Source of the DNA: Bdellovibrionales bacterium
Lineage (GTDB): Bacteria; Bdellovibrionota; Bdellovibrionia; Bdellovibrionales; JAGQZY01
Assembly: GCA_043757265.1 (NCBI GenBank)
Contig: JAYUQP010000022.1
Coordinates: 8,683-72,682 of the forward strand
DNA: 64,000 nt
Direction of reading: 5' to 3'
The position numbers and the translations under genes were made by a program. Numbering within the stretch: the stretch's first letter is position 1; every line of letters begins with the position of its first letter. Positions 1 through 64,000 of this stretch are shown one piece after another. The notes under the pieces were generated by a model. The model did not search any database, was not told where the DNA came from, and saw nothing but the letters and a program-made list of their open reading frames with translations.

Positions 1-804
1 GATGGTACTGTTCACTCGAATATCAATATTTTTGTAATCCTCTGCTAGCTTGAAAAAATTCCTTGCGTTCTTTTCGACAACATTCCACTTTGAAGGAAAC
101 CGAATATATTCATTTAATCCTCGCAGACCATCAATACTCAGCCAAAGATAAATCTTTTTGTATGAGCGCCATGAATCGAGAATCTTTTCCGCAGGCCAGA
201 CCGTGACATTCGTATAGTATGTTAATTCAATATCAGAGGTCTTTCTCTGATTTAGAAATTTTAATATTTCAAGGTGAACTTTTGACAAGAACGGTTCTCC
301 GCCCACGAATTTGACTTCTGACAACATTGGTAGGCTCTGGAAAAGTTCAATAGAGTCAGTCAGACTCATCGTCTCTTTAACCTGATATGATTTGTTTAAC
401 TTTCTAAATTCGTTCTGAATGGCTGTACTTGATTGGGGGTCACACATTAGACACCGGAGATTACACTGATCTCCTAAAAAAAATTCTAACGATTCAATAT
501 CGTTAACCTTAACTATTTCAGAAGGCAATTCAGGTGGAGCATTCTTCAAATTAGAAACTGTTCGAAGACTTGGAAGGCTTACCGATTCTAATGTTTCACA
601 CTTTACACAACCTGCAATCTTTTTGCCTTCGAAAGAGTCCCGGCGCAGCTTTACTAATTTTTGATCGTTTAAACTATTAGTAAATGAGACTGTATCACTA
701 AGATTTATGAGCGTTATAGGCTCATAAGCGGTAAAGTTGCAACAAGGTACTAATTCTTTACCCGGACGGATGCATGCGTGCTTCCAAAAGTTTGAACATC
801 TCAT
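1..804 (-). CDS. radical SAM enzyme, twitch/SPASM-like family; C-terminus runs off the window start
   Basis: Not in the ORF track because it is open at the window edge. Hand translation of the reverse strand from ATG at 804 gives MRCSNFWKHACIRPGKELVPCCNF... and later LGDQCNLRCLMC, a CxxxCxxC radical-SAM cluster motif. The frame stays open to base 1. Confidence 0.7.
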   Translation of the reverse strand, partial: MRCSNFWKHACIRPGKELVPCCNFTAYEPITLINLSDTVSFTNSLNDQKLVKLRRDSFEGKKIAGCVKCETLESVSLPSLRTVSNLKNAPPELPSEIVKVNDIESLEFFLGDQCNLRCLMCDPQSSTAIQNEFRKLNKSYQVKETMSLTDSIELFQSLPMLSEVKFVGGEPFLSKVHLEILKFLNQRKTSDIELTYYTNVTVWPAEKILDSWRSYKKIYLWLSIDGLRGLNEYIRFPSKWNVVEKNARNFFKLAEDYKNIDIRVNSTI

Positions 805-959
805 ATTTCAACGACTCTACAAAGCAATCGCGCACCAGACTTCAACTGTTCTTTGCGCCAGTTCTTTTGATCTAAAATCTTTTGTAGGCGCAGGTGAATT
901 GGTTCTTGAAACCTAGTAATAGTTCGAAGCCTTCTATTCAAGCCTTTAAATTTGAACAT
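801..959 (-). CDS. 52-codon small ORF translationally coupled to the radical SAM gene (hypothetical)
   Basis: Hand translation gives MFKFKGLNRRLRTITRFQEPIHLRLQKILDQKNWRKEQLKSGARLLCRVVEI*. A GAGG lies 9 nt upstream of the ATG. The stop TGA shares bases with the rSAM ATG (ATATGA). It is below the ORF-track length cutoff. Confidence 0.3.
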   Translation of the reverse strand: MFKFKGLNRRLRTITRFQEPIHLRLQKILDQKNWRKEQLKSGARLLCRVVEI

Positions 960-992
960 TGGTGAAGGCCTCAGCGTAATTAAGTGCCATGC

Positions 993-2207
993 TTATTTCG
1001 TTTTCACTTCTTGCTTGGTTAATTTTGACTGTGTTTTAAAATCTAATGTTTCAAAGTTGTCTTTAGGAACTGCCATACTTTTTACATCTACAACAAACGC
1101 CTTTTCCATAACTCCAATGACAGGCGAAAAATAAATTAAACCATGATCATTCACTCTTTTTCTGAAAGACGTCACGTTTTCAAAGAAAAAGATTTTCTCT
1201 TTACTGGCAGCACTATTTTTGAGGAACTCAAGATCATATAACAACTGGTGAACCAAGTTTCTATTTTGAGTGATATACTGTGCAGCACTTTTCAAGAACT
1301 GGTTCGCCTTAACCATTTCACCTGTTTGTCGCTCAAGCCTGGCTGACTCAAGGGCATGAAAAAAGATCGCCAAATCGTACGTTACGATCTCCTTGAACTT
1401 TTGCAAACATTTTTTACTTTTGTCAGTCTCACCCCTCAAGCGTAAGGCCTGTGCCGCTAAAAAATGAAACCATGGCACATCCTTCACTTCAGTTGTGCAC
1501 TTTTCGATTTCTGCAGAATTGATTTGCTTTAGCAGCCCCAGTGACTTCTCCACATCCCCATCACCTAAGTAAACGACAGCTTTCACAAAAGATATCCATT
1601 GAGGGTTCATAAATTTAACAGAGTATTTATCGAGTTTTTCTATACAACGTCGATTTTCATTCAGATATCGAATTTCGCAATAGTACTCGAGCAAAGACCT
1701 GAATTTCAAATTGGGTAACTTTGCCAGACTTTCTTCATTTGCATCGAAAAAAACCATATAATCTTTAATCCGCCCTGATGAAACTATCTTTGAGACAAAA
1801 GAAACCAAATATATTTCCTGCTGGGCATTCGACCCTGCCATTATTATTTGAAGCGCGTCTGCTGCTGACTGTTTTGACGCAACTTCATCGAGCAAGTCCG
1901 AAAAAAGTTTTTGAGAGGCCGCATCAGCACCCTTGAAAAGGGCAGCATTGGGAATTTTTTTGATAAAAATGTCGTATTGAATTTTGTCCAGCTGAGCTAG
2001 CCGTCGAAGTCCGAGTGTAACGTTGGAGACACTAGTCTGCTTTTTTAAGGTCATCTCGATATTGAGACGGCGTTCGATAATTTTGACCTCTTTTTTCGGT
2101 TCGTTTTTTTGCCGGAGGCGCTCTAAAAATTCTCCAAAAGAATTGCTTTGTGCCTGGGCGTTCTGTGTAACTAATAAAAATGCGTACAGCAAAGTTAAGT
2201 ATTTCAT
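993..2207 (-). CDS. secreted helical-repeat (TPR-like) hypothetical protein
   Basis: 404-aa ORF with signal-peptide-like N-terminus MKYLTLLYAFLLVTQNAQA/Q. Helix-rich composition and no catalytic motif recognised. Confidence 0.5.
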   Translation of the reverse strand: MKYLTLLYAFLLVTQNAQAQSNSFGEFLERLRQKNEPKKEVKIIERRLNIEMTLKKQTSVSNVTLGLRRLAQLDKIQYDIFIKKIPNAALFKGADAASQKLFSDLLDEVASKQSAADALQIIMAGSNAQQEIYLVSFVSKIVSSGRIKDYMVFFDANEESLAKLPNLKFRSLLEYYCEIRYLNENRRCIEKLDKYSVKFMNPQWISFVKAVVYLGDGDVEKSLGLLKQINSAEIEKCTTEVKDVPWFHFLAAQALRLRGETDKSKKCLQKFKEIVTYDLAIFFHALESARLERQTGEMVKANQFLKSAAQYITQNRNLVHQLLYDLEFLKNSAASKEKIFFFENVTSFRKRVNDHGLIYFSPVIGVMEKAFVVDVKSMAVPKDNFETLDFKTQSKLTKQEVKTK

Positions 2208-2270
2208 TCCATCCCGACTCGTATTGAGACACCAATTGACAAGGTGTCGAATGCGTCATCTAATTATCTT

Positions 2271-2717
2271 ATGAACAACCGTCTTACAAAGAAAAAATCT
2301 GTTGTGCTTTTGCTGTCAATACTAACGATCACCCAACTCATTGTCATTGCCTTTCGGATCGATTTTTGGCCTTTTTCTTGCTATCCTATGTTTTCCAATT
2401 CCAAAACCGTTCCGACGACTGGGGCGTATCAACTCTTTGTGACAAAAGGTAACGGTATCCTTGAGCAGGTTCCCATGGAAGGACACAAACAAACATGGTT
2501 CGTGTTGAATCGGCTCGAAACCGACGTTAATGGCGAGGCTGAAAAATTAAAGGCAGAAAAGATCATGAAGGATAACTATAAGAGCTATCGAGAAAAAGTT
2601 GGGCGATCTGGAGACGACCATAAACAGCTGCAACTCTTTTTTACTAACGTAAGCAAAAGCCAAAACGCCGACAAATTCATCCAAGAGCGCAAACTTATTT
2701 ACTCAATAGAGCTATAA
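2271..2717 (+). CDS. small membrane-anchored hypothetical protein
   Basis: The ORF track starts at a GTG (2244). The first ATG at 2271 gives MNNRLTKKKSVVLLLSILTITQLIVIAF, one N-terminal TM helix. The stop codon abuts the next gene's ATG (1-nt spacer). Confidence 0.45.
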   Translation: MNNRLTKKKSVVLLLSILTITQLIVIAFRIDFWPFSCYPMFSNSKTVPTTGAYQLFVTKGNGILEQVPMEGHKQTWFVLNRLETDVNGEAEKLKAEKIMKDNYKSYREKVGRSGDDHKQLQLFFTNVSKSQNADKFIQERKLIYSIEL

Positions 2718-2718
2718 A

Positions 2719-3525
2719 ATGCTCAAGGTATTTGACGCAGAATCGTCGGATGTCAACCTTCGCGTTTTTAGGTTTTTGTACTGCTCTTTTCTGGCTTGCA
2801 TGCTCCCGAACAGAGCATTATTTTTTTTTTTCAACTCCGATCTTGGCCTTCATAGAGGAATTCTTTTTGCCCCTACCGGAATGCCTTTAAACGTAATAAT
2901 CCCTCTATTTATTTCACTCAACATAACGTTGGGCGTGTGTCTCCTTTTGGCGGCAGTTAATTACCGTCCCCGCTGGAACCTCACTGCGGCTACCATCATT
3001 TTTCTTTTGGTGAGCCAGCCAACCGAAGCCCACTTAAACCCCTATGATTCAAATATAGTTTTCTTTAACCTTCTTGTGCTCGCCCTGAGCTCTTCGCCCT
3101 ACTGGACTCTCCAAGCGTTAAAACTAAATTTAGCACTTGTCTACTTTTCAGCCTTCGTATCAAAGATGGTTAACGGAAATGGTTTGTTTTGGGCTAGCGG
3201 AACAACTCTGCAAGGCTACTTGCTGGAACGACATCTTATGACCGGAAATATTCTAGCTGGATGGCTTGCGGAAAATCTTTGGATCTGCTTCTTCCTAAGC
3301 TGTGTAACACTCGTTGCCGAAGGCACTTTTTGGACTGTACTTATCCCTTCTCGGCTCGCACCAGCCGTAGCCCTATCTGGATTCATGATGCACGTATCGA
3401 TCTATTTTATGATGAGTATAAATTTTCGATTCTTTATGCTTAGTTATCTTGTTTTTATGCCATATGAAAAAATCATTGAGTTTGCGAGGTCTCGGTTTTA
3501 CAGACAATCTCCTCATACATTTTAA
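2719..3525 (+). CDS. polytopic membrane protein, possibly HTTM-like
   Basis: 268 aa with about 7 hydrophobic segments. The N-terminal 'DVNLRVFRFLYCSFL' resembles the start of HTTM domains, but this resemblance is weak. Tightly coupled to the upstream small membrane protein. Confidence 0.45.
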   Translation: MLKVFDAESSDVNLRVFRFLYCSFLACMLPNRALFFFFNSDLGLHRGILFAPTGMPLNVIIPLFISLNITLGVCLLLAAVNYRPRWNLTAATIIFLLVSQPTEAHLNPYDSNIVFFNLLVLALSSSPYWTLQALKLNLALVYFSAFVSKMVNGNGLFWASGTTLQGYLLERHLMTGNILAGWLAENLWICFFLSCVTLVAEGTFWTVLIPSRLAPAVALSGFMMHVSIYFMMSINFRFFMLSYLVFMPYEKIIEFARSRFYRQSPHTF

Positions 3526-4090
3526 TGAGTGAGGCGGTAGGCACTTGGATATCGTTCACAAAAAATTTTAAAATAAAAAAGGCTTCAGTTTTTTTGCAGT
3601 AAATGCCGGCATAGATTAAACGCAGCTTAAAACTTTGGTAGTCGCAAACCCCAACCGATTTTCGCTCGTTGCTATATAATAAGACTCCCTTTTTCCACAA
3701 CATTTCATTTTGTATCGCAGCAAGCTCCTGCGGCCGGTATCTCGCGGGACACGACACATTTTGAGTAATACCTCCGCCATAAGGAGCTGGGTGATCCTTA
3801 TACAGGCCCACCAATTGCTCAAACTTTTGTGTCCACAGGCGACTGGCTTCTTTATCGTCTGTGGAAGTCCTTTCCATGTGAGCAGACCCATCAAGATTCA
3901 CTAAAGAAAAACGCGTCGTTTTTTGAGTTCTTTCTTCGCGAACAATTTCCATTTTGTCGAGGAACGCACTATTAAGAACTTGTTTCGAATTTGAAGAATC
4001 TTTTTTACAAGATATAATGAGTGTGAAGAAGGCGAGTAGAATGAACTGCCTCAACTTATAAACCCGAATTATTTTGAAAAAATTGCTCAA
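3473..4090 (-). CDS. lipoprotein, hypothetical
   Basis: 205 aa with lipobox-like FFTLIIS/CKKD. Overlaps the upstream gene by 35 nt on the same strand, consistent with an operon. Confidence 0.5.
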   Translation of the reverse strand: MSNFFKIIRVYKLRQFILLAFFTLIISCKKDSSNSKQVLNSAFLDKMEIVREERTQKTTRFSLVNLDGSAHMERTSTDDKEASRLWTQKFEQLVGLYKDHPAPYGGGITQNVSCPARYRPQELAAIQNEMLWKKGVLLYSNERKSVGVCDYQSFKLRLIYAGIYCKKTEAFFILKFFVNDIQVPTASLIKMYEEIVCKTETSQTQ

Positions 4091-5090
4091 GATTGACCTC
4101 CCTCACATTGAGAATTTTATACCCTAGATCCAAAATCGGAAAAGACATCACCTCTTTCCCATTGCGGGCGATACGCTTGATTTTATTTTTTGTCGTCGTG
4201 TCCGTAAAGAGCACATTTCCGTCACTTAAAACTTCTAACCCCCCGCAAACTTCCGAGGAAAAATTTTTTTTTGGGTTTGCTTGGTATCGCCACACTGTTC
4301 TTAAGCTTTGCGGATCTAATTCAACTAACGCCGAAAAAGATTCATTCCGGTCCTTTATTTGATTTACATACAGAGCTATATTTCCATTCTTCAAAACCTG
4401 AGCATCATGGTTAAAAGCAATTGTTTTCCCGTATTTGGGAAAATACCGTCCGGTCCACAGAATGTTTTGTAAATTCTTGTCTAAAATAAAAAAATTATCG
4501 AGACCTCCTGCATGCACGATAATATTCCCTGTCTGAAAGGCAGAGTTCTTTTTAGCAAATGCATTTTCTGGAATTTCATAGGCTGAATTTGCATGCGAAA
4601 ATTCGTATTTCACATTGGGGTAGAAGTCGTTCTCCCATGTCAGGGCAAAGCCATCGGTGATGGGTGGTTTCATTTTTCGTTTTATCTCTGTTATTTTTTC
4701 AAAAAAATCAAAGCTTGAGACTATTTTTCCATCGATACCAATTTTTACCACCAAATCAAAACGAGTCATTTTACCTTTGTAATTGTGCACCGTACTTGCA
4801 AGGGCTAAAAAGGTTCCGTCAGAAAGTTGGTTCAATGTATGGTGGAAGTGGCCTTTGATCCGCCACCGCTCATTGAACTGCGCGTCTTTTAAAAAGAGCT
4901 CCCGCGTCTTACGATCACGTCCTACCCAACTACCATCTTTTAGGAAGAGACATTGCCTGCCGTCGTACTGCCGAATGATTTTACCGCCGTAGTCGTAGAT
5001 GAGACATTCGGTGACAAGAAACTTGTTACCTGTTTTGCAGCCAGTGAGAGATACAAGGCAGGCTAGGAAAACAAGAATTGGAAGGCTCAT
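4056..5090 (-). CDS. lipoprotein, arylsulfotransferase (ASST)-like beta-propeller protein
   Basis: Canonical lipobox LVSLTG/CK. The motifs 'HHTLNQLSDGTFL', 'FSHANSAYEI', 'NHDAQVLKNGNIALYVN' and 'LEVLSDGNVLFTD' resemble the repeated HHD..NGN pattern of ASST-family propellers. Confidence 0.5.
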   Translation of the reverse strand: MSLPILVFLACLVSLTGCKTGNKFLVTECLIYDYGGKIIRQYDGRQCLFLKDGSWVGRDRKTRELFLKDAQFNERWRIKGHFHHTLNQLSDGTFLALASTVHNYKGKMTRFDLVVKIGIDGKIVSSFDFFEKITEIKRKMKPPITDGFALTWENDFYPNVKYEFSHANSAYEIPENAFAKKNSAFQTGNIIVHAGGLDNFFILDKNLQNILWTGRYFPKYGKTIAFNHDAQVLKNGNIALYVNQIKDRNESFSALVELDPQSLRTVWRYQANPKKNFSSEVCGGLEVLSDGNVLFTDTTTKNKIKRIARNGKEVMSFPILDLGYKILNVREVNLEQFFQNNSGL

Positions 5091-6376
5091 TTTCTTAATC
5101 TTTCCAATGAAGTGACGAAGTTTTGGGCTTCCACATACACGTGGTGTTTTGCTCCAAGGCTCTTCTTCAATGTCAAAAGCGGAGGGACCTTGAAGCTCGA
5201 TGAGAGGCTCGCGAACGCAGCGGGGATTTCTTTAAGAAAAGATAGCGATGGTAATTTTTCCAATTGCAGCAACAAGTTTTTGGCAATATCCGACGTATTT
5301 TCTTTGTCGCCAATGAGAGCGTAAATATAAAGTCTTTCAAGATCAAACCAGATCCAAGCTTGCAGATTGCCAACCATCAAGGATCCATACTCTCTTTTGA
5401 CTTCCTCTCCGTAGCTAACTGCTTCTTGAAAGTTGTTTTTTTTTCTTAGCAACTGCAAGCGCAACGTTTTTCCATAAAGTCGTTCCCAGGGGAAAGAGCT
5501 TGTTTGCAGACGCATTTTCACTTCGTGTTTGCCGAGAGCCTCCTCAGCCTTCACCAAATTGCCTGTCGAGAGAGTCATTTCCGCAACATACAGCTCGATC
5601 CATTGAATGAGCCCTGGGTCTGCCAGTTTTAATAATTTTTTATGAGCATTTTCGAACAAATCTGAAGCTTTTTTAAGATTTCCAGCATCGCGCAAATTCT
5701 TTGCTTTTTCTAGAGCCACCAATTGGCATAATATGGAGTCCGAATTATAGCTTTTTGAAAGAATATCCAGATAACGGTCGCATTCTTGGATTTTGTTCTG
5801 AAGACGCAGTGAAAAGCATGCGACCTTGGTTATCCACAACGCCACTTCCGGATTGTCTTTCGATACCTTTTCCAAAGGCAGCCGACGTACCCTCTCCAAA
5901 AAAATCCCGTTTTGTGCAAATGCGGGCGCTAGACGCGTTGCTTGGTTAAACCAGTTCTGGTTCCAAGCTTCTGGTCTCTGATCATTCTTAATCCATGAAT
6001 TAGAAATTAATAGGATTTCTTTAAGCCAATCAGCTCTCGCTGGCTTTTCTAAAGAAACTTTCACTAGGACTGCATCCAGCTGCGCAAAAATGGGAGCTTC
6101 GTGGCCGCTAAGCTTTGCCTCCTGATGCTTTAATTGCAACAAAATTTTATCTACGTTCGCTGAGTTACCTTGTTGGAGAGATTGGAGCAATGTTTTGAGA
6201 GTTTGAGAAACATCCAGAGGACTAAGTGAAAGTGGTGAGTTTTTTGTCAGACAGGCCTCAATGTGAGGGAGACCCACTTCATCGCAATTCATATTTGCCG
6301 CCAAGATATGGTTTACAGGGCTTACGAGAAATGAAGAACCTACAACAACTGCCAAAAGAGAAATAAAGCTTTTCAT
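5087..6376 (-). CDS. secreted helical-repeat (TPR-like) hypothetical protein
   Basis: 429 aa with signal peptide MKSFISLLAVVVGSSFLVSPVNHILA/A. There is a 4-nt overlap with the downstream ASST-like gene. Confidence 0.5.
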   Translation of the reverse strand: MKSFISLLAVVVGSSFLVSPVNHILAANMNCDEVGLPHIEACLTKNSPLSLSPLDVSQTLKTLLQSLQQGNSANVDKILLQLKHQEAKLSGHEAPIFAQLDAVLVKVSLEKPARADWLKEILLISNSWIKNDQRPEAWNQNWFNQATRLAPAFAQNGIFLERVRRLPLEKVSKDNPEVALWITKVACFSLRLQNKIQECDRYLDILSKSYNSDSILCQLVALEKAKNLRDAGNLKKASDLFENAHKKLLKLADPGLIQWIELYVAEMTLSTGNLVKAEEALGKHEVKMRLQTSSFPWERLYGKTLRLQLLRKKNNFQEAVSYGEEVKREYGSLMVGNLQAWIWFDLERLYIYALIGDKENTSDIAKNLLLQLEKLPSLSFLKEIPAAFASLSSSFKVPPLLTLKKSLGAKHHVYVEAQNFVTSLERLRK

Positions 6377-6508
6377 ATTTTACCGACCTGTAAGGAACCC
6401 GTTCAATTACATTGCACAACAATGCAAACTTTTTGTCTAGCTGGTAGGCATAAATCTAATTGCAGCAAAGTCATTACTAGATATACTGGTTCTATCTAGG
6501 GGGCTGCT

Positions 6509-8965
6509 ATGAGAGTTTTCTTTATCTTCGTATCCATTCTGATTATCTCTAAAAATACACTTGGCAAATCACCGTCGGACGCGAAGCTCGATTGGCTTGT
6601 TAAAAGCTTCAGCGCCGATCATGTTGCAAGAATCGATAAAGTTCAAAGTCCGTTTGCAAAGATTCCAAACACTTACTTAGACAAAAAAAAATGCTTGTTT
6701 GATGAGGCTGTTGCCCTGGAAATTGAGCAAAGACTTATACACTCGTGGGCTGCGTCTTGGAAAGATAAAAATATTGCGGCTTTTGGCTCTCTGTTGGGAG
6801 AAAACAGCCTCATAACAGATTGGAAAATTAAAAAAGCGAAGAGCGTTTCTCCACTCTACGACTCAACTAGCTGGACCGTGGGAGCTAAAGTCTCAACTCT
6901 GGCACCTGTCACCTCATTTTTAAAAGAATTCTTCACGATCGAGTCCGTACAGCTTGATTTTGTCGACATGGAAATTCCTGTAAGTTCACGCACGAAAAAT
7001 GGGACCAATTTCGCCAAAGCAAAGCTGCTTGTGCGTTTTGATATTCGCGGAATTGCAATGGACCAAAGCCGTAGAAACGATACAGGAACCTTTTTAGTAA
7101 ATATTTTTCGTAATAGTACGGAATGGAAAATTCAAGAGATTGAAGTCACTGCGGGTCAAACGATTGCTGCAAACAGAAAACTTTTTGAGGAAAATACGCT
7201 CAATGCAAAGCTGGATTCTATCCCTACACTTGTGAGAACGGAGGCCATTCGGCGGGGAGGATTTGCTCTCTCAGTCGCAGACTTCAATAACGATTTGATC
7301 GTTGATCTATTTGTTGGAACTGAAAAAAGCAGTTATTTATTAAAAGGTCGTGCCGATGGCACTTTTGCCCTTGATACTGATAACGATTTTTCTACAGAAA
7401 AATCTGTTAAAACTGCGATGTTTACCGACTTGGATAACGACGGGTGGCAAGATCTTGTGCTTGTTCATTTCGTCTACGATAAATTAAACACAATCTCACT
7501 CTACCGGAACACAAACGGACATTTTGTTAAATCAAAAAATAATCCCGAAAAGAATCCTCCCGACTACCCAATGCCTGCAGCCATTGGAGATTTTGATGCG
7601 GATGGTTTTATCGACATGTATGTGGGATTTCCAGGTGTAAAAGACTTCACAAATCTTGATTTTAAGTACAGTGCCAAGGCGACAATACCAACTACAAAGA
7701 GCCCTGAAGGGATTTATTTCAACAACAAACGTGGCGAGTTTTTACCCGCGGTTTGGGATTTTAAGAAAAAAACCAACGACGCAAGACTCAGCTCGCAAGA
7801 GGCTCGCGCAGCAGTCTTTCCGCATTCCGCTATTGCGGTCGATTATGACAACGATGGGCACCAAGACATCATAGTAATGGATGATCGCGGAGGTATAAGT
7901 CCAGTTTTTAAGAATATCGGAAATGGAAAATTTGAACAGGTTGCTGAGAAAATTGGGGTTTCCAACCATGGGTATGGAATGGGCGTAGCTGTAGCTGACT
8001 ACAACAACGACGGCGCACAAGACATAATAATGACAAACGTCGACTTTACCGCCGCTCATCGACTTTATAATAGCTGTCGGCAAAATCATGATATCGATGC
8101 CGCCGTCAATTTTAGTCAAGGACTCACAATCTACAAAAACACGGGCAAAGGACAATTTGTTAACGACACCCGCGCTGCGAATCTTTCATGGATTGGAGAA
8201 GGCGCCGGCGGCGCCGAATTTATTGATTTCGACAATGACGGTTGGCAGGATATCTACGTCGTCAACGGTCTGTGGTCAGGGACTACCCCAACTCAAGACC
8301 TTTCAAGCTATTTTGTTAGGGCGGTATTCACAACCATGGCTTGGGACCGCCCCGATCTAGATTATGGGAGATCGCATTTTATGAGCATTCTCTCGGATCA
8401 TAATGGTCCCCTCGACAAAAGTGGAAATGCAGTCGTCCCAATGCGCTTATCCATGGGTGGATTTCAAAGAAACCGGTTATTTCACAACAACCGGGATGGT
8501 ACGTTTTCTGAGATTGGATATATAGCTGGGGTTGACTCGTTGGCCGACGGCTACGTTGTTGCCAAAGCAGACCTGAACAAAGATGGATTTATGGACCTTA
8601 TTTTGAGAAATGCCGACCCAGGTACTAAAGACTACTTGTTTTCACCAGTGCAACTGTTTTTGAATAAAGGTGTTTCGTCGAAAAAAAGTATATTGATCAC
8701 ATTGCAAGGCCGAAGATCAAACCGTGACGGCATTGCTTCAAAAATCATCGCAAAAATTAAAGGGCAAAAGCAAAGCTACGAAGCCATAGGGAACAACGGC
8801 GCAGCTCAGAGCGAAAAAACCATCCACGTGGGACTTGGCGACGCAAAAAAAGCAGAAACATTAGAAATACATTGGCCTTCTGGAGAAAAAACTTTAATGA
8901 ATAATGTTCCCGCTGGAACTATAACGATCAAGGAGCCCACATCACAGCAAGTGAGTGGACTCTAG
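6509..8965 (+). CDS. CRTAC1-family protein (FG-GAP/VCBS repeats plus C-terminal ASPIC/UnbV domain)
   Basis: 818 aa with a signal peptide. Repeated Ca-binding FG-GAP cores are present: DLDNDGWQDL, DFDADGFIDMY, DYDNDGHQDII, DYNNDGAQDII, DFDNDGWQDIYVVNG and DLNKDGFMDLILRN. The C-terminus 'SNRDGIASKI...IHVGLGDAKKAETLEIHWPSGEKT' is typical of ASPIC/UnbV. Confidence 0.85.
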   Translation: MRVFFIFVSILIISKNTLGKSPSDAKLDWLVKSFSADHVARIDKVQSPFAKIPNTYLDKKKCLFDEAVALEIEQRLIHSWAASWKDKNIAAFGSLLGENSLITDWKIKKAKSVSPLYDSTSWTVGAKVSTLAPVTSFLKEFFTIESVQLDFVDMEIPVSSRTKNGTNFAKAKLLVRFDIRGIAMDQSRRNDTGTFLVNIFRNSTEWKIQEIEVTAGQTIAANRKLFEENTLNAKLDSIPTLVRTEAIRRGGFALSVADFNNDLIVDLFVGTEKSSYLLKGRADGTFALDTDNDFSTEKSVKTAMFTDLDNDGWQDLVLVHFVYDKLNTISLYRNTNGHFVKSKNNPEKNPPDYPMPAAIGDFDADGFIDMYVGFPGVKDFTNLDFKYSAKATIPTTKSPEGIYFNNKRGEFLPAVWDFKKKTNDARLSSQEARAAVFPHSAIAVDYDNDGHQDIIVMDDRGGISPVFKNIGNGKFEQVAEKIGVSNHGYGMGVAVADYNNDGAQDIIMTNVDFTAAHRLYNSCRQNHDIDAAVNFSQGLTIYKNTGKGQFVNDTRAANLSWIGEGAGGAEFIDFDNDGWQDIYVVNGLWSGTTPTQDLSSYFVRAVFTTMAWDRPDLDYGRSHFMSILSDHNGPLDKSGNAVVPMRLSMGGFQRNRLFHNNRDGTFSEIGYIAGVDSLADGYVVAKADLNKDGFMDLILRNADPGTKDYLFSPVQLFLNKGVSSKKSILITLQGRRSNRDGIASKIIAKIKGQKQSYEAIGNNGAAQSEKTIHVGLGDAKKAETLEIHWPSGEKTLMNNVPAGTITIKEPTSQQVSGL

Positions 8966-8977
8966 TTCCTTTTCATT

Positions 8978-9709
8978 ATGGACTCCTGTAATTATTGGCT
9001 TCATCATAGGGATGAGAGCGAAGAAGCTCAGGATTTTATTTCTTTTGTTGTGCCTAGTGATTCTAACGGAGTTTTTATGAACGAAAGTTCTCGTTTTGAA
9101 TTTAACCTCGATTATATATCTGATGTTTACGGTCCAGACTTACTTGTAAGGACGTATTTAGAGCACGAAGCCTTGCGGAGTATCCTTAAGGGTCTACCTG
9201 AAAATCTGAATAACACGGCCGAGCTCGGAGCGGGTTACGGACGCATGACTCTTGTACTCAAAGAATTCTCGCAGAATGTTTTTGCCTATGAACGGGAGAT
9301 GCAATTGGTCAAAATTGGCACGAGGCTTTCTCCTCAACTCCATTTTGTTCAAGTAGAAAGCCTCTCCAAACTGCCCGCAAAAACAGACTTTTTCGATTTG
9401 CTTATGACCTTTACGTGTCTTCAGCATCATTCCAATGAGGAGCTCGATCCAGTTCTTATCGAAGCCACTCGAGTTTTAAAACCTCATGGATATCTTTTAT
9501 TGTGCGAGGAGACAGACGGCTTTTTTAAGGATAATTTCAAACCTGGCGAGTTTGGAACAATAAGCCGATCGCCTGCCGAATATGCTTCGTTTTTATCCGA
9601 ATTCGAATTCTTAAAAAGCGTATCGCGCCCTCACGAGCCCTCTTACCCACGAAAAAACGTTGGTGCCTTTATGCTATTTAGGAAACGGGCCGCCTCTCTT
9701 GACTATTAA
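8978..9709 (+). CDS. class I SAM-dependent methyltransferase
   Basis: 243 aa with motif I 'ELGAGYGRMT' and post-I/II spacing typical of the Methyltransf_11/25 fold ('LLMTFTCLQH', 'LKPHGYLLL'). Confidence 0.75.
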   Translation: MDSCNYWLHHRDESEEAQDFISFVVPSDSNGVFMNESSRFEFNLDYISDVYGPDLLVRTYLEHEALRSILKGLPENLNNTAELGAGYGRMTLVLKEFSQNVFAYEREMQLVKIGTRLSPQLHFVQVESLSKLPAKTDFFDLLMTFTCLQHHSNEELDPVLIEATRVLKPHGYLLLCEETDGFFKDNFKPGEFGTISRSPAEYASFLSEFEFLKSVSRPHEPSYPRKNVGAFMLFRKRAASLDY

Positions 9710-9733
9710 TCGCCACACGCATATTTAACTTTA

Positions 9734-10465
9734 ATGGCGCCTACGTTGAGTACTGCTCGAAAAATCAAAATTTTAGTCTTCAGCCATCATTTATTTCTGA
9801 TTATGGGCCTTTTGTATCTTGATGTGACTCACATGGCAGTGGCTTTGGTGAGCTACCTTCTTTTTGGAAAAATTGGGGGAGAGATTGCTTTGCACAGGTA
9901 TTTTGCGCATAAATCTTTTAAGACCACATATTTAATGGATAGAGGCTTTGCTGTCCTTTCCATCGGGGCGGGTTTGGGCTCTCCACTTTCTTGGGCAGCC
10001 ACGCACCGCTTGCACCATCGTCACGAAGACCAGGACGGTGATCCGCATAGCCCCCGGTTTCAGCCACCTCTCCACGTATGGATGACTTATTGGAAACCAT
10101 TTATCGTTCCACAGAAATTGATCACAGATCTTTCAAGAGATTCCTTCCACCGCTTCATTCATAAGTATTATTTTCATCTCCATGTCGCAATGTGGACGCC
10201 TGCCATCATTTTGTGCCCCACTTACTTTCCTTTTATTTTTTCTTTTCCGTGCATTTATGGTTTTCATCTTGCGGGAGCTGTCAATGTGCTAGGCCATGCA
10301 CCAGCAGTCAGAAATATCTACTGGCTGAATTTTTTCGGCCTGGGCGACGCTCTCCACCTCAACCATCATATTCACCCAAACTCCCATTCCACCGCCGGGG
10401 CAACTTTATTGGAGTTTGATCTTTCTGGCTGGATCATCCGCACCTTTTGCCGGGTAAACAAATAA
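9734..10465 (+). CDS. membrane fatty-acid (delta-9 acyl-CoA/acyl-lipid type) desaturase, paralog A
   Basis: Three His boxes: HRYFAH, HRLHHRH(EDQDGDPHSP) and HLNHHIH. Hydrophobic segments flank box 1. Confidence 0.8.
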   Translation: MAPTLSTARKIKILVFSHHLFLIMGLLYLDVTHMAVALVSYLLFGKIGGEIALHRYFAHKSFKTTYLMDRGFAVLSIGAGLGSPLSWAATHRLHHRHEDQDGDPHSPRFQPPLHVWMTYWKPFIVPQKLITDLSRDSFHRFIHKYYFHLHVAMWTPAIILCPTYFPFIFSFPCIYGFHLAGAVNVLGHAPAVRNIYWLNFFGLGDALHLNHHIHPNSHSTAGATLLEFDLSGWIIRTFCRVNK

Positions 10466-12136
10466 ATTACACATGCTCATTTCGTCAGTGGTGTCCTCAC
10501 CCCAAGCCACAGCCCGGTTCGGATCTGGGTTGGATTTATTGGATGAGGAGTTGTCGAAAGTATTCTCACAAATGATTTTTTGACCTTTTTTTACCAAAAA
10601 AACATTTCGTCTTTCATAAGTAAACTGAAATTCAAAAAGATAAGGATCTACTTCAAACAGAGTTTCGGTTTTATCCTTCGACGTCTCAAGCAAAATTCGC
10701 GAACGCTTCCCTCGCAAATGCATATGAGTATTCATAGCCATAACATACGCGTCATAGGGAATGCTCTTTTCGATCCTGTTTACGAAATTTACGGCGTGCG
10801 GTGGTATCATCACTTTTTCATCCAATAAGGTCCATTCCTCCCGGACGTGCAAAGGTTTCTTCGAAAAGGTATAAAGTCCGATACGGGTCTTATCGTCGAT
10901 TGTCGCTTCCCCGTTCGCAGCATAGTGCAGAGTTAACGCAAGTTTAGACTTTTTTGGAATAAGCGCACCCACATTGGGTGGAAAGAATTGTGCACGCGCC
11001 CCGGGAGCCCATCCAAACCGTGAGATAAAGTTGACTGGAAATTTTTCTGGTCGCAACTCGTAGCTATCTTTTAAAACATGTACGACCGCGTGGTGAACGA
11101 CCTTCGGTAAAGTCTTAAACTCAAAACCCCGAATCCAAACATCTTCGGTAAATGGATTTTCGATAATAAAATGTTGATACTCCATTGGCCCGTCAGCGAG
11201 AATTTTTACCGGCCGCGGAATTTTGATGACTTTACTTGGTTCGCCCACGGACCAAGAATCATAAGCTACGGTAGGACTCGGTTGAAGCATCCCGCTTTGT
11301 TTGGGAACAGATTTTAGCCACGGAAGGATCAATTTTTTTTCCGCGTCGGTCAGAGAAAAATCGTCAAGCCACGGACCTCCCGTTTTTACATTCCACGGGG
11401 GCATTATATTTTTTTCGATCACATATTTGATGGTTTTTGCACGCGCTTTTACGCTATCGTAGGTTGATAAATCCATCACCCCGGTTTGCGAAGTGTGGCA
11501 GGGCAAACACTTCCTTTGAAAAATGGGCGAGATATGCTCCTCGTAATTGATGGTAGCAATGTTCGCCTCCTCTTTTTTCGGGTATGCTATTATACAGCCA
11601 TGGGCCGTAGTCTCGGAATATCGTTGGATTTTTCCACCCGCTATCTCTTGCAATTTTTGCTCTAAAAAGTCGTTTGAAGCTTGGTACTTTTGTACGCCGA
11701 TTTCAAACTGATCGTCGACAGCCCCGCGATACAAAATTTTGCCATGCTTATTGAAGACCACTGCTTCGGTCGTCGTTTTTAAGCCAAGACTTTTTGCCAC
11801 TTCGAGTTTTGGGTCAGTCAGATAGGCTCCACCAAATCCGTACTTCGTTTTGTCAGCAATTGCATTTTGTATTGAGTTTATTTGTCCCACATAAAGGTAA
11901 ACAAAAGAGAATCCAAGTGAACTGAATTTAGTCTCCATTTTTTTTAACCGCGGGCCCAACTTTTCGGATATGGGACAGCCACTTTCTCTAGCCAGAAGAA
12001 CGAGCCCCTGCTCTCCGACAAGGCGGTTGAGCGGCATCCTGGATCCGGAGATGGTCAAAGCATTTATTTCGGAAAGCTCAGAAGATCCTTGAGTCATATT
12101 AAGCGAGTAAAAAAGCAAATATAAAGAAAAAATCAT
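10406..12136 (-). CDS. secreted fusion: redoxin/thioredoxin-like domain, CxxCH heme motif and Cu-monooxygenase-like C-terminal domain
   Basis: 576 aa. The N-terminal AhpC/TSA-like block has 'ESGCPIS' (CxxS). The mid region 'ISPIFQRKCLPCHTSQTG...NIMPPW' resembles Planctomycete-type cytochrome c. The C-terminus has 'HHAVVHV' and 'MNTHMHLRGK', His/Met patterns like the type II Cu ascorbate-dependent monooxygenase fold. Confidence 0.55.
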   Translation of the reverse strand: MIFSLYLLFYSLNMTQGSSELSEINALTISGSRMPLNRLVGEQGLVLLARESGCPISEKLGPRLKKMETKFSSLGFSFVYLYVGQINSIQNAIADKTKYGFGGAYLTDPKLEVAKSLGLKTTTEAVVFNKHGKILYRGAVDDQFEIGVQKYQASNDFLEQKLQEIAGGKIQRYSETTAHGCIIAYPKKEEANIATINYEEHISPIFQRKCLPCHTSQTGVMDLSTYDSVKARAKTIKYVIEKNIMPPWNVKTGGPWLDDFSLTDAEKKLILPWLKSVPKQSGMLQPSPTVAYDSWSVGEPSKVIKIPRPVKILADGPMEYQHFIIENPFTEDVWIRGFEFKTLPKVVHHAVVHVLKDSYELRPEKFPVNFISRFGWAPGARAQFFPPNVGALIPKKSKLALTLHYAANGEATIDDKTRIGLYTFSKKPLHVREEWTLLDEKVMIPPHAVNFVNRIEKSIPYDAYVMAMNTHMHLRGKRSRILLETSKDKTETLFEVDPYLFEFQFTYERRNVFLVKKGQKIICENTFDNSSSNKSNPDPNRAVAWGEDTTDEMSMCNLFVYPAKGADDPARKIKLQ

Positions 12137-12160
12137 CGAAGCATCACCTTGCTATAATTA

Positions 12161-13057
12161 TCAAAGATTAAATTCGTCCAATGCTTTCCGATCCACGCTG
12201 CTGTCGTTCAATTTGATTTCCGAAAAAGGCATGGTCGCAATGTCGGCGTGAGAAAGCTTGCGCAATGGCTGCACCGGAACCATTTCCTTTAAATCGTCTT
12301 GACCGTTCACGCAGACCCGAATCTGAAATCGTGGATCTTTTCCAAAATTAATGGCGTAGTGTTCATATCCTGCATTGATAAAATATATGCCACCATCGGC
12401 TGGAAGATGAAATTCCTCCCAACCCTCTGGGCCCTTCACTCCAATTCGAGCATTAGTATTTGTAAATACTGGAATCTGCAGCCGCGTGATGTATTCGGCA
12501 CCAACATCAAAATGGGGAGATAAATACTCTTCGGGATACAGAACAACCAAAGCTGAACGACAAGATTCGCTTTTAAACATCTGCAAGATTTCCTGAACAT
12601 ACCCTTTGCAGTACTCCGTCATTTGCGAGTAATTTCTTTCGTCGTAAAACGGATGATACATTTTGTAGGCGGTGTTAGCCATACCGTGCAAGCGTTGAAG
12701 CGGGGTCAAATCCGAAACCTTATAAGGAAGATTTTGCGCGTATATTTTTGCCTCTTTACTCAGTTCTTGCAGCCCAATAACACTGTACTTTCGATACACT
12801 TCTTCGTAATTTTTTACGAACAGCTCGCCCTTCGTATTTCGTAAATTGTAGCTGTGTTCGGTGGAGGCTGGGTCTAGCGAAAAATTTTGCGCGTCAATCT
12901 TGCGCTGATGGGTCACTAAAAGCTCGGCAACTTGTGATTGCACCCGGTCAAGGTCTACCTTGGCTGCTATTCGACCTACAAGCGGAAGTTCTCTTTTGCT
13001 CTTTCGCTGCTTTATAATTTCTGAGTAATCAACACCAATTTTGTGTGTACTTTTCAT
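12161..13057 (-). CDS. Asp/Asn beta-hydroxylase-like (LpxO/OlsC-type cupin) oxygenase, paralog 1
   Basis: 298 aa. 'LSPHFDVGAEYITRLQIPVFT...GGIYFINAGYEHYAINFGKDPRFQIRV' gives an HxD...H pattern and a context like the Asp_Arg_Hydrox family. Confidence 0.55.
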   Translation of the reverse strand: MKSTHKIGVDYSEIIKQRKSKRELPLVGRIAAKVDLDRVQSQVAELLVTHQRKIDAQNFSLDPASTEHSYNLRNTKGELFVKNYEEVYRKYSVIGLQELSKEAKIYAQNLPYKVSDLTPLQRLHGMANTAYKMYHPFYDERNYSQMTEYCKGYVQEILQMFKSESCRSALVVLYPEEYLSPHFDVGAEYITRLQIPVFTNTNARIGVKGPEGWEEFHLPADGGIYFINAGYEHYAINFGKDPRFQIRVCVNGQDDLKEMVPVQPLRKLSHADIATMPFSEIKLNDSSVDRKALDEFNL

Positions 13058-14060
13058 ATTCTTTCCGAAGAATTGCTTTTGCCTCAGGGTCGATTGGCTT
13101 GCATGGCCGATCGAGAAAAAACTGTCCGTCTGGTGAGCTTATAATAACATACTGCCAAACCCCCCTTTCAAAAATCATTTTTTCGTAAGGTACGAGGCTT
13201 TTTCGAAAATGCGCTCCAATACCGGGCGCGTACTGATTTTTTCTGAAAAGATGACGCCTTTCGCCAATGCGACGAACCGTCCACTCTAGCGTGCGCAAAT
13301 CTCCCTCATTTACAGTCAGATAGATCCGTTCCACATTCTGTCTTTCGCACCAGTCAAAAAGAGCCGGTTCAAAAAACCGATCAATGGTTGAGTGTGGAAC
13401 GCCCTTCTTTAGGTGAAGCCGTCCATAAATTTTGGCGACTTTACACCCATTTTCGATCGTTAAAATAACCGACGCCATGGCTCCGATTTTGCAGGTTTCA
13501 TCAAGCCAAAGGAAAAGTTCGCCCTGCTTGCCGTCGTAACAATTCAACCTGATTTTTTGAGCGTCACGGTTATTAGGAGGCGGATCGTCTCGGAAGTAGT
13601 CTTGAAGAATCGGCAAGAACGTTGGCCTGTAACGAACCACAGCACCTTGCTTGAAACCCAAAAATAAAGGCCACCGTTTTGTCATTTGAAATTCAACGAT
13701 AGCTTCGGCAAGAGCTAAACCTTCAAAAGTGTATTTTGCTAAGGTCTGCCACCATGGTTCGGTCGGCAGCTGATTTTCGCGGTAAAACTGAACAATCAAA
13801 TTGTGAAATTCGTAAATACCTTTTTCGAAGTCCGATAAATCCACAAATTCTAATGGTTGCATAGATTCCACATGGACAGGTAAAATTGAATTAAGTTGAG
13901 TAAACGTTTTCGTTGAAGAAAATGGTTTATATGCAAGGATGCCATACGATTCCGGAAAGTTTTCTTTTACTTTTAAAAAGTAATCCTCTGTTATGACAGC
14001 AACACCGCTGTAATGCCCTGCAAGATGGGTTAGATAAAACTTTCTTTCTGTCACGACCAT
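13029..14060 (-). CDS. hypothetical protein, first gene of the minus-strand operon 14060->10406
   Basis: The track ORF starts at 14174 but would overlap the divergent desaturase by 97 nt. The internal ATG at 14060 (MVVTERKFYL...) removes the overlap. No motif was recognised, and a GNAT/Fem-like fold is only a guess. Confidence 0.45.
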   Translation of the reverse strand: MVVTERKFYLTHLAGHYSGVAVITEDYFLKVKENFPESYGILAYKPFSSTKTFTQLNSILPVHVESMQPLEFVDLSDFEKGIYEFHNLIVQFYRENQLPTEPWWQTLAKYTFEGLALAEAIVEFQMTKRWPLFLGFKQGAVVRYRPTFLPILQDYFRDDPPPNNRDAQKIRLNCYDGKQGELFLWLDETCKIGAMASVILTIENGCKVAKIYGRLHLKKGVPHSTIDRFFEPALFDWCERQNVERIYLTVNEGDLRTLEWTVRRIGERRHLFRKNQYAPGIGAHFRKSLVPYEKMIFERGVWQYVIISSPDGQFFLDRPCKPIDPEAKAILRKEYEKYTQNWC

Positions 14061-14077
14061 GGGATAACACACTGAAT

Positions 14078-14893
14078 ATGAAGAAGACAGTGCGTTCCGA
14101 ACAAAACTTGTTGTTTGCAGCCCAAACTGTCGCTCATCTTTCAATCGTGCCAATGTTCTTCTACGCAGGCGCAAAAGATTACATGTTTTCGGCGATTATC
14201 TACTCATTGTTTTTTTGTTTTGGAATTAGCATGACATACCACCGACTGGTCTCGCACAAATCATGGACCCCTCCCAAGTTTTTCGAGCTTGTTGGCTCTT
14301 GCTTAGGTGCGCTGTGCCTGCAAGGCAGTCCATTGGCCTGGGCCGCCATGCACAGGGAACATCATCGATTTTCTGATTCAAGCAAGGACCCCCATCCACC
14401 GCATGGAAACGTTTTGCGTGCTCATTTTTTAAGCATGTACCACGAGCCTAAACTCCGATACATCTTGGATTACAGATTTGATTTGTTCCAGCAATGGTTA
14501 CACAGGAGATATTGGACTGTGAATTTGTTTTACGCTGGCTCTCTTTTTATCATAATTGGCCCTTTCGCAGTGGTTTCGCTATACCTTTTTCCCGCCGTTC
14601 TCAGCTGGCATGGCGCAAGCTTTGTTAATACTTTCTGTCACCTGCTAGGGTACCGAAATTTTCGCACGAAGGACAACAGCACCAATTTGTGGTGGGTGGC
14701 TTTGTTTAACTTTGGGGAAGGCTGGCATAACAACCATCACTCCGATCCTCAGAACCCGTACTTTGGACGAAAGTATTGGGAAATCGACCCATCTGGAATT
14801 CTCATTCGTTTATTCAATAGGGATGAGAAAAAGCAAAAAACCCGAGAGCCTACAGCTATTTTAAAGCTCGAGTCTCAATCTTATAAGAGCTAG
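14078..14893 (+). CDS. membrane fatty-acid (delta-9 acyl-CoA type) desaturase, paralog B
   Basis: His boxes HRLVSHKSW, WAAMHREHHRFSDSSKDPHPP and GEGWHNNHHSDP closely follow the stearoyl-CoA desaturase family consensus. Confidence 0.85.
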   Translation: MKKTVRSEQNLLFAAQTVAHLSIVPMFFYAGAKDYMFSAIIYSLFFCFGISMTYHRLVSHKSWTPPKFFELVGSCLGALCLQGSPLAWAAMHREHHRFSDSSKDPHPPHGNVLRAHFLSMYHEPKLRYILDYRFDLFQQWLHRRYWTVNLFYAGSLFIIIGPFAVVSLYLFPAVLSWHGASFVNTFCHLLGYRNFRTKDNSTNLWWVALFNFGEGWHNNHHSDPQNPYFGRKYWEIDPSGILIRLFNRDEKKQKTREPTAILKLESQSYKS

Positions 14894-15242
14894 TAAGCGC
14901 TCTTCGGTTAAAAATCTTTAGAAGATCTTTTTGTAAAGTCCAATATGCAAATATGATAAGCGAACTAAATTCATACGTGTAAACAGCTTTATCACTCAAG
15001 TAAGTGTATTTTATATTCTTAATCCAGCCTTTTTTTACGAACTTTTTATTGAGGTCAACAAGACGATTCATATCCATCAGACTGTGTTCTAAGGTTGCCG
15101 CCTGACTGGGGCCCACCGATGGTGGATAATGCCAAACGAATTGAACAGGATAATTAGACGGTGATTCTTTCTGATTCAAAAGCGCAAAAGAAGGTGTAAA
15201 AAACAACAGTCCCTGAATCAACCTTCTACGCTTTGATTGCAT
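14856..15242 (-). CDS. small hypothetical protein
   Basis: 128-aa ORF with a hydrophobic N-terminus (LIQGLLFFTPSFALL). It overlaps the 3' end of desaturase B by 38 nt (convergent) and starts 21 nt from the divergent cupin gene. Confidence 0.35.
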   Translation of the reverse strand: MQSKRRRLIQGLLFFTPSFALLNQKESPSNYPVQFVWHYPPSVGPSQAATLEHSLMDMNRLVDLNKKFVKKGWIKNIKYTYLSDKAVYTYEFSSLIIFAYWTLQKDLLKIFNRRALTSSYKIETRALK

Positions 15243-15263
15243 GGTTAATTATAGGCGGTGAAA

Positions 15264-15923
15264 ATGGGAAACTCCAAGAAAAATCAAATAGACTTGAGAT
15301 CAATTCCAATCTACCGTAGAAATGTGGATCTGTTTGAGACTATAAGCCCGCCTAACAAAGCCGAATTCTTAGTTCAGCTAAAACACAACTCCATCATACC
15401 TTGGTCTCTAGCAGAAAATTTACTAGACCTGTCCCTGTCTGCAAGTGTGTCGTATTCTTTTGGAGTTGCGAAAGGCATAGACATCGGATTACATCCAATT
15501 TACTCGGAAATAGCCAACCAATTTAACCTCAAAACCCGTATTTTTGTGATCCACATGCCAGCTGAATTTCATGCTTTACCGATTCATATTGATGGACATG
15601 CTGATAAGAATAATGCTGCAAGTATCATCTGGCCTTTGTACGGATGCGACGAACGGTCTCCCACAAAATGGTTTGAGACAAAAACCCATGAATTTGAGTT
15701 TGTAAAAAACAATTATTTTCTAAAAAATGCAGAGGGGCTTAAAGTTTGCCATAGTCAATCGATGCACTCTTCGGAAAAATCACCCTACCTTTTCAGAAGC
15801 AATATTCTTCACTGCGGCTATAATTTTTCGGGAAAAGAAAAAATCATCGTTAAATGGGAAATGAATTCACCCAATTGGACTGAAGCAAATGAATTTTTTA
15901 GAACCTTGGATCTGATTGCTTAA
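15264..15923 (+). CDS. cupin / Asp-Asn beta-hydroxylase-like oxygenase, paralog 2 (divergent)
   Basis: The ATG at 15264 is 2 codons inside the GTG-started track ORF. 'LPIHIDGHADKNNAASIIWPLYGC...YLFRSNILHCGYNFSG' gives an HxD...H pattern in the same context as paralog 1. Confidence 0.4.
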   Translation: MGNSKKNQIDLRSIPIYRRNVDLFETISPPNKAEFLVQLKHNSIIPWSLAENLLDLSLSASVSYSFGVAKGIDIGLHPIYSEIANQFNLKTRIFVIHMPAEFHALPIHIDGHADKNNAASIIWPLYGCDERSPTKWFETKTHEFEFVKNNYFLKNAEGLKVCHSQSMHSSEKSPYLFRSNILHCGYNFSGKEKIIVKWEMNSPNWTEANEFFRTLDLIA

Positions 15924-17004
15924 TGGGGCCTTGTATTAGAGGTAGTATATTTTTGCTCACATCATCATCGCCGCTGCGATAGATGAGTCCGTCCACCAAA
16001 TAATGAGATATAGATAAGATGGGAATTAGCAAAGTTATTAATAAAAGTGGCGGATAAAAAGAAAGAAATTTTTCCACTTGCTCGCCTGTGTTTGCACTCA
16101 TCAGCTCGATAATGTTGTAGAATAATATAAAAGCCAAATACGCTGAGGCAACGCGCAAAAGACGACAGTATACATTGGGATGAGAGCGGAACATCATTTT
16201 ATGAATAAGAGCGATGTACTCATGTCCGTGAACGATACCGATCATCAGTTTAGCCACCCAGGAATACCCAGCCATGGGCCAAAAAAGCATTCTTGCCGAA
16301 AATTGGAGTTTATCTGTTCCGTCAAATGCCCGGGCTTTTTTAACTTCGAAAAATAGGCAAAAAGCACACACTGCTGGAATCGTAAAAAGTATTGGAATTA
16401 ATAAACTGGGGATGTGAAATTCCAGTTCCTGAATTCCTTGTACTACGAGGGCAACTAATGTCGAAATATAGAGAAACAAAAGAATTTTCCGCTCCTTCTG
16501 AGTAAACTTAGTAAGTTCTCTTTGGTCTTCCGTCGAAACGTTGGTGTAAATGGCTCTACTATAGAGAATTCCTAGACCTCCACTTTGTCTCAACCCGTGT
16601 ATGGTTGGTAAAAGAATCCAAACCCAAAAAAATATGGATTTTGTGTTTTTTTGAGCAAATGAAAAAATCCAACCCTTTTCAATAACCAGCATCAGCAATA
16701 TCAAAGACAAAATTGAAAATAAAATGAGTCTATTTCTCGTTGAATGTTTACCCCGCATTTTGGATGCGAGCAGCTGTCGAAACTCGGGCACAGTCGATAA
16801 CAAAACAAATGGAAAAATTAAATGTGTCGCGTTTAGAAAAACCAGATTATATACGAATCGCAGCTTGCTTGGCTCTAGCCCTTCAAGAAGATTCCGGAAA
16901 AAAAGAATTTCTATAGCGGCTCCGATGATCCCAATTACAGGCAACCAAAGGCAGAGAAACCAATCGCGCGGTAAAAAAAACGGTGCTGTTTTTATATTTT
17001 TCAT
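15898..17004 (-). CDS. polytopic membrane protein, hypothetical
   Basis: About 10 hydrophobic segments. The ATG at 17004 (MKNIKTAPFFLPRDWF...) is preferred over the track start at 17058, which abuts the divergent gene. Confidence 0.5.
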   Translation of the reverse strand: MKNIKTAPFFLPRDWFLCLWLPVIGIIGAAIEILFFRNLLEGLEPSKLRFVYNLVFLNATHLIFPFVLLSTVPEFRQLLASKMRGKHSTRNRLILFSILSLILLMLVIEKGWIFSFAQKNTKSIFFWVWILLPTIHGLRQSGGLGILYSRAIYTNVSTEDQRELTKFTQKERKILLFLYISTLVALVVQGIQELEFHIPSLLIPILFTIPAVCAFCLFFEVKKARAFDGTDKLQFSARMLFWPMAGYSWVAKLMIGIVHGHEYIALIHKMMFRSHPNVYCRLLRVASAYLAFILFYNIIELMSANTGEQVEKFLSFYPPLLLITLLIPILSISHYLVDGLIYRSGDDDVSKNILPLIQGPIKQSDPRF

Positions 17005-17060
17005 TTTTACAGTCCTATTATTTCCGACAAAAGTGACGACGTCACTGCTGCACAGCACTG

Positions 17061-17789
17061 GTGGTTTTTCGGTGCAGGTCGGAAAGCTTACTTGACAAAA
17101 AGTGGGCCCTTGAACATCCTTCTTTAGTGAATTCCCCAGACCTCCACAAAATTAATCTTGAACTTCAGTACAATTCTCTAGTCACACTCGGAAATTTTTA
17201 CGGGCTCGATATTTATTTCGATTGGCAGGCAATCAACGAGCAGTTACGTCCATTTGAAACTGATTGGAAACAGTACAACCCACGTAAAAGCCACATCCCG
17301 AGATTTGGCTTGAGTCTTACATCTTTGGACGGTGGACTCTCCGGTTACCCAGATTTAGATTCAATAACAGAATATAATAAGAAGAACGACACTTTGTTAA
17401 ACGAAGAATCTTTCACAACGGCGACCGAAGTCTTAAAGCAATGCGGAGCACTGAGAAGCCACATTGAACCGTTTCTTCCATACTTAGGGCGTTCTCATTT
17501 GATCCGCCTCAACGAAGGTGGATATTTCCCATTTCACCGTGACAGCCAAGCTTTTGGTGCCGGCACATTTCGTCTTATAAGCCCCTTAAATAATTGCAGC
17601 TCAAATTCGTTTTGTTTTCTATACAATCAGCAAAGAATTCAACTCAATGAACATCAGCTTTATTTTATGAATACAAAAATAGATCATGCTCTCTTTTCTT
17701 TTCGAGACGATGCTGTACTGCTTGTCTTAAATGTGATTGTTAGCGAAGAAAGTACGAATTGCGTACGAAGGTACTTAGCTGCTAATTAA
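17061..17789 (+). CDS. cupin / Asp-Asn beta-hydroxylase-like oxygenase, paralog 3 (divergent)
   Basis: GTG start, so the start is uncertain. 'LIRLNEGGYFPFHRDSQAFGAGTFRLISPLN...LYFMNTKIDHALFSF' gives an HxD...H pattern in a cupin-like context. Confidence 0.4.
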   Translation: MVFRCRSESLLDKKWALEHPSLVNSPDLHKINLELQYNSLVTLGNFYGLDIYFDWQAINEQLRPFETDWKQYNPRKSHIPRFGLSLTSLDGGLSGYPDLDSITEYNKKNDTLLNEESFTTATEVLKQCGALRSHIEPFLPYLGRSHLIRLNEGGYFPFHRDSQAFGAGTFRLISPLNNCSSNSFCFLYNQQRIQLNEHQLYFMNTKIDHALFSFRDDAVLLVLNVIVSEESTNCVRRYLAAN

Positions 17790-17826
17790 TAAATCTTTTT
17801 TGCGATGAAAAGCGTCTCCAATCGGT

Positions 17827-18186
17827 TTAGGCGTTCTCCCTGCTGCTTTTAGGGTCGGAGTCAGCCCAGGGACAATGACGACATCCGCTAAGGCAGCAGT
17901 GTCCGCGTTTCTGAAGGTAGCTTTTTGTAAAAACCATCAGATTTTTTTCGAAGTAAAAATTTTCACCCTCGACCAGTTCTGTTGAAATGCCTTCTTTAGA
18001 GTCGACTTTGCGAAAAGAATTTAAACATGGCGGGCAAAGACAGTCTACGTACCGAGAAGGAATGGATGATAGCGTTGGCATATCAAAACACCAGCAAGAT
18101 TTATCGGCTGATTCCATTCCGCATTCAAAGGGTCGTCCACACCGTTCGCACACGTTCATTATCTTGATCATCTCAGGAGGATTCAA
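17827..18186 (-). CDS. cysteine-rich protein (CWC-type N-terminal half plus DUF5522-like C-terminal half)
   Basis: 119 aa. The N-terminal half is '[11 protein letters not shown]...CWCFDMP...CLCPPCL' and the C-terminal half is '[31 protein letters not shown]'. There is a 4-nt overlap with the glnS stop. Confidence 0.55.
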
Positions 18187-19877
18187 CGTCCCGATGCAAG
18201 ATCTACAATGCGATTTAAAACAGGAAAATCGGGTCGCGAGTCCTGATCAAGGCAAAAATAGCCAACGCGCTCAAATTGATATCGAAGGTCGGGCTTCATG
18301 TCTTTCAAGCTCCACTCTAATCGAGCTGTTTTTATGACCTTAAGCGACTCATGATTGAGGTTGTCTTTAAAATCTTTTCCGGTGGGAACATTTTCTGGAT
18401 CCGCAACGCTAAACAGCCTTCCGTAGATACGAACCTGCGCAGGAATGGATTTAGTCGCCGATACCCAATGAATAACACCTTTGACTTTACGTCCGTCGGA
18501 GGTGGGCTTTCCACCCAGCGTAGCGATATCGTAATCACAGCGAAGTTCAGTTATATTGCCGGTCGCATCTTTTATGATTTCTTTACATTTAACCACATAC
18601 GCATTTCGCAATCGTACTTCTTTGCCAGGAGCCAGTCGAAAAAAATCGGCATCGGGATTTTCCATAAAGTCTGCACGATCGATGAGAACCTCTCGACTGA
18701 AATATAATTTACGAGTTCCCATCTCCGCGTTTTTTGGGTGCACGGGTGAGTCGATTTCCTCTTCGCTATTTTCGGGATAGTTTTCGATAACTACTTTGAT
18801 TGGATCAAGAACAGCCATAGCTCTATGAGCAACAGCATCAAGATCCTCACGCACACAATTTTCTAAGATGTCGTATTCGATCACGCCCTCCGCTTTGGAA
18901 ACTCCGATTCGTTTTGCAAATAATCGGATAGATTCTGGTGTGTAGCCACGACGACGAATTCCCGAAATGGTCGGCATTCGTGGATCATCCCACCCGCTAA
19001 CCAAGCCTTCTTTAACCAACTGCAAAAGCTTCCGCTTGCTCATCACCAGGAATGTCATGTTCATGCGTGCAAATTCGTACTGTCGTGGTTTTCCAGGCGT
19101 CGGGAGGTTTTCGATGCACCAGTCGTAAAATGGCCGATGATCCTGAAATTCGAGAGTGCATATAGAATGGGTGACTTGTTCGATGGCGTCTGAAAGCGGA
19201 TGAGCGTAATCGTACATCGGATAAATGTTCCACTCGTTGCCGGTGCGGTGATGCTTCACTTTTCGAATGCGGTACAAAAGAGGATCGCGCATATTCATGT
19301 TTGGTGACTGCATGTCAATTTTTGCGCGGAGCACATGCTGCCCTTCTTCAAACTCGCCCGCTTTCATACCACGAAAAAGCTTTAGACTTTCCGCTATAGT
19401 GCGCTGACGAAACGGACTGTCTTTACCCGGTCGTTTAAAGTCACCGCGATACTCGCGAAGTTCATCTTCGTTAAGACTGCAGACATAGGCTTTGCCGTCA
19501 TTGATCAAATACTCAGCCCAATCGTATAGCTGCTGAAAATAATCGGAGGCAAAATAGAGGTGTTCGTTCCAGTCAAAGCCCAACCATTTCACATCTGCTT
19601 TGATCGACTCGACGTATTCAGTCTCTTCTGTCTCCGGATTGGTGTCATCGAATCGTAAATGACATTTACCATGGTAATCCTTTGCCAGCCCAAAGTTTAA
19701 GCAAATTGATTTTGCATGTCCAAGATGAAGATACCCGTTAGGCTCGGGAGGAAAGCGCGTAACTACCTTTCCCCCGTTCTTTACTGCCGCAACGTCTGTT
19801 TCAATAATTTGTTTTAAAAAATTGGGAGCGTCTACCGGGTTCTTGTGCTGTGCTTTAGGATTTGTAGGTTGCGCCAT
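18183..19877 (-). CDS. glnS: glutamine--tRNA ligase
   Basis: 564 aa. '[17 protein letters not shown]' is the HIGH motif and 'LVMSKRKL' is the KMSKS motif. Full-length class I GlnRS-like sequence. Confidence 0.95.
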
Positions 19878-20149
19878 TACAGCCTCCTCCGAAGTTTCTC
19901 AAGTGGCTAATATCAGCAATGTTGCGACTGGTGTCAATGTGCCCCTGAGTTAACTACAAACAGGCTCATTCTCGGCTCGGCTGTAGCGTCTGGCAAAGTA
20001 TAAGTCGCATTTAATTAAGGTGCCGATTGCCGTAGTTAACCTACTGTTCCTTAGATATTTGGAATTGGCCGCAACGAAAGTCTGGGGTCGCGGGTCGTGT
20101 TCGTTGACGTCGCATTGACCAAATTGCTCAATCCTATCAATACTTGAGT

Positions 20150-20902
20150 ATGCGAAGAAATTTTTTACTTTCAAGCGCGTTTTGCTTGGGTTCACAACTT
20201 GTGAATGTGGTACCTTCTTATAGACCATTGAAGAACGTCTTTTATGCCTCTGAGAAGGATTACAGAGCTACTTTCTCAAAAGTTCAGTCTCTTCTCAAAA
20301 ACCCTAATAGCTGCCTCACTCAACTTCTTTGCATGCATACGAGCTTTCAAGCAAACGAAATTAGCAAAGCTCAACTATTTTATGACAAGCGAAAGATCAG
20401 CTGCAATTTAGATATCGTCCCGCAGCTTTTGGGAAAAATTGTTCAACAAAACATTGCTGATGGCCACGACACCTACTTACATTGCAATTCTATCAACTCA
20501 GTTTGGATGGATCAAAACAACCGTAAAGTTTTAGGTCAGGTTATTAGTTCGCAAGTCCGCGCAACACCGAAAGGCAGAATTTTTCCCCAAATTCGCATTT
20601 CTTACGACGGCACGAACATGCAGCATGGATTTTTTGCAAAGCAAATTATCGCTCGACTTCGATCGGCGGACATCCCTGGCTCCGAAAATCCGCTCGATAC
20701 AAAAACGTTTCTTCAACAGTCGAAGCACTTGGAATTTCCCATTCTTGATTGGGAAGCCATTGGGCTTGAGCCAAAATTGTTGGCTCAGTTAATGTTCGAT
20801 GAGAATTCGAGCTGGTCATTGAAAAATGCCCAAAAACTCGTAAGTAATTCTCGCTCAGAAGATGCGTCCGAGTTACACGATTTAGCTTTCAAGATTTCCT
20901 GA
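20150..20902 (+). CDS. hypothetical protein
   Basis: The first ATG is 2 codons inside the TTG-started track ORF. The N-terminus MRRNFLLSSAFCLGSQLV is weakly signal-like. No motif recognised. Confidence 0.4.
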   Translation: MRRNFLLSSAFCLGSQLVNVVPSYRPLKNVFYASEKDYRATFSKVQSLLKNPNSCLTQLLCMHTSFQANEISKAQLFYDKRKISCNLDIVPQLLGKIVQQNIADGHDTYLHCNSINSVWMDQNNRKVLGQVISSQVRATPKGRIFPQIRISYDGTNMQHGFFAKQIIARLRSADIPGSENPLDTKTFLQQSKHLEFPILDWEAIGLEPKLLAQLMFDENSSWSLKNAQKLVSNSRSEDASELHDLAFKIS

Positions 20903-20911
20903 TTGCGCCCT

Positions 20912-21820
20912 TCAAATATCAAAAAATAGATCCGTTGCCGGTTTTACACCTACGAACTGAAGACCCAGTCCCAACTTTTGGTTCAGGATATCGACAGCGA
21001 TGTTTGTCATATCGGGGCACAAAACATCATCGGGCTCGTGAATAAACAGGAACACCCGACGCAAACCGTGCTGCTGCAATTGTTTAATCTGATCTGCCCA
21101 CAGCTGCATTCGCAAGGTGTCACTTAAATGCAGGCTGTTGCCGATAAAACGAATCATGGTGAAATCGCTGGTCACTGTCGAATGCAGCACATCGCGGCGG
21201 CCTGCCACATCCGTAATCACAGTTCCAACTCCCCGCTGAAAAAGATACTCACTCAACAGTGGCAAAACAGAACCGTTTTCGAACCAGGTTGAATGACGAA
21301 ACTCTAAAGCGAGTTTGAACTCCCGAGGCCACTGCTTAAGAAACTGGTGCAGCTCAGATTTCTTTTTGTAATCAAAAGATGGAGGCAATTGCAAAAAACA
21401 TGGACCGCAATTTGTGCCTAGACGCTCGAGAAAAGACAGCCAGGATTTCAGGAGCACATCATCCTGCAGTCCATTTGAGCCGTGGGAAATTCCTTGGTAA
21501 ACCTTGGGACAGAACAAAAAATCGGCAGGAATTTTTTCGAGCCATTTTGTTGTTTGTTGAAGAGTGGGAATTTGATAGTGAGATGAATTAAATTCTAAGG
21601 TGCCATATTGCCGTGAATAGTGATGAAGGAATTCGGGTGGTTTGCTTCCTTGAGGATAGAGCTTCCCCACCCATTCGCGATGCGCCCAAGCGGGCGTGCC
21701 AATGCGCAGGTTAAACATTGGGCTTGAGGGCTGCTGATTTAAATAGTGTATTGTTTTCTCTGAGACAGCAGGCAAAGTCCAATCAACGTGCTCGAAGGCT
21801 TCAAGTTTTCCAAATTCCAT
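20912..21820 (-). CDS. DUF72 (UPF0759, YecE-like) family protein
   Basis: 'LRIGTPAWAHREWVGKLYP' and 'TLEFNSSHYQIP' match the characteristic DUF72 N-terminal motifs. 302 aa. Confidence 0.7.
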   Translation of the reverse strand: MEFGKLEAFEHVDWTLPAVSEKTIHYLNQQPSSPMFNLRIGTPAWAHREWVGKLYPQGSKPPEFLHHYSRQYGTLEFNSSHYQIPTLQQTTKWLEKIPADFLFCPKVYQGISHGSNGLQDDVLLKSWLSFLERLGTNCGPCFLQLPPSFDYKKKSELHQFLKQWPREFKLALEFRHSTWFENGSVLPLLSEYLFQRGVGTVITDVAGRRDVLHSTVTSDFTMIRFIGNSLHLSDTLRMQLWADQIKQLQQHGLRRVFLFIHEPDDVLCPDMTNIAVDILNQKLGLGLQFVGVKPATDLFFDI

Positions 21821-21867
21821 TCAAACTCTCTATCGCTGAAGGGAGTTCCCAGTCAACACTCACATTC

Positions 21868-22662
21868 CTACTCATAAGAGGCGTGATAGATGTAATAAAG
21901 AGAGCCATTTTTTGTCTTGGCCATAAAACTTTTTATATTTCCTTTAGATACAGCGGGACAACCCTGGCTTCGACCCATTTTGCTTAGCCCTGGATCGACG
22001 TACGAGGCGCCATGCACAACAATGGCCCGATCTCGCACGTTGCTATTGCGGCTTTCGAGGCCATCTAGTTTAAAAGATTCGCCATGTTTACCAAAGTAAG
22101 TTTCTGCGGTGAGCATAAAACCCAATGACGACATATTCGATCCGTTGGTATTTGAAAACCCGTTTGCCACGCCATCGTGATTCGCATCAGAGCCATTTCC
22201 GTGGGCCACGTGCATCGATTGCACAGCCCCTGAATTAAGATCAATCAAAAATAAGCGCCGTTGACCGGAGTGCTGTCCTATATCAAAGATACTCATATAT
22301 TTTTTGTTGCGGATAAAACTTTGCTTTTTATTATAGAAGGCGAAGGCTTTATCAAGAGCCCTCTGCGGCACCCCTGAGGCCATCAACACCTTGTCGCGAA
22401 GGCTCATCATTTGAGTTGGGTTTGTATTGTCTGGGCCTTGTGGCATAGTCCCCTGACTTGAAACGACAGGACTTTCGTCGGCTTCCACAAACATTTCACC
22501 ACCTGGTTCGTGGCTATCGAAAGAGGCCGAACCGGAATCAACTGGGACCATTTTTTCGTTTAAATCGACCGGAGATTCAAAAGAACCGCCGCACGCCGAC
22601 AGTGCAAATGCTAGAAATGCAAAAAGAAACGGATTGTTTGCTCGACCTAAAAACATAAACAC
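21868..22662 (-). CDS. lipoprotein with L,D-transpeptidase catalytic-domain-like (YkuD_2) fold
   Basis: Lipobox FALSA/CGGS. 'MHVAHGNGSD' and 'IVVHGASYV...GRSQGCPAV' give the His and Cys active-site context of L,D-transpeptidase-like proteins. Confidence 0.65.
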   Translation of the reverse strand: MFMFLGRANNPFLFAFLAFALSACGGSFESPVDLNEKMVPVDSGSASFDSHEPGGEMFVEADESPVVSSQGTMPQGPDNTNPTQMMSLRDKVLMASGVPQRALDKAFAFYNKKQSFIRNKKYMSIFDIGQHSGQRRLFLIDLNSGAVQSMHVAHGNGSDANHDGVANGFSNTNGSNMSSLGFMLTAETYFGKHGESFKLDGLESRNSNVRDRAIVVHGASYVDPGLSKMGRSQGCPAVSKGNIKSFMAKTKNGSLYYIYHASYE

Positions 22663-22742
22663 CTCTTAAGGAATTGTGGATAACTTTCATACATCGGCGT
22701 TTCGTAAAAAACGCCGAGGCTAGTTTTGTGATGAGCTAACCA

Positions 22743-22777
22743 TAAAAAAAAACGGCTGACTTTTTAGAGTCAGCCGT
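22743..22777 (-). terminator. rho-independent terminator downstream of the repeat-rich lipoprotein gene
   Basis: A 9-bp perfect stem, acggctgac (22752-22760) with gtcagccgt (22769-22777), and an 8-nt loop. On the minus strand it is followed by a run of 9 T (A-run 22744-22752 on plus). Confidence 0.6.
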
Positions 22778-22805
22778 CAATTTCCCCGCCAAACCTGCTT
22801 TCATA

Positions 22806-25154
22806 TTACTTTTTGTAATTAAACCAAAGATCGAAAATCAGATCCAACGAACCGTCCTGGTACTGAATGACCGATTTATAAACGGTTTCATTGCCATGAG
22901 CATCACGCTCATAAAAGCCCGGATCGTAATTTAAATCGATATTCTTCACACTCATTTGATCAAGGGACACGAGTTCATTCCGAGTTCCGATACCATCAAA
23001 GTTTTTATCTTTCCACAGTCGTAGCGACTTAAAAACGGAATCCTTACTATTGATAAGCCCATCTCCATTGCTATCAAATTTGGCAAGAGCTAAGAAGCCA
23101 TTAGCCGAAAAGTCTTTGTCTGGACCGCGAGTGTTGTCACCGAACATTTCGTCAACACCTTCAACGCGTCCTTTTTTATTCGGCTTTACAAGGAACATAT
23201 ACTGATCCGTGTTCAACCAACTGATCTGGTGCCGAGCATTCTTTCGTGGCTCCGCATTAAATCCTAGGATGTTAAATTGAATGCCATCGGCAATCGAGGA
23301 CAATTCTACGTAGCGTGCCACATCGTGCTTCGGATTCACGTGGACGATCAATGGCGATGCCTTCATATCGCATTTTTTCTTATCCACCTTCGAATTAAAA
23401 TCAGGATTATCGTCGATGATCACCTGAATTTTTTCCGACAACCTAGCAAAGCGTACATCGCGAGATCCATACATGATAAAGCTGATCTCTTCCTTGCCGC
23501 GCTTGTCTGAGTCCTTAGCAAAGAGGCGAACGTTTTCGTACTCGCTACTTTTAACCGGCAAGTCTCCACCCACCACTGGCGAGAACAGTGTCACGTAAAG
23601 TTCCGACTTTTTATGGCCAGAAATATCACAATCGGAAAGATCTAAGCGTTTTTTATTAATCACATCGTTTTTAATTTTATCGGTGTTGCGTGACTCACAA
23701 ATTGGTACCATGGAAACAACTTTTTTCTTTTCCATTTTGCAAACGACTTTTTTGTGCTCGTGTTTGCAACTCGCTTTGTGCGTGTGCGAGTCATTATCAT
23801 CATCGTCGTCATCGCCCGATCTTATCCAGCCAGTGCGTTGCGCCTTACAAACTTCAACCTCTTGGACAGTTTCTACGCGTTTAACAACTCGCATAACAAG
23901 CTCTAGACGGTCATTTAGTTTAAAGCGACCGCTGCTTGTGCGAATTCTTGAACAAACTCTGTCGACTGGAACATTCCAAGGTGCGCACTTTTTAAATTGC
24001 GCTTCCTTCTGCAGACCTGGAATCAAATTCATTTCGCAATCGTCAGGTGGACACTTTTGACCAGGAACACCGTCATCATCTGTTCCATCACCATTATTCG
24101 AGCGTCCTGGATTCGAAGAATCATTTCCATCCCTATCATTTCCATGACCATTGTTGCCCTTTTTGCATTCGCCACCGGTTGAACCACCCGACGTCGATCC
24201 ACCAGTTGAACCTCCAGTAGTCGACCCACCAGTGGTAGACCCACCTGAAGTGGAGCCGCCAGTATCGCTTCCTGTGGTTGATCCACCAGAGGTCGTTCCA
24301 CCTGATATTGTACCACCAGTATCACTGCCAGAAGTTGCTCCCGCAGTTGTGCTACCGCCAGTATCGCTTCCGGTAGTCGATCCACCTGACGTAGACCCAC
24401 CTGATATTGTACCACCAGTATCACTGCCAGAGGTTGCTCCCGCAGTTGTGCTACCGCCAGTATCGCTTCCCGTAGTCGACCCACCAGAGGTCGTTCCGCC
24501 AGTGTCACTGCCGGAAGTTGCTCCCGCAGTTGTGCTTCCACCAGTTTCGCTTCCTGTGGTTGATCCACCAGAAGTCGTTCCGCCAGTGTCACTGCCGGAA
24601 GTCGCTCCCGCAGTTGTGCTTCCACCAGTTTCGCTTCCCGTAGTCGACCCACCAGAAGTCGTTCCACCAGTGTCACTGCCGGAAGTTGCTCCCGCAGTTG
24701 TGCTTCCACCAGTTTCGCTTCCTGTGGTTGATCCACCTGTCGTGGTTGCTCCAGTGGTGCTTCCACCCGACCCGCCGCCAATAACTAAACAGTAGTCGCC
24801 GTTTGCATTGGGCACATAACCAACTGAGATCAAATAGGCAAGGTCGGTGTCATCAACAAAAATTTCGCGTATGCAATTGGATACAGTGCTATCCCCATCA
24901 TCTGTATCTATAGGTGGCAAACAGTACTCGTTGTTCGGAGACACTGTGTATCCTTGACGATCTAAAAGAGGAATGTCTTCTTCGTCCACAATTGCGAGTG
25001 GCAAACATTGTTGCTTGACGCTCGCGAGTATTACTGTGTTCGAAAGCAACTCTCTTTTAGCTGTGGCATCAATTTCCGAACCGCCGTTAGAACATGCGGA
25101 AACAGCAAACAGACAAAGGCCTAAAAACTTCTTGTTTATATTGAGTGCATCCAT
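22806..25154 (-). CDS. large surface/secreted lipoprotein with a Gly/Ser/Thr tandem-repeat region and an EF-hand-like Ca-binding C-terminal domain
   Basis: The ATG at 25154 is preceded by AAAGAAAGAGGTG and gives MDALNINKKFLGLCLFAVSA/CSNGG (lipobox). There is a ~200-aa GGSTTGSxTGGSTTAGATSGSDTGG repeat and a poly-Asp stretch (SGDDDDDDNDSH). The C-terminus carries 'FDSNGDGLINSKDSVFKSLRLWKDKNFDGIGTRNEL'. Confidence 0.8.
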   Translation of the reverse strand: MDALNINKKFLGLCLFAVSACSNGGSEIDATAKRELLSNTVILASVKQQCLPLAIVDEEDIPLLDRQGYTVSPNNEYCLPPIDTDDGDSTVSNCIREIFVDDTDLAYLISVGYVPNANGDYCLVIGGGSGGSTTGATTTGGSTTGSETGGSTTAGATSGSDTGGTTSGGSTTGSETGGSTTAGATSGSDTGGTTSGGSTTGSETGGSTTAGATSGSDTGGTTSGGSTTGSDTGGSTTAGATSGSDTGGTISGGSTSGGSTTGSDTGGSTTAGATSGSDTGGTISGGTTSGGSTTGSDTGGSTSGGSTTGGSTTGGSTGGSTSGGSTGGECKKGNNGHGNDRDGNDSSNPGRSNNGDGTDDDGVPGQKCPPDDCEMNLIPGLQKEAQFKKCAPWNVPVDRVCSRIRTSSGRFKLNDRLELVMRVVKRVETVQEVEVCKAQRTGWIRSGDDDDDDNDSHTHKASCKHEHKKVVCKMEKKKVVSMVPICESRNTDKIKNDVINKKRLDLSDCDISGHKKSELYVTLFSPVVGGDLPVKSSEYENVRLFAKDSDKRGKEEISFIMYGSRDVRFARLSEKIQVIIDDNPDFNSKVDKKKCDMKASPLIVHVNPKHDVARYVELSSIADGIQFNILGFNAEPRKNARHQISWLNTDQYMFLVKPNKKGRVEGVDEMFGDNTRGPDKDFSANGFLALAKFDSNGDGLINSKDSVFKSLRLWKDKNFDGIGTRNELVSLDQMSVKNIDLNYDPGFYERDAHGNETVYKSVIQYQDGSLDLIFDLWFNYKK
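24171..24780 (-). repeat. in-frame 84-bp (28-aa) tandem repeat tract, about 5 full units plus degenerate ends
   Basis: The unit GGSTTGS(E/D)TGGSTTAGATSGSDTGGT(T/I)S is repeated. Two units are separated by 15-bp GGSTS/GGTTS inserts. The DNA copies are near-identical with synonymous differences. Confidence 0.9.
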
Positions 25155-25621
25155 ACACACCTCTTTCTTTAAGATAGTATGGAAGAAAATGTTTGAATAC
25201 TCCATGGACATTCAAAATAAATCACAAAGTGTTCTGTATGAATGCGAAATAAGATCCATAATGACTGCCCGAAAGTTTTTCGTTTTTCCAACAATTATTT
25301 CCGTCAAAAAGTTACGCATTAAACGGCAATATTTTGATTGGGCAATTATTGATTTTTTACCGACTTTTTTTTGGTTTGATTTTCTCGGAAGCTCTTCGGA
25401 CAGGTAAAATGAAAAAAGATAGTTCGCTAAAAAACGACATTTTTTAATCTGTTCGCTAGGTCAGATCCGATAGTAAATGCAAACGAAAAAAACCAATGTC
25501 TCGTTTTGAAACACCAAATTTCTTACTTTTTTAACTTCCAATTAAGGATACAATTATTTCGTTATTTCTACTAAGGTCTTGGAATGAGATTTCCGATAAG
25601 AAATTATCAGGGGGCTGATGT

Positions 25622-27175
25622 ATGTACGCTGGTTTTAAGGTCTTCATAGTTGGAATCTTTATCACGCAGAATATTCTCGCCGAAGATGTTCAATATTTAA
25701 CTAACACCGAGCATTTTGCAAAATGCTACGCAAAACTCACCGACCACCCAGCCGATCCAACTTCCAATCTTTACATGCAAGTCCTGCAAGGCACTTTGAC
25801 TCCAGTGGACGCCTGCATGAGCGTTTTCGATAAAGCCATGTTCAGCCCTTCAAGCCGACGACTTAGGGATGCTAACGATCCTATCGCCAAAGCCATTGTA
25901 CAAAACTTTCATCGCTTTCATCTCAGCTGGTTAACGATTCCATTTAGTCAAAACATCGACGCTTCAATCTTTTCTCTGCTTGATAACGATGAGCCGGCCC
26001 TTTACATCACTGAAGCCTTATTTATGAATCGACATTACAAATACATAGTTACAGCTAACCAATCGCTTCGTGGTGTGCGCGAAACCTCGAATCCAGACAC
26101 TTACATGCTAAATAATATCAACTTCACCAACCGGCAACTTGTCGTCGGTCCTATGAAAACCACCGTTACCGAGCCTGACCCTTTGAAAAATTACTATGAA
26201 ATCAAAGGGACACGGGTTTCCGTTGGTCCTCTTATTGGCGTGCAAGATACACCGTCGCTCGTCTATCAGCTTCCACTCTCCCATCGCTCTGACATACCAT
26301 TGACTGAAGCAACGCTGCCTTCACGCCGACTTCCTGCCACCACGTACGATATCAGTTCACATCCAGGTGGCGGAGTCATCGGCAGTAGCACAACGTTTCT
26401 CAATGCCCGCGAAAGTGTATCAATGCCAGATGGTGGCTTGTATGTTCATCGACGGCTTTCTAATAACTTCTTTTACGACTTTATGTGCTCTAAACTGCCG
26501 ACATTTAAAGACTCCGATCCACAAGTGGTTGCAGAACTCAGTAAGTTTGCTAAATCTGATATCCCTTTTCGGAAGAGCGCAACCTGTGTTGCCTGTCACC
26601 TAACACTCGATAACTTTGCTCATACCGGCCGTAATATCATCTCAACAAGAGGTCTCAATCCTACATTTCGTCGACAACTAGCGGATGCTGGCCTTGTCGC
26701 TCCAACAAATTTGGAGATGGTTCACCACTATCCACCTGTGAAGGCGGCACTGGTTGACCCAATCGATAAAGATACCCTCTACCACCGTCGACAACCAGAC
26801 GGCCGCCTCATTTATCGCAATTACGCTGGCAATCTTGTAAATCAAGATGTGCGCGGCTTATCTGCTATGGGCGCAGCTGTTGCCGCGCAAGACGACATTT
26901 ATATGTGCGCCGCCAAGCGATACTACAATTTCCTAACCGGGGTAAGTATCCCACTCGATCCAATCCCTTTAGATACAATTACTAAAAAGCCTAAAGACCC
27001 ATCCAATAATTTTATATTTTATCACCGCCAAAAAATTGTGAGCTTAGGCGCTACGCTCAAAAAAGGGACTGACGTTGAGGGCAAGCCGTGGAATTTACGC
27101 AATCTAGTCCGTGAAATTATTAAATCTAACGCCTTTCGAGCTAAAAACCCGGCCGTTGTAGGAGATTCCTTATGA
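25622..27175 (+). CDS. secreted CxxCH-motif protein (DUF1588-like partner of the following gene)
   Basis: 517 aa with signal-like N-terminus MYAGFKVFIVGIFITQNILA/E. 'SATCVACHLTLDNFAHTGRN' parallels 'SACISCHSYINPYGFAIEAYD' in the canonical DUF1588-type protein at 55605. Confidence 0.55.
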   Translation: MYAGFKVFIVGIFITQNILAEDVQYLTNTEHFAKCYAKLTDHPADPTSNLYMQVLQGTLTPVDACMSVFDKAMFSPSSRRLRDANDPIAKAIVQNFHRFHLSWLTIPFSQNIDASIFSLLDNDEPALYITEALFMNRHYKYIVTANQSLRGVRETSNPDTYMLNNINFTNRQLVVGPMKTTVTEPDPLKNYYEIKGTRVSVGPLIGVQDTPSLVYQLPLSHRSDIPLTEATLPSRRLPATTYDISSHPGGGVIGSSTTFLNARESVSMPDGGLYVHRRLSNNFFYDFMCSKLPTFKDSDPQVVAELSKFAKSDIPFRKSATCVACHLTLDNFAHTGRNIISTRGLNPTFRRQLADAGLVAPTNLEMVHHYPPVKAALVDPIDKDTLYHRRQPDGRLIYRNYAGNLVNQDVRGLSAMGAAVAAQDDIYMCAAKRYYNFLTGVSIPLDPIPLDTITKKPKDPSNNFIFYHRQKIVSLGATLKKGTDVEGKPWNLRNLVREIIKSNAFRAKNPAVVGDSL

Positions 27176-28794
27176 GTTTGAAAAATAAATCTCGCAGAAA
27201 ATTTTTTAATGATGCTGGTAAATTCTCTGTCGCCACAACTGGATTTTATGGGCTAGAAAGCCTTTTACAAATTCTGTTTCAACAAGCTTACGCGCGCGCT
27301 GCTGACTCCAATACCTACGACTACAACTACGTTAGTTTGATGACGCCTTCAGCTCCGCCAAGATGGTACTTTGATCAACCATTAAATCCCGACAACCAGA
27401 GTGCTAACTTTATTCCGGGTAGTTTTGGTACGGAAATTAAAAAATCAGGAAACCTGTGGCTACCTGATTACAAAAACTATAAACAACGCTTTGGCGCCGG
27501 AGACGTTTATCTGCCGCCGGTATGGAATTTAAAATCTGCGGCTGGTGAAAACTTTTCTTCACTGCTTAAAGAAATGATCATGGTTCGGGGTGTCGATATG
27601 GAAATCAATTCACACTTTCTCAATCAAGAGCGCACCGTGCGCCCATTTTCAACCTCAGCTAGTATTTCTGGACTCGTAGGAAATGCATCTTCAGCACCAA
27701 CACCCTCCATTGGCTTTACCACTTCTCGTACAACAGAGGTCTTCCGCGGAGTAGGTTCTGCAGCCGGGATTGCAGTAGCTCCTGGGAATCCGATCCCTGG
27801 AATTACCACTCCCTTCAATGTTAGCAAAGTTGTTAAGCAAGACGATCTTAATTATTCAATCAAACAAGCTCTTTCCGAAATGGATAAATACGCAAAAAAT
27901 AACAATCTTCCTTCAATCGGCGCAGAGAACAATCTGAATAAAACATACGATATGTTTGAAAGAAACTTGGCAAGTTATCAAAGCAACTACACGGCTATTT
28001 TTAATAAGTATAAAACCATACTCACCCAAGAAACCGCACTTGAAATTCCTAATGTCAGCGATAGAAGTTTACTTAATACCATAAAGCCTGCAGGAGAAGC
28101 CGTATTCGGAACAGCTCCTTCCAAAAGGCTCAATGGCTCAAATTTTAAATCGATCTATGAGGCCGGCAGTGCACCAACGCAAATTGCATCAGCATTTGCG
28201 TTTTGTGAGTTTGCACTTTCCGAAAAATTAACATCGTCGCTCACTTTGGACCTCGGCACCACAACTTATATGAATGTTGATGGCGTGGCTATGCCCTGCG
28301 ATCAGCATTATGCCGGAGCAGTGGCCTCAATCGTTTTCACCAACACATTTTATCGTTGTATTCTTGCCTGCATGTTAGAGCTGCGCAAAGCTTTGAAAGC
28401 AAAAAATATGTACGACAAAACACTCTTTCATTTCTCATCGGAGTTCAGTCGTACTCCGCAAAAAGATATGGCCGGTAGCGACCACGGCTTCAACTCTGCC
28501 TCAACCTCGTTCATCAGTGGTCGAATCACACCTGCCGGCGCCGGCTTAGTGGGTAACATTCATAAAGAGTCAGACAATGCCAACGAAAAAAGCCTCTATC
28601 CTGGAACGTGGGGAAAAAGCGCGCCAACAAAATTCAACGATGGAAAATCACGTCGCATTATTAATGATGATATCGTGAGTACGATTTGCGAAATCATGCA
28701 AGTTCCTAAAATAGGAACCAAAGGTCAGTCGCTCGTTAAAAATGACAATGGCGTTGTGTCTTTGTTAGTTAAGGAGAAAAAAAATGTGGCCTAA
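27172..28794 (+). CDS. Tat-exported DUF1501-like (sulfatase/alkaline-phosphatase superfamily) protein
   Basis: ATGA overlap with the upstream gene. The twin-arginine N-terminus is 'KSRRKFFNDAGKFSVATTG'. The C-terminal 'FSSEFSRTPQKDMAGSDHGFNSAS' matches the DUF1501 'EFGRTP...G(T/R)DHG' signature. Confidence 0.6.
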   Translation: MSLKNKSRRKFFNDAGKFSVATTGFYGLESLLQILFQQAYARAADSNTYDYNYVSLMTPSAPPRWYFDQPLNPDNQSANFIPGSFGTEIKKSGNLWLPDYKNYKQRFGAGDVYLPPVWNLKSAAGENFSSLLKEMIMVRGVDMEINSHFLNQERTVRPFSTSASISGLVGNASSAPTPSIGFTTSRTTEVFRGVGSAAGIAVAPGNPIPGITTPFNVSKVVKQDDLNYSIKQALSEMDKYAKNNNLPSIGAENNLNKTYDMFERNLASYQSNYTAIFNKYKTILTQETALEIPNVSDRSLLNTIKPAGEAVFGTAPSKRLNGSNFKSIYEAGSAPTQIASAFAFCEFALSEKLTSSLTLDLGTTTYMNVDGVAMPCDQHYAGAVASIVFTNTFYRCILACMLELRKALKAKNMYDKTLFHFSSEFSRTPQKDMAGSDHGFNSASTSFISGRITPAGAGLVGNIHKESDNANEKSLYPGTWGKSAPTKFNDGKSRRIINDDIVSTICEIMQVPKIGTKGQSLVKNDNGVVSLLVKEKKNVA

Positions 28795-29491
28795 AAAATG
28801 GATATTTTTCTCGATAATTTTTAGCTTTTCGGCAAGTCTTTTCATCTTTCAGAACTGCGCACCGCCAAGCTCTGGTTTTGGCACCATGAATCAAGGGAGC
28901 CTAGACCTCCCCGACGAAGAGGATCCCGTAGACCCACCAAATAAAGTGGAGAAAGCCGAAGTTTCAGCGCAAAATGCCAACAAAGTTCTGACATCGAATA
29001 TCTTGCTCTCGGTGTTTGGTCCCACTGCAAAAAATATTATCATGACTTATATTTCTAACAACACGGCTGATTTTGGAGCCGCAAATTCGATTTACGATCG
29101 GAATATAAAAGCAGATTGCACCACCAATAGCGCTCCTGGCGTTGTGTGCAGCACATCCACTCCCCTCGCTTTACAAACATCCTCAAATGTGGGGCTCAAT
29201 ATTCGGCGCGAGGGCTGGCGCTTACAAGCCTGTCATGAGATCACTAAAAGAACAGATGCACTTCGAGCAGCATTTCAGAAAATAAATACGAATCAATCAA
29301 CTGCGACCCCGCAAGTTACGGCAGTGACGGTCAACAAAGCTTTTTCACTGTTTTACATCGGAAAAATAACCCCCCCCGGAGCGGTCACCGACTCTCTTCG
29401 CATTATCGCGCAAGATGAGAGTGCGACAATTGAGCAGTGGCGAGATATTCTTCTAACTCTTTGTTTGAGCCCTCACTGGCAGGTGCTTTGA
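28784..29491 (+). CDS. lipoprotein, hypothetical (FQNC lipobox)
   Basis: AAGGAG RBS at 28771. The N-terminus is MWPKKWIFFSIIFSFSASLFIFQN/CAPP. Overlaps the upstream gene by 11 nt. Confidence 0.5.
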   Translation: MWPKKWIFFSIIFSFSASLFIFQNCAPPSSGFGTMNQGSLDLPDEEDPVDPPNKVEKAEVSAQNANKVLTSNILLSVFGPTAKNIIMTYISNNTADFGAANSIYDRNIKADCTTNSAPGVVCSTSTPLALQTSSNVGLNIRREGWRLQACHEITKRTDALRAAFQKINTNQSTATPQVTAVTVNKAFSLFYIGKITPPGAVTDSLRIIAQDESATIEQWRDILLTLCLSPHWQVL

Positions 29492-30081
29492 TGCTGATAC
29501 TTCTATTGAGTTGCTTTTTCACTGCGATAGCTCACGGGCAAACCTCGCCTTACAAAATCATCTCGCTTTATCAAAAAGACGCACTTCTCACCGAAAGATT
29601 TTTGCCATTTCAGATTTTAAATCTCAATAACGAACCGGTGGTGATCGAATCCGTCAGTGCCGCAAGTCCCTGCTACGCCATGGTGGACCCGCATCGCGCG
29701 CACATCGCTCTTTTTTACTGCACAGAACAAACTTTGAGCTCTTTTTCTTTAAACGTTCGTGATCGCGGCCAACTTCAAATATTTAAAACACCCGAATTTA
29801 ACATTCAAAAACTTGCCATTTTGAGCTCCACTCCAGACCCCGATAAACCAAAAGAGCCGGATTCTCCAGGGAAGACTTTGTACAACACAAACTGCGCTAG
29901 TTGCCACAATTCTTCCAATCGAATGGTTGAGACCACAACAGTAACCCATTTAAAAAACCTCTTTGCTGGACGGGTAAATGATGATCAAGGGAACCCTATT
30001 GTTTCGATGACCAAATTTAATAATCTGTTCGGTGACAAACAGCTGAATGACCTCGTTAAATATATTAATGAGGAGCTGTAG
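29491..30081 (+). CDS. secreted protein with C-terminal mono-heme c-type cytochrome domain
   Basis: Start taken at the ATG overlapping the upstream TGA (TGATG), giving MLILLLSCFFTAIAHG/Q. 'GKTLYNTNCASCHNSSN...IVSMTKF...LNDLVKYINEEL' gives CxxCH plus a distal Met, a class I cytochrome c layout. Confidence 0.55.
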   Translation: MLILLLSCFFTAIAHGQTSPYKIISLYQKDALLTERFLPFQILNLNNEPVVIESVSAASPCYAMVDPHRAHIALFYCTEQTLSSFSLNVRDRGQLQIFKTPEFNIQKLAILSSTPDPDKPKEPDSPGKTLYNTNCASCHNSSNRMVETTTVTHLKNLFAGRVNDDQGNPIVSMTKFNNLFGDKQLNDLVKYINEEL

Positions 30082-30082
30082 A

Positions 30083-30544
30083 ATGAAAAAATTTATACCT
30101 CTTGTAATTCTCATTTGCGCGCTTTCGGCGATTCTTTTTTTCCAAAACTGTTCGGGATCTAAGCATTCAATAACATCAGGAGAAAAGGTTAGTTTGAGTA
30201 GTATTTATCCCTACTATGAACAAAAACCAGAATTTTTTGAAAATATTCAACTTACTACCGCCTTCGAAGATAACGGAATATGGAAGTATCAGTTTGTTGC
30301 AAGCGTGGTTTATGTGGACGTTCCAGGTGAGGAGATCGATGTTGAGATTCGTATTTACGATCAAAACCAGAATGTACTTTGCCCGCGAAGAACTGCCCGT
30401 GTCAAAAACACCAACAATCACATCTTGATTCCCGACTGCCAAAGCTCGCAAAAAGCAACCTTGGCACGAATAGAAATCTTTGCAAAATTAGCAGTGGCGA
30501 CGCCTCTTAAAAAAATCAGCAGCTACACTTTTGTTTTGAAATAA
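30083..30544 (+). CDS. lipoprotein, hypothetical (FQNC lipobox)
   Basis: AGGAG RBS at 30071. The ATG at 30083 gives MKKFIPLVILICALSAILFFQN/CSGSK. It starts 1 nt after the upstream stop. Confidence 0.5.
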   Translation: MKKFIPLVILICALSAILFFQNCSGSKHSITSGEKVSLSSIYPYYEQKPEFFENIQLTTAFEDNGIWKYQFVASVVYVDVPGEEIDVEIRIYDQNQNVLCPRRTARVKNTNNHILIPDCQSSQKATLARIEIFAKLAVATPLKKISSYTFVLK

Positions 30545-30574
30545 GGTGTCAGATCCCTTATAGTTTCGGCATCT

Positions 30575-31852
30575 ATGATCTTCTATTTTTTCCTCCCCAT
30601 ATGGTTCACAGTTTCTTGTGTTGCAGCACCACCGGTTGTTCCCCTGAAGCCCGAGATGAAATCGGTTTATCTAACGTGGAACTCGCCCGATACATCCTCT
30701 CATATAGCAATCAACGTACTTACGTTGCAAAAGGCCACATCTGTCGAAATTAAATTGGCTGACAAATTGGCTGACAAATTGGACGACCGATTGGACGACC
30801 GATTGGACGACCGATTGGCTGACCATTTGGCTGACAAAATCGAAAAACAACCTCGTCACAAAGATCTCAAAGGGACACCATTTCATCTCTACACTTTCGA
30901 ACTCAAAAACTTAGCACCCCAAACGCTTTATGCATTTGAAATCTTAATCGACGGGCAGTCAGTAAAAACGCCTTACAAATTTAAAACGCTGCCCAATGAC
31001 AACACGCCCATTGAATTTGTAAGCGGCGGTGACTTAAGCCCGCACGAAGATGTGGCAACGATCGCTAAGCAGGCTATAACAACGAATACAATGGCTCTTT
31101 TTTTAGGTGGTGATTTAGCCTACGAGGACGGCAATATTAAGCGCTTCGAATTATGGTTAAAACTTTGGGATTACCTCAATCAAGCAATGCTCTCACCCGA
31201 TGGGCGATTAGTTCCTCTGGTGGTAGCGATTGGCAATCATGAAACTAATAATTTGAAGACTGTTAATCTTGAAGAAAAAGCGCCGTTTTATTATTTATTT
31301 TTTGAACAAAACGAAAAACTCACCTACTTTCAACGAAATTTTGGGAAACACACCACACTTCTGACATTGGATTCCGGACATTTTGCTGAGCATGATAAAC
31401 AACAGGAAGAATGGCTTAAAACCGAACTGCAAAAGGAAGTGAACAAGCCGCACTTAATTGGTCTTTATCACGTTCCACTCTATCCATCGTTCCGTCCCTA
31501 TGACGACAAACGATCGGTAAAAGGTCGAAAGGCCTGGCTTTCGCATTTTGATAAGTTTCATCTCGATGTTGCTCTGGAAAATCATGATCATGCTCTAAAG
31601 CGCAGTCAGCTCCTAAAAGGCAATAAAGTGGTTTCAAAAGATGGTACAATCTACGTGGGCGATGGCGCATGGGGTGTGGCCCCTCGCCCCGCCGCGCCAG
31701 ATCGCTGGTACTTGCAGATTGTAAAGGTTGAAAAGCATCTTTGGCGAATAAACGCGTCACCGAAAAAATTAAGTTTTCAAGCGATCAATAAAATGGGACA
31801 AGTTCTCGATTCATTTACTCTTAAAAACGGAAGCGTACTCACCTATGAATAA
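30575..31852 (+). CDS. metallophosphoesterase (purple-acid-phosphatase-like), lipoprotein-type N-terminus
   Basis: Calcineurin-like motifs 'GGDLAYEDGN', 'AIGNHETN', 'YHVPLYPS' and 'LENHDHALKRS'. The N-terminal PAP-type beta-sandwich ('VYLTWNSPDTSSHIAINV') is interrupted by a LADK/LDDR repeat. Confidence 0.8.
   Translation: MIFYFFLPIWFTVSCVAAPPVVPLKPEMKSVYLTWNSPDTSSHIAINVLTLQKATSVEIKLADKLADKLDDRLDDRLDDRLADHLADKIEKQPRHKDLKGTPFHLYTFELKNLAPQTLYAFEILIDGQSVKTPYKFKTLPNDNTPIEFVSGGDLSPHEDVATIAKQAITTNTMALFLGGDLAYEDGNIKRFELWLKLWDYLNQAMLSPDGRLVPLVVAIGNHETNNLKTVNLEEKAPFYYLFFEQNEKLTYFQRNFGKHTTLLTLDSGHFAEHDKQQEEWLKTELQKEVNKPHLIGLYHVPLYPSFRPYDDKRSVKGRKAWLSHFDKFHLDVALENHDHALKRSQLLKGNKVVSKDGTIYVGDGAWGVAPRPAAPDRWYLQIVKVEKHLWRINASPKKLSFQAINKMGQVLDSFTLKNGSVLTYE
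30755..30838 (+). repeat. in-frame 12-bp tandem repeat, 7 units
   Basis: Units are ttggctgacaaa x2, ttggacgaccga x3, ttggctgaccat and ttggctgacaaa. They encode LADKLADKLDDRLDDRLDDRLADHLADK. Confidence 0.95.
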
Positions 31853-32891
31853 TATAATGACGAACAATAAAACGACTTTTATGCAGGCTTTTGGCTTTAC
31901 GTTCTTTTTGAGTTTTCTCGGTTTGCTCCTTGCCGGATACTTGGGATTCTTGGAAGGCCACAGTTATACAAATGCATTGCATTTTATGCTCATTGCCGGC
32001 GTTTTGGCTATTCTCGAAATTACCATTTCTTTTGATAACGCTGTCATCGACGCATCCATCGTAAAGCAGATGACTCCCCTGTGGCAAAAACGCTTCCTTA
32101 CTTGGGGAATATTTATCGCGGTGTTTGGAATGCGACTTGTGTTCCCTATCATCATTGTATCCGTCGCGGCTATGGTGACTCCCTGGGAGGCAATAAAGCT
32201 GGCGATCTTCGAGCAAAAGCAGTACGCGCAGATCATGCAGTCCATTCATCACCAGGTGGCGGCTTTTGGTGGAACCTTCCTTGCTTTAGTCAGTCTTAGT
32301 TATTTCATAAACCACGAGAAGGACACTCACTGGGTGGCTCCAGTGGAGAAATTTTTAAGTCGACTGGGTGCACTCAAGTCCACCGAAGTGGGTCTCATTT
32401 TGCTATTTTTATGGTGGTTTTCGGGAACGCTCCCGGTCGAAGAGGGATTCCCTGTTTTTAAAGCCGGCGTTGCGGGCGTACTTACATTTTTAGGTGTAAA
32501 ATTGATCGGCGATATCTTAAGTGTTCCAGAAGGTAACCAAGTGAATCTTGAACGTCACAGCTTGGGGCTATTTTTGTACGTTGAGGTGCTCGACGCTTCT
32601 TTCAGTTTCGATGGAGTGATCGCGGCTTTCGCCATCACCACAAATCCGTTTTTAATTGCAATTGGTCTTGGGACTGGGGCGCTGTTCATGCGGAGCTTTA
32701 TTATTCTTATGGTAAAACAAGGAACGCTTCAGGCTTATAAATATCTCGAACATGGTGCCTTTTGGGCCATTGGCTTATTAGCCGCCATGATGTTTATTGG
32801 TATTCACGTACACGTGTCCGAAGTCATCACTGGTGGGGCCGGCCTTTTAATCATAGGCTCGGCCTTTGTACACAGTCTTCGCAAAGCGTAA
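31845..32891 (+). CDS. DUF475 (TerC-related) integral membrane protein
   Basis: 348 aa and polytopic. 'LEITISFDNAVIDASIV' and 'LDASFSFDGVIAAFAITTNPFLIAIGLG' are characteristic DUF475 motifs. Overlaps the upstream gene by 8 nt. Confidence 0.75.
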   Translation: MNNIMTNNKTTFMQAFGFTFFLSFLGLLLAGYLGFLEGHSYTNALHFMLIAGVLAILEITISFDNAVIDASIVKQMTPLWQKRFLTWGIFIAVFGMRLVFPIIIVSVAAMVTPWEAIKLAIFEQKQYAQIMQSIHHQVAAFGGTFLALVSLSYFINHEKDTHWVAPVEKFLSRLGALKSTEVGLILLFLWWFSGTLPVEEGFPVFKAGVAGVLTFLGVKLIGDILSVPEGNQVNLERHSLGLFLYVEVLDASFSFDGVIAAFAITTNPFLIAIGLGTGALFMRSFIILMVKQGTLQAYKYLEHGAFWAIGLLAAMMFIGIHVHVSEVITGGAGLLIIGSAFVHSLRKA

Positions 32892-32896
32892 GCTGC

Positions 32897-32969
32897 CGGT
32901 TAATCTAGCTGACGCCTTTTACCGTCGGCCTTCTCCTCGGCTAATCTAGCTGACGCCTTTTACCTTCGG
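32897..32969. repeat. two 32-bp direct repeats (2 mismatches), 41-bp period, in a convergent intergenic region
   Basis: Copy 1 is cggttaatctagctgacgccttttaccgtcgg (32897-32928) and copy 2 is cggctaatctagctgacgccttttaccttcgg (32938-32969). Confidence 0.85.
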
Positions 32970-32993
32970 TTTTACCAATGAACGCCGCCTCGG

Positions 32994-33406
32994 CTACCCA
33001 ATGACGAAGGCTTGTGCGGCGGAATTTACTACGGCTGCTATGCGAATCGACGACTGGATAGTCTCCGAGGTCGCACCGGCTTTTCTCAACTCATGAACGT
33101 GGGCCACGATACACTTTCCACATCCTTCGATGGCCGAAATCGCCAGCGATAACAATTCAAAGTCAACTTTTGCAATTCCAGGTTTGCCAATAAAATTCAT
33201 ACGTAATCGCGCGGGCATTTTTGAAAACTCAGCCGCCGCAGCTTCGTCGTCTTCGAGCAGATTGCATAAGCGCTAGCCAAAGCAAGGGCTGTGATTTGCA
33301 TCTCCGATAAGCCAGGGGCTCCTTCTTCGGATAACACACTGTCCAGATTCAACCTTACATCTTTAGCGTAATCTTTTATTTGCGATTTTAAATTTTCTAA
33401 ATTCAT
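32994..33406 (-). pseudogene. ahpD: alkylhydroperoxidase AhpD (carboxymuconolactone decarboxylase family), frameshifted and apparently internally shortened
   Basis: Two abutting ORFs. The N-terminal part is 'MNLENLKSQIKDYAKDVRLNLDSVL...ALALASAYA'. The C-terminal part is 'MPARLRMNFIGKPGIAKVDFELLSLAISAIEGCGKCIVAHVHELRKAG', with the AhpD CxxC active site. The frames differ, and adding one A to 'gcaatc' near 33260 would fuse them. The fused length would be ~137 aa against ~175 aa typical. Confidence 0.6.
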
Positions 33407-33420
33407 ATTGGTCCTTTATT

Positions 33421-33456
33421 TAAAAAATTAAGTTTGATCGGTGTCACCGATCAAAC
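33421..33456 (-). terminator. stem-loop between ahpC and ahpD (terminator/attenuator-like)
   Basis: Near-perfect palindrome gtttgatcggtgtcaccgatcaaac (33432-33456). On the minus strand it is followed by TTAATTTTTT. Confidence 0.4.
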
Positions 33457-33530
33457 CATTTAAGTACAAACGTTTAAAAATTTGCGTTTACTGACTAAAC
33501 GATAAAAGAACGACCACTCTATATGGCTAT

Positions 33531-34067
33531 CTATGCGTTGATAGTCTCTTGACCCTTTTCCCAGTTGCATGGACAAAGCTCATCCGTTTGTAGACCATCT
33601 AAAATACGCAGCACCTCTTTTGGGTTACGTCCCACGCTCAAATCGGTCACGTAAACAAAACGAATTATTCCCTGTGGATCCACGATGAAAGTGGCTCTCT
33701 GTGCGACTCCCTCGTTTTCGTCAATGATACCGAGGGCTGTTGAAAGCTCTCGTTTGATATCCGACAACATTGGGAATGGAAGGTTGTTTAAATCCTTGTG
33801 GTTTTGTCGCCACGCCAAATGCACGAATTCCGAATCTACACTTGCGGTTAACACTTGCGCATCACGATCACGAAATTGACCGTTAAGGTCCCCAAAACCT
33901 TTAATTTCAGTGGGGCATACAAATGTAAAATCCTTGGGGTAAAAAAACAATACTAACCACTTTCCCTTGAACGTGTCTTGATTGATGTCCAAAAATGCAG
34001 TTTTGGCGTCGTTTGAAACCACTGCCTTAAGTTGGAATGGGGGTAATTTCTTTCCTACACTTAACAT
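33531..34067 (-). CDS. ahpC: peroxiredoxin (alkyl hydroperoxide reductase C, AhpC/TSA family)
   Basis: 178 aa. 'WLVLFFYPKDFTFVCPTEI' holds the peroxidatic Cys motif and the C-terminal 'ELCPCNW' the resolving Cys region. ahpD lies downstream and oxyR is divergent. Confidence 0.9.
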   Translation of the reverse strand: MLSVGKKLPPFQLKAVVSNDAKTAFLDINQDTFKGKWLVLFFYPKDFTFVCPTEIKGFGDLNGQFRDRDAQVLTASVDSEFVHLAWRQNHKDLNNLPFPMLSDIKRELSTALGIIDENEGVAQRATFIVDPQGIIRFVYVTDLSVGRNPKEVLRILDGLQTDELCPCNWEKGQETINA

Positions 34068-34159
34068 TAATATCTCCTTTGTGCTGATTGACTCTCATGA
34101 CTTAGCAGCAAATTACTTGATCTTGCGGACTATGGCCAAGACAACCTTTCGATAGAGCG

Positions 34160-34174
34160 ATAGGAAAAAACTAT
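34160..34174. promoter_or_regulatory. putative OxyR/LysR-type half-site (ATAG-N7-CTAT) in the ahpC-oxyR divergent intergenic region
   Basis: 'ATAGgaaaaaaCTAT' matches the ATAGnTnnnAnCTAT OxyR half-site spacing and the T-N11-A LTTR box. The second half-site is poor. Confidence 0.4.
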
Positions 34175-34206
34175 CATTTGGCGAGAAAATAAGCTATTTT
34201 TAGCAA

Positions 34207-35160
34207 ATGGCAACTATCACCCAAATTCACTACATCGTCACGGTCGAGCGACTCAAACATTTTGGCAAGGCTGCCGAGGCCTGTCATGTTTCGCAACCCA
34301 GCCTCAGTGCACAGATCCATAAAGTCGAAGAGGAGATTGGCTTTCCCATTTTCGACCGCAATAAAAAGCCCATAGCCGTCACCAGCCGTGGAGTGAGTTT
34401 TATCGAGCAGGCAAAAACCGTCCTGCGCGAGCATACCAAACTGCTAACGATCTCAAAACATTCACAAACCGAATTGATGGGCCCTATCAGTTTAGGAATT
34501 ATTCCTACCGTAAGCCCATACATAACTCCATATTTTCTTGGTCATTTCGCCAAAAAATATCCTAAAATTCAATTGCAAATTGAAGAGTTAAAAACCGAAA
34601 ATATTTTACGTGCATTAAAAAACAATGAGCTCGATGTAGGGCTTTTAGCAACTCCGTTAAAGGAACCGCAACTCATCGAGAAACCAATCTACTACGAAGA
34701 TTTTATGGTTTACATAAATGCCTCACACCCGCTGAGCAAAAAGAAAATCGTTAATGAACATGATCTTGACGGAAGCGATCTGTGGCTTCTTGAAGATGGA
34801 CATTGCTTTCGAAATCAAATTGTTAAGCTCTGCACCTTAAATAAGGAAGCTCCAGTTTTTAAAAATATCTTTTTTCAAAGTGGCAATCTCGACACACTTC
34901 GGCTGCTTGTAAAAAACAACGGCGGCTACACAATTTTGCCTTCTTCTTTGGTGAAGACTCTCTCCGCCGACGAAGTTCGCAAACATATTCGCCCTTTCAC
35001 CAATCCCGTACCAACCCGCGAAATAAGTTTAGTTTATTATAAGACTCAATGGAAAACAGACCTTATCTCAGCCCTAGCTCTATCAATTTTTGAAAACTTA
35101 CCAGAAAATTTACAACGCAAAATCACCGACAAAAAAAATAACGTTCTAGATCTGGAATAA
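34207..35160 (+). CDS. oxyR: LysR-family hydrogen-peroxide-sensing regulator OxyR
   Basis: N-terminal wHTH 'IHYIVTVERLKHFGKAAEACHVSQPSLSAQI'. 'LLEDGHCFRNQIVKLC' reproduces the OxyR redox pair (C199/C208-type spacing of 9). Divergent from ahpC. Confidence 0.85.
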   Translation: MATITQIHYIVTVERLKHFGKAAEACHVSQPSLSAQIHKVEEEIGFPIFDRNKKPIAVTSRGVSFIEQAKTVLREHTKLLTISKHSQTELMGPISLGIIPTVSPYITPYFLGHFAKKYPKIQLQIEELKTENILRALKNNELDVGLLATPLKEPQLIEKPIYYEDFMVYINASHPLSKKKIVNEHDLDGSDLWLLEDGHCFRNQIVKLCTLNKEAPVFKNIFFQSGNLDTLRLLVKNNGGYTILPSSLVKTLSADEVRKHIRPFTNPVPTREISLVYYKTQWKTDLISALALSIFENLPENLQRKITDKKNNVLDLE

Positions 35161-35240
35161 CGGTAAAAGTCAGGACCTCTGGCGAGGTTCTTTACGCGAG
35201 AACAATTGGATTCCCCGCCGAGCCTGGATATAATGTTCTT

Positions 35241-36230
35241 ATGGCGACAGCAAATAAAATGATCAAATTGGCTAAGGGCGATTACCTTTTTCGCGAAGGT
35301 GATCCGAGTGATTGCATGTACCTGATAAAATCGGGTCGCATGGCAATTACAAAAAAAACTTTCAACGAGGGCGACGAAATCGTCCTCGCTGAAAAAATCA
35401 ACGGGGAGCTCATCGGCGAGATGGCATTTTTTGACAGCAAACCCCGCTCGGCAGGTGCCCAAGGACTGAGTGTTTGCGAGCTGATCGAATTGCCGTTTGC
35501 ATCCTTACAAGAACAATTTAATTTGTTTCCAATGTGGATAAAAGTTTTGATGAAAACCACAGTGGGACAAGTTCGAGATGCAAATACGCGCATCAAAAAT
35601 CTCGAAAACATAACCTCCGATACCAAAGACAAGTTGGGTCCGCACATTCTGCTTCGCGTGTGTGCTATCATCGATCTTCTCAGGCACAAAGCCGAAGAGA
35701 CCGACGACGGCTTTGAATTTCCATACAAGGAATTGCATTTTTATTGCAATCAGGTGTTTCATCAAACCACTCCTAAAATTATCCGTTGCGTGAAGGTTTT
35801 GCAAAAGCTCGAGATCATCAAAGTTGACGAAACCGAGGGCGCTCAAAAGGTAACTTTGATGGAGCCCGATCTCCTTGCTGCTTTTACCGTTTGGTACAAC
35901 ACCTTTATCTCGACCAGCCAAAGCGATCAGGTGCAAATCGACGAAAAAGAATTATCGCCACTCGAAGTTCTTGCTCATTATGGCGGAGAGCTTCCTGCTA
36001 AAAACGGACTTGTAACCCTTCCCTTAAAACAAGCAGAGGAAAATGCTTTCGATGACATTGATATAGAGTTTAAAGCTGACAGTGTGGATTCATTGGTGAA
36101 AAAAGGGGTCATTAAAGACAAAACTGTCGAAAACGACAAGCTCGTTGTTAAGTACAACCCCGAAGAAGTCCAACGATTGGCAGCCTTTTGGAAAATCATC
36201 CACACCTACAATAAGCATACAACTATGTAA
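35241..36230 (+). CDS. cyclic-nucleotide-binding (CAP_ED) domain protein with an uncharacterised C-terminal domain
   Basis: 'GDYLFREGDPSDCMYLIKSGRMAI...GELIGEMAFFDSKPRSAGA' is a canonical cNMP-binding cassette. I recognised no Crp-type HTH in the ~200-aa C-terminal region. Confidence 0.7.
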   Translation: MATANKMIKLAKGDYLFREGDPSDCMYLIKSGRMAITKKTFNEGDEIVLAEKINGELIGEMAFFDSKPRSAGAQGLSVCELIELPFASLQEQFNLFPMWIKVLMKTTVGQVRDANTRIKNLENITSDTKDKLGPHILLRVCAIIDLLRHKAEETDDGFEFPYKELHFYCNQVFHQTTPKIIRCVKVLQKLEIIKVDETEGAQKVTLMEPDLLAAFTVWYNTFISTSQSDQVQIDEKELSPLEVLAHYGGELPAKNGLVTLPLKQAEENAFDDIDIEFKADSVDSLVKKGVIKDKTVENDKLVVKYNPEEVQRLAAFWKIIHTYNKHTTM

Positions 36231-36303
36231 GCTCTTTACACCCCCTTGTGAAACGAGGATGGTTCAAGTAGTGTGCCCCCTTCAAACCTAATTTGGGGGC
36301 CCC

Positions 36304-38265
36304 ATGCGAGTTTTGTTGTTCTTAGCTTTTACGGTTTCGGCAGGATCCGCGTTCGCAGATGTTTTACAAGGAATCACGGACCAAATCCAAGACGAGTGGG
36401 AAAACTCAACCCTCAAGGCTCACCCCACTCTAAAAACCGGCTGGAATGTGGGCAGTCTATCTTCTCTTACCGGCCAGATTGGCTATACGTTTTCTGTTTC
36501 GCCCGCCTATGTTCAAGATCGCCATCAACGCGTCGACGCCTATGCAATCAAGCTGGGCGCTCATATTGGCGATGCTCTCGGAGTCGGAAGATCGGCTGAG
36601 GCTCAAATTTCCTTTTCGCGGTTGTTCAATCGAAAAAACCAAGCACTGTTCGCCGCTCCCGTGTCCCCTCGCAGTTTTCCATTCACCGCCGAGACGGCTT
36701 TGCAAAGCCTCGAGCGCGGCTCGGCCGCCCGCCTCGAATTAGCAACCGACGGGCATATTGGCGCAAGCTTTTCTCACATCGCAAACACCGGTCTCGGTGT
36801 GTTCCCCGCACAGTTCAGCGCGGCCGTTCGCCGGGGCACGCGTTACATCATCGATGTTTATCGCTTGGATCAGTACCGCGTGCGTCTTCGCATGGTCGCC
36901 ACCCGCAACATGGGTACGCTCGGCGCAAAAACCAGCGTGACGCCTTTGACTTCGCTCAATTTCGGTTCGGGTTTTGTCGACACTATTTTAAATCAACTTT
37001 TTCGCTGCGACCTCATCTCGATCGAAGGCGAAAAAACAGCCACCAATAAACTTCCGGTGGACAGCATGATGGTGGACTATGTGCTTTATCTAGATGCCCC
37101 ACTTGGCGCCGACAGTTATAATCAATTTTTTGCCCAAATTTTGAATATGGATGTGGTTAATCACCTCCGACTTTTTCAAACACCCGAACAATTTCACAAT
37201 TCGGTTTGGAACTATGCGCAGGTTATCAACAATGCTTACGAGAAGGAAAAACTCGTAGCGGCACCACAGTATCGAATTGTACAGAGGGAATTTATCGGTC
37301 GGACGCTCACAGATTTTCGTAAAATTTCGGTGGGCTCTGGATGCTTTAAACTTTGGGATGTGGACCGCGAAGTGTATCATGGAACATCCGGTGTCCGTTC
37401 GGTGAACGATAATAATCAAATCGAAGATTATTTTTACCTGCGAACTCAGCAATTTCAGGAATTTAATTTTCTCTTTGGACTCTTCGACGAGGAGCATGCC
37501 CTCGAGGTGAACACTCTGTTTCGTGCTCAGCGGCTCGACGAAAAAAATCCCCTCTCGCTCAAACCAGTGGCGCTCTCAGATCTTGTACTGACTCGCTCGT
37601 TCAAGGATAAGAAGTTTTTAGGAAAAGGCACGCTGATCAACGAAATTCGCACGTACCGGAAAGACCTTGAATATCAGTATCCGCAGTTTTTTTCCAACAT
37701 CGACTGGACACAGTACACAAATACAAAACAGTTGGCCTATTCCAAAATCGAAATGATTTTTGACGCCCGCACGGTGACGTTGCTGCGCCAGCAAAACTTT
37801 TCCGAAGATCAGCTGAAACGACTTTTACAAAATTACATCACTCGTTACCCATATAAGAATCATCTTTCCACAACGGATGGCGGCACACACGATGATTCAA
37901 AAACCGGCTTTGAACGTTTTAAAAAAGACACAGCCGTTATTGCTCGTCGCCTCACCCTGATATTTACGCCAGGGACCACAGTTGAAGTGGCAGTAAAGGC
38001 ATTTAGTTCCCTGCGGAAGAATGCGTTGTTTCAAGATGTGGGCGCAGGCTTCGTTCTGACCTTGCTTCCGCAGAATCAAGTTCGAGATCTTGTAGAAGCG
38101 ACATTAACGATTGGTGCGAAAGACACACCCACAATCGAAATTGTAAGCCACTCGGCTGGCATGTCCCACCTCTACAAACAGGTGGAACATATCCTCAACA
38201 CCATCAACGACAGAAGCTTTGATCTACGCCTGCACAAAGAGATCGGCCCCGTTCAAGATCAATAA
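36304..38265 (+). CDS. secreted hypothetical protein
   Basis: 653 aa with signal peptide MRVLLFLAFTVSAGSAFA/D. No motif recognised. Confidence 0.5.
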   Translation: MRVLLFLAFTVSAGSAFADVLQGITDQIQDEWENSTLKAHPTLKTGWNVGSLSSLTGQIGYTFSVSPAYVQDRHQRVDAYAIKLGAHIGDALGVGRSAEAQISFSRLFNRKNQALFAAPVSPRSFPFTAETALQSLERGSAARLELATDGHIGASFSHIANTGLGVFPAQFSAAVRRGTRYIIDVYRLDQYRVRLRMVATRNMGTLGAKTSVTPLTSLNFGSGFVDTILNQLFRCDLISIEGEKTATNKLPVDSMMVDYVLYLDAPLGADSYNQFFAQILNMDVVNHLRLFQTPEQFHNSVWNYAQVINNAYEKEKLVAAPQYRIVQREFIGRTLTDFRKISVGSGCFKLWDVDREVYHGTSGVRSVNDNNQIEDYFYLRTQQFQEFNFLFGLFDEEHALEVNTLFRAQRLDEKNPLSLKPVALSDLVLTRSFKDKKFLGKGTLINEIRTYRKDLEYQYPQFFSNIDWTQYTNTKQLAYSKIEMIFDARTVTLLRQQNFSEDQLKRLLQNYITRYPYKNHLSTTDGGTHDDSKTGFERFKKDTAVIARRLTLIFTPGTTVEVAVKAFSSLRKNALFQDVGAGFVLTLLPQNQVRDLVEATLTIGAKDTPTIEIVSHSAGMSHLYKQVEHILNTINDRSFDLRLHKEIGPVQDQ

Positions 38266-38429
38266 AGCAAAAAGTACTTCGAATCTAATATAGCAAAAGG
38301 TACTTCGTACTTTTTGTGTTCGAGCAGAAGTTACGGCGCACTTTTTCAGGACGCGATTACTGGTTGTGCGTAAAGAGGAGTTGGTGCCGGAATAAACAGG
38401 ACCTGGCACCGGATTTCCCTGAATACCGA

Positions 38430-38912
38430 TTACCGGCCGATTGTGACCGGTTCGTCTAAGGCTGCTCCACCCGATGCAGGTGCAGTCGTTGTTGTGGTTC
38501 CGCCGTTTTCGCGTTCACACTGTCTTTGACCAGCGGCTTGACCGATGGCTCCGCCAATCATGCCGCCAAAAAGTAATAAAAAGAGAGGTGGTGGTACGGC
38601 GTGGGCGCGCGGAATAAAGATCGCTTCCAAGGCAGCCGATTTTTTCCCACCGGCTCTGTAAGCCATCTGTGTCTTGTCGTACACAGACTCAAGAGTGTCG
38701 GTGTTTTTAAAGATCACATCTTTGCCGTTCAACTTAAAATGAGTGCTACCAACTCTTTCGACGGTGAGGGTTTCGCCTTTGTAAACAAGCTCGGTCATTT
38801 TATTGTTGATACTGGTGATTGTAAAATCCTTCAGACCCATGGCTTGAATCGGCGCTGCCGACGCCACCGTTTGGCTTAAAAAAATCATCGTTACTAAAAT
38901 TGCCTTAATCAT
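38430..38912 (-). CDS. small exported protein with a C-terminal TM segment, hypothetical
   Basis: Signal peptide MIKAILVTMIFLSQTVASA/A. The C-terminal 'PPPLFLLLFGGMIGGAIGQAAG' is hydrophobic and is followed by a Thr-rich tail. Confidence 0.45.
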   Translation of the reverse strand: MIKAILVTMIFLSQTVASAAPIQAMGLKDFTITSINNKMTELVYKGETLTVERVGSTHFKLNGKDVIFKNTDTLESVYDKTQMAYRAGGKKSAALEAIFIPRAHAVPPPLFLLLFGGMIGGAIGQAAGQRQCERENGGTTTTTAPASGGAALDEPVTIGR

Positions 38913-38958
38913 TTTTGCTCCCTATCGTGCCACTTCAAGCTTTCGCTCACGGCCGTTA

Positions 38959-40335
38959 TTAAATGTCAAAAAACGTATACGTTTTATTCGCAATCAACTC
39001 GTGAATTTGCCCATCAAACGGTGTCGCAAGCGGCGTCGATACGCCATTCTGTAACTGAAAAAGATAGCCATCTTCTGTCAGCCCTAGTGTTACGCTACCA
39101 GATTTATAAATGCGTTTAAAGGCCTGGTCATACTGAAGGCTTGAAGTTTTCATGTAGGGGTTCTTCTTGGCGTCGCAACCGAACTCGACGATAGACCCGT
39201 TATCCATCTGCATATAGCCCACGAGGCTCAATTTGTCGTACCCATTCGGGTAAATGATCGAAGTCGGAGTGCCCGAAGTGATGCTTTGTTCTACTTTTGT
39301 TCCGCTGCCGTACGGATCGCAAACAAACCGCACCTTATCCAGGGTGACTTTCGCCGACCATAAACCACCGTAGTGAATGCCAACAAGCTTAGCTTTTTCC
39401 TCGGGAGTTTGGTTATTGTACTCAACAGCATCGGCTCCAGCCGGTTGGTTTAACTGCCCTTCGTCTTTGGTAAAAACGTAGGTCGCAGGAAGAGTTTTAT
39501 CATCTGGAAAGAGCACATAATAATCACGACGAATCGCGATCTGTCCAAGATGCGGCGAAGAACCCTGCCTGGTGATTTTCGGAGTGGCTTGATCGAAGAC
39601 TAATTTATGAAATCCTAGGTCTTTATTCAAAACCAAAAAGTCTGGCGAAAAACTAATGCTCACTGGAAATTCAAAAGCCTCAAATGCATACACCAACGCG
39701 GAAGCTTTTGAGTAGGCCTTCATCGCTGGATGCACGTTTTGCGAGTATCGCGCGATCTGTGCGTAGGTTTCCACCGTTACGGCATATGAACCCGAGTCAG
39801 TAATGCGCGTGTCACACGCCCCTTGGATTCCTTTTCGAGGACCGTTCGTACACGTAGTGTGCGGAAATCCATCGATGTGTCGCGCCTCGTGCATATAAAC
39901 GCTTGCACTATCTAATGCCGAAAACGCATCCGACAGCATCAGCGGACACACATACATAGTCTTACTACCAAAGGTCGGCATTACAAAAGCACCGGCGCCT
40001 TTAGGGCAGTTCGCCTGGATATTGAACTTGTTAATTCTACCGGTAAAATAGGTCCACCAGTTTGTGGCAAATTTTCCGGAGAACATTTGATCTTTGCTCA
40101 CTGGCATTGATGCGTCGAATTTTGTATCGCGCATAAACATAATTCCAGCCATCAAGCGTGAAATGTCTGTATTGTCATAGCAATATTCTTTACCCGCTAA
40201 ATTTTGAAACTGGGTAAATTTTTTGGCAATCTCGCTCATATCAGCTGCAGATATGCACTCGGCTGCTTGAACACTTGCTGTTAATATTTGAACACTAAAG
40301 AATAGTCCGAATAGGACGCGTTTTGAAAAATCCAT
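38959..40335 (-). CDS. secreted protein with HExxH motif (putative zinc metalloprotease)
   Basis: Signal peptide ...FFSVQILTASVQA/A. 'SVYMHEARHIDGFPH' gives HExxH plus a downstream His. The RBS is AGAGGGGGA. Confidence 0.45.
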   Translation of the reverse strand: MDFSKRVLFGLFFSVQILTASVQAAECISAADMSEIAKKFTQFQNLAGKEYCYDNTDISRLMAGIMFMRDTKFDASMPVSKDQMFSGKFATNWWTYFTGRINKFNIQANCPKGAGAFVMPTFGSKTMYVCPLMLSDAFSALDSASVYMHEARHIDGFPHTTCTNGPRKGIQGACDTRITDSGSYAVTVETYAQIARYSQNVHPAMKAYSKASALVYAFEAFEFPVSISFSPDFLVLNKDLGFHKLVFDQATPKITRQGSSPHLGQIAIRRDYYVLFPDDKTLPATYVFTKDEGQLNQPAGADAVEYNNQTPEEKAKLVGIHYGGLWSAKVTLDKVRFVCDPYGSGTKVEQSITSGTPTSIIYPNGYDKLSLVGYMQMDNGSIVEFGCDAKKNPYMKTSSLQYDQAFKRIYKSGSVTLGLTEDGYLFQLQNGVSTPLATPFDGQIHELIANKTYTFFDI

Positions 40336-40450
40336 TTAATCCCCCTCTTCTATCCATAGAAGACTTTAAATAAGGGTTACAGAAAACACGGCATAGGACA
40401 AGGAGTATTTTATTTGAGCAATTCAATTTGAATCAGCCAGAGGCTCTACT

Positions 40451-41140
40451 TCAGAGTTCTGATTGCAATTCGGACTGCTTACGCTGCGCGTAGTTTTTCA
40501 CTGTCATGTCGTCTTGTCGATTGATAATTTTGCGAAGCTCATCAATTCGCAAGCTCAACGGACGATCGCTTTCGGCAATGGCATCAATGGCGATGATGGC
40601 TTTAGCGCGCTCTTGATTATTTTGTAATTCTTGAATCGAATGTGGTTCTGCAGGCTCGCCATTCACCGGTCGCGAGGCCACTTCGCTCAAGCTACCAAAT
40701 GTTGCGTCTCCGCCGAGCGATAGCAAGTAGGTCGCAAGAATCCTTTCGTTATGGGACGCCGAAGAATTTGTTACTGCTCTTTTCAAAAACTCAATCTGTG
40801 GCGCCGTAAAAACCTTTGCTGCCTGACGAAGCTCAGCCTCCTTTAAATTAACATCAAGATGGATTGAACTCATCTGCTTGATCTCTTCGCGAAACCACCC
40901 ATTAAATTTTGCACCCACCCCGGCATCATTCAAATTTGCAGGGCTCCGATCTAAATTCGACTTTTGCTGTATTTGTGCTGACTCGTTTTCTTCAGACTCA
41001 TTTGTTTTAAAGTAGTCTGAGGTTTCGACGATAACTTCGCCGACTGTCTTCTTCTTATCGATCACGAACCGATTAAAGGATGTTGCCGCCACAACGATCA
41101 ACAAAACCACCGCAAAATAAAGCAAAAGACGCTTCATCAT
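40451..41140 (-). CDS. membrane-anchored hypothetical protein
   Basis: 229 aa with N-terminal TM MMKRLLLYFAVVLLIVVAATSF. It starts 2 nt after the rhodanese gene stop. Confidence 0.45.
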   Translation of the reverse strand: MMKRLLLYFAVVLLIVVAATSFNRFVIDKKKTVGEVIVETSDYFKTNESEENESAQIQQKSNLDRSPANLNDAGVGAKFNGWFREEIKQMSSIHLDVNLKEAELRQAAKVFTAPQIEFLKRAVTNSSASHNERILATYLLSLGGDATFGSLSEVASRPVNGEPAEPHSIQELQNNQERAKAIIAIDAIAESDRPLSLRIDELRKIINRQDDMTVKNYAQRKQSELQSEL

Positions 41141-41142
41141 GC

Positions 41143-41526
41143 TTAAGCGTCTTTCTGCGTCCAGCCTTTTATGCCGGGTTTAAAATGCTTAATGTTTTTG
41201 TAATTCAATTTACAGGCTGCTACGGCCGCTTTTTTCCAAGCTGTGCACATTGTTCCACCGCAATAAGCAACGATCACACCGTCTTTGCTCTTCGGCAGAA
41301 CCTCGGCAATATTTTTTTGCGACTCAAAATGAACAGCACCGGGAATACGTTGTTTGTCGAACGATGTTTTTGGGTTAACATCTAAAATGACTGCAGTTTT
41401 GTCATCGATCATTTTTTGCAATTCAGCTTTAGTAACTTCTGGGTAGTTCGCGTCTGAATCGCAATTGGTGTTTGCAGAGGCACTTGGTACGAGAACAGTG
41501 AGAACTAGGATCATGAGACTTTTCAT
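41143..41526 (-). CDS. periplasmic rhodanese-domain protein
   Basis: The ATG at 41526 is preceded by AAGGAG and gives MKSLMILVLTVLVPSASA/N. 'VILDVNPKTSFDKQRIPGAVHF' and active-site loop 'AYCGGTMCTAW' are present. Confidence 0.75.
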   Translation of the reverse strand: MKSLMILVLTVLVPSASANTNCDSDANYPEVTKAELQKMIDDKTAVILDVNPKTSFDKQRIPGAVHFESQKNIAEVLPKSKDGVIVAYCGGTMCTAWKKAAVAACKLNYKNIKHFKPGIKGWTQKDA

Positions 41527-41950
41527 TATCAACTCCTTGATGTTAAACGCTCCAACCTTTGAGCGGCGATAGAACCTATAATCGAATAGGTTACCGAAAC
41601 GTAAGCGTAGCAGAAGTTTAAAAAAAATCAAAGGGGTTATTAATTGGCGCATTTATCAGTTCGGACAGTCGCGCGCGTAGCGCCTTCTTCCCAATAACTT
41701 GATCAGTGAAAAAGTGGGCGCATAGCAGGATTTTCAAACTGGCTTGTATATTATGGTTTACCTCTTAAAATTTTTCGCACCGACAACATCTTTACTTTCT
41801 TTACAAATCAAAAAGTCACATTTCACCCGCTTAGACAAGTAGCCGAAAAACTCACGCTCCGCGCTCATTCCGCTAACCGTTTCCGATGTCAGAAAACCGT
41901 AAACCAGTTATCTGGTAACCGGTATCAAGATATCAGCTATCCGAATTTGT

Positions 41951-42463
41951 CTATTTGCCAATTGGAACGTACCCAAACTCAAATGAAAATTCTGGCGCTT
42001 GCTCTACCGGAGTCAACCGTAGGTGCAAAACTTTGCCTTTAATCGCCTCGGTTAAACATAGTGCCGACTCCACGTCATACAGGTGGTCTTTGTGGCCCTG
42101 CTTCAAGTCTCTAATAGATGCCACGGCCCTCTTCTTGGCCTCCGCTTCGCTGTCTGCCACCACAAAAACATTGCGGTGGATTTCGGTGAATTCTTGCGGC
42201 GAATAGGCGCCTAAATTTACAAAGTATAATTTTTTGGAATCAGCTGCAGGGGCTTCGACGAATTCAAGCTTGTGACCGTCGGCGTACTCGAGCGCCCCCC
42301 AGCAGTCCAAGTGCAGACTCTCAGGTGTTCCCCACCACGTTTTTTTTAACTCGCCGTAAGTTTCCTCAATCCGCGTTGCGACGACAAAGCGCATATCGTG
42401 AAGCTCGATCAAAGATTGGGTAGTCTTCCCACCGATATAAATCACAAATAGTTTGTTGTTCAC
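41951..42463 (-). CDS. DUF1543-like protein
   Basis: 'LFVIYIGGKTTQSLIELHDMRFVVA...LHLDCWG', with a second half 'LYFVNLGAY...EIHRNVFVVA', resembles the duplicated DUF1543 motif (GG...ElHD.rF). Confidence 0.5.
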   Translation of the reverse strand: MNNKLFVIYIGGKTTQSLIELHDMRFVVATRIEETYGELKKTWWGTPESLHLDCWGALEYADGHKLEFVEAPAADSKKLYFVNLGAYSPQEFTEIHRNVFVVADSEAEAKKRAVASIRDLKQGHKDHLYDVESALCLTEAIKGKVLHLRLTPVEQAPEFSFEFGYVPIGK

Positions 42464-42627
42464 ACGAAACCTCCGTTAATCCCCAGACCTATAAATTGAA
42501 TTATTTTCTCTGGATACCTAAAAACGCGGATTTCTAATTATTTTTCTTAAGACTATGGTACATCCGTTTTGGGCCAAAGAAGCATCGGGGATTCTAAAAA
42601 TTAAGGTATCTAAAACAGGGGGCTGTT

Positions 42628-43266
42628 TTGCTACAATTTTCATCACTCTTTTTATCGTTATCATTGTTGTGCACTCAAAGTTTTGCGGCCGACGGGATCG
42701 GGACGAATTCGCAAGGGACTGGAGCGAACGGAATCGACGCGCATATGACCGACGCGCACGGCACGGGCGCACAAACAACCAACGCGCACTGGACGGACGG
42801 GTATGAGCTCACCACCTTGCAAATCAACTTGCTCCTAAAATGGGAAGGCGAACAAAAGTTTGACCACGAAAAACTTGTGGGCTTCGCCAAAAGTTTCGAG
42901 AAGCACAATCTTAAAGCAGAACCCTATGTACCTCCTCACACGTTTGCCGAACTTATCGAAGTATCAGCATGGGCTGAGGGCGCAGCTTTCGCGACATTTG
43001 CTGAATATGCAGGTTACACGTTCGACAACGAGGCCTACAACGCCGCTTGCCCCAACCGTGTGCTGTTTAATTTCGGCTATGCCACAGGCAAGGAATACTT
43101 TCGGGTTGATGTTCTTGTTCAGTACATGAGTCTGTTTGATTCATTGCAAATTACCTATGCACTACATCCTTCGACCTTTCCGCAGAAGTATTTGGAGTTA
43201 GCCAAATCCCGCGGCTTCGACGTGTATTTGAGAACCGCCGTCGAGATGGCGCAAAACTCGTATTAG
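42628..43266 (+). CDS. secreted hypothetical protein (TTG start)
   Basis: AGGGGGCTG lies 2 nt upstream of the TTG. Signal peptide MLQFSSLFLSLSLLCTQSFA/A, followed by a degenerate T(D/N)AH repeat. Confidence 0.45.
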   Translation: MLQFSSLFLSLSLLCTQSFAADGIGTNSQGTGANGIDAHMTDAHGTGAQTTNAHWTDGYELTTLQINLLLKWEGEQKFDHEKLVGFAKSFEKHNLKAEPYVPPHTFAELIEVSAWAEGAAFATFAEYAGYTFDNEAYNAACPNRVLFNFGYATGKEYFRVDVLVQYMSLFDSLQITYALHPSTFPQKYLELAKSRGFDVYLRTAVEMAQNSY

Positions 43267-43583
43267 AGAGTGCGCTGTACTTTAAAGTTGGTTTTCGTCT
43301 GGTTTCAATTGAGAGATACTTTTGTTAACCACAGAGCCAAACGGCGAAAGTACTATATAACCCATCGCGTAGAATTGCCGAGCTAAACACACAGAATTTT
43401 CGAGCTGAAAAGCCAATTCCCCTCAGTTTCTTCAGATTGTAGTCAATTCTAAAAACATTAAAATATTTTCAATTCTCCGCATAGTTTTGAATCATTTGCA
43501 GAGGGTTGGTAACGCATTAACTTATCTAAAATAAGTCAATGTTCGGGGTTTGATTACGGCTTTTTTTATGTTGGGGAATTATC

Positions 43584-46500
43584 ATGAAAGTTCAAAAAAT
43601 ACGCTTTGCAGCCTGTTCGCAATTTCTTTTCTTATTTTTGTTTGCCCAATCATTTGCCGATATCAATGAATCGTCGGCGCTAAAAACCTACAAAGAACGG
43701 CTGCGAGTGATAGAAAACAGCCTTAATCCTGCCGAAATGTACGAGGCGACGAAAGATCTTGTACCAACCAACGAATCTTTCGAAATCCTAAAACAGACCC
43801 TGGCACATCTTCCCGACCGACACAATAACGGCGACTTCGAGAAAGCTTTCAATCCAGAAAATACGATTATGATTCTTCTGGAGGCTTTTGAAAAACATGC
43901 CTCTTCCGTAGACATCGAACTCCTTGCCGATCTCAATCGATGGGCAGATCTTTCCCACCTCGAAGAAGTTGTGCAGCAAAAGATAATTCAAACTGCTATT
44001 TACCTCAAAAATATAAGCTCGGCACGCAAGCTTGTTTCGATGAATACCCTATACCCCTCAAGCGGAATACGCCCTTCCCCGACCACACTTCGCCTTGCAG
44101 GACCAAGTCCACAAAAAATCAGTGATGCACACCAATCCGCATTGATTGAAATTGAGCGCTTTTACCGGAGCATGAAAGATCGCGTTGTTGGACAAGATGA
44201 TATTCTTAAATCCTTCCGCTCCCTTTACATCAGTGACCTTATTAGCGGAGGTCGCCGTATTGAGCCAGAAGTTTTTTATCTGATGGGTCTTCCTGGGAAT
44301 GGCAAAGACACCATCGCCGAGGCCTATATTGATGCTCTTTGGAATATGCGAGACGCTCACGTTTCGCATATGTATCGCATCAACATTCGCACTAAAGAAG
44401 AAGCGTGGAGTTTATTTGGTTCTAGCAAGGGATACGTCGGCTCAGCTGACCTCCCCAGTTTCTTAAAGTTCTTGGTTGAGCACTCGGGCGGTAAATACAT
44501 ATTGGGCAGCGAGGCGACACCTCAAGGGACCCGAACTATTGTCGAAAAAAATACGACATGGAAGGCTGACGAATTCACTTTAAGAGCCCCGTCCCATAAG
44601 GCTGTTATTTTTGTAAACGAAGCTCACAATATCCCTCGTGCAGTAAAGGACAATATTCTCAAACAAGCCATCGAACGTGGTATTTTTCCAATCACCAATC
44701 CAGGCTCCACTCCCAACGCTGTTTCGCAAATTCAACTGCCCGTAACTTTTATCTTCGCATCCAACGAGGGAATTGATCTGCTCGAACCGCGCGAAAAAAA
44801 CGGAGCGCGCCTTGGTAAACCTTTATCCTTTGATCGTTTGCTTGAAAATTATGAACGCGTCTTTAAAGATAAAGAACGCCTGAAACAAGCAATCATGAAG
44901 GGCAATGGCGAGCTCAATAATCCAAATCATCCGGATCAACCAGGAACCTCAGAAGAGTTTCTCAATCGTTTCCCTGACCATCGCGTTCACCTGTTACGTC
45001 CACTCAGCCCAGAAAACCTCCAGCGGATCGCTGAAATATTAATTAAAGCTGAAAGTAACAAACTTAAAAATGCGAGCGGACGCCTTGGACAATACACCGT
45101 CACATTGTCAGAGGAAGCCATTCGCTTTATCACTCAATATGATTCTATTCCTTCTGAAAACTCTCGTCCGATCAAGGCTCGACTGAAAAGTTTTGTCTTT
45201 GATGAAATTTTTCAGGCCATTGAAAGCAAAGAAATTAAACCATCTTCGCTTGTCCAAGATATTTACGTCGACATTCAACTCAATCCGGATGGCTCACGCT
45301 CCGCTCATTTTAAAATCACTGATTCAAATCCAACCTCTTATGAGTTTTGGAGCGTTATCGATCAAACCCTCAAAGATGTTCCCCAGGAACCCTTGTCACG
45401 AGACCGCATAGAGGCAATTTTAAAAATGCGTCAACAAATTCTCGATAATGTGTTCGGTGTTGAACACATCGTCGATAAGCTAATTGAGGCCGCGATTGTT
45501 TCCGAAAGCGAATCACGCAATGCCGGTGAGTCAAAAAGGCCTGCCACGGTGATGGCTTTTTTAGGTAAAACTTCCACTGGAAAAACAGAGACCGCAAAAC
45601 AGTACGTAAAAGCTCGCTATGGAACTCACGAACGGCTTGAAACAATCGACTTCAATGGGATCCGCGATCTCCAAGCGATGAACGCAAGAATTCTTGGCAC
45701 CTTTGATGCGCGAAATAATCCTATCGCCTCAGATTTCATGAAGGCCTACGACCGTGCTCCCGATGGAAATATTGCATTTATCTTTGATGAGGCCGCAAAT
45801 TCACCAAGGGAGTTGTTAAAAGGTCTGTATGAGATTTTGCGAGAACCGGTTGTTTCTGGTTTTTCTGACGGAAAGCCACGTCCCATGAAAAATGTAACTA
45901 TTATTTTGACGGGCAATGCCGGTGAACAAATCTACAACTTGATTCCAAAAGATCTTCCAACCGATGTTTACGAACGCGCCATGCGCGAGGTCTTTCGAAT
46001 TTTCCTGAATAACGCCGACCTCCAGCAACGAATTTTAGCAGAGACTTTCCCAGACGCGTTCATTGCGCGTCTGGGAAATAATGTTTATCATTTCGGCCCC
46101 TTGAAAGACTCAGGCAAGCGGCAAGTGGCGCAGTTGAAACTCCTCAAGGGACTTGAAGGACTAAAGCCTAAAAACAGTGAGCGTGGCTGGAATATGGTCT
46201 TTGCTAAAGAGTCCGATATTTTAGACCTCTTCGACCTTATCGAAAAAGAAGGGTTTAACAGTGCCCACCAGGGCGCCTCGATCGACTCCTTTGTTCGGCT
46301 TTCCATCATTGATAAAATCAAAGCCAAACTGCTGAGTGAAAATGTCGCTAATGGACAAGATGTCATGATTGAAGTTGCGAAAGAATCTATCGTACGGTCC
46401 GACCGCGACGTTTCAAATTCCTTTAGACACATGAAAATTATCACCGAAGCTGGTCAAGAATTTATCGTCGAAATCCCAATTTCGAAAAGAACGACTTCGA

Positions 46501-47624
46501 TGGCGGTTAGCGACGTGGATCGAATTTTAACGGCCTATCACGAAGTGGGCCATGAGATTGTTTCAGAAGTTTATTTTGGTGATCGCGTACGCCCGAAATA
46601 TATTTCGATCATCGAAGGCGTGACTCTTATTGGAGCTTCCTTTGTCCACTACGCAGGAATCCGCGTCGGGCAACCCCTTTCCGCCGGTCCGCGCACAAAA
46701 CAGGTTGTTCTTCGCGAAGCTGCTGTTTTGTATGGTGGCTATGTGGCCCAGCAGCTGGTTACGATAGGAGGTCGTCATGACTCTGGGAAAAAGAATGATT
46801 TCCATCGTGCCACACGACTTATTCAAAATGCCATTCTTCGCGATGGACTCTCGGACGAGTGGGGGAAAAGGTCCATTCCAGACAACGTAAAAACTGGCGA
46901 CTACATTGATCAAGAACTTTCTCCCGAGGAAAAAGCCAAACTCAATCACATCACAGATCGTTGGATGAGCTACGCTGAGCAATTTGCACGCGAAGCTTTA
47001 TATGTGAACATGGATCGACTTTTTGTGGTTCTCGGCAAGCGTCTTTCGGAAAAAGGTTTCCTAGATCAAAAAGCAATTTCTGAAATTCACGATCGATTTT
47101 CTCCGGTCACTGAAAGAACAGTAGACTTTGCCGGCAAATTAGATGAAGTGCGCAAAGTCATCGCACTTATTGAGCAGAGCGGGGCTAACGTAGGATCGGT
47201 TCTTGAAAACAAATTCCGCACAAGAGCCTACAGCGTTGATAACGCCCACGAGGCCTTTAACCTAGTAATGAAAGCGTCGAGGAAAGCAGGTTTATTTGAA
47301 AAAGTCCGTACGTACTTTTTTCCTCCCTGGGATAAATTGACGGAGCTTCAAAAAACTGTTGCGGCCTCTTACCTTGGAAACAAAATATCTGATTTGAGTC
47401 GTGATGCACGCATCGCCGGCGAATACTGGATGCCAGAATCTGTTGCCAACATTGATGAAATCATCAAAGAAGAGCGCCTTCGCGAAACTCGTCCCGTCAC
47501 TGATTTAGCTCGCTTTGAAATCTTAAAACAAGATTTAATGGTTTCGGAAGAGACCATCGAAGACATTCAAAGATCAGTCACCCAAAAATCAACAGCGGCG
47601 CTTTCTTGTAAAAACATTTTCTGA
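43584..47624 (+). CDS. fusion protein: export-type N-terminus, two Clp/Hsp100 D2-type AAA+ modules and a C-terminal FtsH-type M41 zinc peptidase
   Basis: 1346 aa. Module 1 has 'GLPGNGKD' and 'IFVNEAH' (degenerate Walker A/B). Module 2 has 'GKTSTGKT' and 'FIFDEA' (canonical). The C-terminus 'TAYHEVGHEIV...ISIIEGVTLIG...LYGGYVAQQLV...KKNDFHRATRLIQNAI' parallels FtsH M41. Confidence 0.8.
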   Translation: MKVQKIRFAACSQFLFLFLFAQSFADINESSALKTYKERLRVIENSLNPAEMYEATKDLVPTNESFEILKQTLAHLPDRHNNGDFEKAFNPENTIMILLEAFEKHASSVDIELLADLNRWADLSHLEEVVQQKIIQTAIYLKNISSARKLVSMNTLYPSSGIRPSPTTLRLAGPSPQKISDAHQSALIEIERFYRSMKDRVVGQDDILKSFRSLYISDLISGGRRIEPEVFYLMGLPGNGKDTIAEAYIDALWNMRDAHVSHMYRINIRTKEEAWSLFGSSKGYVGSADLPSFLKFLVEHSGGKYILGSEATPQGTRTIVEKNTTWKADEFTLRAPSHKAVIFVNEAHNIPRAVKDNILKQAIERGIFPITNPGSTPNAVSQIQLPVTFIFASNEGIDLLEPREKNGARLGKPLSFDRLLENYERVFKDKERLKQAIMKGNGELNNPNHPDQPGTSEEFLNRFPDHRVHLLRPLSPENLQRIAEILIKAESNKLKNASGRLGQYTVTLSEEAIRFITQYDSIPSENSRPIKARLKSFVFDEIFQAIESKEIKPSSLVQDIYVDIQLNPDGSRSAHFKITDSNPTSYEFWSVIDQTLKDVPQEPLSRDRIEAILKMRQQILDNVFGVEHIVDKLIEAAIVSESESRNAGESKRPATVMAFLGKTSTGKTETAKQYVKARYGTHERLETIDFNGIRDLQAMNARILGTFDARNNPIASDFMKAYDRAPDGNIAFIFDEAANSPRELLKGLYEILREPVVSGFSDGKPRPMKNVTIILTGNAGEQIYNLIPKDLPTDVYERAMREVFRIFLNNADLQQRILAETFPDAFIARLGNNVYHFGPLKDSGKRQVAQLKLLKGLEGLKPKNSERGWNMVFAKESDILDLFDLIEKEGFNSAHQGASIDSFVRLSIIDKIKAKLLSENVANGQDVMIEVAKESIVRSDRDVSNSFRHMKIITEAGQEFIVEIPISKRTTSMAVSDVDRILTAYHEVGHEIVSEVYFGDRVRPKYISIIEGVTLIGASFVHYAGIRVGQPLSAGPRTKQVVLREAAVLYGGYVAQQLVTIGGRHDSGKKNDFHRATRLIQNAILRDGLSDEWGKRSIPDNVKTGDYIDQELSPEEKAKLNHITDRWMSYAEQFAREALYVNMDRLFVVLGKRLSEKGFLDQKAISEIHDRFSPVTERTVDFAGKLDEVRKVIALIEQSGANVGSVLENKFRTRAYSVDNAHEAFNLVMKASRKAGLFEKVRTYFFPPWDKLTELQKTVAASYLGNKISDLSRDARIAGEYWMPESVANIDEIIKEERLRETRPVTDLARFEILKQDLMVSEETIEDIQRSVTQKSTAALSCKNIF

Positions 47625-47761
47625 GTTTGTGTGTTTTACGTTGCGCCTAGCTCATCATCCAAAATGAGCTAAATAAAAAATGGCACCGTTGCTACCTTGA
47701 GGACGGTACGACTCAACGACATTGGAACAAGGGGTGCGAAAACACACAATTCTTTGTTGCC

Positions 47762-49003
47762 TTAAGGTACGTAAGCTATGGTGTTTCTCGTGGTGTAACC
47801 TAAATCAGTGCATGCCGTGACATAAATTGAAGCCATAAAGCGATTTGTCGTCGGATTCCAACATCTGTACAAGGGTTTAGTCGCGAACAAAGTGGCAACG
47901 GTGGATGCGTATCCGATCAAGCTTGCCGTTTCCGTCGTTGAATTACAGCCCGTTGCAATCCGAGTATTTTTAGTTGTATTTATTTGACAGTTAAAAAGAG
48001 CCGTCGAATTTTGCGGTAGCGCCTGGTTGTAAGCTCGAAAGCTTATAGTCTCTGCTACATAAAGGACAGGAGTCGCCGCTCCGTCAGGCAAAAACAGATA
48101 AAATTTTGAAGCCGGGTTTTGAAACTTTCGGATGTTTCTTTGACCTGTGGGAGCAGCGCCGGCTATTTGGTAAGGCTTAGGTCCGTACATTTGATAGACG
48201 TATCGTTTGTCCTCAGAACTTAATGCTCCTCTCACTGTAACCGCTGTTCCGATAATATCATCGTATTGGCCACTGGGAGTAAATATCGTTTGCAAGCCCG
48301 GTTTAGAGCCACTGTTTTTAGTGTAATGCATAATTGAATAATAATCGTAGGGGCCCGACCGAGTTATTTCTATAGCGCTATAAATGTCGAATGCCGCAAT
48401 CGACTCGGTTCGAACATTGTTGAATTCAACTCGAATATAGCTATTGCGGTCTGGTCTTGCATGTTCGTGAATAAGGCCAAGTAAATGGCCGAATTCGTGT
48501 TGGATGATGCCACCATTAGGTGCCGTAAAACAACGGGCCGGATCTAAATTTATGTACGCAACGTTTGTTGTCGTTTTAAACCCATAGGTCGAACTGCAAC
48601 GACCGGTTTCACGAAAAATGTATACGATCGGTGTTGGTTCAGAGCTCTGCCATCCTGCTGACACGATACATTTTAAATTGGCCCACTTAGCCCATGCATT
48701 ACAGGCGGCAATAATCGTCGTTCGCTCAGCTGAAGTAAACTCACTGTGAATCCACATTCGTACTTCGCCGTTAGGCCACCTTGGTGCTGTGGCGAGTTTT
48801 GCTTTACCATCGAGGCCAGTTTGGTTTTCATCAAAGATGTACATATCGTCGCCGACAAGAGTCGTTCCTATTTGTTGCTCTGCAAGGCCCATCGAACCAG
48901 CAATCGACGAAGTCGTCGCATCTCTCCCACAATTGTTAAAGAGCGGAAAAAAAACGAAGCTGAAACCAGCCATCAGCATGACAAGTATGTTTTTCTTATG
49001 CAT
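47762..49003 (-). CDS. astacin-family (M12A) zinc metalloprotease lipoprotein with a C-terminal repeat domain
   Basis: Lipobox-like FPLFNN/CGRD. 'HEFGHLLGLIHEHARPDRNSYI' is the astacin HExxHxxGxxHE signature and 'YYSIMHY' is the Met-turn. The C-terminal ~150 aa has three 'YR.(W/Y)N...' repeats. Confidence 0.85.
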   Translation of the reverse strand: MHKKNILVMLMAGFSFVFFPLFNNCGRDATTSSIAGSMGLAEQQIGTTLVGDDMYIFDENQTGLDGKAKLATAPRWPNGEVRMWIHSEFTSAERTTIIAACNAWAKWANLKCIVSAGWQSSEPTPIVYIFRETGRCSSTYGFKTTTNVAYINLDPARCFTAPNGGIIQHEFGHLLGLIHEHARPDRNSYIRVEFNNVRTESIAAFDIYSAIEITRSGPYDYYSIMHYTKNSGSKPGLQTIFTPSGQYDDIIGTAVTVRGALSSEDKRYVYQMYGPKPYQIAGAAPTGQRNIRKFQNPASKFYLFLPDGAATPVLYVAETISFRAYNQALPQNSTALFNCQINTTKNTRIATGCNSTTETASLIGYASTVATLFATKPLYRCWNPTTNRFMASIYVTACTDLGYTTRNTIAYVP

Positions 49004-49266
49004 TTTGACTCCTCAAACCCTAGCGCACTAATCGGAGATTCCGCTGGGGAAATCAAGAGAATGAATCAAAATAAATTGAATATGGCATGCGACGTGAATG
49101 AATATGATGAGGACATATCAGGAAATAAATGGACTACAATTTTCTCAGATCGGGACACTCACAATGACACAAACTCATTTTTTCGATTTTAATTGGAAAC
49201 TGAGGCACTTCGTCAACCGCTGATGGCTCGCGTGTTCCAAACAATCGATGCCATTGCTAATACTGC

Positions 49267-50658
49267 TCAGACAAGCAAGACTTTCAATTTAGAACCTTTG
49301 ATTTTAGAAGAACCTAATTTCTTAAGTGCTTTTTCTACCTCAGAGGATTTGATCGCAACATAGCTAAACCGTTCATGGACTTCAATCTTACCCACGTCGG
49401 ATCCCTCTAAGGCGTCAGGCTCTGACGTCAGTGTCCCCAAAATATCACCAGGGCGCAGTTTGTGGCTTTTACCACCTGAAATATGCAGCGTGCGATTCAC
49501 TGATTTTTGCATTTCGGAAGAAAACGCCACATCGCCTTGCACTTCAAGCATGGGACGGATCATTTTGACGCCAGTTGTTTCTTCGATGTCAGCAACCATT
49601 GGGATCTCGTAGTCCGTGGCGATGGAGACTGCCGTGCCTTTTCGACCTGCGCGTCCCGTGCGACCAATGCGATGCACATAGATCTCGGTGCTTGATGGCA
49701 TATCCATATTGATCACAAGCTCCAACGTATCGATATCCAGTCCGCGAGCTGCCACGTCGGTGGCCACAAGAACTCGTAAACTTCCATTTCGAAACAGCGT
49801 GGTTACTTTATCGCGATCAAACTGCTCAAGATCCCCATGTAGAACTCCGCAGCTCACCTTGTGCTTAGCCAATTGCTGTCCGATTTGCGCCACCGTTGTT
49901 TTCATCCGGCAGAAGATCAAAGTGCACTGCGAGGGGTGGTTTTTGAGAATTTGCAAAAGTGTTTGTTCTTTTTGCGGATTTTCGCTTGCATATAAATACT
50001 GTTCGATCTGCGGAGAGGTTTTTAGATTTGTCTCAATCGTAATTCGTTCGGCGTTTTTTTGATAGCGGTCCGATAAAACCTCCACACCTTCAGGAAAGGT
50101 CGCCGAAAAAAATACGGTTTGTCGATCCACAGGTAGCAGTTCGATAATGGCCGTGAGCTCGTCGGTGAAGCCTTCTTCCAACATGCGATCGGCTTCGTCC
50201 AATACGAATATTTTTAGCCGATCCACCTGAGCATTTCGCTCTTTGAGGTGCTCTAGAGTTCGACCAGGAGTTCCTACAATCAACTGCGCACCTCGCTCCA
50301 GAGCTTGAGTTTGTGGAGGGTAAGGTTGTCCACCCACGAGGGCCACGGTTTGCAGCCCCGGAAAGGCTTTTGAAAACTTCCGGCACTCCCGCAACACCTG
50401 ATCGCTCAGCTCTCGCGTGGGGCAAAGAATTAGCGCCTGTGCGTGCATCTGGTTCACTTGGATTTTTTCAAGAATTGGAATTATAAATGCGGCAGTTTTT
50501 CCGCTTCCAGTTTGCGACTGCCCCACAAGATCTTTTCCCGCAAGCAGCAGCGGCAAACTTGCAGCCTGAATGGGTGTCATTTCCGAAAAGCCCATTTCGG
50601 CAATCAGTTTTAGAAGGGCTGGTGACAGCGGGAGCGAATTAAAGTTTTTAAAGCTCAT
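49267..50658 (-). CDS. dbpA: ATP-dependent DEAD-box RNA helicase DbpA
   Basis: Q-motif 'MTPIQAASLP', 'SQTGSGKT', 'VLDEADRML' and 'SAT' are all present. The C-terminal DbpA RNA-binding domain is 'GGKSHKLRPGDILGTL...IGKIEVHERFSYVAI'. Confidence 0.9.
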   Translation of the reverse strand: MSFKNFNSLPLSPALLKLIAEMGFSEMTPIQAASLPLLLAGKDLVGQSQTGSGKTAAFIIPILEKIQVNQMHAQALILCPTRELSDQVLRECRKFSKAFPGLQTVALVGGQPYPPQTQALERGAQLIVGTPGRTLEHLKERNAQVDRLKIFVLDEADRMLEEGFTDELTAIIELLPVDRQTVFFSATFPEGVEVLSDRYQKNAERITIETNLKTSPQIEQYLYASENPQKEQTLLQILKNHPSQCTLIFCRMKTTVAQIGQQLAKHKVSCGVLHGDLEQFDRDKVTTLFRNGSLRVLVATDVAARGLDIDTLELVINMDMPSSTEIYVHRIGRTGRAGRKGTAVSIATDYEIPMVADIEETTGVKMIRPMLEVQGDVAFSSEMQKSVNRTLHISGGKSHKLRPGDILGTLTSEPDALEGSDVGKIEVHERFSYVAIKSSEVEKALKKLGSSKIKGSKLKVLLV

Positions 50659-50700
50659 ATAATAAATCCTTAAATTAATCTTCGGCGAACAGTTAAGTCT

Positions 50701-51429
50701 TTAGGAGCACTTCATTTGTTCTCGACGGTACTGGCCCGTTTCGGACTTCGCATTCGATTCTATGATAAAGTGCAGTTGCCGTTCGACCATATACTCAAAG
50801 GCAGTCAAAAGTCGATCATGAAGGCGGCTTTTTACATCAAAGCCCCGCGATTCGCCCACAAGCTCTATAGTGTGATGAATGGCCTCAATCGTTGAGTAGC
50901 ATTGGGGATGGGGCTGTTTACGCACGCGGAAGTTGGAGGGTTTCGTTGGCGAAAAACAAACTCGCGGCAGATATTTTAGATTTTCACTTAGGCGCACCAT
51001 CTTCCGCGCGGTTGCCCAAGTTCCATCCACCACAAACACACGCAACTTTTTGTTTTTTGGAAACATTTGTGCTTTCTGTTCTTCTTGCAACAGCGAAAAA
51101 TTTTGCGACGTGGGCCCTGGGTATAACACAACGGAGTGATAATCTTTGTCGTCGATAAGCTTATTTACGATCGGGTCGTCGGAGTAGTTCTGGCCTTTGA
51201 TCAAAAAAGAGTTTTGCAGCGTAAGGTGTGACATTCTCCCCGTAGCGATTCGCCGTTTCACTTCAATGGGATGGATAAGTACGACAAAACTAATACGCGG
51301 ATCGAAGGTAGATATTTGCGCACAGTAACAACAAAAAACTGGCTGCGTGCAGGTTTCACATCGCTCACGGTGTTTGGGCTGCTGTAAAAGCAAGTTAGCC
51401 CGGTTTATTTTGTACTGCGCGAGATTCAT
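50701..51429 (-). CDS. DTW-domain protein (tRNA-uridine aminocarboxypropyltransferase family)
   Basis: The ATG at 51429 is preceded by AAGGTGATG. 'CETCTQPVFCCYCAQ' and 'VFVVDGTWATARKM' (DTW motif) are present. The track's longer start overlaps the upstream gene and reads through a repeat. Confidence 0.8.
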   Translation of the reverse strand: MNLAQYKINRANLLLQQPKHRERCETCTQPVFCCYCAQISTFDPRISFVVLIHPIEVKRRIATGRMSHLTLQNSFLIKGQNYSDDPIVNKLIDDKDYHSVVLYPGPTSQNFSLLQEEQKAQMFPKNKKLRVFVVDGTWATARKMVRLSENLKYLPRVCFSPTKPSNFRVRKQPHPQCYSTIEAIHHTIELVGESRGFDVKSRLHDRLLTAFEYMVERQLHFIIESNAKSETGQYRREQMKCS

Positions 51430-51528
51430 GACATCACCTTTTTTTCCAGCATAAGGGAAAATCACAAACTTCTCAATACAGCAAAAATTTAACTCTCTAA
51501 GACGATCATTGGTCAGGACGTTGAATTG

Positions 51529-51564
51529 AGTCGGACAGTTAGTCGGATGGTTAGTCGGATGGTT
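51529..51564. repeat. 12-bp tandem repeat, 3 units, intergenic
   Basis: Units are agtcggacagtt, agtcggatggtt and agtcggatggtt. They lie immediately 3' of the stop (51566) of the lipoprotein gene and upstream of the DTW gene. Confidence 0.85.
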
Positions 51565-51565
51565 A

Positions 51566-52771
51566 TTAGTACCGTGGACCCGTATTAGAACTTCCAGGCC
51601 GCTTCGGCGATGCGTTTTGTAACTGCGAAAGATCCTTGAATTTTGCAAGACTCGCTTTTACACGCTCTGCCATATCCGGAATAAGTTGTATATCGGGATG
51701 GGACGAAAGGGCCAAGTGCTCAAGTTGTGCATAGCACTTGATCGCCACGGGCGAATGCGGAGAGTTCTCGATACAAGTTTCTAAATAATGTTCTCCAAGT
51801 TTCCATACATCCACAGTCTTAAGCGCTTCGGCCGTGACTCCCGCAAAATACAAAGCCGACGAATATCCAGCCCCCTCTCGAGAACTTTCAAGCAACTCGT
51901 GCAAGATTCCGGATGCCCGTAAGTAAATCATAAATCCCGATTGATTTTGGGCATACTTTGGGGACCTTGCTTGGTCTAATAATCTTTTAACAAACTCTAA
52001 TTTTTTCGGGCTCTTAACGGATTGTTTATCTTCCATCTGCCAATCTTTTAGACTCGTAAGCCACGCCTTCATATCAACCATGAGATACGCTGGAAGGTTC
52101 TTCGCTGATAGAGCTAAGCTTACTAATTTTTGCGCCCGCGGAAGATCCTGTTGCACGCGGACCATCACTGCGAGATCTTTTTGAAGTGATAACATCCACA
52201 TGTTGGGATCGGCTAAAAGTATAGAATCATTTTGGATAATTTTTTCTGTTTCTAAGTGAGCCGTTTCGTACTGACGATTGGCAAGGTAGTAAGTAATTTT
52301 TTGCGTGGAGTTGAGGTGCGAAAGGTTGCTTGCCCACGGCAAAGGAAAATTTTTGCTCCCACGGTCGGCACGGCTATGGCAACTGATGCAATAGTTACCA
52401 AGATGCGAAAGCGTATAATGGGCCGGCCGCAGTTTAGCGCTATCCAGAGATTGACTCGCAGCTTTTAACTCGTTTGAAAACTCCTCTGCTGTAAATGCAA
52501 TTATTGGATCGGCGTTTGGTGCGGTGGTGTCTTTGGTCATTTCAACGGAGGCCTTCATCATTTCGTTGGTTTTTTCGCGAATAAAGGAAAGGTTTTTGGG
52601 ATCATAAAATTCTTTGGGATCCGCTAAGATTGGAGTGAGCGCCGAATGATTCACCGATAACCGGTGCATGGTTTCGTACCAACTGGCACCTCCAGTGGCA
52701 CTTTTTGACGAATTGTCCGTAGTGCATCCTAAGAAAAAACTGATTATGAGAGATAGACGTAAAACGCGCAT
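51566..52771 (-). CDS. lipoprotein with CxxCH heme-binding motif and helical-repeat C-terminal region
   Basis: Lipobox SFFLG/CTTD. 'LGNYCISCHSRADRG' carries the CxxCH motif, followed by a TPR-like helical region. Confidence 0.5.
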   Translation of the reverse strand: MRVLRLSLIISFFLGCTTDNSSKSATGGASWYETMHRLSVNHSALTPILADPKEFYDPKNLSFIREKTNEMMKASVEMTKDTTAPNADPIIAFTAEEFSNELKAASQSLDSAKLRPAHYTLSHLGNYCISCHSRADRGSKNFPLPWASNLSHLNSTQKITYYLANRQYETAHLETEKIIQNDSILLADPNMWMLSLQKDLAVMVRVQQDLPRAQKLVSLALSAKNLPAYLMVDMKAWLTSLKDWQMEDKQSVKSPKKLEFVKRLLDQARSPKYAQNQSGFMIYLRASGILHELLESSREGAGYSSALYFAGVTAEALKTVDVWKLGEHYLETCIENSPHSPVAIKCYAQLEHLALSSHPDIQLIPDMAERVKASLAKFKDLSQLQNASPKRPGSSNTGPRY

Positions 52772-52957
52772 AGGACCCCTTTTGTGAATCTGCTTTCAAC
52801 GTCTCTTTATATGCCATTTTTTTCGAAGTGCTATGAATAGTAATCCACATGGAGATTACTTATAGCGTTTTGACTGAATCTTTTACATCAGGTAACGAGG
52901 ATCAAGAAATTCTAAATACTTATTTACAAATTCGTTCGCTGTCGGCGCTGGCGAATC

Positions 52958-54628
52958 CTACGGCTGCACACATCGCCGCGCATTGGTCAGATATTGCATG
53001 GGTTGATCCAGAACTCGGTTATTGCAGTACACCTGATTGTTTGGCGCATCGGTCGATTCACGATGAAGGTAAATCAGCATTCGATCAGGACTGGTGTTGT
53101 TGAGCTCGCCAGTATTATTGTCGAAAATATTAAAATTTCCCTGCCCCGGAGTTAAAACGATCTGCTTAAAACCCCGCACAGGAGTGTTTCGACCCATGTT
53201 GTTTTTAATAACCCAATAGTTGCCTTTGATATTGACCCACGACTCGGCAGAGTTTACTTGCGAGATACCACGCCCATCAAACTGATTGCCTTCGATAAGA
53301 CCTCGCGACGTAAACTCTTTGATGTCGATGTGCTCAGCTGTGATTCCCGGTCCAAATTGATTATTTAAAATCTGATTGTAATCACTGGCGTCTTCGATGC
53401 CTTTGTTGAGAGAAGATCCGATGTAAACTCCCTCGCCAATACCTTCCGCACCCCGTTCAAGTCCGGTGTTGTAAAACCGGCTATTTTCGATCACGTTATG
53501 GTGACTCCACAGCATAAGATGGAGAGCTTCGTGTCCCACATCGTGGACCACGAGGCGTTCGAAGCGGCTGAAGTTTGTCCCCTCGGCCATGAGACCTTTC
53601 ATCCCTAGCGAAAAATCAATTTGTGAAACACGAACGTACTGACTATTTTTTAAAGTTAAAATTCTTTTTCCAGAAGTCGCACCGGGACCTACGATTTTTG
53701 CAGCGCCATCACCACACAAGGTGATCATTTTTGTACTTGTGCCGCGCAGATTTTCGAACACCACCGAATCTAGAAGATAAGTTCCTGCAGCAAGGACAAA
53801 TAAATCTCCAGCCACTGCACGTGTTGGGAGCGCCCGTAAATCTGCAACATTCGAGATGACAATTTTTCGATCATGCGGGTAACGATCGCAACTTGAGGAC
53901 GTGGGCGGAGGCGGAGGAGTTATCGGCGGTAGAGGCTGCTGCGGGAGGACCGTACAGGCTGCAAAAGAATGGGCCGTATTCCCACCGAGAACTCCGTTTG
54001 TGCAAGTGCGATTGCTGCTAACACAAGTAGCGCCAAAACTGACTGTGCCACTGGCATAGGCTACAACTGAGGAATTGTGCGCAACCGTTTGCCCATTGAA
54101 TGTACAGGCAAGGGGTGCATCTACGGAGCAGCTAGATCTGGTATAAGTGCCACTGAGAATTCCATCATTGCAACGTCTTTGCTCTTGCATGCAGACCTGC
54201 CCGTAGACCACTCGGCTCGAGAGATACGCACCCACAGTTGCATCATGTGCAATTGTTCTTGTGTTGAATAGACAGGAATTTTTACTTTCTGGAAGGGTGC
54301 TGCAGCTTGCGAAGCCAAAAGAGCCAGAGAGAACTCCACCAGAGCAGGTGCGAGTTTCTTTTTGCGCACAGCTAGCGGAAACGCTTACCTGGTACGCCTC
54401 GACCGATGCACCGTCTGCCAACACCGACCCATTGAATAAGCATTGCAGTACGGTTGGCTCCTTGATTACCGGCTCGGTAATGACAGGCATGCATGTTTCA
54501 CCCTCGCAGCTGTTCTGGCTCTCTGAAGAACTTGTGAAAGTCTCATAGCCTTGACCGCAGTTTTGGAAGGGTAAAAAACAAACCAGAACTAAGATGATGA
54601 TAAAGCTTTTTTTTCTGATTCTACGCAT
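52958..54628 (-). CDS. lipoprotein with three Cys-rich ~50-aa repeats, a Pro-rich linker and a right-handed parallel beta-helix domain
   Basis: FQNC lipobox (LPFQN/CGQG). Repeats follow 'C.FNG..(A/V).(D/H).(A/S).V.AY......C....R.C..G.LSG....SC'. The linker is 'PLPPITPPPPPT'. PbH1-like turns are 'NSRFYNTG', 'NNQFGPGITAEHIDI' and 'GNQFDGRG'. Confidence 0.65.
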   Translation of the reverse strand: MRRIRKKSFIIILVLVCFLPFQNCGQGYETFTSSSESQNSCEGETCMPVITEPVIKEPTVLQCLFNGSVLADGASVEAYQVSVSASCAQKETRTCSGGVLSGSFGFASCSTLPESKNSCLFNTRTIAHDATVGAYLSSRVVYGQVCMQEQRRCNDGILSGTYTRSSCSVDAPLACTFNGQTVAHNSSVVAYASGTVSFGATCVSSNRTCTNGVLGGNTAHSFAACTVLPQQPLPPITPPPPPTSSSCDRYPHDRKIVISNVADLRALPTRAVAGDLFVLAAGTYLLDSVVFENLRGTSTKMITLCGDGAAKIVGPGATSGKRILTLKNSQYVRVSQIDFSLGMKGLMAEGTNFSRFERLVVHDVGHEALHLMLWSHHNVIENSRFYNTGLERGAEGIGEGVYIGSSLNKGIEDASDYNQILNNQFGPGITAEHIDIKEFTSRGLIEGNQFDGRGISQVNSAESWVNIKGNYWVIKNNMGRNTPVRGFKQIVLTPGQGNFNIFDNNTGELNNTSPDRMLIYLHRESTDAPNNQVYCNNRVLDQPMQYLTNARRCVQP

Positions 54629-54763
54629 TGGACTTCCCCCTCAAATACCTATAACTTCTATTGAATCATATTTTCAGGTTTAAGAGCCGAAATTGTCGCG
54701 TTCTTTCTAATACTGAGACGGACGAAAGTGTGGCTCAAAATCATACAAAAAAGGAATTGAATA

Positions 54764-55426
54764 ATGCAAATTTTAACCTCCCTCCTGTTTTTGGTTTGTC
54801 TATCTCATGCGCAATCGCAGCCATCTTCTAAGGCCGCTCATCAAGGTCACCACCACCATGATATGGCTTTTAAAAATGCAGAAAAGTGGACGAAAAATTT
54901 TGATCATCCATCGCGCGACGAGTGGCAAAAACCTCAGGAGCTGATTAACGCGCTTAAGATTTCCGAAAGTGAAGTCGTTGGTGATCTCGGTGCGGGAACG
55001 GGTTACTTTAGTGTTCGTTTGGCAAAACAGTTTCCAAAAGCCACCGTCTACGCCATCGATAATGAAAAAGACATGACCGTTTTTTTGCGAAAACGCGCGG
55101 GTAAGGAAAAGCTAACAAATCTTATCCCGGTGCTCTCGCAAAATGACGGTTTCACCGTCGAGAGTCCTTTAGATCTGCTTCTCATTGTCGACACCTATCA
55201 TCATCTTCCCGACCGCGAAAAATATTTCCGAAATATTCTTTCGCAGCTAAAGCAGCAAGCAAGAATTGTCATCGTCGATTTTTTGCCCTCATCTCCCGTG
55301 GGACCGCCGATAAAATATCGCTTTCAGCCTCCACAAATCGAGGAAGAGTTAAAAGTTCTGGGCTTTCGTAGAGACCAACTTTTTGAACTCCCCAGACAAT
55401 TTGTTCTGGTTCTAAAACGTCAATAA
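54764..55426 (+). CDS. class I SAM-dependent methyltransferase with signal-like N-terminus
   Basis: N-terminus 'MQILTSLLFLVCLSHAQS' followed by 'GHHHH'. 'VVGDLGAGTGYFSVRLA' is motif I. Confidence 0.75.
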   Translation: MQILTSLLFLVCLSHAQSQPSSKAAHQGHHHHDMAFKNAEKWTKNFDHPSRDEWQKPQELINALKISESEVVGDLGAGTGYFSVRLAKQFPKATVYAIDNEKDMTVFLRKRAGKEKLTNLIPVLSQNDGFTVESPLDLLLIVDTYHHLPDREKYFRNILSQLKQQARIVIVDFLPSSPVGPPIKYRFQPPQIEEELKVLGFRRDQLFELPRQFVLVLKRQ

Positions 55427-55604
55427 CGAATAAATTCTCCGCAGCTAATGCTTCAAAATGAGAAATGGTTTTCACATCTAATACTTTATCTCTCCCATCT
55501 CATTTTGATGAACTTATTAAGTTAAATCAATTTTTTGCATGATTTTTGATAAACTAAAGCCGAAGAAGCCATGTGTGAAAACCACCTGGGGACGTCGGGG
55601 GATC

Positions 55605-57362
55605 ATGTTTAAAATTTTTTTAAAGTATTTATCATTGCTATCGGTAAGCGGAATTGTATTTCTGTATCAAGCATGCAGTCCCAGCCATGTGACCACATCT
55701 GAAAGCGCGCTTGCCACGAGTTCGGAAGCTCTTTTTAAGTGCCGCCCAAACCAAAGCGAACCCATCACGAATATGCATCGCCTGTCCAAATTTGAATATG
55801 CAAATACTTTACAGGACCTCTTAGCACCACTGACCGCAGCGGAAAAAACGTCCACCATAAATAAAATCAGAGTTGAGCTCGCGAACTTACCCGACGACAC
55901 CACAGGACAGTACGAAAAAATGGACACGCGTGTGAGCGACATCCATATTTCTAGCCAATACAAAATTGCATACTCTTTCGCCAACTCCGTAAACTCCGCG
56001 ACCAATCGATCTGTTTTTTTTGGCTCTTGCATGTCGGCAACCACGCCGACTCAAGCTTGCGTGCGAACGTTTATTTCTGATTTTGGCTTGAAGGCTTACC
56101 GGCGTCCATTAGATCAGGCAGAAATTGATAGCCTTTTTATTTTCTACAGCAATCGCGGAACAACGAAGACTGTGGATCTGGTAGCTCGATTATTAATGTC
56201 GCCCTATTTTCTTTACCATGTTGAAAATCGCGGCCAAGCAATTTCAGCTGATACGTATAAATTAACTAACTACGAAATGGCGTCTCGGTTGTCCTATCTT
56301 TATCTGGCCACTATGCCCAATCAACTTTTACTTGATGCTGCAGCAGCTGGAAAACTGAGTGCAATTTCCGACATCAAGGTTGTCATCAATAATCTTTTTC
56401 AACAAAATCAAACTCAGGTTAAAGCAGTGCTTGATAAATATATTTCAGAGTGGTTAGATTTTAAAAACAAACCCGATTTTTCATCAAATCCAGCTATTCG
56501 ATCTCTTGCAACTTTGCGCCCAGGCGTTGGCATACCTGACGCTCAGTTGAAAGCAGAAATGTTACAGGAACTCATAGATTTGGTTTCGCATTACACGTGG
56601 ACCAAACCTGATGGACAATTTAGCGAAGTGCTAACTTCCAATATTTCTTTTGCAAAAACGGATCGCCTGGCGGCTCTTTACAACATTCCAAAATGGTCCC
56701 CTGGGCTGCCTAATATCTTTTTTGCAGGAAGCGAAAGATCCGGACTTTACACGCGAGCCGGGACTCTCTATTCTGGAACAGAAAAAACTTCACCGATTAT
56801 TTATGGAGTTAATACGATCCGTAACACTCTTTGTGATTCCATTCCAGATCCCTTACAATCCATTATCGACGATCCAACACGACTTACTAACATCAATCAG
56901 GTGGCGCAGACTGAGCGTGAAATAGTCCATACAATGACATCGCAGTCTGCCTGTATATCGTGCCACAGCTATATCAACCCTTATGGATTTGCGATAGAGG
57001 CTTATGATTCCCTCGGCGGCTTTCGGGCGAACAAACTCGAATATAAATTTGATAACAGCGGAACTATCATCAACTCCCTGCCAATCAACTCACAGACAGA
57101 TGCTAGAATTTTTTCAACGCAAACAGTTTCTGTGAGTGGTGCCGTCGAACTGAACGAGAAAATGAGTGCGAGCGGTAAAGTTCATGCTTGTTTTGCCCGT
57201 AACTTTTTTAGGTTTACAAATCGCCGCCAAGAAAACCCAGCAACGGATGATTGTCAGATAGAACGTAATTATCAAGAGCTCATAAAGGCCGGTGGCGGGC
57301 TAAAAAATATGTTTCAATCGGGAGGCTCAGACCCAAGCTTCCTAATTCGAAGAATCAATTAG
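55605..57362 (+). CDS. DUF1587/DUF1592/DUF1588-type CxxCH lipoprotein
   Basis: The ATG at 55605 gives MFKIFLKYLSLLSVSGIVFLYQA/CSP. 'RLSKFEYANTLQDLL' is DUF1587-like, 'FISDFGLKAYRRPLDQAEIDSLF' is DUF1592-like and 'SACISCHSYINPYGFAIEAYDSLGGFR' is DUF1588-like. Confidence 0.75.
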   Translation: MFKIFLKYLSLLSVSGIVFLYQACSPSHVTTSESALATSSEALFKCRPNQSEPITNMHRLSKFEYANTLQDLLAPLTAAEKTSTINKIRVELANLPDDTTGQYEKMDTRVSDIHISSQYKIAYSFANSVNSATNRSVFFGSCMSATTPTQACVRTFISDFGLKAYRRPLDQAEIDSLFIFYSNRGTTKTVDLVARLLMSPYFLYHVENRGQAISADTYKLTNYEMASRLSYLYLATMPNQLLLDAAAAGKLSAISDIKVVINNLFQQNQTQVKAVLDKYISEWLDFKNKPDFSSNPAIRSLATLRPGVGIPDAQLKAEMLQELIDLVSHYTWTKPDGQFSEVLTSNISFAKTDRLAALYNIPKWSPGLPNIFFAGSERSGLYTRAGTLYSGTEKTSPIIYGVNTIRNTLCDSIPDPLQSIIDDPTRLTNINQVAQTEREIVHTMTSQSACISCHSYINPYGFAIEAYDSLGGFRANKLEYKFDNSGTIINSLPINSQTDARIFSTQTVSVSGAVELNEKMSASGKVHACFARNFFRFTNRRQENPATDDCQIERNYQELIKAGGGLKNMFQSGGSDPSFLIRRIN

Positions 57363-57378
57363 GATAGAGGATGCGGCA

Positions 57379-58944
57379 ATGAAATACGACAAATCAACGC
57401 GAAGAATGTTTCTAAATGGATGTGGAAAATCGATGCTGGCAATTCCGCTTTTGCCATCACTATTACCGCGCATTGCTCAGGCACAAGCATTAAATATTCC
57501 CCCAAGGTATATGTTCATGTTTCTTACCCATGGGCCGGTGAAAGATTATTGGTACCCAGCCGATCGATCGACGCTTAACAAGCAAGTTTTGTTCCCTGCG
57601 AATGGGCAGTCGCCAATTTACGAAATCGCCGCTGGTCCAATTTCATCAAACGCAACAACCGGGATGTCCTACCTATTTGATCAAAAGTTTCATGCGTACC
57701 GAGCAAAAATGACATTCCTGCAGGGTCTTGATACTCCCACTCTAGGAGGGCACCACTGGGCCTCAGGGGTGATTGGCAATTTAAACGGAGCTCACGCTAG
57801 TAACTCACAGTATAAGGCTATGCCAACAATAGATCATATTATGGCTTATGCTCCGGGATTTTATCCAAATGGTGGCAATGGCTTTGCTCGACAAATTTTA
57901 ACTGGGTTTCAAACTAAAAATGAGTTTGCGCCAATCAAGTACAATTATATGTCGCATGGTTTTCAAAATGCCTTGCAACGTTCCGGTGCCGTAACTCCTG
58001 TTGATTCAATTTACTATGAAAATCCGTTAAACCTTTTTAATTACATTTTTAGTGGGTTTGCACCACCTACTGGTCCGGCTCCGACCACGAGCACTCCCAT
58101 TGTTGACGAAGTGCTTGCAGATTATAGAAGTCTACGCAACGGGCGAGCTATTTCGAGTAGCGACAGACTTTTGCTCGACACGCATATCGACTTGCTTGCT
58201 CAGTTGGAACAAAAACTTACCACTCCGCCGCCTACACTTTCTTGCACCTTACCTCAGGCTCCTGCGAGCATGCCTGGTTTTAGTGATTCCACTGATCCCA
58301 ACGATCTTACGAGGCGCATCCCCATCATCAATGACATTATTTTTGCTGCCTTTCGTTGCGGAATCACCCGTCTAGCAAGTTTTCAATTGTCCGTTTTCAA
58401 TACTGTAGATAACGGCACTAGCCTCCATCGACATGCTGGATCCGTTGGTTACGACGACCTTCATACTCGTCAAAAAGTGGCGTCTGATCTTGCGGTCTAC
58501 GACATGGTTCGAAAACTAGATTCAGTTACAGAAAGCAATGGGAGAACAATGCTAGATAATTCGATTCTCCATTATGCAGCAGCTACTGGTCCTGCAGCCC
58601 ACATTGGAATGTCCCACCCTTGCGTTTTATTTGGCAGTGCTGGTGGGCGAATAAAGACCAATCAGTACATTGACTACCGAATGCAAAATCCCGTTAACCT
58701 GAACACTGGAATTTATGCCAATGGCTTATTACAAAATCAACTTTTGGTTACAATCATGCAACTGATGGGGCTTCCTCCCAGTGCATATAATATGTCGAAC
58801 CTTGGAATACTTCCAGCTGGCTACGACCCAGCGACCACAACCTACGGTGAATTTGCCGCTGACAACGACGCCACCATGCAAAGGCGCTATTACAAGTACA
58901 CCGATCCAATAAAGATCGCTGGAAACATTTTACCGTTGCTTTGA
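57379..58944 (+). CDS. DUF1552 family protein (Tat-type N-terminus)
   Basis: 'STRRMFLNGCGKSMLAIPLLPSLL' is the typical DUF1552 N-terminus. It is paired with the upstream DUF1588-type gene, the usual arrangement. Confidence 0.75.
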   Translation: MKYDKSTRRMFLNGCGKSMLAIPLLPSLLPRIAQAQALNIPPRYMFMFLTHGPVKDYWYPADRSTLNKQVLFPANGQSPIYEIAAGPISSNATTGMSYLFDQKFHAYRAKMTFLQGLDTPTLGGHHWASGVIGNLNGAHASNSQYKAMPTIDHIMAYAPGFYPNGGNGFARQILTGFQTKNEFAPIKYNYMSHGFQNALQRSGAVTPVDSIYYENPLNLFNYIFSGFAPPTGPAPTTSTPIVDEVLADYRSLRNGRAISSSDRLLLDTHIDLLAQLEQKLTTPPPTLSCTLPQAPASMPGFSDSTDPNDLTRRIPIINDIIFAAFRCGITRLASFQLSVFNTVDNGTSLHRHAGSVGYDDLHTRQKVASDLAVYDMVRKLDSVTESNGRTMLDNSILHYAAATGPAAHIGMSHPCVLFGSAGGRIKTNQYIDYRMQNPVNLNTGIYANGLLQNQLLVTIMQLMGLPPSAYNMSNLGILPAGYDPATTTYGEFAADNDATMQRRYYKYTDPIKIAGNILPLL

Positions 58945-59115
58945 GGTAAGGAATAGTTCCGCACGCAAGTAGTCAGTCAAACGGTCTGTAAGCTGATTGC
59001 AACTGACCCAATTACGATTTATCGACTCACGCAAGGCCACATACGTCGTAAGGTAAAAGCTCGTGAGTAAGAAGAAAAAAAATAACTTCATCGCAGTCTC
59101 CGCAATGGTGAGTAG

Positions 59116-59340
59116 CGCTTCCTGCGATTTTAATAAACCTACTGTTTTATGCTTACCTGAGAATCTTTGCGTACGCGATTTGGTCTGCCTGATAGGATTT
59201 CACTTCGGGCTCCTGCCCTCGCCCCTGCGGGGTGGCTTCGCCAGAGTTAAAATCGCTTCCTGCGATTTTAATGAACCTACTTTTTCATGCTTACTTGATA
59301 ATCTTGGCTTAATTTCTAATTGGTCTGCCTGATAGGATTT
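59116..59340. repeat. ~85-bp direct duplication that includes the 3' 20 nt of tRNA-Pro plus downstream flank
   Basis: Copy 1 (59116-59200) and copy 2 (59254-59340) are roughly 80% identical by eye. Both end in the identical 20-mer tggtctgcctgataggattt, which in copy 2 is the tRNA 3' end. Confidence 0.85.
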
Positions 59341-59397
59341 GAACCTACGACCTCAACCACCCCAAGGTTGCGCGCTACCAAGCTGCGCCACAGGCAG
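59321..59397 (-). tRNA. tRNA-Pro (anticodon GGG), CCA encoded
   Basis: I hand-folded the 77-nt sequence CTGCCTG-TG-GCGC-AGCTTGGTA-GCGC-G-CAACC-TTGGGGT-GGTTG-AGGTC-GTAGG-TTCAAAT-CCTAT-CAGGCAG-A-CCA. The features C1:G72, A73 and G37 are typical of bacterial tRNA-Pro. Confidence 0.9.
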
Positions 59398-59513
59398 AAA
59401 GAACATTCTTAAAGGTACGCCGATACTATTTGCGACTGCCTGCAGAATGCAACCATTACTCAAAACTGCGTTATTTTGCATGCAGTCGCAAAAAGGATCG
59501 GCGTACCTTTTTG

Positions 59514-60137
59514 TTAGATGGCGCGGGCAAGGCGTTTTTTGGCCTGTCGAATCTCTTCGATGAGATAATCCACCGATGACGACCAGTACTGGTGCAATTC
59601 GCGCTCGCGCTGTGCAACGGCCTTTTGTAGCTGATCGGCCGTTGGTAACGATGCTGATTTATTGAAGACCACTTCAGCGGCTGGTTGATGCGCTTCCACC
59701 ACTTGCTCTTGTGTGGTGCCCGCGGCGATGGGCTGCACTTGTGATTTTTGCGATTTCATTTTCTTCAGAACCGCGCGCGCGCCTTCGATAGAAAATCGGT
59801 CTTCATGTAAAAGTTTGCGGATGGTTAGTGCCATCTCGATGTCTTTTCGGGTGTAAAAACGCTGACCGTTGTTGGATTTTTTAGGATGTAGGGCCTCGAA
59901 TTCAGTTTCCCAGTAGCGAAGTACGTACTGCTTTACGCCAACATATTTTGCCACTTCGCCGATTTTAAAACCCATTTTATTTGGAATAGAACTGATTCGC
60001 TCTTTCAGCTCGCTTTGCGCAGCCTGCGCGGGAGTCGATTGAACAGATTGGTTACTCGTCTGATTATTCGTCTGATTATTTGTCGGACTACTCGTCGGAC
60101 TACTCGTCGGACTACTCATCGTCAAACTCATCGCCAC
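59514..60137 (-). CDS. MerR-family transcriptional regulator with a repeat-encoded low-complexity N-terminus
   Basis: '[45 protein letters not shown]' is a MerR HTH. The N-terminus is [23 protein letters not shown]. The start is uncertain (60137, 60131 or 60119). Confidence 0.8.
60049..60120 (-). repeat. in-frame 12-bp tandem repeat, 6 units
   Basis: Plus-strand units are tggttactcgtc, tgattattcgtc, tgattatttgtc, ggactactcgtc x2 and ggactactcatc. Confidence 0.9.
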
Positions 60138-60459
60138 CCGCTACACCAGCATCCTTACCGTTGAGCATGGCCTTGAGCACCTGACTCGGACTGAAGTTGA
60201 GAACTCGGCGTGCCGAGATGGTGATGCGATCGCCCGTCTGTGGGTTTCTTCCGACGCGTTCCTTTTTTTGTTTCACTTCGAATTTACCAAAGCCAGAAAT
60301 TTTGACTTTTTCACCGTTTACAAGAGTGCCGCGAAGAGCATCAAACACGATTTCAACAAGATCGGAGGCTTCCTTTTTTGAGAAGCCAATTTTCTCATAA
60401 ACCCGATCGACGATATCTGCTTTAGTGACCGTCGAGTTCGAAACGTTTTTACCAGCCAT
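60112..60459 (-). CDS. ihfA: integration host factor alpha subunit / HU-family DNA-binding protein
   Basis: The ATG at 60459 is preceded by AGGAGG. '[31 protein letters not shown]...[37 protein letters not shown]' is IHF/HU-like. Its position downstream of pheST is typical of ihfA. It has an acidic C-terminal tail. Confidence 0.8.
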
Positions 60460-60527
60460 GGCACCCTCCTGAGGGCACAAGAGTCCCTACCTTTAAATGC
60501 TAGCAAGTACTTGAAAACTTTCAACTT

Positions 60528-62954
60528 TTATCTAAGCTGTATCCCCAGTTTATGACTTACTGAGTCAATAACTTGCTGCATAAGCTTCAGAACGTCTTCA
60601 TCGGCCAGAGTGCGGTCGTTGCTTTGAAATTTAAGACGGAAGGCCAGCGATCGTTGATCAGCTCCTAAAGATTCGCCCTCGTAAAGATCCACTACATTTA
60701 CGTCGGTCAAAAGAACACCGCCGGTTTTTATAATTTCTTTTTGGATGTCGTGCGCACGCAGTGTTTTTGGAACCACAAACGCAAGATCTTTCTCTACTGC
60801 TGGATACGCGGACATCTCCCGGTAGCGTGGAACTTTCGGGCTTGTGAATAAAGCAGAAAGATTAAACTCTGCAAAAGCCACGTCTTCACGCCACTTCCAC
60901 TCTTTGGCTTTTTGTGGGTGCACTGACCCAATAAAACCAACGGGTTGCCCCTGTAAAACCAACTGCACCATTTGGCCTGGATGAATAAGCGCAAGCGGAA
61001 CCTCTAACCCTCGCCACTGCCACTTTCCTCCAGGAACAAAAACCTCAAGTAAGTTCTCAATGAACGATTTCAAACGATAGACAGCCGGAACTTTTTGCGC
61101 CCACAAAGCCTGCGGCGCGCCCCACATGGCAAAACCCAGGCGTTGATCTTCGGCGTAGTTTCCGTTGAGACGAAAATGCCCTTTGCCCACTTCAAAAAGC
61201 TGTCCGTGCAAATTTCCATGTCGAAGATTATGCGAAACATTTTGCACAAGGCTTGTAAGCGTTGACATCCTCATCACTGCGAAATCCTCGCTGATGGGAT
61301 TTCGCACTGCTATTTCTTCTGTATCGAGTAAGCCAAGCGCAGCGCGCTCTCCAGGCAGACCTAGCACGGCATTCTGCAACGACTTGTTCACGAAGGCATA
61401 GTTCACTGCCTGATAAAAACCCTGAGCAGATAAGTACGATGAAAGCTTACGGTGATTTAAATATTCAGGATTGTGCTTAGTTGGCTCTTCCACAAGTTTC
61501 GGCAACTTCTCAAGCAAATGCTCGTAGCCGTAAACGCGCGCGTATTCTTCGATGAGATCCTCAGGAATAGATAGGTCCCAGCGGTGCATGGGTGGCGTAA
61601 TTGTAACAAGATCCGGCACATTCCCAGCTCCGCTCACTGCGCAGCCCAAGCGTTTCATCACAGCCGAAAAATCTGCGTCTTTCACGGCGTACCCTAAGCG
61701 TGCTTCCACTTTGCGCACATCCACCGATATGGCAGTCTTGGTCAGCGGCTTTGGATACACATCGTAAAAATCGCTCGCAACTTCGCCGCCCGCCACCTGT
61801 TGGATCAATTCACAGGCGCGCTCCAGTGCCAAAACTGTTTGCTCAGGATTTACTCCGCGCGAAAATCGATAGCACGAGTCTGTATCAATTCCTAAGCAAC
61901 GAGAAGTGCGGCGCACCGTTTGCGAATTAAAAAAAGCAGCCTCTAGAAAGAGGTCTTTTGTTTCATCTGTTACGCCGGAGCTGAGTCCGCCGACCACGCC
62001 CGCCAGCGCCACGACTCTTTTTTGATCGGCAATGACAAGCTCTTCACCTGTCAAAATCAATTCGGTTCCGTCGAGAGTTTGAAACTTTTCACCTTTGTCA
62101 GAACCGCGAACGATAATTTCGCCGCCGTTGATTTGTGTCCAATCAAAGGCGTGCAAAGGCTGTCCGTAATCAAACATAACATAGTTTGTGACATCGACCA
62201 CGTTGTTGACCGAACGCAAACCCACGCTCTCTAAACGTTTTTTGAGCCACGTTGGTGATGACCCAATTTTCACTCCACGAATCATTCGCCCCGCATAGCG
62301 AGGACAGCGCTGCGGATCGCGCAGTGTCACTTTCGAAGAGTCTGTGGTTTTAAAGTTTCCAATTTTAAATTCTGCCTTTTTCTGCTTAAGCGGACGATCT
62401 AACAGGGCGCCCACTTCAAAAGCCAAACCTAGATGACTCAGGCAATCTGCGCGATTGGGCGTAACGTTGATTTCGATAACCACATCATCAAAACCATACA
62501 GCTCGCTCATCGGCTGGCCGGGTTTTCCAGATTGCATGGTGATAATTCCTTCGCCCTCAGCACTTAGCCCCAATTCTTTTTGCGAACAGAGCATTCCCAA
62601 AGAGTCCACGCCTCTGATTTTGGATTTTTTTATTGCAAAATCTCCTGGCAAGACGGCGCCAGGCAGGGCGGCGATCACATAGTCGCCGGCTTTATGGTTT
62701 TTAGCTCCACAAACAATTTGTCTTGGTGATCCATCGCCAGTGTCTAACTGACACAGAGTTAATTTATCGGCGTCGGGGTGTTTGTCTACGGACAAAAGTT
62801 TTCCCACAACGACGTGATCAAATTGTGCTTTTTGATCGGTGATGGCTTCCACTTCCAGTCCGGCCTGGGTGAGAATTTTGCCGAGCTCTTCAATTTTATT
62901 TTGATAATCTGAAAGGTCGATATAATCATTGAGCCATTTAAACGAAATCTTCAT
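60528..62954 (-). CDS. pheT: phenylalanine--tRNA ligase beta subunit
   Basis: 808 aa. The N-terminal tRNA-binding domain is 'VVVGKLLSVDKHPDADKLTLCQLDTG', and the B3/4, B5 and C-terminal FDX-ACB regions are present. There is a 4-nt overlap with pheS. Confidence 0.95.
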   Translation of the reverse strand: MKISFKWLNDYIDLSDYQNKIEELGKILTQAGLEVEAITDQKAQFDHVVVGKLLSVDKHPDADKLTLCQLDTGDGSPRQIVCGAKNHKAGDYVIAALPGAVLPGDFAIKKSKIRGVDSLGMLCSQKELGLSAEGEGIITMQSGKPGQPMSELYGFDDVVIEINVTPNRADCLSHLGLAFEVGALLDRPLKQKKAEFKIGNFKTTDSSKVTLRDPQRCPRYAGRMIRGVKIGSSPTWLKKRLESVGLRSVNNVVDVTNYVMFDYGQPLHAFDWTQINGGEIIVRGSDKGEKFQTLDGTELILTGEELVIADQKRVVALAGVVGGLSSGVTDETKDLFLEAAFFNSQTVRRTSRCLGIDTDSCYRFSRGVNPEQTVLALERACELIQQVAGGEVASDFYDVYPKPLTKTAISVDVRKVEARLGYAVKDADFSAVMKRLGCAVSGAGNVPDLVTITPPMHRWDLSIPEDLIEEYARVYGYEHLLEKLPKLVEEPTKHNPEYLNHRKLSSYLSAQGFYQAVNYAFVNKSLQNAVLGLPGERAALGLLDTEEIAVRNPISEDFAVMRMSTLTSLVQNVSHNLRHGNLHGQLFEVGKGHFRLNGNYAEDQRLGFAMWGAPQALWAQKVPAVYRLKSFIENLLEVFVPGGKWQWRGLEVPLALIHPGQMVQLVLQGQPVGFIGSVHPQKAKEWKWREDVAFAEFNLSALFTSPKVPRYREMSAYPAVEKDLAFVVPKTLRAHDIQKEIIKTGGVLLTDVNVVDLYEGESLGADQRSLAFRLKFQSNDRTLADEDVLKLMQQVIDSVSHKLGIQLR

Positions 62955-63973
62955 CGGAACTGCTCCAAGAAACGCACGTCATTTTCCATAAACAAACGAA
63001 TATCACTCACGCCGTATTTAATAATTGCCATGCGTTCAATTCCAAATCCAAAAGCAAAACCCTGCCACTCATCGGGATTGATACCCACAGCTTTCAACAC
63101 ATGAGGATGTACAAGACCACTCCCACCAATTTCAATCCATCCAGTGTGCTTGCACATCTTGCAACCTTTGGCTTCGCACAATGGACACGAACAGTCCACT
63201 TCGGCTGATGGCTCAGTAAATGGAAAAAAACTGGGGCGAAATCGAGTTTTAATGTTTTTGCCAAAAAACTCTTTGATAAAATACGAAATGGTTCCTTTGA
63301 GATCTGCCATGGAAACATTTTTATCCACGAGCAACGCTTCGATTTGGTGGAAGTGCGGCGAGTGCGAAGCATCGTAGTCGTGGCGAAAAACTCCGCCCGG
63401 CGCTAAAATGCGAATGGGCGGTTTCTCCGTTTCCATGGTGCGAATCTGAATGGGACTGGTGTGTGTGCGAAGCACATGGGTTTCGTCGATGTAAAACGTA
63501 TCCTGCATATCACGCGAGGGATGATCGGCCGGGATGTTTAACGCCGAGAAATTATGAAAATCATCTTCGATAAACGGACCTGTTCGTACTGAAAAACCAA
63601 TGCGCGATAAAATATCCACGATCTCGTCAATCACCACCGGAATCAGGTGCTTTGCCCCCACCGACATTTGCGGCCCGGGAAGCGTCAAATCCAAGGAGTC
63701 TTTGGCAAGCTTTGCGAGCATTTCTTTTTGTGAAAGCTCAACAAGTCGCGCATCGTGCAGCTTGGTTAAAGCGTCACGTACTAAATTTACCTCTTTACCA
63801 AACGTCGGACGTTCTTCTTTGGGGAGGTCCCCCATATCTTTCATGATCAGCGTGAGCTCACCCTGCTTGCCAAAATATTTCACTTTAATTTGGTAGAGTT
63901 CGTCGGACGTGAGAGCCTTTTGCAGCTCAATTTCTGCACTTTTATTAATATCTTGGAGCTTTTGTTTTGACAT
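62951..63973 (-). CDS. pheS: phenylalanine--tRNA ligase alpha subunit
   Basis: The ATG at 63973 lies inside the TTG-started track ORF. Class II motifs are 'FRPSFFPFTEPSAEVD' and 'GFAFGFGIERMAIIKYG'. Confidence 0.95.
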   Translation of the reverse strand: MSKQKLQDINKSAEIELQKALTSDELYQIKVKYFGKQGELTLIMKDMGDLPKEERPTFGKEVNLVRDALTKLHDARLVELSQKEMLAKLAKDSLDLTLPGPQMSVGAKHLIPVVIDEIVDILSRIGFSVRTGPFIEDDFHNFSALNIPADHPSRDMQDTFYIDETHVLRTHTSPIQIRTMETEKPPIRILAPGGVFRHDYDASHSPHFHQIEALLVDKNVSMADLKGTISYFIKEFFGKNIKTRFRPSFFPFTEPSAEVDCSCPLCEAKGCKMCKHTGWIEIGGSGLVHPHVLKAVGINPDEWQGFAFGFGIERMAIIKYGVSDIRLFMENDVRFLEQFR

Positions 63974-64000
63974 GAACAAAATATGATTGCCTCACGGGTT

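What the first reader, a model, noticed from the sequence alone, without database searches (positions are those of the whole stretch)
43584..47624. 1346-aa fusion of an export-type N-terminus, two Clp/Hsp100 D2-type AAA+ modules and an FtsH-type M41 peptidase
Seen in the sequence:
- One uninterrupted ORF. Its N-terminus MKVQKIRFAACSQFLFLFLFAQSFA/DINES looks like a cleavable Sec signal or signal anchor, not the two-TM FtsH anchor.
- Module 1, 'VVGQDDILKS..FYLMGLPGNGKDTIAEAY..AVIFVNEAHNIPRAVKDNILKQAIERGIF..VTFIFASNEG..LNRFPDHRVHLLRPLS', tracks the ClpA/B D2 block. Its Walker A ends GK-D and its Walker B reads N-E, so both are degenerate.
- Module 2, 'VFGVEHIVDKL..MAFLGKTSTGKTETAKQY..IAFIFDEAANSPRELLKGLYEILREP..VTIILTGNAG', is canonical.
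- The C-terminus, 'TAYHEVGHEIV..ISIIEGVTLIG..LYGGYVAQQLV..GKKNDFHRATRLIQNAI', follows FtsH M41, including HExxH and the downstream Asp.

Established knowledge: FtsH joins a classic-clade AAA module to M41. Clp D2-type modules normally work with a separate ClpP.

Inference: a pseudo-ATPase plus ATPase Clp-type stack fused in cis to an M41 protease, with an export-type leader, is an architecture I cannot place in a characterised family. In a predator-like genome it could be envelope-anchored or delivered into prey.

Context: a 317-bp AT-rich upstream region, with a secreted 212-aa protein upstream and an astacin gene convergent downstream.
Basis: partly seen in the sequence, partly recalled or inferred. 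Interest (0 to 1): 0.8.

Follow-up and report, generated by a model that had tools for sequence, protein, structure and literature searches.

The report
Exported Clp-type AAA+ M41 protease
A lineage of predatory-type bacteria (Bdellovibrionota) encodes a large, undescribed protein that joins two Clp-type ATP motor modules to an FtsH-type zinc protease, carries an export signal and ends in a conserved single-cysteine tag shared with other exported enzymes, which raises the open question of where an ATP-driven protease works outside its own cytoplasm.

Summary
It is not an assembly fusion: about 80 full-length homologues (87% down to 30% identity) and 112 cluster representatives share the architecture.

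The parts, in order:
- a Sec-type leader
- a HEAT-like helical domain
- Clp/Hsp100 D2-type module 1
- D2-type module 2
- an M41 peptidase with invariant HExxH and Asp
- a helical domain
- a disordered tail with an invariant Cys

Module 1 is deviant, not decayed. GKD[TS] is 78/78 and h4-NE about 75/78. The pore-loop Tyr, sensor-1, Arg-finger and sensor-2 residues are all kept. Module 2 has canonical Walker A and B motifs but lacks the pore-loop aromatic and the sensor-2 Arg.

The family is centred on Bdellovibrionota (27 of 36,145 genera), is patchy there, and has no conserved neighbour.

New here: the mature protein usually has a single Cys, in a C-terminal C-x-x-[LIV]-F tail. The same tail ends unrelated leader-bearing enzymes of this genome, and their homologues keep it.

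Best reading: an exported ring-forming AAA+ metalloprotease of a new family. Export is supported by sequence features. A site of action in prey is inference only. No literature was found.

The parts
43573..43577 (+). Shine-Dalgarno-like GGGGA, 6 nt before the ATG
   Evidence: Read directly.
43584..47624 (+). Whole ORF, 1346 aa plus stop
   Evidence: Same architecture in about 80 full-length homologues and 112 representatives at E<1e-30.
43584..43658 (+). Sec-type signal peptide, residues 1-25, with a predicted signal-peptidase-I site after S-F-A
   Evidence: Heuristic n/h/c analysis. Leader in 70/78 family members and 15/16 far relatives, against 0/36 ClpB-like controls. N flank +1.7, C flank -1.2. 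SignalP was not available.
43659..44054 (+). N-terminal all-helical HEAT/ARM-like repeat domain, about residues 26-157. Poorly conserved (16% mean column identity).
   Evidence: AF2 pLDDT 90.4. VIA Z 8-9.4 to alpha-solenoids, which shows only a generic fold. No Foldseek match.
44109..45368 (+). AAA+ module 1, Clp/Hsp100 D2-type, about residues 176-595, including a D2-small lid and a beta insert
   Evidence: match to ClpB D2-small. AF2 pLDDT mostly above 85.
44286..44312 (+). Module 1 deviant Walker A, residues 235-243, ending GKD[TS]
   Evidence: K241 and D242 in 78/78; T/S243 in 78/78. Census: K 27/27, D 24/27.
44430..44441 (+). Module 1 pore loop G-Y-V-G, residues 283-286
   Evidence: Y 75/78, F 3/78.
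44604..44621 (+). Module 1 deviant Walker B, residues 341-346, h4-N-E
   Evidence: N-E in about 75/78; E346 in 77/78.
45369..46478 (+). AAA+ module 2, Clp/Hsp100 D2-type, about residues 596-965
   Evidence: NCBIfam ClpB match at 598-936, E 5e-18. Profile against ClpB NBD2, E 1e-29.
45564..45587 (+). Module 2 canonical Walker A, residues 661-668
   Evidence: K667 in 78/78; T/S668 in 78/78.
45774..45791 (+). Module 2 canonical Walker B, residues 731-736, h4-D-E
   Evidence: D735 in 75/78; E736 in 78/78.
46503..47087 (+). Peptidase M41 domain, residues 974-1168, with HExxH at 986-990 (46539-46553) and zinc-ligand Asp1072 (46797-46799)
   Evidence: Pfam E 6.9e-14, full model length. Profile against the FtsH protease domain, E 5e-21. 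H, E, H and D are 78/78.
47088..47534 (+). C-terminal helical domain, residues 1169-1317. No recognised family; shorter in more distant members.
   Evidence: AF2 helices, pLDDT about 75-95. No Pfam hit. The Atlas gave nothing usable.
47535..47621 (+). Disordered tail, residues 1318-1346, ending in the Cys tag C-K-N-I-F (Cys1342 at 47607-47609)
   Evidence: pLDDT below 50. Cys in 76/78, and the only Cys after residue 40 in 59/78. The same tail occurs on unrelated exported proteins.

Best explanation
The gene encodes a Sec-exported member of a previously undescribed family of fused AAA+ zinc metalloproteases.

After the leader is cleaved, the mature chain of about 1320 aa has these parts:
- a HEAT-like N-domain, probably for binding substrate or a partner
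- two stacked Clp/Hsp100 D2-type AAA+ modules
- an FtsH-type M41 protease
- a helical C-domain
- a flexible tail with one conserved Cys

By analogy with ClpB/ClpA and FtsH, it should assemble into a ring with three tiers. A substrate polypeptide would be gripped by the module 1 Tyr pore loop, passed through module 2 (the canonical ATP-hydrolysing tier) and cut in the M41 chamber.

Module 1 keeps a constrained, non-canonical nucleotide site with GKD and NE. It most likely still binds nucleotide.

The C-terminal C-x-x-[LIV]-F tail is a lineage-wide tag. It routes, anchors or modifies this protein along with a set of other exported enzymes.

Status of each step:
- Shown: domain identities, residue conservation, leader and tag features, taxonomic range.
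- Inferred: ring assembly, direction of threading, cleavage of the leader.
- Most speculative: that the enzyme works where ATP is available outside the producer, most plausibly in or at prey cells.
For: Domains:
- Pfam, NCBIfam and PDB matches.
- Family profile against ClpB NBD2, E 1e-29, and against the FtsH protease domain, E 5e-21.
- AF2 model with pLDDT 88.1. Its tandem modules superpose on whole ClpC/ClpB/ClpA double-ring protomers over about 780-820 columns, E 1e-17, TMt 0.55-0.59.

Selection for catalysis:
- Module 2 Walker A Lys, Walker B Asp-Glu, sensor-1 Asn and Arg829 are at 75-78 of 78.
- Module 1 K241, D242, E346, N394, R462, R528 and Y284 are at 75-78 of 78.
- HExxH and D1072 are at 78/78.
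- Conserved Arg fingers imply active sites between subunits, and so a ring.

Export:
- Leader features are conserved across the family and the far relatives, and are absent from ClpB-like controls.
- The mature chain has 1 Cys in about 1320 residues. The genome median is 1.03% Cys for leaderless ORFs and 0.68% for leader-bearing ORFs.

Tag:
- The tail Cys is kept in the family (76/78) and in 25%-identical far relatives.
- In the same genome the tail motif is enriched only among leader-bearing ORFs: 18/850 against 5/850 in a control window. For leaderless ORFs the figures are 17/1387 against 15/1387.
- Three unrelated tagged enzyme families keep the tail Cys in homologues down to 24-40% identity: amidoligase-like, FAD oxidoreductase-like and 5'-nucleotidase-like.

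Real gene: about 80 full-length homologues, 112 representatives, a single copy per genome and no internal stops.
Against: - No experiment exists, and no dedicated signal-peptide predictor could be run.
- The bacterial periplasm and the medium are not known to supply ATP. An exported enzyme with strongly conserved ATPase residues is therefore paradoxical unless it reaches an ATP-containing compartment.
- The family was not found in 18 sampled genomes of the genus with complete genomes of 3.7-4.0 Mb. It was found in only 26 of 301 sampled genomes of the phylum. It is therefore not a core predation function.
- Module 2 lacks a pore-loop aromatic and the sensor-2 Arg, and module 1 has unusual Walker residues. 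Which tier, if either, hydrolyses ATP is unknown.
- The lifestyle of the source organism, a sediment MAG, is unknown.
Confidence: 0.6

Rival explanations
1. The hydrophobic N-terminus is an uncleaved membrane anchor that leaves the AAA+ and M41 domains in the producer's cytoplasm. The protein would then be an FtsH-like membrane quality-control protease with a different motor.
For: ATP would be at hand. FtsH is membrane-tethered by its N-terminus. The genome has only one canonical FtsH.
Against: - The N flank is positive (+1.7) and the following 15 residues are negative (-1.2).
- The hydrophobic core is short.
- Small residues sit at -3/-1 in 60/70 members.
- The mature chain is nearly free of Cys.
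- The tail tag is shared with leader-bearing enzymes, including a 5'-nucleotidase-type protein.
Confidence: 0.1
2. The protein is exported but works without ATP turnover in the periplasm or on the surface. It would be a ring-shaped holdase or cage protease, with the AAA+ modules as structural tiers.
For: No ATP source is known in the periplasm. Module 1 has non-canonical Walker residues. Module 2 lacks the pore-loop aromatic and the sensor-2 Arg.
Against: Walker A Lys, Walker B Glu, sensor-1 Asn and Arg-finger residues are at 75-78 of 78 in both modules, down to 30% identity. That is hard to explain without nucleotide chemistry. Another tagged exported protein of the genome is an amidoligase-type enzyme, a family described as ATP-dependent.
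Confidence: 0.15
3. It is a conflict-system or anti-phage NTPase-protease effector rather than a feeding or envelope enzyme.
For: - Patchy distribution and variable genomic context.
- Weak PADLOC similarity to the ClpB-like DolB, E 2e-8 over 78 residues. This is stronger for far relatives.
- Far relatives are fused to, or sit next to, an FGE-sulfatase-domain protein.
- Atlas look-alike clusters include viral ones.
Against: - The export leader is conserved, whereas defence NTPases act in the cytoplasm.
- There is no partner gene.
- The PADLOC match covers only the Walker A region.
- No match was found in deposited phage genomes beyond the M41 part.
Confidence: 0.07

Closest known systems
FtsH / Yme1 / AFG3L2 (AAA+ fused to peptidase M41)
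   Same: An ATPase is fused in cis, N-terminal to a full-length M41 domain. The HExxH motif and the downstream Asp are invariant. The N-terminus is hydrophobic.
   Different: - The motor is Clp/Hsp100 D2-type, not classic-clade AAA (PF00004 gives no hit).
- There are two modules instead of one.
- There is a cleavable-type leader in place of two TM helices with a periplasmic domain.
- It also has a HEAT-like N-domain, an extra C-domain and a Cys tail.
- The TIGR01241 score is 43.6 against a cut-off of 600.
Class I Clp/Hsp100 ATPases (ClpB, ClpA, ClpC, Hsp104)
   Same: - It has two stacked AAA+ modules per chain.
- The predicted protomer superposes on ClpC/ClpB/ClpA protomers.
- It has a D2-type large domain and a D2-small lid.
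- The G-Y-V-G pore loop, Arg finger and sensor 2 are in the ClpB places.
   Different: - Both modules are D2-like. There is no D1 (PF00004 plus lid), no Clp_N and no middle domain.
- The protease is fused, not a separate ClpP.
- Module 1 has GKD and NE. Module 2 has no pore-loop aromatic.
- The protein is exported.
- The TIGR03346 score is 64.7 against a cut-off of 1232.
Torsins (eukaryotic ER-lumenal AAA+)
   Same: Torsins are the only well-known Clp-D2-related AAA+ proteins with a signal sequence that work outside the cytosol. They have a non-canonical Walker A ending GKN and no aromatic pore loop (from memory of the literature, not tested here). There is a weak Pfam Torsin match at 612-679.
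   Different: The Torsin match is below cut-off (19.7 against 27 bits). Torsins have one module, no protease and no Arg finger of their own, and the ER lumen imports ATP.
Lon (AAA+ fused to a Ser-Lys protease)
   Same: A single chain carries a substrate-binding N-domain, an AAA+ motor and a protease.
   Different: The protease fold and the AAA+ clade both differ. Lon is cytoplasmic.
MYXO-CTERM and other C-terminal Cys sorting tags
   Same: Sec-exported proteins carry an invariant Cys close to the C-terminus, spread over many unrelated proteins of one lineage. For MYXO-CTERM, lipidation of the Cys and cleavage by a CPBP protease are proposed (PMC11980579).
   Different: Only 4-15 residues follow the Cys here. 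There is no transmembrane helix and no Arg cluster. No NCBIfam model matches.

Membership tests
FtsH (TIGR01241 / PRK10733) | Peptidase M41 domain with HExxH and a third-ligand Asp | tested here: met
   Pfam PF01434 scores 52.6 bits against a cut-off of 29.9, over the full model length. H986, E987, H990 and D1072 are 78/78.
FtsH (TIGR01241 / PRK10733) | One classic-clade AAA module (PF00004) directly before M41 | tested here: not met
   PF00004 gives no hit. Both modules match Clp/Hsp100 NBD2. TIGR01241 scores 43.6 bits against a cut-off of 600.
FtsH (TIGR01241 / PRK10733) | Two N-terminal transmembrane helices flanking a periplasmic domain | tested here: not met
   There is one short hydrophobic leader only, with a signal-peptidase-type c-region.
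ClpB/ClpA/ClpC class I Hsp100 (TIGR03346, TIGR02639) | D2 module: AAA_2 large domain plus ClpB_D2-small lid | tested here: met
   It is present twice. The profile matches ClpB NBD2 at E 1e-29, in two stretches. The single-sequence Pfam scores are below cut-off (18.4 against 27; 16.5 against 21.9).
ClpB/ClpA/ClpC class I Hsp100 (TIGR03346, TIGR02639) | Clp_N domain and D1 module (PF00004 with its lid) | tested here: not met
   Pfam gives no hit. The N-domain model is HEAT-like. TIGR03346 scores 64.7 against a cut-off of 1232.
ClpB/ClpA/ClpC class I Hsp100 (TIGR03346, TIGR02639) | Canonical Walker A GK[ST] and Walker B DE in each module | tested here: not met
   Module 1 has GKD and NE, invariant in the family. 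Module 2 is canonical.
Torsin (PF06309) | Match to the family model above its cut-off | tested here: not met
   19.7 bits against a cut-off of 27, covering residues 612-679 only.
Sec (signal peptidase I) secretory signal | Positive n-region, hydrophobic core of about 8-15 residues, small residues at -3/-1 | tested here: met
   This rests on my own heuristic, not a trained predictor. Leader in 70/78 family members against 0/36 controls; A-x-A-like site in 60/70.
Sec (signal peptidase I) secretory signal | Actual cleavage and export | not testable with these tools
   This needs N-terminal sequencing, fractionation or reporter fusions.
MYXO-CTERM / PEP-CTERM-type tripartite sorting tags | Transmembrane helix and basic cluster after the signature motif | tested here: not met
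   Only 4-15 residues follow the Cys.
Known anti-phage defence proteins (PADLOC) | Full-length match to a system component | tested here: not met
   The only match is a 78-residue stretch to DolB around Walker A, E 2e-8.

The most novel reading that the evidence does not exclude
Bdellovibrionota have a previously unrecognised export route marked by a C-terminal single-Cys tag (C-x-x-[LIV]-F). It carries a set of enzymes that normally need cytoplasmic cofactors to an ATP-containing target compartment, the prey cell. That set includes this ATP-driven unfoldase-protease, an amidoligase-type enzyme and an FAD oxidoreductase. There the AAA+ M41 machine would use the prey's own ATP to unfold and digest prey proteins. 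This would be the first AAA+ protease acting as a delivered effector, and a new bacterial sorting signal.
Probability: 0.25. Interest if true: 0.92.

Novelty: new variant of a known kind. Interest (0 to 1): 0.78.

Why it matters
AAA+ proteases (FtsH, Lon, ClpXP/AP, HslUV, the proteasome) are textbook cytoplasmic or matrix machines. In each, one motor clade goes with one protease.

This family breaks both habits:
- An Hsp100-type double motor is welded to the FtsH protease.
- The whole protein carries a conserved export signal and is purged of cysteines.

If export is confirmed, an explanation is needed for how an ATP motor is powered outside the cytoplasm. In a lineage known for predation, the obvious candidate is the prey cell. 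How such predators deliver enzymes into prey and dismantle prey proteins is a long-standing open question.

The invariant GKD/NE nucleotide site is a natural experiment in P-loop chemistry.

The C-terminal Cys tag found on the way is a concrete, testable handle on a possible new sorting or anchoring pathway. It also gives a way to list its cargo.

Tried and rejected
- The search for related loci on genome contigs was swamped by ordinary FtsH genes through the HExxH pattern and gave no family members. Taxonomy came instead.
- Complex prediction with four copies of the M41 domain returned 'no answer'. I draw nothing from it.
- The look-up of sequencing runs listed no RNA holder, so nothing can be said on expression.
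- Conserved neighbours: none in 21 loci with 8-kb flanks. There is also no recurrent neighbour around the ten tagged genes of this genome.
- Cysteine-switch idea (tail Cys capping the M41 zinc): rejected. The same tail sits on non-protease enzymes, and AF2 leaves the tail disordered.
- N-domain as a decayed D1 module: rejected, because the model is a helical repeat.
- Internal duplication of modules 1 and 2: no detectable pairwise similarity.
- Short single-module forms: only fragments were found.
- Deposited phage genomes: only an M41-level match to contigs annotated ftsH.
- The Atlas search of the C-terminal domain gave nothing usable.
- Foldseek on the N-domain found nothing at E<=0.001.
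- Promoter and terminator scans were at shuffle level.
- Five literature searches found no description of the family, of exported bacterial AAA+ proteases or of the tag.
- No twin-arginine motif is seen in the leader, so Tat export was not pursued.

Full report
**1. The observation**

window:43584-47624(+) is a single ORF of 1346 codons. The ATG is the first start codon of the open frame (1356 codons open). A GGGGA lies 6 nt upstream of it.

Pfam passes only Peptidase_M41 (residues 974-1168, full model length, E 6.9e-14). AAA_2 (653-785) and ClpB_D2-small (474-555) fall below cut-off. Other evidence on the domains:
- NCBIfam places 598-936 on the ClpB C-terminal half (E 5e-18) and 966-1163 on FtsH (E 1.7e-11). 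Both are far below the family cut-offs.
- Against solved structures, 598-947 aligns to ClpB NBD2, 164-296 to Hsp104 NBD2 and 950-1140 to the FtsH protease domain.
- A profile of 73 family members gives E 1e-29 to ClpB NBD2. That match has two stretches: the module 2 large domain and the module 1 D2-small lid.
- The same profile gives E 5e-21 to the FtsH protease domain.

**2. Not an assembly artefact**

The word-index search returned about 80 full-length homologues of 1250-1430 aa, from 87% down to 30% identity, from many independent assemblies. The exhaustive search returned 112 representatives at E<1e-30 with the same layout. In 301 sampled genomes of the phylum, 26 carry one uninterrupted copy. 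The window's genome has one copy, plus an ordinary FtsH and a ClpB-like gene. Contigs of four public runs from one sediment study agree with the window letter for letter. Two of those runs may be the source sample.

**3. Anatomy from the family alignment**

Module 1:
- Walker A ends GKD[TS] in 78/78.
- Walker B reads h4-N-E in about 75/78.
- The catalytic Glu346 (77/78), sensor-1 Asn394 (78/78), Arg462 in the ClpB Arg-finger place (77/78) and Arg528 in the sensor-2 place (77/78) are all kept.
- The ClpB-type pore loop G-[YF]-V-G is kept in 78/78.

Module 2:
- GK[TS], D-E, sensor-1 Asn and Arg829 are at 75-78 of 78.
- The pore-loop-1 place holds a conserved non-aromatic stretch. This is confirmed in the HMMER alignment to ClpB.
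- The ClpB G-A-R sensor-2 place reads G-A-S.

The labels 'pseudo-ATPase plus canonical ATPase' are therefore too simple. Module 1 has a constrained, unusual nucleotide site and the only substrate-gripping loop. Module 2 has the standard hydrolysis motifs.

In far relatives the corresponding modules are canonical. The Thr-to-Asp and Asp-to-Asn changes thus arose once at the base of the family and were then frozen. Whether they compensate for each other in metal binding is my conjecture.

In the M41 domain, HExxH and Asp1072 are 78/78.

**4. Structure**

AF2 on residues 150-1346 with the family alignment gave pLDDT 88.1 and pTM 0.70. Foldseek aligned about 780-820 columns to complete ClpC, ClpB and ClpA protomers from substrate-bound hexamers (E 1e-17, TMt 0.55-0.59). 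The two modules are therefore predicted to stack as D1 and D2 do in class I Hsp100 proteins.

The N-terminal domain (26-200, pLDDT 90.4) is an all-helical repeat. Its best matches are HEAT/ARM solenoids at Z 8-9.4, a level that shows only a common fold. Residues 1169-1317 are helical with no recognised family. Residues 1318-1346 are disordered.

**5. Export**

The leader has a basic n-region, a short hydrophobic core and small residues at -3/-1. By a simple scoring of my own it is present in 70/78 family members. The other members mostly look truncated or mis-started. It is also present in 15/16 far relatives and in 0/36 ClpB-like proteins from the same search. Flank charges are +1.7 before and -1.2 after the hydrophobic run. 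That is the orientation that puts the bulk of the protein outside.

Independently, the mature chain is almost free of Cys. It has one Cys in about 1320 residues, and 59/78 family members have exactly one. The genome medians are 1.03% Cys for leaderless ORFs and 0.68% for leader-bearing ORFs.

**6. The C-terminal Cys tag** (not in the original finding)

The single Cys lies 4-15 residues from the C-terminus, after a disordered linker, in the pattern C-x-x-[LIVFM]-[FLM] (76/78). Most far relatives, at about 25% identity, have it too.

In the window's genome the pattern in the last 17 residues is enriched only among leader-bearing ORFs:

| ORF class | Last 17 residues | Internal control window |
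|---|---|---|
| Leader-bearing | 18/850 | 5/850 |
| Leaderless | 17/1387 | 15/1387 |

Leader-bearing ORFs with a single Cys have that Cys in the tail 17 times, against 7.9 expected.

About nine such proteins end in C-[RKSH]-x-[LIV]-F. They include a DAO-type FAD oxidoreductase, an Amidoligase_2 protein, a 5'-nucleotidase/metallophosphoesterase, a DUF7790 protein and several with no Pfam match.

For three of these unrelated families I fetched homologues from other genomes of the order:
- 15 amidoligase-like loci (24-76% identity)
- 8 oxidoreductase-like loci (38-88% identity)
- 8 nucleotidase-like loci (26-47% identity)

All keep the tail Cys, and it is nearly always the only Cys after residue 40.

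No transmembrane segment follows the Cys, so this is not a MYXO-CTERM or PEP-CTERM type tag (compare PMC11980579). No NCBIfam model matches. The tagged genes are dispersed and share no neighbour. I read the tail as a lineage-wide sorting, anchoring or modification signal. Its chemistry is unknown.

**7. Range and relatives**

Module 1 at 60 bits or more occurs in 27 of 36,145 genera. Nearly all are Bdellovibrionota (Bdellovibrionia, UBA1018, UBA2428). There are a few Oligoflexia and fewer than 3 weak Margulisbacteria. M41 lies within 4 kb in 24 of 27. By score band that is 3 of 3 (below 20% of the best score) and 18 of 18 (20-39%), with the upper bands too small to report.

Within the phylum the family is patchy: 19 of 169 genera, and none of 18 sampled genomes of one genus with complete 3.7-4.0 Mb genomes. 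There is no conserved neighbour, and the astacin and the 212-aa ORF are local coincidences.

A more distant group of 1370-1540 aa has three AAA+ modules (one PF00004-type and two AAA_2-type) before M41. It carries the same kind of leader and tail. In two cases it is adjacent or fused to an FGE-sulfatase domain. It is also centred on Bdellovibrionota: AAA_2 lies within 4 kb in 21 of 21 carriers in the 20-39% band and 12 of 30 in the lowest band.

The ESM Atlas suggests further clusters of 580-870 aa combining M41 with a D2-small lid. Some are labelled viral or Campylobacterota. I could not confirm these by sequence.

**8. Interpretation**

The core is well supported: a new family of fused AAA+ zinc proteases, with an Hsp100-type double motor in place of the FtsH motor, and probably ring-forming because the Arg fingers are conserved.

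Export is supported by three independent sequence features: the leader, the Cys depletion and the tag shared with other leader-bearing proteins. It has not been shown experimentally.

The strict conservation of ATPase residues in an exported protein is the real puzzle. The most economical answer in this lineage is action in or at prey cells, where ATP exists. The presence of an amidoligase-type enzyme among the tagged proteins points the same way. This remains inference, and the patchy distribution shows the protein is an accessory function.

The rival readings are a cytoplasm-facing anchor, an ATP-independent periplasmic cage and a conflict-system effector. Each is less consistent with the data. 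None is excluded without experiments.

**9. Literature**

Five full-text searches found no paper on this family, on exported bacterial AAA+ proteases or on the tail motif. Database names are 'hypothetical protein', 'AAA family ATPase' or 'ClpA'.

Noticed in passing
window 47607-47621. Also G000:C35:12685-14169 (L131), C124:40792-41973 (L133), C15:201-1850 (L139), C31:23311-24714 (L132), C91:91753-92898 (L134), C67:53508-54635 (L135), C119:1491-2522 (L136), C53:19915-20778 (L137), C88:2-673 (L138): A C-terminal single-Cys tail (C-x-x-[LIV]-F, 4-15 residues from the end) is shared by unrelated leader-bearing proteins of this genome. It is conserved in their homologues in other genomes of the order. 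It looks like an undescribed sorting or anchoring tag.
   Followed up: yes
G000:C124:40792-41973 (L133) and G000:C35:12685-14169 (L131): An Amidoligase_2-type enzyme and a DAO-type FAD oxidoreductase carry export-type leaders and the Cys tail. Both are normally thought of as cofactor-dependent cytoplasmic activities. This echoes the puzzle of an exported ATPase.
   Followed up: partly
P0215, P0225, P0083, P0084 and related proteins; locus L130:6001-10404: A distant sister group has three AAA+ modules before M41, with the same leader and Cys tail. P0225 is fused to an FGE-sulfatase domain, and the gene after P0215 encodes a 1076-aa FGE-sulfatase protein.
   Followed up: partly
ESM Atlas clusters: Clusters of 580-870 aa combine M41 with a ClpB_D2-small lid. 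They are labelled mostly viral (Uroviricota) or Campylobacterota. This hints that non-FtsH motors fused to M41 are more widespread. Sequence searches did not confirm it.
   Followed up: partly
window 46046-46078 (+): A perfect 14-bp-stem inverted repeat with a 5-nt loop lies inside the coding region, at the module 2 Arg-finger segment. It may be chance. The terminator scan as a whole was at shuffle level.
   Followed up: no
window 47762-49003 (-): The convergent astacin (M12A) gene has a hydrophobic leader followed by a Cys, which may be a lipoprotein signal, and 9 Cys in all. It lacks the Cys tail and is not a conserved neighbour.
   Followed up: partly
window 41951-42463 (-) and 41143-41652 (-): A DUF1543 protein and a rhodanese-domain protein lie upstream on the opposite strand. 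They are unrelated to the finding as far as seen.
   Followed up: no
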